The position numbers and the translations under genes were made by a program. Shown here piece by piece: positions 1 through 32,000 of a stretch of DNA of 32,000 bases. The notes below the pieces were generated by a model. It was not told where the DNA came from and searched no databases. It saw nothing but the letters and a program-made list of their open reading frames with translations. The stretch is from the NCBI GenBank assembly GCA_038231275.1, contig JBBRLQ010000049.1, positions 9,141 to 41,140 of the forward strand, written 5' to 3'. Positions within the stretch are counted from its first letter, which is position 1. Each line of letters begins with the position of its first letter. Source of the DNA: Polyangiales bacterium (GTDB lineage: Bacteria; Myxococcota_A; Polyangia; Polyangiales; Polyangiaceae).

Positions 1-1625
1 GGTGTCCGCATCGTCTCCATCGGCGCGCGCGAGAAGATCACCTCGCGCTCGGCGCGCGCGACGCTGTGGGTCTTGTGGTACTGCGGGTAGTCGTCGGGAT
101 CGTACGCGTCGCCGTATTCCGCGAGCGCGTAGGCGACGCCGCCCTCGTCCTGGAAGCGCGAGATCGTCGCGAGCTTGGAGTAAATCTGCTGGTTGGGGTT
201 CCAGCGGTTGTTCTCCTTCTTGTCGTCCACGAGGATGACGTTGTGGCTCGTCGACGAGTACGAGTCGTAGTCGCCCGGATCGATCAAGAGCATGTCGCCG
301 CCGCGCGCGATCTCGAAGTGCCCCTGATCGAGGTGCTGGTGATCGCCGAAGAAGGCGGTCGACACGAGGGAGAGCCAGGTGGCGCGATCGGTCCAATCGG
401 AGCGCGCGAAGACGGTGCCGGTGCCCTTCGCCCAGTAGCTCGTCGGGCCGCGGCGCGGATCTTCGGAGACGCGGCCGGGCTCGTCGCCGAGAGCCTTCAG
501 CCAGTTCCACACAGGCTCGCCGGGCCGCTTGGCGAGGCGTCCGAGCCACACGGCATTTCGCGCGACCGGATCGTCCTTCGGGAGCGCCATCGCGACGCCG
601 TAGAACTGCTGCGGGAACGGCGTCGCCGGCTTGTGCGACCAGTCGGCGTTGTCGTACGTGTGGACGCCGTCGGGGAGGAGGCCGTGGTTCTGGAACGCGA
701 TCGAGTCGCGGAGCCACGGCAGATCGAGCGCCATCTTCGCGGGGCCGCCCGTGGTCGCGCGCCCTTCCGCGTCGGCGTAGATGCCGAGCACGGCGCCGAT
801 GAGCCGCGCGTACTGCCAGCCCTCGGGGTAGTCGCCGCCTGCTAGCCGCGTGCGGTAGCCGGGCACGATGATCTTGTTCCAGACCTCGCGCGCGTGCTTG
901 CGCATCTCGGTGCCGCTGGCCTTCGTCGCCTCGTCGCCGTCGCACGCCACGCCGCCCATTCCGGCAGCGCCGAAGTAGCCCATGAAGTGGTTCGACCACG
1001 GCTCGGTCGGGCGGTAGCCGCCCTTCTTGTACCAAGAGACGTACGTGCGGAGGCGCGTGCACGCATGCTTTCGCTGCGCGTCGTCGAGATCGTCGAAGAG
1101 CCAGTCGTAGGCGATCGCCGCGAGGAAGCCGACGTTGCGGATCGCGTAGCCGTCGTCGCGCTCGCAGGACTTGTCGCCGCCCTTCTTGTCGCCGACCTCG
1201 GTCTGATCGTCGAAGAGCGCGTTCATGTAGCGGATGGCGCTTTTGGTGTAGTCTGCACGCTTCAGGATCTTGCCGCACAGCGCCGAGTCGAGGGCCATGT
1301 TCGCCCAGTCCTCGCCCATGTGGCCGCTCGATATTTTCTTACCGAGGCCTTCGTCGCAGTTCTGCTGGAGGATCGTCCAGCTCGGGTGGTTCGCGCGAGA
1401 GAGCGCCTCGAGGCCGCTCATGCGATCGCTCGTGAGGAGGATCCGCGGGTGGGTGCCGAGCTTGAAGTCGGTGGTGAGCGGCAACGTGCCCTCGGGACCC
1501 GAAGGCAACGGCGCGGCGGTGGCCGGAGTCTCGCTGCTCATCCCGGGGAAGCGCTCGCCGCGATGGCACGACGCGATCGCGACGGCGACGGTGGCCGCCG
1601 AGAGGAGGAGGAGCGCGGAGCGCAT
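1..1625 (-). CDS. Heparinase II/III-like polysaccharide lyase family lipoprotein; C-terminus lies beyond the left window edge
   Basis: Absent from the ORF track because it has no stop inside the window. Hand translation from ATG at 1625-1623 gives MRSALLLLSAATVAVAIASC (lipobox IASC), then AIAYDWLFDDLDD, YPEGWQYARL and FFGDHQHLDQGHFEIARGGDMLLIDPGDY. The last matches the H-x-H-x-D-x-G-x-F core of heparinase II/III C-terminal domains. The frame is open down to position 3. Track ORFs 66..845(+) and 894..1634(+) are its antisense shadows. Confidence 0.75.
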   Translation of the reverse strand, partial: MRSALLLLSAATVAVAIASCHRGERFPGMSSETPATAAPLPSGPEGTLPLTTDFKLGTHPRILLTSDRMSGLEALSRANHPSWTILQQNCDEGLGKKISSGHMGEDWANMALDSALCGKILKRADYTKSAIRYMNALFDDQTEVGDKKGGDKSCERDDGYAIRNVGFLAAIAYDWLFDDLDDAQRKHACTRLRTYVSWYKKGGYRPTEPWSNHFMGYFGAAGMGGVACDGDEATKASGTEMRKHAREVWNKIIVPGYRTRLAGGDYPEGWQYARLIGAVLGIYADAEGRATTGGPAKMALDLPWLRDSIAFQNHGLLPDGVHTYDNADWSHKPATPFPQQFYGVAMALPKDDPVARNAVWLGRLAKRPGEPVWNWLKALGDEPGRVSEDPRRGPTSYWAKGTGTVFARSDWTDRATWLSLVSTAFFGDHQHLDQGHFEIARGGDMLLIDPGDYDSYSSTSHNVILVDDKKENNRWNPNQQIYSKLATISRFQDEGGVAYALAEYGDAYDPDDYPQYHKTHSVARAEREVIFSRAPMETMRT

Positions 1626-1691
1626 GGCGAGTAGAGATAGTCGCCCCGGCCGCCCGGGTCGAGAGGCAGGCATGGTAGACTTTTCGCCCTC

Positions 1692-2651
1692 ATGAGGCAC
1701 ACGGCCACATTCGCCTTCGCGGCGATCGGCGTCGCGGGCGTGCTCGCGCCACTGGCGGCGTGCGGGCTCGACCTCACCGGCGATCTCGGCCCGGACGACG
1801 GAGGCGCGGGGGACGTCTCGGTCGACGCGCGCGACGCGACGGCCGAGGGCGCTCCGATCGACGGGACCACGAACGACGCCGAAGGCGACGGCGCGGCCGA
1901 CGACGGAAACGGCGGGAACGACGTCGTGGCGATCGACACCGGCGTCGACGCTCCTCCCGACGTCGCGGTCGACGGCGGACCGTGCGCGCTGGCCGACGGA
2001 GGCGCCGGCGTCACGTGCGGCGGCGCGTGCGTGGACCCGACCGATCACGATCATTGTGGCGGCTGCACGCCGTGCGCCGCGCATGCGGCATGCGAGAACG
2101 GCGCGTGCGTCAACGTCGCGGCCTCGCTCGTCGCCTTCCGCTACGAGCAGCCGTGCACCAGCTTGATGCGACCCTACTGCGCCACCAACACAGGGCTCCA
2201 GACGAAGACCGCGACGCTCACCGGCACCCTCGCCAAGGTCTACGTTCTCACGGTCCACGTGCGCGGTGTCGTCGAGCAAAAGACGATCAACGGGAGCCTC
2301 GCGGGCGGCGCGACCGGCACGAACGCCGGCTTCTTCGTCCTCGGCGGCACCCCGGCGACCGACGGATGGAACACGTACGCGATGGCCGTGAGCGCGCCTT
2401 CTTCAAAGGTGTTCTTCAACGCCGGGGCGTCGAACCACGACTACTGCGATCCGCTCGACTACCACGCGAAGCTCAGCGCGAGCGGCAGCGCGACGTTGAC
2501 GTTCACCGCCGATCCCGCCGACGCGTTCGAGGCGGCGAACCGTGACTCGACGGGCACGGCGATCGTGATCCCCGGAATCCCGCCGGCGCCGCTGCCCTAC
2601 AACGGGCAATTCATCCAGCTCGACGTCGAGTCGGTGCGACTCGGGCCGTAG
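1692..2651 (+). CDS. Secreted lipoprotein with Asp/Gly-rich linker, Cys-rich module and C-terminal beta-rich domain (function unknown)
   Basis: The N-terminus MRHTATFAFAAIGVAGVLAPLAAC has a lipobox (LAAC). A Cys cluster follows: CGGACVDPTDHDHCGGCTPCAAHAACENGACV. GC3 is high. Divergent from the lyase gene, 66 bp away. Confidence 0.7.
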   Translation: MRHTATFAFAAIGVAGVLAPLAACGLDLTGDLGPDDGGAGDVSVDARDATAEGAPIDGTTNDAEGDGAADDGNGGNDVVAIDTGVDAPPDVAVDGGPCALADGGAGVTCGGACVDPTDHDHCGGCTPCAAHAACENGACVNVAASLVAFRYEQPCTSLMRPYCATNTGLQTKTATLTGTLAKVYVLTVHVRGVVEQKTINGSLAGGATGTNAGFFVLGGTPATDGWNTYAMAVSAPSSKVFFNAGASNHDYCDPLDYHAKLSASGSATLTFTADPADAFEAANRDSTGTAIVIPGIPPAPLPYNGQFIQLDVESVRLGP

Positions 2652-2661
2652 CGTCGTTCGT

Positions 2662-2955
2662 TCAGTCCTCGGGCGACGCGGCGGAGAGCCACGCGCGGCG
2701 GGCTGCGGCGTAGGCGGCGCGCGACGCACGCGCGATGTTCTCGTGCGGAGGCGACGCGAGGCCGCGCTTGGCGAGCTCGGGGCCGAGCTTCTGGAGGACC
2801 AGGACGCGCGCTTCCGCGAGCGTCCCCGGCCATCCGCCTTCCATGGCGCGCCCTTCACGGCGCAACGTCTCACGCCACGACGCCACCCACGAGGTGGCGA
2901 CGCTACGGACGCACTCCTCGAGGACCGCGTCGCCAGCGGCGGCGGCGACGGTCAC
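2662..2955 (-). CDS. Hypothetical 97-aa protein, last gene of the RRM operon
   Basis: The GTG start overlaps the upstream stop as GTGA (2952-2955). High GC3 and non-shadow composition (MTVAAAAGDAVLEECVRSVATSWVASWRETLRREG...). I recognise no family. Confidence 0.5.
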   Translation of the reverse strand: MTVAAAAGDAVLEECVRSVATSWVASWRETLRREGRAMEGGWPGTLAEARVLVLQKLGPELAKRGLASPPHENIARASRAAYAAARRAWLSAASPED

Positions 2956-3152
2956 GGCTCGGCCGGCTCGGCCGGCTCGGCCAGGGGCTGCGGTCCGGGA
3001 ATGATGCCCGCGATGTCCGGATCTTCGCCCGGCGCGCCCTCGGGTCGGTCGCCCTTGGTGCGCTTTCGCTCTTCCTTCTTCGCGGCCTTGTCGCGCTGCT
3101 TTTCTTGGCGCTGCCGTTCCTTTTGACGTTTTACGAAGCTGGTGCTCGACAC
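2952..3152 (-). CDS. Small highly charged (K/R/E-rich) 66-aa protein
   Basis: GTG start at 3152 is preceded by GAGGTG. Sequence is MSSTSFVKRQKERQRQEKQRDKAAKKEERKRTKGDRPEG...AEPAEPAEP. GC3 is high and Lys is mostly AAG. Lies 27 nt downstream of the preceding gene. Confidence 0.5.
   Translation of the reverse strand: MSSTSFVKRQKERQRQEKQRDKAAKKEERKRTKGDRPEGAPGEDPDIAGIIPGPQPLAEPAEPAEP
2956..2982. repeat. Perfect 9-bp x3 tandem repeat (GGCTCGGCC)3 encoding AEP-AEP-AEP at the C-terminus of the 66-aa protein
   Basis: Read directly from the sequence: ggctcggcc ggctcggcc ggctcggcc. Confidence 0.9.
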
Positions 3153-3179
3153 TTCACACCTCGAATTCTGCGCGCTCGC

Positions 3180-3578
3180 TCATGCGCGGTACACCGCGGT
3201 GGCCACGTAGCGCAGGATTCGCCCGCAGTGCGACGAGCGCACGCTGCCCTGGCACACGTCTTCGCCCTCGAACGACGCGGTGCGCTCTCGGAGCGCCCTC
3301 ATGACCGGATACGTGATGTCGTGCCCACCGTCGACACACGAAGGATCCCCGCACGGGATCTCGAAATGCGCCGGCGCCGAGGCCAGCTGGACCCGACGCG
3401 TGTGCGTCGTCGATCCCGCGGCCTCGCCCCGGTGCTCGGAGAGCTCGAGGTTCAAGGACTCCAGCTCCGGGATCTCGACCGTGAGCCGCGGAGCCTCGTC
3501 CTCGCGACGGCGCCGATCGGCGAATCGCCGGGCGGCCTCCGTCTGCTTCTGAGCCCTCATCTGTCGGTGTTCGCTCAC
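3180..3578 (-). CDS. Hypothetical about 132-aa protein with four C-terminal Cys (C-x4-C ... C-x9-C), possible Zn site
   Basis: GTG at 3578-3576 overlaps the RBP stop TGA (3577-3575) as GTGA. Alternative starts are TTG 3581 and ATG 3560. Cys pattern: FEIPCGDPSCVDGGHD...DVCQGSVRSSHCGR. GC3 is high. Confidence 0.6.
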   Translation of the reverse strand: MSEHRQMRAQKQTEAARRFADRRRREDEAPRLTVEIPELESLNLELSEHRGEAAGSTTHTRRVQLASAPAHFEIPCGDPSCVDGGHDITYPVMRALRERTASFEGEDVCQGSVRSSHCGRILRYVATAVYRA

Positions 3579-3940
3579 CAACCGCGGTGTCCACCGCCGC
3601 CGCCGCCGCCGCCACCACCGCCGCTGCGCCGGTTACCGCCGCCGCCGCCGCCGCCACCGCCACCGCCGCCAGGACCACCACCACCACGGCTCTGGCGCTC
3701 CTCGGCCTCGTTGACGCGGAGCGGGCGACCGTCCACGACGGCGCCGTTCATCGTCTCGATCGCCTTCTGCGCGCCCGCGGGGGTGCCCATGGTGACGAAG
3801 CAGAATCCGCGCGACCGACCGGTCTCGCGATCCGTGACGACGTGGACGTCGGTGACCTCGTCAATTTCCGCGAAGACCGCCCGGATGGTCTCCTCGGTGG
3901 AGTTGAACGAGAGATTCCCGACATAAAGACGCTGACCCAT
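3575..3940 (-). CDS. RRM-type RNA-binding protein with Gly-rich C-terminal tail
   Basis: MGQRLYVGNLSF (RNP2-like) and RSRGFCFVTM (RNP1-like), then a tail RGGGGP(G)12NRRS(G)11HRGW. GGAAGAGG lies upstream of the ATG at 3940. Only the C-terminal 121 aa of track ORF 3575..5650 are real. Confidence 0.9.
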   Translation of the reverse strand: MGQRLYVGNLSFNSTEETIRAVFAEIDEVTDVHVVTDRETGRSRGFCFVTMGTPAGAQKAIETMNGAVVDGRPLRVNEAEERQSRGGGGPGGGGGGGGGGGGNRRSGGGGGGGGGGGHRGW

Positions 3941-4339
3941 AGTGACCTCTTCCAGATGGCAGTGACGGCAGTTATCGCGTTTGTCTTTTTTGATCGGACG
4001 AGCCGCTACGTACGATCGCGGGTGACGAACCTTTTTTTCGCCAACCACACGTTTCGTCCCGAGAGCATGAACGCGTTGCCAGTGCCGGGGAGGCCTACAG
4101 CTACGAGTCGATTCGCCGGAAACGGTGACGTGACGAGGGCAGCATAGCGCATTTCGACAAAAAGGCGAGGGACCCTTGCGCCCTCCCGAGGCCCGGATGC
4201 GCGGCGAAACGGCTGCGTTTTGCGCGCTACGGCGAGCCGACGCGTGCTCGTTCGGCAGACGTTTGGAGGGACCGCGGGAGACCTCGGAATCGGGCGGCGT
4301 CGAAGATCTTTTGCTCGGCGCCGCCGTAGAACAGTTCTG

Positions 4340-5812
4340 ATGCTGGTCAGAAAGGTCGCGCTGTGGGCTGCGTTCGGGGTGATCGCGTCGAGCGCCGGCG
4401 CGATGGCCATCCCAGTCCCGTCGAGCACCCGCGCCGCCGAGCTCGAGCTGGGGCCCGAGCCCAAGATCAAGACCGATCTCTCGCACTTCACCGCCGGCCA
4501 GACGCTCCAGATGGACGGCCGGCTCGGTCACGCGACGGTCGCGCAGAACGGCGCGGGCGAGACGTACTTCTTCGCGTCGGTCACCGGCAACGCGCCCGCC
4601 GGCGTGAGCGCGCCGCCGCTGAACCTCGCGATCGTCATCGACCGCTCGGGGTCGATGAAGGGCGATCGCATCTCGAACGCCATCGCCGCGGCGGTCGGCA
4701 TGGTCGATCGCATGCGCGAGGGGGACAGCGTCGCGATCGTGAGCTTCGACACGGAGGCCACGCTGGTGGTGCCGCCGACGTTGACGAAGGCCACGACGCG
4801 CGCGTCGATCGATGCGGCCATCCGTTCCATTCGCCTCGGCGGCGACACGTGCGTCTCGTGCGGGCTCGACGAGGGGATGCGCCAGCTCGATCGGACGTCG
4901 CTCGGGAACGATCGCGTCAACCGGATGATCCTGCTCTCCGACGGGGCGACCAACCACGGCGTGCGCGATCTGCCGGGCCTGCGCGGCATGGCGGGCAGGA
5001 TGCGCGATCGCGGGATCACGATCTCGACGATCGGCGTCGACGTCGACTTCGACGAGCGCGTGATGACGGCGATCGCGTCGGAGGCCAACGGGCAGCACTA
5101 CTTCGTGGAGTCGCCGAGCGGCCTCGCCGCGGTGTTCTCGCGCGAGTTCGACGATCTGCTCGCGTCGATCGCGAGCGACACGGAGCTCGCGATCGATCTG
5201 CCGGCGGGGGTCGTCGTCGATCAGGTGTTCGATCGCCCGTTCCGCACCGAGGGTTCGCGCGTCATCGTCCCGTTCGGGACGTTCAGCGCGAAAGAAGAGA
5301 AGACGGTGCTCATGAAGCTCCGCGTCCCGTCGGCGACGCTCGGCGTGCAGCCGGCCCTCGACGCGAAGCTCACGTACCGCGATCTCTCGACGCAGACGGC
5401 CGGCCTGTGCTCGGGCGCGCTCGCCGTCGTTGTCACGGGTGACGCGAACGCCGCTCAAAAAGACCTGGATCCGTTCGTCGCGACGCGCCTCGAGCGCAGC
5501 CGCACCGCGCAGACGCTCGCCGAGGTGAACCGTCTGTTCGAGGCCGGCCAGGTCACCACCGCCCTCGCGCGGCTCAAGGACCAAGAGGACAACCTCGCGA
5601 AGACCGAGGCCCTGACGCGCCGCGCTCCGCCGCGCCCTGCCGCGCTGCACACGCGGCCGATCGACGAGGACTTGAAGCAGCAGCGCGTCGCCGTTCAGAA
5701 CGCGGGCGCGAGCATCGCACCGCCGAAGGCGCCGGCACCTGCGCCGAGCTCGCGCGCGGGCAAGGTGTCGCGCAAAGAGAACGAGCTGGAGAAGCTCGAC
5801 TTCTGGCGCTGA
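4340..5812 (+). CDS. Secreted von Willebrand factor type A (VWA) domain protein
   Basis: Start chosen at MLVRKVALWAAFGVIASSAGAMA (signal peptide). MIDAS DRSGSM (DxSxS) plus LLSDGATNHG. YfbK-like downstream region. The coiled, charged C-terminus ends ...ENELEKLDFWR. Confidence 0.85.
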   Translation: MLVRKVALWAAFGVIASSAGAMAIPVPSSTRAAELELGPEPKIKTDLSHFTAGQTLQMDGRLGHATVAQNGAGETYFFASVTGNAPAGVSAPPLNLAIVIDRSGSMKGDRISNAIAAAVGMVDRMREGDSVAIVSFDTEATLVVPPTLTKATTRASIDAAIRSIRLGGDTCVSCGLDEGMRQLDRTSLGNDRVNRMILLSDGATNHGVRDLPGLRGMAGRMRDRGITISTIGVDVDFDERVMTAIASEANGQHYFVESPSGLAAVFSREFDDLLASIASDTELAIDLPAGVVVDQVFDRPFRTEGSRVIVPFGTFSAKEEKTVLMKLRVPSATLGVQPALDAKLTYRDLSTQTAGLCSGALAVVVTGDANAAQKDLDPFVATRLERSRTAQTLAEVNRLFEAGQVTTALARLKDQEDNLAKTEALTRRAPPRPAALHTRPIDEDLKQQRVAVQNAGASIAPPKAPAPAPSSRAGKVSRKENELEKLDFWR

Positions 5813-5836
5813 CGGCTTCTGACTGTGCGCGCCCGC

Positions 5837-6859
5837 TCACACGAGCTTGACGAGCTGCTTGCCGAAGTTCTTTCCCTTCAGCATCCCGAGGAGCGCGGCG
5901 GGTGCGCTCTCGAGCCCTTGCGCGACCGACTCCCTGTACTTGAGCGCGCCGCTCGCGACGGAGGCGCCCAGCTCCGCGAGCGCCTTCGGCCACGATGACA
6001 GGTGCTCGGAGACGATGAAACCCTGGATTTTCAAGCGTTGCGTCAACATCAGCGCCGGGTACGTGAGAGGCGACGGCGCGCCGTCGTAGGCCGAGATGAA
6101 GCCGCAAAGCGCGATGCGTCCGTGCGCGTTCATGCGCGCGAGCATGGCGTCGAGGATCATTCCGCCGACGTTCTCGAAGTAGCTGTCGACGCCCTCCGGA
6201 GCGGCATCGCGCAAGAGCGCGGCGAAGGCCTTGGCGTCGGGCGCGGATTTGTAGTCGATGCAAACGTCGAAGCCGAGCTCGCCGGTGACGTAGTCGCACT
6301 TGGCCGTGCCGCCCGCGATGCCGACGACGCGGCAACCCTTCGCCTTCGCGAGCTGACCGACGATCCCGCCGACCGCGCCCGACGCCGCGCTGACCGCGAC
6401 GGTCTCGCCGGACTTGGGCGCGCAAATTTCGTTCAAGCCGTACCACGCGGTGATGCCCGGCATGCCGACCGCGCCGAGGTACGCCGGAAGCGGAATGCGC
6501 GTGGTGTCGACCTTGCGAAGCCCGGGCCCCGCGGCGGCCGCGTCGACGACGGCGTGCTCTTGCCAGCCGCCCATGCCCACGACCTTGTCGCCGATCGCGA
6601 ATCCGGCGGCGCGGGTCGCCACGATCTCACCGACGGTGGCGCCGATCATGACCTCGTCGAGTGGCTGAGGTGCCGCGTACGACTTCTGGTCGCCCATTCG
6701 CCCGCGCATGTACGGGTCGAGCGACAAGTAGTGGTGCCGCACGAGCACCTGACCTTCGACGAGCTCGGGGAGCGGGACGGTCTCGAGACGAAAGTTCCCC
6801 TCCTCCGCGGCCCCCTTGGGGCGCGACGCGAGGACGATGCGCCGATTCTCGACGGTCAT
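5837..6859 (-). CDS. NADP-dependent oxidoreductase, medium-chain dehydrogenase/reductase family (YncB/CurA / alkenal reductase-like)
   Basis: Starts MTVENRRIVLASRPKG. Contains YLSLDPYMRGRM and the nucleotide-binding stretch AASGAVGGIVGQLAKAKGCRVVGIAG. AGGAGG precedes the ATG at 6859. The Phe-rich N-terminal extension in track ORF 5837..7027 is the antisense of the small Lys-rich ORF. Confidence 0.9.
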   Translation of the reverse strand: MTVENRRIVLASRPKGAAEEGNFRLETVPLPELVEGQVLVRHHYLSLDPYMRGRMGDQKSYAAPQPLDEVMIGATVGEIVATRAAGFAIGDKVVGMGGWQEHAVVDAAAAGPGLRKVDTTRIPLPAYLGAVGMPGITAWYGLNEICAPKSGETVAVSAASGAVGGIVGQLAKAKGCRVVGIAGGTAKCDYVTGELGFDVCIDYKSAPDAKAFAALLRDAAPEGVDSYFENVGGMILDAMLARMNAHGRIALCGFISAYDGAPSPLTYPALMLTQRLKIQGFIVSEHLSSWPKALAELGASVASGALKYRESVAQGLESAPAALLGMLKGKNFGKQLVKLV

Positions 6860-6932
6860 GTGAGCCTCCTGGCTTATCTTGTCCGCGCGCCGCCTCCCCG
6901 CGAGGCGCCGCACCCACCAAAGGAGCACGACG

Positions 6933-7031
6933 ATGGCCAAGGGAATCGAGAAGAGCAAGAAGAACAACCAGCCGAAGCTCTCCACCAAGGAGAAGCAGAA
7001 GAAGAAGAAGGAGAAGAAGGCCTCCAAGTAG
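6933..7031 (+). CDS. Candidate 32-aa lysine-rich small protein (below the ORF-track size cut-off)
   Basis: AGGAG (6921-6925) lies 7 nt before the ATG. Sequence is MAKGIEKSKKNNQPKLSTKEKQKKKKEKKASK*. 31 of 32 third positions are G/C and every Lys is AAG, which is a coding-type bias in this genome. Confidence 0.45.
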   Translation: MAKGIEKSKKNNQPKLSTKEKQKKKKEKKASK

Positions 7032-7082
7032 CCCGCGGCTCGCGTGTGTAAGCTCGGGCGGGCGTGGGCGTTTTAGAGCGGA

Positions 7083-7111
7083 GGTCGTTGGCCTGGAACG
7101 GGCCGACGACC
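7083..7111 (+). other. 11-bp-stem hairpin between the small ORF and the VIT-VWA gene
   Basis: GGTCGTTGGCC-tggaacg-GGCCGACGACC, with 10 Watson-Crick pairs plus one G.U. No U-tract follows, so this could be a terminator without a tail or a 5-prime-UTR structure. Confidence 0.4.
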
Positions 7112-7142
7112 AGAGCGACCCACTAGAAGGGGAGAGACACCG

Positions 7143-10100
7143 ATGCTCAGCCGTTCGCTTCGCACGCGTCACGTCGCACCGTTCGTTCTGTTCGTGGGGG
7201 CGGTCGCCGGATGCGGCGCCGAGAGCCGATCGCGAAACGCGCCTTCCGCGACCGCGATGGACTCGGTGCCGCCCGGCTACCCGCAGATGGAGCCGGGCTC
7301 CGGAGGCGCGGCGCCGTCGCCGATGTCCGCGGCCGAGGCGAAGAAGGCCGACGACGCGTCGCCCAAGAAGCCGGAAGAGACGACGTGGAAGCGCTCGCAG
7401 GTCGCCGCGAACGCGACGCGCCTCATGGTCGGCGAGCGCGAAGAGCTGCCGCTCCGGACGATGCAGGCCAACGTCACGATCGACGGCTTTCGCGCCCGCG
7501 TTCTCATCGACTACGTCTACGACAACGATCGCGATCGGCAGCTCGAGGGGACGTTCCAGCTGCGGTTGCCGGAGGAGGCGTCGCCGTATTTCTTCGCGTT
7601 CGGGGAGAGCACGTTCGAGGCGAAGGCGGCGACGAACGCACCGAGCCCGCAGCCGCTTTTTTTTGCGGTGGCCGAGACGAAGAAGATGGGCGACGGGCCG
7701 CTCGAGATCATGACGGAACGGCAAGCGACGTGGATCCACCCGCGCGAGGCGCGGATGGTGCCGCGCGAGAAGGCGGCGTTCGCGTACGGCGAGACGGTCC
7801 GGCGGCGCGTCGATCCGGCGCTCATGGAATGGGCGGGCGCAGGGGTCTTCAGCGCGCGCGTCTTCCCGCTCGCGGCGCACAAGCTGCATCGCATCGTCGT
7901 TGGGTACGATCTGGATCTCACCCGAATCGGGGATGATCTCGAGGTCCGGTTCGACGTCCCCGAGAAGGCGCCGCGGGCCGTCGTTGACGTGCGCGTGGCC
8001 AAGCTCGCCAACGTCGCGACGCAGACGACGCCGCAAGCGACCGCCACGACCGACGAGAAGCGGCAGTACTTCCACTTCGAGAACCCCAAGGAGCACGCGG
8101 TGAGCGTGCGATTGAAGTCACCCGGCGCGCCTGTGATCGTCGGCAGCGACGCCAAGACCGGCGACTACTTCGCCGCGCAAGTGAAGCCGAATCTCCCTGC
8201 CGGCGCGCCGTCGACGACGAGCGACAGCGCGGTCTTCTTGCTCGACACGTCGCTCAGCTCGAGCCCCGATCGCTTCAACGTGTGGCTGAAGATGATGCGC
8301 ACGGTGCTCGACGCGAATCGGCCCTCGCTGAAGCGCTTCGCGGTCCTCACCTTCGGCGTCGACGCGCGCTGGTACAAGCCCGGCTTCGTCGAGAACACGC
8401 CGGCCAACGTCGACGCGCTCCTCGGCGCGGCGGGGAACCTCGCGCTCGAAGGGGCGACGGACCTCGGCGCGGCGCTGAAAGAGGCGAGCCGACCCGCGTG
8501 GCTCGACGCAAACGGCGGCGGCGCGCGGCGCTACGATCTGTTCCTCTTGTCGGACGGCGCGGCGACGTGGGGCGAAGGAAATCTCTACGCGCTCGGACGA
8601 ACGCTCGCGTCGGGCAGCGCGGGCAGCTTGTTCGCGTACCAGACGGGGCTCGCGGGCACGGACGTCGCGGCTCTCACGCACCTCGCGAGGGAGAGCGGCG
8701 GCGCGGTGTTCTCGGTGACGGGGGAGTCCGAAATCGTGCGCGCGGCGACGGCACATCGCGCGCGGCCGTGGCAGCTCGTGTCGGCGAAGGTCGGCGGCGG
8801 GACCGACGTGCTCTTGGCAGGGCGGCCGAAGGCGATCTTCGCCGGGCAGACGCTCCTCGCGGTCGGTCGCGGCGCGATCCCGGCAGGCTCCGATCTCGTC
8901 CTCACGCTCGAGCGCGACGGGCAGAAAGAGACCGTGAAGACCAAGCTCGGCGCGCCGGTCGCGTCGAAGCTCGCGCCGCGCGCGTACGGTCAAGTCGCCA
9001 CGAGCCAGCTCGAGGAGCTCGAGGCCGCGACCGAGAGCGTGTCCAAGGCGTACGCGACGCACTTTCGCGTGACCGGTCGCACGTGCTCGCTGCTCATGCT
9101 CGAGACCGAGCAGGACTACGAACGCTTCGCGATCCGCCCTGAAGAAGACGCGTTCGTCGTGAAGGGAACGCCGGCGGGAGAGTTGTTCGCGACGACGTTG
9201 AAGCAGACGTACGACACGCTCGGCGATCCGAAGGCGTCGTTCTTCGCGCTCCTCGCCAAGCTAGAAAAGACGCCGGGCGTGAAGCTCCAGGTGCCGGCGT
9301 CGTACAAGATGGCGGTGACGCAAATGCCGGCGTCGTCGTTCGCGGTCGACGCCGCCGCGCTCACGACGAAGCTGAACGACAAGAAGCAGCTCTCCCCTGC
9401 CCTCCTCGACAACCTCGCGAAGCACCAGCTCGACTACGATCGGATCTCCGACGACGCGAAGGCGCGGCTGGCGCAAGGTGGCCCGGGTGACGCGCTGAAG
9501 GCGTTGTCGTCGCTCGTCGAGGAGAACCCTGGCGACGCGGTGCTCGCGCGCGACGTCGGCTTCTCGGCGATGGACCTCGGGCTTCGTCCGCAGGCCTACC
9601 ACTTGTTCCGGCGCGTCGCCGACGTGCGCCCGTACGAGCCGCAGACCTACCGCGCGATGGCGCAGGCGCTTGCGGCGATGGGCAAGACGGATCTCGCGCT
9701 CGCGTACTACGAGATTCCGCTCATCGGCGAGTGGGATCCGCGCTTCGGCGATCTGCGCGCGATCGTCGAGCTCGACTACCTCCGCTTCCTCCGCACGATC
9801 GCGAGCGGCGCGGCGAAGACGAGCGTGCCGGACTACGCCAAGGCGCGCCTCGAGACGCTCGCCGGGAAAATCGGCATGAAGAGCGCCGATCTCGTCGTCA
9901 CCATCACCTGGAACACCGACAACACCGACGTCGATCTCCACGTGACTGAGCCGTCGGGCGAGGAGTGCTTCTACAGCCACCGCCAGACGCGCAGCGGCGG
10001 CGAGCTCACGCGCGACGTGACGCAGGGCTACGGCCCCGAGATGTTCGTACTGAAGCGCGCGCCCTCCGGCCGCTACCTCGTGCGCGCGCACTACTACGCC

Positions 10101-10250
10101 TCGGACCGCAACCGGGCGAGCGCGCGCACGAAGGTGTACGTCACGACCTACGAAGACTGGGGCACGCCGCGCGAGCGCGCGACGGAGAAGGTCGTCACGC
10201 TCGAGACCGGCAAACAGATGCACGACATCGCGGTCATCGACCGCAAGTAG
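7143..10250 (+). CDS. Large lipoprotein: VIT-like domain + VWA domain + helical/TPR-like region + DUF2135 (YfaP-type) C-terminal domain
   Basis: Lipobox VAGC. VIT-like segment: ANVTIDGFRARVLIDYVYDNDRDRQLEGTFQLRLPEEASPYFFAF. VWA MIDAS: FLLDTSLSSS...LLSDGAATWG. C-terminal ITWNTDNTDVDLHVTEPSGEECFYSHRQTRSGGELTRDVTQGYGPEMF resembles DUF2135 as I remember it. Confidence 0.85.
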   Translation: MLSRSLRTRHVAPFVLFVGAVAGCGAESRSRNAPSATAMDSVPPGYPQMEPGSGGAAPSPMSAAEAKKADDASPKKPEETTWKRSQVAANATRLMVGEREELPLRTMQANVTIDGFRARVLIDYVYDNDRDRQLEGTFQLRLPEEASPYFFAFGESTFEAKAATNAPSPQPLFFAVAETKKMGDGPLEIMTERQATWIHPREARMVPREKAAFAYGETVRRRVDPALMEWAGAGVFSARVFPLAAHKLHRIVVGYDLDLTRIGDDLEVRFDVPEKAPRAVVDVRVAKLANVATQTTPQATATTDEKRQYFHFENPKEHAVSVRLKSPGAPVIVGSDAKTGDYFAAQVKPNLPAGAPSTTSDSAVFLLDTSLSSSPDRFNVWLKMMRTVLDANRPSLKRFAVLTFGVDARWYKPGFVENTPANVDALLGAAGNLALEGATDLGAALKEASRPAWLDANGGGARRYDLFLLSDGAATWGEGNLYALGRTLASGSAGSLFAYQTGLAGTDVAALTHLARESGGAVFSVTGESEIVRAATAHRARPWQLVSAKVGGGTDVLLAGRPKAIFAGQTLLAVGRGAIPAGSDLVLTLERDGQKETVKTKLGAPVASKLAPRAYGQVATSQLEELEAATESVSKAYATHFRVTGRTCSLLMLETEQDYERFAIRPEEDAFVVKGTPAGELFATTLKQTYDTLGDPKASFFALLAKLEKTPGVKLQVPASYKMAVTQMPASSFAVDAAALTTKLNDKKQLSPALLDNLAKHQLDYDRISDDAKARLAQGGPGDALKALSSLVEENPGDAVLARDVGFSAMDLGLRPQAYHLFRRVADVRPYEPQTYRAMAQALAAMGKTDLALAYYEIPLIGEWDPRFGDLRAIVELDYLRFLRTIASGAAKTSVPDYAKARLETLAGKIGMKSADLVVTITWNTDNTDVDLHVTEPSGEECFYSHRQTRSGGELTRDVTQGYGPEMFVLKRAPSGRYLVRAHYYASDRNRASARTKVYVTTYEDWGTPRERATEKVVTLETGKQMHDIAVIDRK

Positions 10251-10682
10251 TCAGCCGCCCCAGCCGCCCGAGTCGGTGCACGAGTCCGTGCACGTGACCG
10301 ACTTGGAGTTGCAGCAGCTGTTCGAGCAGCCGATCGAGTTGATGATGTCGCCGTTCTTGCAGAAGCACGCGTAGCTGCATCCCTTGTCGCACGACGGGCA
10401 GGTGGCGCCGCTGGACCCGCTCGAGCTCGACGAGCCGCCGGAGCTGGAGCTGCTGCTGCTGCTGCTGTGTCCCGAGCTCGACGACGAGCTACTCGAGGAG
10501 TGGCCGCTGCTGCCCCCGCTACTCGATCCTCCGCTGCTGCTCGAAGAGCTCGAGGTTCCGCCGGACGTCCCGGATCCGCCGCTGCTGCTACTGCCGCCCG
10601 TATCGCTGCCGCCGCTGCACGCGACGATCGGCGCCGCGAGGCACGCCGCGAAGAGAACCCGCGAGAAAACGCTACGAATCAT
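10251..10682 (-). CDS. Lipoprotein with extreme Ser/Gly low-complexity stalk and C-terminal Cys-rich knot
   Basis: Start at MIRSVFSRVLFAACLAAPIVAC (lipobox), with GGGGAG upstream. About 75 aa are almost purely S/G with two H. The end is CPSCDKGCSYACFCKNGDIINSIGCSNSCCNSKSVTCTDSCTDSGGWGG. Contains (CTG)6 at 10450-10467, which is (AGC)6 on the coding strand. Confidence 0.7.
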   Translation of the reverse strand: MIRSVFSRVLFAACLAAPIVACSGGSDTGGSSSSGGSGTSGGTSSSSSSSGGSSSGGSSGHSSSSSSSSSGHSSSSSSSSSGGSSSSSGSSGATCPSCDKGCSYACFCKNGDIINSIGCSNSCCNSKSVTCTDSCTDSGGWGG

Positions 10683-10793
10683 GATGTGACTCCCCTGCTG
10701 GCAAAGGTGCGGTCCGTGCTCCGGACCACTCATGCGCAGGACGCGGGTCGCCGCCGCGTGTCACACACAATTTATTTCGAGCGGGAATCGGGG

Positions 10794-11180
10794 CTATTTT
10801 TCGTCCCCGCAGGTCGCCCACATCATCAGGGTCTGCGCATCGGCGGGGGCCAACGGGACTTGGCGTGGAGGCATCGTGCAAGCACCGACCTGGACGGCGA
10901 TGCGGCTCTTCTGAGCGATCGCCACCGCCGGCTTCGTGAAATCGTGATCGTCGGCCGCCATTCCGTCCGCTGCGTGGCACGCGAAGCATCCGCGCTTCAA
11001 GACCGGCAGCACGTCCGCGTACGTCATCGGCGTGCCCGCGCACGCCGGACGTGCGTAGTTGCACGTCGGCGGCGCGGGCGTGATGGTGCCGGGCGGCGGC
11101 CGAGGGGGCGGAGGCGGATCGGTGACGCAGGCCGCCATGGTGGCAGCGACGACGGCGAACGCAACGAACGAAACCTTCAC
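10794..11180 (-). CDS. Small lipoprotein with CXXCH motif, planctomycete-type cytochrome c (PSCyt1)-like domain
   Basis: GTG at 11180-11178 overlaps the metallophosphoesterase stop (GTGA). Sequence (M)KVSFVAFAVVAATMAAC..., then YADVLPVLKRGCFACHAADG and ...CTMPPRQVPLAPADAQTLMMWATCG. This fits the CxxCH ... MPP ... W pattern of PSCyt1 domains. Confidence 0.65.
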   Translation of the reverse strand: MKVSFVAFAVVAATMAACVTDPPPPPRPPPGTITPAPPTCNYARPACAGTPMTYADVLPVLKRGCFACHAADGMAADDHDFTKPAVAIAQKSRIAVQVGACTMPPRQVPLAPADAQTLMMWATCGDEK

Positions 11181-12112
11181 GCGAATGGCTTCTCCTCGAC
11201 GCGCGCGCGCGCGTTCTCGATGGTGACGGCCCGATGCCCGAGGCCATGATCCTTGCTCGCGGGGTCCCACGGCAAGGGGGCTCGCTTCGGCACGGAGCCG
11301 GGCGCGGGCAGCGGGAAGATGAGCGAGCGCGCAGAGTGGTGCGACACGCGCCCGGTGACCTTGTGGTTCTCCTGGTGGATGTGCCCGTAGAATACCGTGG
11401 CGTCGCGCCCCTGGAGAAGCTCGATCGCGCGCGCGCCGTCCTTCGTCGTCCACTCCCACTCGGGGTAGAGATCGAACAGCGGTCGATGCGCGAGGACGAC
11501 GAGCGGCGCGCCGGCGGGGACCTTGGCGATCTCGGCCTTGAGCCAGTCGAGCTGCGCGTCGCCGAGCGCGCCCCCGGGGGCTGACGCGTTGTCGAGCGCG
11601 ATGAAGTACACGCCCTTGTGCGAGAACGACTGGGTGAGCGGACCGAACGCTTCCTTGTACGCCTCGCCGCGATCGGGCGACGCGTCGTGCTCGCCGGGGA
11701 GAAAGTAGATCTTCTTCACGGTGAGGCCGCCGACGATCTGTTTGAACTCGGCCATGCGTGCGCGGCGCTCTTTGGCGTCGTCGGTCGTGTGCGTCAGGTC
11801 GCCGGTGAAGACGATGAAGTCCGGCTGCACGGGCGACGCGTTGATCGCCTGCACCGTCTTCTTCAGGGTCATGTCGGCTTCGGGGTTTGGAGGACCCTTG
11901 AAGCCCCAGTGCGTGTCGGACAGCTGGAGGAAGAAGAAGTCTTCTACCTTGGGGGCGACGATGGCCGGCCCGACGGGCGCGACGCCCGACGCGACCTGAG
12001 GCGGAGCCCCGGTCGCCTCCGCGCCCCCGCAACCGACCAGGCCGGACGCGAAGACCACGCCTCCCAAGCCTGCGAGCGCAAGCACGTCACGTCGTCGAAA
12101 TTCTTGGCTCAT
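11177..12112 (-). CDS. Tat-exported calcineurin-like metallophosphoesterase
   Basis: Starts MSQEFRRRDVLALAGLGGVVFASG (twin-arginine signal). Motifs present: LSDTHWG, TGDLTH, PGEHD, LAHRPL, YGHIHQ. GGAGGA lies upstream of the ATG at 12112. Confidence 0.85.
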   Translation of the reverse strand: MSQEFRRRDVLALAGLGGVVFASGLVGCGGAEATGAPPQVASGVAPVGPAIVAPKVEDFFFLQLSDTHWGFKGPPNPEADMTLKKTVQAINASPVQPDFIVFTGDLTHTTDDAKERRARMAEFKQIVGGLTVKKIYFLPGEHDASPDRGEAYKEAFGPLTQSFSHKGVYFIALDNASAPGGALGDAQLDWLKAEIAKVPAGAPLVVLAHRPLFDLYPEWEWTTKDGARAIELLQGRDATVFYGHIHQENHKVTGRVSHHSARSLIFPLPAPGSVPKRAPLPWDPASKDHGLGHRAVTIENARARVEEKPFA

Positions 12113-12149
12113 TCGATCCTCCGCGGTCCCGTTGTCATTCCTTTCACGA

Positions 12150-12174
12150 AACGAAGGGCTGGGGCAATCGTTCC
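12150..12174 (-). promoter_or_regulatory. Candidate ECF-type promoter GGAAC-N16-CGTT driving the metallophosphoesterase operon
   Basis: Minus strand reads GGAAC gattgccccagccctt CGTT. It lies about 35-40 nt upstream of the ATG at 12112 and shares the palindrome GTTCCATGGAAC (12170-12181) with the opposite promoter. Confidence 0.4.
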
Positions 12175-12176
12175 AT

Positions 12177-12202
12177 GGAACCTTCGCGCCCCCCGCCTCG
12201 TT
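12177..12202 (+). promoter_or_regulatory. Candidate autoregulatory ECF-type promoter GGAAC-N17-CGTT upstream of the sigma gene
   Basis: Plus strand reads GGAAC cttcgcgccccccgcct CGTT, which fits the general ECF -35 GGAAC / -10 CGT consensus. Confidence 0.4.
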
Positions 12203-12294
12203 GTGAGTGGCAGCACTTGTGGTCCGATCTCCTGAAGGTCTTTTCTCCGCCGCAACGGCGGACCACGCGGGTCCCGTCTCGGGCTCCGGCGTGA

Positions 12295-12318
12295 TTGGTT
12301 CGAGCGTTGGTTCGAGCG
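12295..12318. repeat. Perfect 12-bp x2 tandem repeat TTGGTTCGAGCG in the sigma-gene leader
   Basis: Read directly from the sequence. It ends 5 nt before the ATG at 12324. Confidence 0.9.
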
Positions 12319-12323
12319 ACGCC

Positions 12324-12875
12324 ATGTGGTATCGAGCCGACTCGATGCCGACGATCCCGCCGGGGCAGCGGTCGATGCAGTCGGACGCGCTCGCGCACGC
12401 GGACGCGCTCTTCCGCCTCGCCTATCACCTCGCCGGGGACCACGCCGACGCCGAGGATCTCGTGCAGGAGACGTACGCCCGCGCCTTCGGGGCGAGCGCG
12501 CAGTTCACCACGGGCACGAACCTCCGCGCGTGGCTCTGCCGGATTTTGAGGAACACCTACGTGGACGGCTACCGGCGCGCGCGCGCCAACCCCGTGCGGG
12601 GAGAGCTCGACGAGAACGCGCCCGACTCCCCAAAGGGCGAGCCGCTCCGGGGAGACGAAGAGCTCGAGCGCCTGCGCGGCGTCGTGGCGGAGGACATCGA
12701 GGCGGCGCTCCAGACGTTGTCGATCGACGCGCGCACGGTCGTGCTGCTCGATCTCGAGGGCTTCACGGAGACCGAGCTCGCGACCGTCCTCGGCTGCGCG
12801 GTGGGGACGATCAAATCGCGGCTGACGCGGGCGCGAGCGGCCCTGCGCGCCGAGCTGGCGGAGTACGCGAGGTGA
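12324..12875 (+). CDS. ECF (sigma-70 family group 4) RNA polymerase sigma factor
   Basis: Region 2: DAEDLVQETYARAF...NLRAWLCRILRNTYVDGYRR. Region 4: VVLLDLEGFTETELATVLGCAVGTIKSRLTRARAAL. The start is uncertain (ATG 12324, 12345 or 12375). Low GC3 upstream argues against the track start at 12207. Confidence 0.85.
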   Translation: MWYRADSMPTIPPGQRSMQSDALAHADALFRLAYHLAGDHADAEDLVQETYARAFGASAQFTTGTNLRAWLCRILRNTYVDGYRRARANPVRGELDENAPDSPKGEPLRGDEELERLRGVVAEDIEAALQTLSIDARTVVLLDLEGFTETELATVLGCAVGTIKSRLTRARAALRAELAEYAR

Positions 12876-12880
12876 GCAAC

Positions 12881-13642
12881 ATGAAGTGCGAAGTTGCAAG
12901 GACCCTTCTCCTCGCGCGCCGGCAAAAAACGCTGGACGACGACGCCACCGCCGCGGTCACGGAGCACCTCGCCGAGTGCGATCGCTGCCGGCGCGAAGAC
13001 GCCGCCGACGCCGAGCTCACGCGACTTCTCGAGCGCATCCCGCAGCGCAAGGCCCCTGCTTCGTTGAAGCGCGCGTTGGACGCGCGCTGGTCCGGAGTCG
13101 AGCGACGCCCCCGCGCGACGATCGCACGCACCGTTGCCGCCGTGGCTGCCGGCGCCGCGCTCGCCGCCAGCGCGCTCCTCGTCTGGCGCGGGCGCACGCA
13201 TTCCGAGGCGATGTTCGGCGAGGCGGTGAACGATCACCTGCGCCTCCTCTACGCCGAGCACCCGCTCGAGGTGGAGAGCGGCGGCGTGCACCAGGTGAAG
13301 CCGTGGTTCTCGGGGCGCATCGACTTCGCGCCGGTCGTCGCGTTCGGAGGTGACGAGGACTTCCCGCTCCAGGGCGGCGCGGTCGCCTACTTCCTCGATC
13401 GCAAGGCCGCCGCGTACGAGTACAAGCGCCGCCTCCACCCCATCACGCTCTTCGTGTTCCGGGCCGACGGCCTGGCGTGGCCCACCGCGACCCGCGCGAT
13501 CGGCCACGCGCGCGGCGCCTCCGACACGATGCGCGGCTTCCACGTCCTCATCTGGAGGGACGGCGATCTCGGCTACGCGCTCGTCTCCGATCTCGACGAG
13601 CGCGAGCTCGGCACCCTCGCCGCGAAAATCGCCGGTCCCTGA
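12881..13642 (+). CDS. Anti-sigma factor (zf-HC2 N-terminus, one TM helix, periplasmic domain)
   Basis: MKCEVARTLL...HLAECDRC gives an H-x3-C-x2-C motif. TM segment: IARTVAAVAAGAALAASALLVW. GAGGTGA lies upstream of the ATG and 5 nt after the sigma stop. Only the C-terminal part of track ORF 12326..13642 is real. Confidence 0.8.
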   Translation: MKCEVARTLLLARRQKTLDDDATAAVTEHLAECDRCRREDAADAELTRLLERIPQRKAPASLKRALDARWSGVERRPRATIARTVAAVAAGAALAASALLVWRGRTHSEAMFGEAVNDHLRLLYAEHPLEVESGGVHQVKPWFSGRIDFAPVVAFGGDEDFPLQGGAVAYFLDRKAAAYEYKRRLHPITLFVFRADGLAWPTATRAIGHARGASDTMRGFHVLIWRDGDLGYALVSDLDERELGTLAAKIAGP

Positions 13643-13711
13643 GGCTTCGAAGACGGGTCTTCGCAGGAAGGAGGCCAGGGCGCCCCACCTCTCGTAGGAT
13701 GGCCGAGCGGC

Positions 13712-15118
13712 ATGAGCACGAGCAGACGGATTTGCGCGATCCTGGCGCTCTGCCTGGCCTCGCGTGCAGCGCGCGCGGACGACGGTCCGACGACCGACGT
13801 GCCGTCCGACATCCAGGGTGGGGCACCCGAAGGCCTCGGCCGCAAGCAGCGACTCCGGGACGATGACCTCGCGCGCAAGCGAGAGGGCGGTTACTTCACC
13901 GGCCTCCCGCTCGCCAACTACGACCACGACGTCGGCTTCGGCTTCGGCGCGCGCGTCTACTACTTCGACAACGGCAAGCGCACCGAGCCGCGCTTCGCGT
14001 ACGTGCCCTACGAGCAGCGCATCTTCGCGCAGGGCTACGCGTCGACGGGCGGTCTGCAGTACCACTGGCTCGACTACGACTCGCCGCACTTCTTGGGATC
14101 GCTCTTTCGCGTGCGCGCGAGCTTCGAGTTCCAGCAGAACATCGCGCAAAATTATTTCGGCGTCGGCACGCGCTCGATGCAGCCGCTGTCGTTCCCCGGC
14201 TCGCCCGAGAGCTTCGCGCACGCCTCCGAGTACGACGCGCGCCTCCGCACCGTGCAGGCCGACGGCTCGACGTACGCGCTCTACGACAAGTACTTCGGAA
14301 GGCGCCCGCAGCTCGCGTTCGCGGCGGAGCGTCACCTCCTCGGCGGCCTCGTGCGCGCGCTCTTCGGCCTCGGATTTTCGAACACGGCGATCCGGCAGTA
14401 CAGCGGCAAGGTCACCGACGCCGACGGCGCAGGCGGAACCGTGCAGGCGCCCGAGGCTCCCACGCGACTCTCCCTCGACTGCGCGGCGCGACGCATCGTC
14501 GGCTGCGACGGCGGTTGGGACAACGTGCTGCGCCTCGGCCTCTCGCTGGATACCCGGGATTTCGAGCCGGATCCGAACTCCGGAATCTACGCGGAGCTCT
14601 CGACCGAGTACGGCCTCCGCGGCCTCGGCTCCAACTACGCGTACGCGCGCGTGATGGGCTCGGTGCGCGGCTTCTACAGCCCGATCCCGAAGCTCGCCGA
14701 TCTCGTCGTCGCCACGCGCGGCCTCTACGAAGTGCAGACCCAGGGCACGCCGTTCTTCTCGATGAGCAACCTGCCGTTCATCGACGACAACCACACCGGC
14801 CTCGGCGGCTTCCGCTCGCTGCGCGGCTTCAAGGACAGCCGCTTCGTCGGCCCGGTCATCGTGCTCGCCAACCTGGAGCTACGTTGGACGTTCGTGCGCT
14901 TCAAGGCGCTGGCCCAGAGCTTCGGGCTCATGGCGGTGCCGTTCATGGACATCGGCCGCGTCTTCGACAACGTCGCGACGACGAGCCTCAAGGACTGGAA
15001 GCGCACGCAGGGCGGCGGCTTTCGCATCGCCTGGAACGAGGCGACGATCATCATGGCCGACTACGGCTTTAGCGACGAGGACGCCGGCCTCTACGTGAAC
15101 TTCAACCACATCTTCTGA
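13712..15118 (+). CDS. Omp85/BamA-TamA superfamily-like outer-membrane beta-barrel protein
   Basis: Signal peptide MSTSRRICAILALCLASRAARA|DD. Alternating beta-strand pattern, Gly/aromatic-rich. C-terminal ...GFRIAWNEATIIMADYGFSDEDAGLYVNFNHIF ends in Phe. Confidence 0.7.
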   Translation: MSTSRRICAILALCLASRAARADDGPTTDVPSDIQGGAPEGLGRKQRLRDDDLARKREGGYFTGLPLANYDHDVGFGFGARVYYFDNGKRTEPRFAYVPYEQRIFAQGYASTGGLQYHWLDYDSPHFLGSLFRVRASFEFQQNIAQNYFGVGTRSMQPLSFPGSPESFAHASEYDARLRTVQADGSTYALYDKYFGRRPQLAFAAERHLLGGLVRALFGLGFSNTAIRQYSGKVTDADGAGGTVQAPEAPTRLSLDCAARRIVGCDGGWDNVLRLGLSLDTRDFEPDPNSGIYAELSTEYGLRGLGSNYAYARVMGSVRGFYSPIPKLADLVVATRGLYEVQTQGTPFFSMSNLPFIDDNHTGLGGFRSLRGFKDSRFVGPVIVLANLELRWTFVRFKALAQSFGLMAVPFMDIGRVFDNVATTSLKDWKRTQGGGFRIAWNEATIIMADYGFSDEDAGLYVNFNHIF

Positions 15119-15134
15119 GCGCGACGCCCTCGCG

Positions 15135-15833
15135 TCAGCACTTGCAGGAGTACGAGGTGCCGCTCCCCTGGCACGTCTTGTCGAAGATGAGGAGGCAGCA
15201 GAACGTGCAGCACGAGTTGCCGCACTTGCCGCAGTCGTTGTCGCCGGTGAGCGACGTCTCGCAGCCGTTCGCCGGATTGCCATCGCAGTCGCCGAAGTTC
15301 GTCACGCATCCGCCGCAGACGCCGGCCGCGCCGCACGTCGTGTTGTTCGGGCAGTCGGTGTCTGCGCAGCAGGCGTGGCACGCGCCGTCGGAGCACACGC
15401 GCTGACCGGCGGGACAGCCGCACGCACCGCCGTCGCCCGCACCGCCGCTGCACGCGAAGTCGCAGGTGCCCGCGGCGCTGCAGGTGGGGGAACCGCCGTC
15501 GGGCGCGGTGCAGCTCGTGCCGCAGCCGGAAGCGCAGCCGGCTTCCGGGAAGTTCGGCTGTGCCGGGACGCAGTCCGCGCCGCACGCGTGGAGGCCGGAC
15601 GCGCAGGTGGCGCATCCGGGGCCGGTGTGTCCATCAGGGCAGCCGGCGTCGACACGCGGAGGGCGCGCGTCGTTGCCCGCCTCGTTCGTCGTCGCGTCGT
15701 CCGGCACCGCGCCGTCGTCGGTGCCGTCGCCCGTGAGATCGGGGACGTCGGTGCCGTTGGCGCACGCGGCAAAGCGGAGGAAAAACCCCATCGCGGCGAG
15801 CGCGAGGAGGGACGGCAGGGTTCGCGTCGCCAT
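15135..15833 (-). CDS. Cys-rich secreted lipoprotein with myxobacterial-type disulfide repeats
   Basis: Lipobox RFAAC, about 40 Cys. The motif GDCDGNPANGCETSLTGDNDCGKCGNSC is typical of myxobacterial secreted proteins. Unusual tail: CCTFCCLLIFDKTCQGSGTSYSCKC. Confidence 0.7.
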   Translation of the reverse strand: MATRTLPSLLALAAMGFFLRFAACANGTDVPDLTGDGTDDGAVPDDATTNEAGNDARPPRVDAGCPDGHTGPGCATCASGLHACGADCVPAQPNFPEAGCASGCGTSCTAPDGGSPTCSAAGTCDFACSGGAGDGGACGCPAGQRVCSDGACHACCADTDCPNNTTCGAAGVCGGCVTNFGDCDGNPANGCETSLTGDNDCGKCGNSCCTFCCLLIFDKTCQGSGTSYSCKC

Positions 15834-16093
15834 CGTCGGCCGGGACAGTACGAGGGAACGGGTGAGTCGGCAAACCGATTGGTGTGTGGATGTGGGACAT
15901 CGCCGCGTCGGCTCCCTGGATCGCGCGCCTCGCCGCGGCCTTCATTGACACGCGGCGTCATGGCGCCGGTCCGTAAGCAAAATCAACCTGTTGGTTCATT
16001 CTCGCGAGCGGCAGCCGCGAGGCAGCGCGAGGCGTTCGCGATACCGAACGAGGGAAGAGGGCGGCACGACCACTGCAGTTACGGCTGCCCGTC

Positions 16094-17749
16094 ATGCGCT
16101 CACCGGCCCTGCCCCTCCTCTTGTCCATCGCGCTCTTCAGCCTGGCGGTCGCGGCGAGCGCGGCGGTCATCGGCTGCGCCGGGCCCGAGGTCGGGGACCC
16201 GCCGGCGGTCGCCGATCCGACCGCGTCCTCCCCGCCCGGCGATCCGAACGTGCCGGAGGCAGGCGCGATCGTGCCGGGTCCCTTGCAGCACGGCGACGCG
16301 GGAGCCGAAGGCGGCGCGGGCGACCTCGGACCGGGTGGCGACTTCCGCGGGTACGCCGACGCCGTCGCCGCGTCGCTCCGAGGCTTCTACGATCCGACGA
16401 CCGGCCTCTTCCCGTCGACCGGCTGGTGGAACTCCGCCAACGCGATCACAGCGCTCGCCGACTACTCGCTCCGCACCGGCTCGCGCCAGTTCGTCTCGGA
16501 CTTCGGGACGACGTTCGACAAGAACCGCAGCAAGAATTTCTTGAACGAGTACTACGACGACGAGGGCTGGTGGGCGCTCGCGTGGATCAAGGTCTTCGAC
16601 GTCACGAAGGACGCGCGGTACCTCGACATGGCGAAGGTCATCTTCACCGACATGACCGGCGGCTGGGACGCGACGTGCGGCGGCGGCATTTGGTGGAGCA
16701 AGGCGCGCGGCTACAAGAACGCGATCGCCAACGAGCTCTTCCTCGAGGTCGCCGTGCGCTTGCACCAGCGAACGCCCAGCGGCGCCACCGGCGCGGGGAG
16801 CTACCTCGACTGGGCGAAGCGCGAGTGGGCGTGGTTCGACGCGTCGGGGCTCGTCGGCGACGTCGGGCTCGTGAACGACGGGCTCGACGGCGCGTGCAAG
16901 AACAACAAGCAGGCGACGTGGTCCTACAACCAAGGCGTCGTCGTCGGCGGCCTCATCGAGCTCGCCGACGCGACGGGCGACGCCACGCTCCTCGCGCGCG
17001 CGTCTGCGATCGCGACGGCGGCGATGACCAAGCTCACCGACGCGCGCGGCGTCCTCGGCGAGCCGTGCGGAACGGCGTGCGGCGGTCCCGACGTCCCGCA
17101 GTTCAAGGGCATCTTCGCGCGCCACCTCGCGTCGCTCTTCGCAGTGACCGGCGACGCCCGCGCGCGCGCATTCCTCGCGACGAACGCCGACTGGGTGTGG
17201 AACGCCGCGCGCGGGCCCGGCGACGACATCGGCCTCTTCTGGGGCGGCGCGTTCGACAAGGCGGACGCGGCGCGCCAGTCCGCCGCGCTCGACCTCATGA
17301 ACGCTGCGATCCCTTTCGCCGAGCCCGCGACCAACGCGCTCCTCCACAAGACCGCCACCGCCAACGGCACGTGCGCCGCCGATCAAGGCGCCGAGAAGGC
17401 GTTCGACGGCGTCGGCGCGACGAAGTGGTGCTCCGGCGCGACGGCCGGCGCCTACTGGCTCGCCCTCGACGTCGGCGCGACGACCTCGGTCAGCCGCGTG
17501 ATCGTTCGCCACGCCGGCGCGGGCGGCGAGAGCCAAGCGTGGAACACCCGCGATTTCACGCTCGAGACGAGCACCGACGGAACCGCGTGGACCAAGATCG
17601 CGACGGTGACGGGCAACACGCTGCCGGTCACCATCCATCGCTTCCCCGCCGTGACGGCCCAGCACGTGCGCCTGAGCATCACGGCCGCGCAGACCGATAC
17701 GTCCTACGTCGCCGCGCGCATCTACGAGGTCGAAGCGTACGCGCGGTGA
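16094..17749 (+). CDS. Glycoside hydrolase family 76 (alpha-1,6-mannanase-like) lipoprotein with C-terminal F5/8 type C (discoidin/CBM32-like) domain
   Basis: Lipobox VIGC. GH76-like stretches: GWWNSANAITALADY, YYDDEGWWALAWIKVFDVT, GGGIWWSK, NELFLEVA. C-terminal discoidin-like: AFDGVGATKWCS...YWLALDVG...VRLSITAAQ...ARIYEVEAY. Confidence 0.85.
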   Translation: MRSPALPLLLSIALFSLAVAASAAVIGCAGPEVGDPPAVADPTASSPPGDPNVPEAGAIVPGPLQHGDAGAEGGAGDLGPGGDFRGYADAVAASLRGFYDPTTGLFPSTGWWNSANAITALADYSLRTGSRQFVSDFGTTFDKNRSKNFLNEYYDDEGWWALAWIKVFDVTKDARYLDMAKVIFTDMTGGWDATCGGGIWWSKARGYKNAIANELFLEVAVRLHQRTPSGATGAGSYLDWAKREWAWFDASGLVGDVGLVNDGLDGACKNNKQATWSYNQGVVVGGLIELADATGDATLLARASAIATAAMTKLTDARGVLGEPCGTACGGPDVPQFKGIFARHLASLFAVTGDARARAFLATNADWVWNAARGPGDDIGLFWGGAFDKADAARQSAALDLMNAAIPFAEPATNALLHKTATANGTCAADQGAEKAFDGVGATKWCSGATAGAYWLALDVGATTSVSRVIVRHAGAGGESQAWNTRDFTLETSTDGTAWTKIATVTGNTLPVTIHRFPAVTAQHVRLSITAAQTDTSYVAARIYEVEAYAR

Positions 17750-17753
17750 CGAC

Positions 17754-19145
17754 TCACAGGCACGGACGCGTCGGCAAGACGAGAGGCGGCAGCGGCGCCT
17801 GCGTGAAGTCGAAGGCGCCGAAGAGATCGTTGGCCTGCCCGTCCTGCGCGGCGGGATCGATGTCGCTCAGCGTCCGCTTCGCGCCGAAGATCTTCCCGAT
17901 GAAGCGCGGGATGCTCGCCTGCTCCGCGGTCTCCTTCAGCACGAAGTGAGGGCGCGCGTACGGCGATATCACGATGAGCGGGACGCGGAAGCCGAGCCCG
18001 TACGGCTTGGACTTGTCGCACCCGTATTGCCGGGGCGGCGGCACGTGATCGTACCAGCCGCCATAGTCGTCCATCGTGAAGAGGACGGCGGTGTCCTTCC
18101 AGTAGTCGCTGCCCATGAGCTTGTTGAGCTTGGTGACGGTCCAGTTCTCGCCGGCGCACACGCTGCCGACTTGCGGGTGCTCGTCGTCGAGATCCTGATC
18201 GACGAGCCAGCTCACGTTGGGCAGCGTGTGGTTGTCGATGTCGGACTCGAACTCGGTGACGTTGACCACGTTCTTCCATCCGGCTCCGTTGCGGACGCCG
18301 TCGACCGCGTCGAACATCGACCAGATCTCCGGCAGGACGTAGAAGTTGGTGCCGTAGAACTTCCAGCTCACGTCGCCGGGAAGGATGTCCGGCACCGTCG
18401 GGATCTTGAAGCAGGGGAAGACTTGCTTGGACGAGCACGTCGCCTGATCGTCGATCGGGAGGCGCGCGTCGGGCGACTGATCGCAGCCCCAGTAGGCGCT
18501 CGTCACGTTGTCGGGGTTGCTCGTCGCCCAGCCGGCCTGCGCCGCGAGGACGAAAAGGTGGCCGGGGAAGCTCGGACCGAGGACGTTGGCGAAGAAGTGA
18601 TCGCCGAGCGTGAACGCGCGCGCGTACGCCCAGTAGTTGGGGATGTCGGCCTCTTGGTACTGCGCGTACGCGAGGGCGCTGGCGCTGGCGGAGCCGCCGG
18701 GCAGGTCCCAGCCGTTCATCGCGCCGGCGTTCCAATTGATGAGCGCGCCGGGGTGGTCGTGATCGATGTCGCTCGGCGTGCGATCGGGCGCGCGCCCGCA
18801 CGCGAAGGTGGCGCCGTCGTGCTTGGTGCAGGTCGTCGTCCCCTCGGCGCCGGGAAACGAGCCGAAGTAGTTGTCGAAGGTGTGGTTCTCTTTGACGACG
18901 ACGACGATGTGCTTGATGGGGTACGCGGACGTCGGCCGCGGCGCGGCGTCGGGCAGCGCAGCATCCGCGTTCGAAGCGTCCGTCGACCCTGCGTCGGGGC
19001 CCGCCTCTCCGGCGCCCGAATCACCGCCAGCGCCTCCTTCAGAGGGCGCGGCGCTCGGATCCGCGCCGGGCGAACCGCCGCCGCAGCCCACGACCCATGC
19101 GGTCAGGAAGAAGGCAGCGAGCCGCGGGGCGGGAAGTATTTGCAT
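17754..19145 (-). CDS. Phosphoesterase family lipoprotein (phospholipase C / acid phosphatase AcpA-like)
   Basis: Lipobox VVGC. IKHIVVVVKENHTFDNYFGSFPG is the hallmark N-terminal motif of the phosphoesterase family. Also ...FTMDDYGGWYDHVPPP. Confidence 0.85.
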   Translation of the reverse strand: MQILPAPRLAAFFLTAWVVGCGGGSPGADPSAAPSEGGAGGDSGAGEAGPDAGSTDASNADAALPDAAPRPTSAYPIKHIVVVVKENHTFDNYFGSFPGAEGTTTCTKHDGATFACGRAPDRTPSDIDHDHPGALINWNAGAMNGWDLPGGSASASALAYAQYQEADIPNYWAYARAFTLGDHFFANVLGPSFPGHLFVLAAQAGWATSNPDNVTSAYWGCDQSPDARLPIDDQATCSSKQVFPCFKIPTVPDILPGDVSWKFYGTNFYVLPEIWSMFDAVDGVRNGAGWKNVVNVTEFESDIDNHTLPNVSWLVDQDLDDEHPQVGSVCAGENWTVTKLNKLMGSDYWKDTAVLFTMDDYGGWYDHVPPPRQYGCDKSKPYGLGFRVPLIVISPYARPHFVLKETAEQASIPRFIGKIFGAKRTLSDIDPAAQDGQANDLFGAFDFTQAPLPPLVLPTRPCL

Positions 19146-19173
19146 TGCAAGTGCAAATTCACGCGGCGACGGG

Positions 19174-19199
19174 CGCGGGGCAACCGAATTCGCCCCGCG
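19174..19199 (-). other. GC-rich hairpin (8-bp stem, 10-nt loop) between two co-oriented genes
   Basis: CGCGGGGC-aaccgaattc-GCCCCGCG. No U-tract follows on the minus strand, so any terminator or attenuator role is uncertain. Confidence 0.35.
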
Positions 19200-19250
19200 A
19201 GACGCCCGGGTGACGGCGCCGCCTCCGTCATCCTCGTCGGCCGGCCGGCC

Positions 19251-19982
19251 TCAGGGGCAGTACGATTTCACGTAGTTGTAGTACGTGGTGCACGTCGCGT
19301 CGTTGCCCGCCGCCGAGTCGTGCGCCTGCTGGCAGCCGCTCTTGATGTTGGCGTCGGCGATCTTGTCGCAACACGTCTGGAGCGTCGCGCACGTCACGCC
19401 GCCGCCGCCGCTGGAGCCGCTGGTGCCGCTGGCGCCGCTCGTGCCGCTGGCGCCGCTACTGCCGCTCGAGCCGGTCGTCATGCACGCGGGCTTGGTGCAG
19501 TTCGCGCCGCTCACGCACGTGCTGAGCTTGACCGAGCAGTTCTGACACCCGGTGTCGGGCGTCGGGCACTTGACGATGCACGCGTTGTCGCCGCAGGCGC
19601 ACTTCGAGATGCAGCCGATGTACGCCGAGCACGAGCCGCCGGTGAAGTCGCCGCTCTTGTAGGCTGCGCCGTAGCACTCCTTGTAGGTGGTGTCGCACGC
19701 GGCGGCGACGCAGTTGTCGTACGTGTCGACGTCGGCCTGCGAGCAGCTCGACTGGGTCGAATTGGGGCAGCTCTTGAAGCCGCCGCTGGACGAGCCCGAG
19801 GTGCCGGAGGTACCCGACGTGCCGGAAGTGCCTGAGGTTCCGGAGGTGCCGGCGGTGCCCGAGGTGCCGGAGGTGCCCGAGGTGCCGGACGACGAGCTCG
19901 TGGTGGTGGAGCTGCACGCGAAGACGAGGCCGAGCGTGAGCGCGGCGGTGGTGATGATGGTCTTCCGAGTGGTGATGATCAT
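19251..19982 (-). CDS. Lipoprotein with (G-T-S)n stalk and two Cys-rich modules separated by a second S/G linker
   Basis: Start at MIITTRKTIITTAALTLGLVFAC (GGAGG 7 nt upstream). GTSGTSGTSGTAGTSGTSGTSGTSGTSGTSG, then a 20-Cys module, then GSSGSSGASGTSGASGTSGSSGGGG, then a second Cys module ending ...YVKSYCP. Confidence 0.7.
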   Translation of the reverse strand: MIITTRKTIITTAALTLGLVFACSSTTTSSSSGTSGTSGTSGTAGTSGTSGTSGTSGTSGTSGSSSGGFKSCPNSTQSSCSQADVDTYDNCVAAACDTTYKECYGAAYKSGDFTGGSCSAYIGCISKCACGDNACIVKCPTPDTGCQNCSVKLSTCVSGANCTKPACMTTGSSGSSGASGTSGASGTSGSSGGGGVTCATLQTCCDKIADANIKSGCQQAHDSAAGNDATCTTYYNYVKSYCP

Positions 19983-20072
19983 GGGAACCTCCGAGGTCGG
20001 TTGGGACGGGACCGGACACGGACCCGGGAACCGTGGCACTTAACCCCCTTCGGGACCCCGCGGCAACGCCTT

Positions 20073-20699
20073 TTACCGAGGATTCTTGAAGGACGACGCG
20101 GCCGCGCGGACCTTGGCGACGATCTCGGCGGGCGACGCGCGATCGGTCATGTTCTCGCCGATCTGCTTCCAGAGGATGGCGCGATCTTGGGAGACGATGA
20201 AGACGGCGGGCACTGCGATATCGCGCCCCTCCATCGCCACGCCGTACGCGGCGGCCACGTGCAGATCGGCGTCGCCGAGGAGGCGGAAGTGGAGATCGAG
20301 CTCCTTGGCGAGCTTCACCGACTCGTCGGCGGCGTCGACGCTGATGGCGACGAGGCTACCGCCCTGCGCTTCGATCTCTCCGCGAACACTCTCCAGCTGC
20401 CCGAGCTGGCGGCGACAGAAGGGTCACCAGAAGCCGCGGTAGAAGACGAGGACCGCGGGCCCGCGTGCGGTGAGCGCGGCGAGGGTGGTGGTGGCGCCGC
20501 TCTGATCCTCGAGAGAAAAATCCGGCGCGTGCGCGGTGGCCACGACCGATCCCGCGCGGCGCGATATCGGCTTGTACACACCGATCGCGACGACGATCGC
20601 GAGGAGGGCGACGATGCCGAAGATCGCGAGCGCGATGATCCGGAGGACGCGCCGCTTTCGCGGTTTCTTCGGCGGCGTTTCGGCGGCGTCGGTCGTCAC
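20073..20699 (-). CDS. Candidate selenoprotein: membrane-anchored PRX_like2/AhpC-TSA-type thiol-disulfide oxidoreductase with in-frame UGA (Sec) at 20426-20424
   Basis: GTG at 20699 gives (M)TTDAAETPPKKPRKRRVLRIIALAIFGIVALLAIVVAIGVY (one TM) ...GPAVLVFYRGFW-TGA-PFCRRQLGQLESVRGEIEAQGGSLVAISVDAADESVKLAKELDLHF...FKNPR*. The frame is unbroken after the TGA and keeps high GC3. Track ORFs 20424..21071 and 20073..20318 are in the same frame. The TGA aligns with the first Cys of FYRGGWCPYC in the paralog at 26378..27130. Confidence 0.65.
20393..20409 (-). promoter_or_regulatory. Candidate bacterial SECIS hairpin downstream of the in-frame UGA
   Basis: mRNA reads UGA-N14-CCAGCU-CGGGC-AGCUGG: a 6-bp stem and a G-rich 5-nt loop, with loop Gs about 22-24 nt after the UGA. 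A further CCG/CGG pairing (mRNA +15..17 with +45..47) is possible. Not energy-evaluated. Confidence 0.45.
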
Positions 20700-20731
20700 G
20701 CGAGGCAGGTTACCACGAGGCTCCGACGCGC

Positions 20732-22267
20732 TCAGGCGAAGAGATCGGCGACCTTGCGCGCGTCGCCGGCTTCCATCGCTGCTTCGACCTCGAGGCTGAG
20801 CGAGTCGTCGCCGACCGTCGCCACCGCGAGCACGCGCCCTGCGCGCTCGAAGGCCGCGGCGTACTTTCCGGACGCAAGCGTGCCGCGCGTACGGATCTTG
20901 TCCCACCCCTCGGCGTGCCCGACGTAGTTGATGGTGGTGTCGTAGTGCGCGCTCCAGAAGAAGGGCACGTCGCGGAAAGGAGCGCCGTCGCCGAGCATCG
21001 CGCGCGCGACCGCTTGGCCTTGGCGCTCCGCGTAGGCCCAGTGCTCGATGCGGACGAGCGCGCCCGACCATGCCTCGGGCAAGCGCGCGATGTCGCCCGC
21101 CGCGTACACGCCTTCCGCGCTGGTGCGCAGCTTCTCGTCGACGACAACGCCGCGGTCCACCCGAAGCCCCGCGTTCTCCGCGAGCGCGACGTTGGGCGTG
21201 ACGCCGACGCCGAGCACCACGAAGTCGGCGGCGAGGCGCGTCCCGCTCTCGAGCACGACCGCGTCGTCGGGGATCTGCGACGGCTTCTGCTCCATGTGGA
21301 ACCGCACGCCGTTCTTTTCGTGCAGCGCCTTCACGAAGGCGCCGATCTCGTCGCCGACGACGCGCGCGAGCGGGATCTTCTCTGCTCCCACGACATCCAC
21401 CTCGACGCCTCGCGCGCGGAGCGACGCCGCGACCTCGAGCCCGATGAAGCTCGCGCCGATCACGACCGCGCGCGCTCCGCTCGTTGCTTTCGCGACGATC
21501 GCGCGCGAGTCGGCGAGCGTGCGGAGGACGAAGACGTTCGCAGACTCCGCGCCCGGCACGTCGAGCGTTCGCGGAGCGGATCCGGTCGCGAGGAGGAGCG
21601 CGCCGTATGCGAGGCGTCGTCCGCTCGTCAAGGTCACGCTCTGCGCGTTCGTGTCGAGCAGCGCCGCCGCGTCCCCCATCACGAGCTCCACGCCGTGCTC
21701 GCGATAGAACGCCGCGTCACGCAGCGGAATCCACTCCTCCGGCGCCTTCCCCGCGAGGTAGTCCTTCGAGAGGTTCGGCCGATCGACGGGCCCGGGCGGC
21801 TCATCGGCGACGAGCGCGATCGCCCCCACGTACCCGAGACGACGCAGCCCCTCCGCGCATGCCGCCCCCGCCGCGCCGCCGCCGACGATGACGACCGAGC
21901 TCGGCCCCTTCGCCGCGCCCGGCTTCTCGTCCACGCGCTTCTTCCCGACGCGCACGAGCGCTCCCGCGCGCACGACCTCGAAGCACGCGAGCGGCGTCAG
22001 CGCCGGCGCCGCCGCGCGCCCCGTCGCGAGATCGAAGCACGCGTGGTGCCACGGACAACGCACGGTGCCGCCCACGACGAGCCCCTCCGCGAGCGGCCCC
22101 GAATAATGCGTGCAGGTTGCACTCGTCGCGTGCACGGCCTCGCCGACGCGCACGAGCATCACGGCCTCGCCGCCCGCGTGCCCGAGGAGCGGCCGCCCCT
22201 CTTCGAGCCTGCTCGCGTCGACCCCCGCGGACAGATCCGGCCCCGTCAGCTCCGCTGCTTGCCCCAT
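20732..22267 (-). CDS. Rieske [2Fe-2S] domain fused to FAD/NAD(P)-dependent pyridine nucleotide-disulfide oxidoreductase (ferredoxin-reductase / AIF-like)
   Basis: Rieske ligands: CTHYSGPL ... CPWHHACF. Dinucleotide folds: VVIVGGGAAGAACAE and AVVIGASFIGLEVAASL, plus AAGDIA. AGGAG lies 7 nt before the ATG at 22267. Confidence 0.9.
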   Translation of the reverse strand: MGQAAELTGPDLSAGVDASRLEEGRPLLGHAGGEAVMLVRVGEAVHATSATCTHYSGPLAEGLVVGGTVRCPWHHACFDLATGRAAAPALTPLACFEVVRAGALVRVGKKRVDEKPGAAKGPSSVVIVGGGAAGAACAEGLRRLGYVGAIALVADEPPGPVDRPNLSKDYLAGKAPEEWIPLRDAAFYREHGVELVMGDAAALLDTNAQSVTLTSGRRLAYGALLLATGSAPRTLDVPGAESANVFVLRTLADSRAIVAKATSGARAVVIGASFIGLEVAASLRARGVEVDVVGAEKIPLARVVGDEIGAFVKALHEKNGVRFHMEQKPSQIPDDAVVLESGTRLAADFVVLGVGVTPNVALAENAGLRVDRGVVVDEKLRTSAEGVYAAGDIARLPEAWSGALVRIEHWAYAERQGQAVARAMLGDGAPFRDVPFFWSAHYDTTINYVGHAEGWDKIRTRGTLASGKYAAAFERAGRVLAVATVGDDSLSLEVEAAMEAGDARKVADLFA

Positions 22268-22320
22268 GCGCCACTCCTGCGCCGCGTGGAGACCCGCGTC
22301 AAGAGTGGCTTTTCCAGGGG

Positions 22321-22349
22321 TTGTGCGCTCCGTCGCGCGGTCTTATGTT
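22321..22349 (+). promoter_or_regulatory. Candidate sigma-70-type promoter for ssrA (TTGTGC-N17-TATGTT)
   Basis: Read directly from the sequence. The -10 ends 23 nt before the mature 5-prime end, which is consistent with a processed precursor. Confidence 0.35.
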
Positions 22350-22372
22350 GCACGGGCCTCATCCTCACTTTC

Positions 22373-22733
<361 letters not shown>

Positions 22734-22788
22734 CGTAACAAGCTGGAAGAACCACCAACAGGCGCCCCCCGAAGAGGGGCCGCCTCCA

Positions 22789-23034
22789 TCACGCCTCCAA
22801 AACCACGCGCCCGATCGAGCAGGCCGATCGCCGCGTCGCGGTCCGTGGACGAGAGCCCATGTAGCCGGACGTCGTGCTGATGTGCTCGTGGCCGGCGAGC
22901 TCCTTGATCGCCAGCACCGAGGCGCCCGCCGCGGCGAGGGAAGAACAGAACGGCTCGCGGCCGTCGTCTTGATAGAGGACGCGCTCGCCGCGAAGGTGAC
23001 GGTGCCTGGAGAGAGCGTTCGGCCAGAGCGGAAG
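22789..23034 (-). pseudogene. Remnant of a tyrosine recombinase (phage-type integrase) C-terminus next to the tmRNA 3-prime end
   Basis: The third minus frame, not in the track, reads ...FCSSLAAAGASVLAIKELAGHEHISTTSGYM... This matches the conserved integrase C-terminal pattern (aG...iq.llGH.s..tT..Y, catalytic Tyr). The frame is closed by a TGA just upstream, has no start codon, and only about 80 codons are open. Confidence 0.5.
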
Positions 23035-23166
23035 TCATCGTGACGATCCGCTCTGGCTGGCTCAGGCTCACCGATCGCGATTGGAGCTCGGGATCGCCGC
23101 GTCCCAACGATCACGCGCCCGCGGATTGCAGCAATGGCATTCCCCGCTCTCGCCCGGCCCGCGACG

Positions 23167-24852
23167 TCAGTGGAACTTTCGATAGTGGAGGAGCGCGGCG
23201 AGGTTGTCCTCTTGCCAGAAGCTCTCCGAGAGGAACGTCGCGTCGCGGCAGCGAGTCCACACCCATTTGTCGAACTGGGCGAGCGGTGCCCACCCCTCGC
23301 AGCCGACGTTGGCGTTGTCGGTCATCGTGGGGGTCGGCCTTCCATCGATGCCCTTCGAGAGCAGGTTGCGCGGACCGTTGGGGTTTTGAAAGTCGTACGT
23401 CCAGATCCTGCGCAAGAACGTGTTCGCGAAGCGCACGAACAGCGGCGTGCTCAGCCCGAGGCTCTCGCTCCGGCCGGCGCGCGTGAGCATGGCGTTCAGC
23501 AGGATCTTGTCCTCCAGGAGCGTCGCCAGCGAGCCGAGCTCGAAGCCGGCGTGCGCCGTATCTTGGAGCGTGTGCTTCCCCAAGATCCCGATCCCCGGCT
23601 CTTGAGTGTCCCACTCGAAGTACGGCGTGCCGTCGTCGAGCGTCTTGGTGCGAAGGTGCTTGTCGTAGAAGGTGAAGTTCTTGGCGATGAGACGCGGAGC
23701 CTCATTCACACCGAGGTTGACGCGCCCCGCGTTGTTCGCGCTCGCGCGGTAGAGCGCGCTGTCGCTCGCGATGGCGGCCTCGGCGAGCGCTTTCATCATC
23801 GAGAGGTTCTCGTTGTACGCGATGGGCTTGCCCGCCGTGTCGCGGTAGCCGCTGCACGCGTGTTGAAGCTTGTCGTCGCCGGTGTTGCACGCGAGCTGCG
23901 CGTACGTCGCAGGGACGGTGAAATACGCCCACGGGTCGCCGTCGGTGAGGTGCATCTCGTGGCGGTAGCCCGCATACGAGTCGAGCGTCGCCGTGATGAA
24001 GCGGATGGCCTCGGAGGCGTACGTGCACCCGCCAAATCCGTTGGGAAAATGGGGCGAAGGCGCTTTTCGGGTGTGCGCGCAGGACGTCGCCTGGAGCGCG
24101 GGGTTGTCGGTCACTCGGCGCGCGAACGCCGCCATGGGGTACGTGAGCAAGCCGGTCGTGACGACGTCGGTGTTCCACTTGCCGTCGCGGTCGGGCGTGC
24201 ACCCGCCCCACGAGGGCATCAGGCGCCCGCGAAAGGCGTCGGCGGGCCGATAGCTGGTGACGCAATGCGGGAACGGAGCGTGGAACAGACGCAGGTCGTC
24301 TCGGTTCGCGAGAAACACGTCGGCCATGCGGCGCAATCGCTCGAGATATTTTCCGGCGCGCGCTGCGTCGACCGGCGCGACGAGATCGTAGAGGTGCACG
24401 AGCGCGACGGTGCGACGGGCGAAGTACCACACCGGCGGCAGCACTCCGACCTTGAACGCGTTGTCGAACTCCGTCTGGATCCCCGCTGCCTCGTCGTCGT
24501 CCGAGTTCGAAAAGAAGCGCGCCCAGACCCACTCGGAGTCGGAGACGATGGTCGCGCTGTCGTTCGCGTCGCCGATGGTGAACCCCGTCGGCCCTTTCGA
24601 CGGCCCCGGCGTGATCGGCGGCGGCAGCGTGCCGCCCGGCCGGTGCGGCGGCGGCGGTGCGGTGGTCGCGGGCAGGGGCGTCCTCGGGCCGAGGTCGGGG
24701 CGGCCTCCCGGCTGCGCGTCGCAGATGCCGCTCACACACGTCGCCGCGATCCCGGCGAGGAGCGACACGAAGGGCGCGTATCGGCTTCGGTCATTGCGCC
24801 GCCGCGGTATCTGGCTGCTTCCGCTGCTGCTGCTGCTGCGTGACGTACTCAT
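23167..24852 (-). CDS. Hypothetical secreted 561-aa protein (no family recognised)
   Basis: Start at MSTSRSSSSSGSSQIPRRRNDRSRYAPFVSLLAGIAATCVSGICDA (signal-like), then a Pro-rich stretch, then about 450 aa of normal composition with high GC3. The upstream 380 aa of track ORF 23167..25992 are Arg/Pro-rich shadow. Confidence 0.65.
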   Translation of the reverse strand: MSTSRSSSSSGSSQIPRRRNDRSRYAPFVSLLAGIAATCVSGICDAQPGGRPDLGPRTPLPATTAPPPPHRPGGTLPPPITPGPSKGPTGFTIGDANDSATIVSDSEWVWARFFSNSDDDEAAGIQTEFDNAFKVGVLPPVWYFARRTVALVHLYDLVAPVDAARAGKYLERLRRMADVFLANRDDLRLFHAPFPHCVTSYRPADAFRGRLMPSWGGCTPDRDGKWNTDVVTTGLLTYPMAAFARRVTDNPALQATSCAHTRKAPSPHFPNGFGGCTYASEAIRFITATLDSYAGYRHEMHLTDGDPWAYFTVPATYAQLACNTGDDKLQHACSGYRDTAGKPIAYNENLSMMKALAEAAIASDSALYRASANNAGRVNLGVNEAPRLIAKNFTFYDKHLRTKTLDDGTPYFEWDTQEPGIGILGKHTLQDTAHAGFELGSLATLLEDKILLNAMLTRAGRSESLGLSTPLFVRFANTFLRRIWTYDFQNPNGPRNLLSKGIDGRPTPTMTDNANVGCEGWAPLAQFDKWVWTRCRDATFLSESFWQEDNLAALLHYRKFH

Positions 24853-25116
24853 TGGATGGCCCCCATGGTTCGAGACGGACGGAGCACGGCGTGTGCCACA
24901 CGCAACCCCGCGAAGGTGCACGGAAGGCCGCCGGATCGCAACGCCCACCGCGTTGCATGCCACGTGGGCGCTCACATGCAGAGGCCGTTGACGCAGGCCA
25001 GCATGCTCGCCGAGCAGCTCACGCACGCCTGCGCGAGGACGACGATCTCCGCTGAGGCGCAAGGACGCTCCGCGCCTCATTGACGGGCGCCTCCTTCGGA
25101 CGGGATACTTTCGCCG

Positions 25117-25494
25117 ATGATCGCGGCGCGCATTCGAGCCAGCATCGAGGCCTACGTCGCGGCGTGGAACGAGCGCGACGCCGCGCAGCGGATTCGGCTC
25201 ATCGAGCAAGCCTGCGCCGAGGACCTGCGCATGCGAACGCCGGGGAAGCGGATCGACGGGCGGGCGGAGCTCGATGCCCTGATCGCCGACTTCCAAGTGC
25301 GGCGCCCGGGCGAGCGCGCGGTCCTCTTGAGCATCATCGACGTCCAGGGCCACGTCTTTCGGTTTGCCGGGAGAGTCGAGGGCGGGGCGATTACGCCTGG
25401 AGGCAACGCGTTCGACGCCGGGGAGTGCGACGACGACGGGCGGATCCGCGTTCTCCTCTCCTTCGTCGGCGCCGACCTCCCTTCCCGGACGTAG
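25117..25494 (+). CDS. SnoaL/NTF2-like fold small protein
   Basis: MIAARIRASIEAYVAAWNERDAAQRIRLIEQACAEDL... is the typical opening of SnoaL-like polyketide-cyclase-fold proteins. 125 aa. Confidence 0.65.
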   Translation: MIAARIRASIEAYVAAWNERDAAQRIRLIEQACAEDLRMRTPGKRIDGRAELDALIADFQVRRPGERAVLLSIIDVQGHVFRFAGRVEGGAITPGGNAFDAGECDDDGRIRVLLSFVGADLPSRT

Positions 25495-25711
25495 ACACCC
25501 CAATCGTGTTGCGGTCCGTGAGATTCCTGCGGAAATGGCGCTCGTGCTGCGAGTCAACGCCGAGGACGGGCTCGCGGCGAAGGTGCCGGTGCAGCGTCGA
25601 TGCCGCAACGTTGCGGCGCCGATGCCGCAGTGTCCCCTCGAATCTCGCCGAACCAGCGGGCGGGCGAGGCTGGCCGCCAGCTTGCAAAGAGGGGCGTCGG
25701 CGAGGTGACTC

Positions 25712-26302
25712 ATGGCAACTTTTTTTTGGCGTGCGGCTCCCACGGCGGCTGTCCTCGGAATCGTCATGGCGTGCGGCGGCGCGTCGGCGCCGACGGCGTC
25801 CGGCCCTCTGGGCGACGGCGGCCAAGACGACGGCGGGACGATCGCGGATTCCGGCGGCGGCGGCGACGGGGGCAGGCTCGGCGACGACGGCGGCGGCTTG
25901 CTGGACGGCAGCACGGGCGGGCCCGACGCCAGCGCCAACGATGGAGCCGTGGGCGACGGCGGGCGCCCTGACGCGAGCGGCACGACGTGCAACCTCGACG
26001 GCGGCGCGTTCCCGCTCGACTCGTTCGCGAAGGTCTGCCTCGGCGACGGTACCTGTCTCAGCGAGCTTCACGAGGTCAGCTGCTGCGGCGCTAGGCTTGC
26101 GGTGGGGATCGATCAAAGCGCAAAGGACGACTTCGCCAAAGCGGAGAAGGCGTGGGAAGCGACGTGTCCGCAGTGCGAGTGCCCCATCGACCCCGGCGCC
26201 GTCGCGGAGGACGGCAAGACCGGCCCCGCCGCCAAGGTCCAAGTGAAATGCGACTTCAGCGGCCCTTCGCTCAACGGAAAGTGCAAGACCTTCTTCCCGT
26301 GA
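25712..26302 (+). CDS. Lipoprotein with Asp/Gly-rich linker and Cys-containing C-terminal domain
   Basis: GAGGTG lies upstream. MATFFWRAAPTAAVLGIVMAC has a lipobox. D/G-rich low complexity follows. The C-terminal domain has 10 Cys, including ATCPQCECP. Confidence 0.7.
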   Translation: MATFFWRAAPTAAVLGIVMACGGASAPTASGPLGDGGQDDGGTIADSGGGGDGGRLGDDGGGLLDGSTGGPDASANDGAVGDGGRPDASGTTCNLDGGAFPLDSFAKVCLGDGTCLSELHEVSCCGARLAVGIDQSAKDDFAKAEKAWEATCPQCECPIDPGAVAEDGKTGPAAKVQVKCDFSGPSLNGKCKTFFP

Positions 26303-26377
26303 TCGGCGAGAAGCACGCCCGAAAATTGGCCCGCCGGTTCTGTCGCGTATGGAAGGAGTCGCCGGGCCTTGGGGACG

Positions 26378-27130
26378 CTATTTCGTCAGCTTTGCGGCAT
26401 CGATCGCCGCCAGGATCTGCTCCGTCGACGGCCGCACCGTGTACGTCGGATCGGAGTGCGCCCACCGGACGCGGCCGGTGGTGTCGATGAGAAAGAGCGC
26501 CGGAATGGCGATGACGTGGTGTGTCTTGCCGGAGTGGGCCTCGAGATCGACGCCGTACCCTTTGTACTTTGCGTACTCGGCGGCATCGAGGTGCTTCGCG
26601 ACCTTGAATCCGTCGATGAACGCGAGACGGTCGTCGCTCAAGACAGGAAACGGAATCGTGAACGTCGCGTTGGTCTTCGCTTCGTTCTCCGGCGTGTCGA
26701 CGCTGACTGCGACGGGCGTGACGCCGCGCTTCGTGTACTCGCCATAGGCTTTCACGAGTGAGTGGATTTCGAAATTGCAGTACGGGCACCATCCGCCACG
26801 ATAAAACGCCAGCAGCACGGGCCCCTTCGCATACAACGTCGACAGCGCGATCTCCTTACCGTCGAGGTCCTTCGCGTGGGCGTCCGGGACGCGTTCGCCG
26901 ACGGGGATGCCGGTGCCTGGCGCGAGGACGCCAACGGTCGTCGGAACCGTTGTCTCCTTCCACGCCGGCGGAGCGCTGCTCGCCGGCGCAGACGCGGAGG
27001 CCGGCGGAGCGGTGCTCGCCGGCGCAGACGCGGAGGCCCGAGGCGCGCCGCCCGATCCGCGATCGCATGCGGCCAGCGAGAGACTCGCCGCGAGAAGACA
27101 AGCAACGAGTGGTTTGCACGTGACGATCAT
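26378..27130 (-). CDS. PRX_like2/AhpC-TSA-type redoxin lipoprotein (Cys paralog of the candidate selenoprotein)
   Basis: MIVTCKPLVACLLAASLSLAAC has a lipobox (alternative ATG at 27166). An Ala/Ser/Pro linker follows. Redoxin core: GPVLLAFYRGGWCPYCNFEIHSLVKAYGEY...VAVSVDTPE...IPALFLIDTTGRVRW. Confidence 0.85.
   Translation of the reverse strand: MIVTCKPLVACLLAASLSLAACDRGSGGAPRASASAPASTAPPASASAPASSAPPAWKETTVPTTVGVLAPGTGIPVGERVPDAHAKDLDGKEIALSTLYAKGPVLLAFYRGGWCPYCNFEIHSLVKAYGEYTKRGVTPVAVSVDTPENEAKTNATFTIPFPVLSDDRLAFIDGFKVAKHLDAAEYAKYKGYGVDLEAHSGKTHHVIAIPALFLIDTTGRVRWAHSDPTYTVRPSTEQILAAIDAAKLTK
26965..27036. repeat. 36-bp x2 tandem duplication (1 mismatch) inside the linker of the redoxin lipoprotein
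   Basis: ccggcggagcgctgctcgccggcgcagacgcggagg / ccggcggagcggtgctcgccggcgcagacgcggagg. It encodes the duplicated SASAPAS(T/S)APPA. Confidence 0.9.
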
Positions 27131-27384
27131 CTCCGCGCATACGCAGGCCGCGCCAAACGGTTTCATACTGCTGAGGCGGTTTCCCTAAAGCGCCGGGAGA
27201 CCGCTCCTCTGACGGGGAGTCGCATGTTTCGTGGGGCCATCCTTCGCACAAAAGCTTCGTCTCCGCGGTGCCGCGCGTCCCGGTTCGTGATGCGGCCCGC
27301 GGCAGGCGTTCCCACGCAGCACCCGAGGCGCCCGCGGATCGCGCAGCATCCGGCATGGCACCGACCTTGCTCCGGGCGGCTCCG

Positions 27385-28671
27385 ATGAAGCTCTTGCCTT
27401 TCCTCTTCTTGGCGACGCTGGCCATCGCGCCGCTCGCGTTCGGCGCGCTGCTCACGGGTTGCTCGAACAAAGGCGGCACCGCGTGCGTCGCGCCGAAGAT
27501 CGGATCGCCGTCGCTGTCCGTCTGGCCGGACGATGCGACGGTGCTCCATCCGGGGCCCGCGCCCGACGCAACCGGGTTCACGCCTGCGCCGCACGCCGCT
27601 TTTCCGACGATGCCACGCGACGAGCTCGCGCTGACGCCCACGAACATCCGCTTCGAGGTCATCACCGAGGAGAACGATCCGCTCTTCGATCGCCTGATGG
27701 CGTTCGCGGTCGATCTCGGAACGAGCAAGTGGTGGAAGGACGTCGGCGCTGACTACGATCTCCCACCGACCGTCACCTCCGTCAGCGCGGTGCAGGGCAA
27801 CCCGTTCGGCGGCGACATCCGCGACGCGGACCTCGAGACGTACATCCACGGGACCTCGCAGTACCCCGATCCGGACTCGGCGGACAGCCTCACGATTCGT
27901 GTCGTCTTCCTGGCTCCGAAGGTGAACGTGATCACGTCGGAGGGCGCCAACTGCGGCTGCTCGATGTTCGGCGGCTACCACGCCGTGTCGCGCTTCGGGC
28001 AGGTCTACGCCGTCGTCCAGCGGTGCCCGACGGCCGGCGACGCCGAGCTCGACGGCCTCACCACGATCGCGAGCCACGAGATCATCGAGGCCGCGACGAA
28101 CCTCGGCCCGACGGCGCGCGTACACTTCCGGCGCGATCCCGCCGCCGTTTGGAAGACCTCGGCGCTCGCTGCGACGTTGCTCGACCACGAGACCGAGGTC
28201 GGCGACGTGTGCGGCGTGCGCATCTACGAGGGGCCGTGGGCGATCGAGCGCATTTGGTCGAACGCGCACGCCGCCGCCGGAAAGCCGCCGTGCATCCCGT
28301 ACGCGACGTCCGAGCCGTACTTCAACGTGACCGCACCCCAGGACTGGTACCCGCTCGCGAACGGCACCCATTCGGTGTCGATCCCGCTCTCCGCGTGGTC
28401 CGAGGCGCCGCGCGCGGATTGGTACGTGTCGGTGGACGCGAAGGTCGGGGCCGCCAAAGACGCGTTCACTGCGGCGCTCGACGGCGGCGGCATCGAGACG
28501 ATCGGTACGCACGCGTTCCACGCCGTAAACAACGGCGGGACCGCGACCCTCACCGTGACGCGTACGACCCACGACGCGACGACGAACCCGTACGTCGTCG
28601 TCCGCATCCGCAGCCGCTCGGTCGCGCCGGGGCTCTCGCACTCGTGGAACGTCGGCGTCTACGTTCCGTGA
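27385..28671 (+). CDS. Hypothetical lipoprotein (428 aa) with an HExxE motif
   Basis: Start at MKLLPFLFLATLAIAPLAFGALLTGC (lipobox). Contains FGGYHAV...TTIASHEIIEAATN. No family confidently recognised. Confidence 0.65.
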   Translation: MKLLPFLFLATLAIAPLAFGALLTGCSNKGGTACVAPKIGSPSLSVWPDDATVLHPGPAPDATGFTPAPHAAFPTMPRDELALTPTNIRFEVITEENDPLFDRLMAFAVDLGTSKWWKDVGADYDLPPTVTSVSAVQGNPFGGDIRDADLETYIHGTSQYPDPDSADSLTIRVVFLAPKVNVITSEGANCGCSMFGGYHAVSRFGQVYAVVQRCPTAGDAELDGLTTIASHEIIEAATNLGPTARVHFRRDPAAVWKTSALAATLLDHETEVGDVCGVRIYEGPWAIERIWSNAHAAAGKPPCIPYATSEPYFNVTAPQDWYPLANGTHSVSIPLSAWSEAPRADWYVSVDAKVGAAKDAFTAALDGGGIETIGTHAFHAVNNGGTATLTVTRTTHDATTNPYVVVRIRSRSVAPGLSHSWNVGVYVP

Positions 28672-28690
28672 CCCGCCCCCCCCGAAGCGC

Positions 28691-28978
28691 TCAGAGGTGA
28701 TTCAGGGGGAGCATCCGCTCGTGCAGGATGCGAACGATCTCGATGCCTCCCACGCTCCGGAAGTAGACGACGTGGCGCTCGCAACGCCAACGCAGGAGCC
28801 GTGGCCGCTGGGGCACGGGACGCGCGTGGGCCGCGTTCTGCGGGAGGATCACCTCGCAGGTCTGCTCGAGCAGATCGAGGTACTTGGCGCACTGAGCCTT
28901 GCCCCATTGCGCGACCGTGTACTCCGCGATGTCGCCGAGGTCGTGCTCTGCGTCTCGTGTGTAGTAGACGCGGCTCAC
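28691..28978 (-). CDS. parE: ParE-family type II toxin
   Basis: (M)SRVYYTRDAEHDLGDIAEYTVAQWGKAQCAKYLDLLEQTCE...RCERHVVYFRSVGGIEIVRILHERM is typical ParE/RelE-superfamily layout. The GTG start overlaps the antitoxin stop (GTGA). Confidence 0.85.
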   Translation of the reverse strand: MSRVYYTRDAEHDLGDIAEYTVAQWGKAQCAKYLDLLEQTCEVILPQNAAHARPVPQRPRLLRWRCERHVVYFRSVGGIEIVRILHERMLPLNHL

Positions 28979-29211
28979 CGCAAGCCGGCGCGGCGTCTCG
29001 CACGCGCGAACGTTCCCGGCCGAGCCCGCCCGCTCGCCACGCCGTGGTCGAGTGCGGCCAGGACCAAGGCTTCCTTGCGCTGCTCTTCGGCGAGTCGGGT
29101 CAGTGCGTCGCGAACGACTTCGCTGGCCGAGGCGTAGGCGCCGCTGTCGACTTGCCGTCGAACGAACCCGTCGAGATCTTCACCGAGCGTAAAACTGGTG
29201 GTCCTGGCCAT
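28975..29211 (-). CDS. parD: ParD-family (ribbon-helix-helix, COG3609-type) antitoxin
   Basis: MARTTSFTLGEDLDGFVRRQVDSGAYASASEVVRDALTRLAEEQRKE matches the ParD antitoxin N-terminal pattern. Confidence 0.85.
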   Translation of the reverse strand: MARTTSFTLGEDLDGFVRRQVDSGAYASASEVVRDALTRLAEEQRKEALVLAALDHGVASGRARPGTFARARRRAGLR

Positions 29212-29369
29212 CGGGCAAATGTACTAGAAACCAGGTACTCGAGCAAAAGCGACGGGGTCAGCGCACGAAGCCGAGGCGCCTTCAAGTTGGACGCTGCGTC
29301 GCCAGTGGCGACACAGCGGCGTACGTAGCCGCGACGGAGGCTGCGACGTCGTTGGGATATCTTCCGCGA

Positions 29370-30368
29370 ATGAGCGTGCTCGTGATGGTCAGCGAAGCAG
29401 AATTCAAGAAACTGCGCACGAGCGACGGCCTTCCCCCTCGCCTCGGCGTGAAGCTGGACATCGATCGCTACCACTCGCAGCATCCCGTGCTCGAGGCGCT
29501 CGCCGGAGGTGGCGCGCTATTCCTCGTGACGGTTCTTCCTGGCGACGTGCTGTGGCTCGTCGCGATGCTCGGGGCGGTGAGACGCTTCAAGGGCAGCTGG
29601 AAGTCGCAAGGAACGATGACGCCGGTGGTCGACCTCACACCCGTCTGCGGACATCTCGGGATCACACGTGGCGACGGCAAGCTCGCGATGCGGTTGAAGA
29701 CACCCCGTGTCCTCGACGATCGCCAGTGGGCAATCCTTCATCACATCGAAGAGCAGTCAAACGTTGCGTGGCGCGCGGGTCTGCACGCACCGCAGATCCG
29801 GCCATATGTCGCATCGGTTCCGAAGAAGTTGCTGCGCACGCCGAAGGTCGCCGCGCCGCCGCCGCCTCCTCCGCCGCCGGTGAAGCTCGTCGCAAAGCCG
29901 AAGGCGAAGACCAAGCGAACGGAGCCGCCGAAGCCCGTCAAGGTGCCGAAGCTCGCGAAGGGCCAGTTCGCCTTCGTCCATGCACGCACGCTCGATGCCG
30001 ACGCAATCCTGGCGCTCGACAAGGCCCACGAGGGGCAGTTCATCGAAGCGATGTATGCCTACGCCGGCATACGCAAGAAGACCGGCCTTGAGACCCTCGA
30101 AACGTTTCTCCGCAAGAATGGCTGGCAGCCCTCGGACTTCTCGATCGAGCTGTGGGACGTCTACGAGGGAGGACGCAAGACGCCGCGCTTCGAGTTCTGG
30201 GTACAGAACGCGGGCGACGGCACGCTGTTCGAATACGGTCGCGCGACGTCCCCCAAAAGCATCGGATCGACCCAGCATTCGTTCGAGTCGCATGGCGCGG
30301 ACGATCCCAAGACCCTCGGCCTCGTCGAGGCGTTACAGACAGCCGCCGAAAAGTCTGGCGCCGTCTGA
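29370..30368 (+). CDS. Hypothetical two-domain protein with Pro/Lys-rich linker; lower G+C than surroundings
   Basis: ATG at 29370 (the track starts at TTG 29352). An N-domain of about 150 aa, then linker APPPPPPPPVKLVAKPKAKTKRTEPPKPVKVPK, then a C-domain of about 140 aa. My hand count of the first 100 nt gives about 60% G+C, against about 70% elsewhere. Confidence 0.6.
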   Translation: MSVLVMVSEAEFKKLRTSDGLPPRLGVKLDIDRYHSQHPVLEALAGGGALFLVTVLPGDVLWLVAMLGAVRRFKGSWKSQGTMTPVVDLTPVCGHLGITRGDGKLAMRLKTPRVLDDRQWAILHHIEEQSNVAWRAGLHAPQIRPYVASVPKKLLRTPKVAAPPPPPPPPVKLVAKPKAKTKRTEPPKPVKVPKLAKGQFAFVHARTLDADAILALDKAHEGQFIEAMYAYAGIRKKTGLETLETFLRKNGWQPSDFSIELWDVYEGGRKTPRFEFWVQNAGDGTLFEYGRATSPKSIGSTQHSFESHGADDPKTLGLVEALQTAAEKSGAV

Positions 30369-30649
30369 GCCCACCACCCGCGACCGATGCGCGTCCCTCA
30401 CCGCCGAGCGACGTTCCTCAAGCGAGGGGAATCGACGGGCTCTACTGTCCGACGTCCGCGTGGTGTCACACGGTGGAAGGATCGGAAAGCGTTCACGGTG
30501 CTGCCCGATGGAGGCATCGAGCTCCGCGCGAAGTAGCTGCCCGTCACTTGAACTTCGAGTGACACGCCTTGCACGTGGCCTTGATCGACGCGAGGCCGGT
30601 GAAGTATTGCCAAGAGCAGAGGGCGGCCCCCTTTGCGCGGACTCCACGC

Positions 30650-31447
30650 TCAGGCCGGAGCGCCTGCGCTTCCGTGCGCGGCGCCCCGAGTAGCGCGACG
30701 AAGACGCGACAGGATCACCGGGAGCCCGAACGCCACCGCGGGCATCGCCGTGAACGCGAAGATGAGCGCGTCTCCCCCGCCGTCTAGCACGAGAGCCGTC
30801 ATGCTTCCGCCGCGGACGCACGCCGCCACCGCCGTGAGCACGCCGAGGACGACGCCCCACGCGCGCATCCTCACGACGCCGCACGCCGCCGCGAGGAAGC
30901 CTACGGCGAGCGCCGCCAGCCCGACGGCGCCGGCGGGATCCCCCCCGGCGACGTACGACAAGGCGTGAAGCCCCGTCGTCGTGGCAGCCGTGACGGCCGA
31001 CACCGCGCCCACGAGAAAGAAGCTTCTGAACGCGACAGGCGCGAACGCTCGCTGCGCGGCGGCGGTGTGCAATCCCGGCCGCGAAAGGGCGAGCGCCGCG
31101 CCCGATCCGAAGCTCATGAACCACAGCGCCGTGCTCCACACCATCTGGCCGTCGGCGAGACCGCGCGCGATCGGGTAGGACGCCGACAGGAAGACGATCA
31201 ACGCGACGCCGCGCGAAAGCACCTGCGCGAGCACGGAGGAGCGCTGGAGCCCGACCGCCGCTGCCGCCGTCATCACCGCCAAGGTGACGAGGGGCAGGAC
31301 GAGGAGCTCCAGCCGATTCCCGGCCAGGTCCCGGTAGACGGGACCGATCCGCGACCCCAGCGCGATCGCGGCAAGGGCGAGCGACACCGATGCCGCGACG
31401 CGCCGAGCGACGAGCGCGGAGCTGCTGCCAATGGCGAGAGCTCGCAT
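30650..31447 (-). CDS. Integral membrane protein (about 7 predicted hydrophobic helices), unknown function
   Basis: Successive Ala/Leu/Val/Gly-rich hydrophobic segments separated by short charged loops. ATG at 31447 chosen; TTG 31477 is possible. Confidence 0.55.
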   Translation of the reverse strand: MRALAIGSSSALVARRVAASVSLALAAIALGSRIGPVYRDLAGNRLELLVLPLVTLAVMTAAAAVGLQRSSVLAQVLSRGVALIVFLSASYPIARGLADGQMVWSTALWFMSFGSGAALALSRPGLHTAAAQRAFAPVAFRSFFLVGAVSAVTAATTTGLHALSYVAGGDPAGAVGLAALAVGFLAAACGVVRMRAWGVVLGVLTAVAACVRGGSMTALVLDGGGDALIFAFTAMPAVAFGLPVILSRLRRATRGAAHGSAGAPA

Positions 31448-31571
31448 CAGGAAAAAGCGTAGCTGCACCACCGGCAAGGCGCCACGCGGCGCCGACTGCC
31501 CGAGTCCCGGTCAGGGGTGCCCTAGCTGCTGGGAGATGTACCTCCGAGGTGGGAAAGTTCAGAAAGTCGAT

Positions 31572-32000
31572 TCATTGGGCCTGCGGGACGGGATGAGCAT
31601 CCTTCGCGGTTTCGTCCGCGACGAACTCGCGCGCGAACTGAACGAGCCGGTGCCCGGCCACGACGAAGCAAAGTGCGGCAAGGATGATGGTGAGTGGGGC
31701 CACCGCGCGCTCGTGTCCGCTCGCCAGCACGGTCACCGTGGCGCCGATCATCACGAGCCCCATCGCGAAGGACGACGGGAGTCGGATGTTGCGTACGAAG
31801 AACCCGATGCCGCCGAGGAGCTGCGCGACGCCGACGAAATACATCATCCAGGATGGCAGCTGCCACCCCTGGAACTGCTCGACCAGCGTCGGCACCGCTG
31901 CGAGCTTGGTCGCGCCGAAGATGACGTGTGCGACGCCAAGTACATAGGCGAGGCTCTGGATTCGCTTGTCGGTCTTGCTGGCAGGGAGTGCAGTCGTCAT
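31572..32000 (-). CDS. DoxX-family membrane protein
   Basis: 142 aa with four hydrophobic helices. AHVIFGATKLA...VGVAQLLGGIGFF is typical of DoxX. The ATG sits exactly at the window end. Confidence 0.75.
   Translation of the reverse strand: MTTALPASKTDKRIQSLAYVLGVAHVIFGATKLAAVPTLVEQFQGWQLPSWMMYFVGVAQLLGGIGFFVRNIRLPSSFAMGLVMIGATVTVLASGHERAVAPLTIILAALCFVVAGHRLVQFAREFVADETAKDAHPVPQAQ

Follow-up and report, generated by a model that had tools for sequence, protein, structure and literature searches.

A redoxin gene on the reverse strand of a Polyangiales contig (20699..20073) very probably carries a genuine selenocysteine (Sec) codon and has been mis-split at that position, as judged from sequence comparisons. 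The gene lies in what we call the window, the whole 32,000-nucleotide (32-kb) stretch of DNA that was analysed. This is neither a new mechanism nor a new family: the selenoprotein family to which the gene relates has already been described and is widespread in bacteria.

A single redoxin gene with an in-frame TGA

Positions 20073..20699 (-) form a single AhpC/TSA-fold gene of 208 codons, in which codon 92 is TGA (20424..20426, -). Directly 5' of this codon the frame encodes ...AVLVFYRGFW (...GPAVLVFYRGFW), and 3' of it the same frame continues for 116 sense codons (PFCRRQLGQLES...FKNPR) to a TAA at 20075-20073. When read through, the C-terminal half begins PFCRRQLGQLESVRG and ends FKNPR, and the motif spanning the codon is FYRGFW-U-PFC. 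Composition of the post-TGA stretch is of the coding type, with GC1/2/3 of 0.72/0.44/0.87. An earlier reading made from the letters of the window and their translations (hereafter, the sequence-only reading) had reported the TGA at 20426-20424 after AVLVFYRGFW, as well as 116 stop-free codons ending in TAA with a strong third-position G/C bias, and each of these features is present. It had also delimited the first half as an ORF at 20424..21071. That open frame does end at the TGA, but 21071 is no more than its far limit, in the part that overlaps the gene upstream. The true start codon is the GTG at 20699, which leaves a gap of 32 nt to the stop of that gene at 20732.

The sequence-only reading had further proposed that the gene was split by the gene caller, and in the source record it is indeed cut into ORFs of 91 and 81 aa that are stored as separate products. 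The 91-aa product begins at the same GTG (20699), and the 81-aa product is a C-terminal fragment beginning 35 codons 3' of the TGA. Taken at face value, the gene caller's annotation describes two separate genes, one for a 91-aa N-terminal protein and another for an independently translated 81-aa C-terminal protein, a reading to which we give next to no probability. Neither fragment makes up a whole thioredoxin fold. The 81-aa fragment has no redox motif and misses part of the Pfam domain, and in all relatives the codons between the TGA and the start of that fragment keep the frame and are conserved. The continuity of the frame goes beyond chance: when read through, the product aligns with Pfam AhpC-TSA (PF00578) over the TGA, from model positions 3 to 121 of 124 (E = 2.5e-26; 92.5 bits, cut-off 26), and a single tblastx HSP to a Cys homolog likewise extends over the TGA (157 aa, 59% identity). 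A redoxin continuous over the TGA, with a UxxC version of the redox centre, had been claimed from the sequence alone, and its continuity is borne out by the Pfam match and the HSP.

Elsewhere in the window TGA serves most genes as an ordinary stop, so codon 92 represents local recoding rather than a variant genetic code. This codon is also the sole credible in-frame TGA in the window, which has a GC content of 68.7%; two further candidates were set aside, both being antisense to a large ORF and without a redox motif.

Conservation of the TGA in related genes

Across the W91-[U/C]-P93-x-C95 column, the TGA is aligned with the first Cys of the CxxC in Cys homologs, giving a Sec/Cys pair. A scan for FYRGxW-TGA-x[FY]C, in which each GTDB species was represented by a single genome, found at least 120 loci from many phyla, compared with about 4 expected by chance (our own estimate, from the information content of the pattern). 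All of the loci listed have AhpC/TSA-like sequence on both sides of the codon, and most have ~105–150 open codons after it. Whether orthologs carry Cys or TGA at this column had been put forward as a check by the sequence-only reading, and within the same clade TGA is found in locus L003 (50% identity), in the cultured Polyangium sp. y55x31 (L049, 48%) and in a Nannocystaceae MAG (L081, 39%). L124–L134 carry it too, as do L135 and L136, two close relatives considered below; in a Geobacter MAG (L034) the motif reads FYRGAW-U-PYC. A codon-neutral scan of metagenomes, for which the post-TGA part of the protein alone served as the query, yielded 11 related loci, 9 with TGA at the column. In the GOS survey, Cys forms exceeded Sec forms by ~10:1 (2,740 Cys versus 225 Sec). 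When closer relatives were sought in JGI metagenomes, the best had 42% identity, and comparison of the window with L049, L081, L003 and L001 for synteny showed only the gene itself in common.

Protein databases can conceal such genes behind Trp variants. P0002, the second-closest homolog in the protein databases (50% identity; JGI), is stored with Trp at this position, whereas its DNA (L003, 97-618) has TGA; the Trp is probably due to the contig having been called under genetic code 4.

Independent assemblies bear on the codon itself. A sequencing or assembly error, in which the true codon would be TGC or TGT, might be suspected in a metagenome-derived contig of 41 kb, but a Logan assembly of SRR19962015 (L137) is identical to the window over 2 kb (100% identity, TGA included), and TGA is kept in two ENA assemblies from other samples (L135 and L136) at 92% DNA identity. 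The probability of such an error is therefore close to nil.

The same two ENA assemblies permit an estimate of selection on either side of the codon. Between them and the window, there are no indels over 515 nt of the gene, and pN/pS is 0.06 upstream of the TGA (binomial P = 0.002) and 0.27 downstream (P = 0.0096, on 14 substitutions only). In the 3' flank, by contrast, identity is 89.9% and 10 gaps open within 691 nt; the 48 nt directly after the TGA are identical in L135 and L136. The low downstream pN/pS and the lack of indels argue that the lineage has, in recent times, translated the gene through the TGA, and this comparison indicates that the post-TGA part has been under protein-level selection over that period.

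These data weigh on two further explanations. The gene could be a pseudogene in which a recent TGC/TGT to TGA nonsense mutation struck a Cys-form redoxin whose downstream frame has not yet decayed. This is compatible with the TGT at the position of codon 92 in the nearest full-length homolog, with the chance persistence of open frames in 69% GC DNA and with a nearby Cys paralog that could compensate for the loss. It is nevertheless highly improbable, given that the TGA is common to relatives at 92% DNA identity with protein-level constraint downstream and to orthologs at 39–50% identity, and that a covarying, Sec-associated hairpin lies 3' of the codon (see below). The second explanation is a fossil selenoprotein gene, whose lineage formerly decoded UGA but has since lost the Sec machinery, leaving termination at codon 92 or leaky read-through. 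In its favour, Sec use is patchy among Myxococcota, no sel genes are seen in the 32-kb window, and the closest homolog (P0001) is already a Cys form. Set against these points are the downstream constraint at 92% DNA identity, which suggests recent translation through the TGA, and the identical 48 nt that follow it, and we consider a fossil gene improbable. The sequence-only reading had preferred a functional Sec codon to a nonsense mutation and had named frame decay in close relatives as the mark of a pseudogene. No such decay was seen, and its preference is supported by the conservation of the TGA, the constraint downstream, the independent assembly and the covarying hairpin.

A SECIS-type hairpin downstream of the UGA

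A bSECIS-type hairpin, CCAGCU-CGGGC-AGCUGG, begins 14 nt after the UGA (20393..20409, -), placed by its fold, by the register of a helix that covaries in 24 Sec forms and by a shared core 15-mer. Published criteria for bSECIS elements specify a loop of 3–9 nt, a stem of 4–16 bp, a G at loop position 1 or 2, a UGA–loop spacing of 16–37 nt and an MFE of at most -7.5 kcal/mol. The window hairpin falls within this geometry, having a 6-bp stem and, at a spacing of 20 nt from the UGA, a 5-nt loop (CGGGC) with G second. The bare hairpin has an energy of -7.4 kcal/mol, which is borderline relative to -7.5, and the value with a predicted lower stem is -14.3 kcal/mol, the apical hairpin and lower stem together forming an extended SECIS region of 41 nt (20378..20418, -). 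The lower stem is no better than that of shuffles and is not conserved in relatives; the apical hairpin is the sole well-supported part of the region. Stability of the RNA as a whole was discarded as SECIS evidence, the 73-nt fold being no better than dinucleotide shuffles and the z score of the window sequence against synonymous shuffles being +0.78; position-specific tests of the hairpin and of covariation took its place. Rfam gave no SECIS match, either at the gathering threshold or up to E = 10.

The hairpin is encoded by Q-L-G-Q-L, and RNA and amino-acid constraints were separated by restricting the covariation analysis to 24 Sec-form genes with QLG[QE]L. In this set the helix is 95% paired, with compensatory changes at 3 of 7 pairs. 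Pair 21:31 is G-C in 17 genes, A-U in 7 and mixed in none, a purely synonymous switch from CAG/CUG to CAA/UUG; at pair 18:34, 17 genes have G-C and 5 have C-G; and at pair 24:28, 14 have C-G and 4 have G-C. None of 500 shuffles reached the observed covariation, and shifting the register abolishes pairing.

Across the family, a correctly spaced SECIS-like hairpin is present in 57% of 121 members, compared with 17% of synonymous-codon shuffles. Of the 120 listed Sec forms, 16 have QLG[QE]L after the motif, versus 0 of 119 Cys forms (P = 2e-5). The exact 15-mer of the hairpin, CAGCTCGGGCAGCTG, recurs in six other Sec forms (L124–L127, L129 and L131). The window variant is weaker, owing to a C.C mismatch at the loop-closing position that produces the 5-nt loop, and 6.7% of synonymous recodings of the window gene recreate the hairpin. 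P0001, the closest homolog (57% identity; L001, 3680-4213), is a Cys form with TGT that keeps a hairpin, CCAGCUC-GCG-GAGCUGG, of -10 kcal/mol. This may be a fossil SECIS left by a Sec-to-Cys change. As a Cys homolog carries it, the hairpin alone does not discriminate Sec from Cys forms within the clade, and we dropped it for that use. The neighbours of the P0001 locus are CMD/AhpD-like, ECF sigma, MerR, MerC and thioredoxin genes.

On a reading with functional Sec insertion, the hairpin, which lies within the coding sequence and presents its G-containing apical loop from 20 nt after the UGA, would recruit SelB carrying Sec-tRNA(Sec), and UGA codon 92 would be decoded as selenocysteine.

Fold, redox centre and topology

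The gene would encode one 208-residue thioredoxin-fold oxidoreductase of the AhpC/TSA ‘Prx-like’ group, with an N-terminal membrane anchor. Its AhpC/TSA (thioredoxin-fold) domain covers residues 56–175 (20175..20534, -), as supported by PF00578, PF08534 and sequence similarity to PDB entries of Bcp, PrxQ and ResA, the best matches being 2cx3 (E = 1.5e-12) and 5epf. A hydropathy scan placed the N-terminal hydrophobic anchor at residues ~18–42 (20574..20648, -), where a basic stretch, KKPRKRR, precedes a hydrophobic helix of ~23 residues. The N-terminus is predicted to face the cytoplasm (N-in), which would put the redox domain outside it. In orthologs, the membrane anchor is replaced by lipoprotein-type signal peptides ending in Cys; since this protein has an anchor and its orthologs have such signals, the redoxin clade is probably extracytoplasmic.

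Candidate Sec U92, the N-terminal position of the UxxC, aligns with the Cys of homologs and with the first Cys of the WCPHC of ResA. Its putative resolving partner, Cys95, is encoded by TGT (20415..20417, -), occupies an invariant column and aligns with the peroxidatic Cys of Bcp/PrxQ (2cx3, 5epf). The sequence-only reading had placed Sec at the catalytic Cys of a redoxin. This applies with reference to the first Cys of a ResA-like CxxC, but relative to true peroxiredoxins U92 occupies the Thr/Ser position and Cys95 the peroxidatic one. From the alignment, the redox centre is of the UxxC thiol:disulfide type and not the TxxU type of Sec-peroxiredoxins. In the product, U92-x-x-C95 would form the redox centre. 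Sec, placed as in ResA/TlpA, would be its exposed nucleophile and would form a selenenylsulfide with Cys95 as the substrate, a disulfide or a peroxide, is reduced, probably in an extracytoplasmic location.

Comparison with known redoxin families

The nearest described system is the Prx-like thiol:disulfide oxidoreductase family (PF00578; UxxC or UxxU), a prokaryotic selenoprotein family ‘predicted with high confidence’. Its selenoproteins were first predicted in Geobacter, Syntrophus and Desulfotalea and have been known for about two decades, and, as ‘Prx-like 1’, the family ranks among the commonest in the GOS selenoproteome. We found no biochemical characterization of any Prx-like UxxC family member in the literature. 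Shared with the window gene are the AhpC/TSA fold, Sec as the first residue of UxxC, a SECIS hairpin within the coding sequence after the UGA and many Cys homologs; the window copy differs in coming from high-GC Polyangia and in having an N-terminal membrane anchor. On these sequence characters, the window gene appears to be a member of the family, showing every testable feature (PF00578, the Sec/Cys pair, the conserved TGA and a bSECIS).

Other redoxins resemble the product less closely. ResA, TlpA and DsbE (WCxxC) share the thioredoxin fold and a membrane anchor or lipoprotein signal, and their W-C-P-x-C aligns residue for residue, with Sec in place of the nucleophilic N-terminal Cys. The FYRGxW context and domain length of the window protein, however, are of the AhpC/TSA type. 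NCBIfam scores are far below the cut-offs for both ResA (58.6 versus 170) and TlpA (30.3 versus 230), which places the protein outside these two families. Bcp/PrxQ proteins have the same overall fold and provide the best PDB sequence matches. In true Prx selenoproteins (TxxU, PxxxTxxU), Sec replaces the peroxidatic Cys, whereas in the window protein it lies three residues earlier, at the Ser/Thr of SPVC/TPGC, with Cys95 at the peroxidatic position; the protein does not belong with them. The best NCBIfam match is to the SelL-related NF040769 (E = 8e-18), which has a Prx-like fold and a redox motif in the same place. We rejected membership of this group, as the match reaches 64.7 bits where the cut-off is 120 and is confined to model positions 2-100 of 173.

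Genomic neighbourhood

Upstream of the redoxin, at 20732..22267 (-), Pfam matches identify a 511-aa Rieske [2Fe-2S] and FAD/NAD(P) pyridine-nucleotide-disulfide oxidoreductase, which may be co-transcribed with it. This ‘AIF3-like’ protein has very many homologs at 60–70% identity across phyla, the best named relatives being from Polyangiales and Polyangiaceae MAGs (62–65% identity), and the adjacent redoxin is found in this lineage only. We rejected a role for the oxidoreductase as reductant or as conserved partner in an operon, since homologs at 65–70% identity lack the pairing. A divergent tmRNA gene (22373-22733, +; Rfam, 158.5 bits; tag peptide ANDNAIALAA) lies ~100 nt upstream of the oxidoreductase–redoxin pair.

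Just downstream of the redoxin, 19251-20039 (-) encodes a Cys-rich putative secreted protein or lipoprotein with Ser/Gly/Thr repeats and no Pfam match, and this region is indel-rich between the window and L135. Very long open frames at 23167-26067 (-) and 17946-19835 (+) overlap real genes or run antisense to them, a common situation in 69% GC DNA; the first of these, with 966 codons, is putative and has no Pfam match. The Cys paralog that the sequence-only reading had noted ~6 kb away was found at 26378..27166 (-), with the same fold and the motif FYRGGWCPYC, and has no SECIS-like hairpin after the motif.

Sec machinery and lineage context

Genes for SelA, SelB, SelD and tRNA-Sec are all absent from the 32-kb window. 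At another locus (L129, 8431-15083), a Sec-form redoxin (TGA just before 10001) whose hairpin core is identical to that of the window lies within a Sec gene cluster, together with genes for a SelD-like protein (8431-9519, +), a CoA-transferase (-, between the redoxin and tRNA-Sec), tRNA-Sec (11607-11700, -), SelB (11767-13683, -) and SelA (13683-15083, -). This arrangement lends indirect support to Sec use by the window gene. Among Myxococcota, Sec use is documented for Haliangium and Plesiocystis (Polyangia-type) and for Myxococcus but is patchy, and Sorangium and Chondromyces are absent from the list of Sec users. A search of the literature on Sec in Polyangia found nothing relevant.

Redoxins only 27–32% identical to the window protein (L124–L134) contain a recurring module, U-PFCRRQLGQL (UGA CCN UUY UGY CGN MGN CAG CUC GGG CAG CUG), preceded by differing pre-Sec motifs, FYRGFW-U, RSVDW-U and LIRGFA-U (for example, L125 ~1952, L128 ~338 and L132 ~3391). 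One tentative idea, which we regard as unlikely, is that recombination or gene conversion carries a ‘Sec codon + SECIS’ cassette from one redoxin paralog to another, turning Cys forms into Sec forms. Alternatively, each SECIS evolved in place, or the SECIS imposes the peptide.

Implications

The main value of the finding is a corrected annotation and a marker of Sec use in the lineage. A selenoprotein with Sec in its active site escapes protein-level analyses when, as here, it is split or when, as in the JGI homolog, its TGA is rendered as Trp. A Sec codon at this position implies that the Polyangia-type source decodes Sec, and few selenoproteins have been reported from Polyangia. If the assignment is true, Sec use would extend to an exported, membrane-anchored enzyme of aerobic soil Polyangia.
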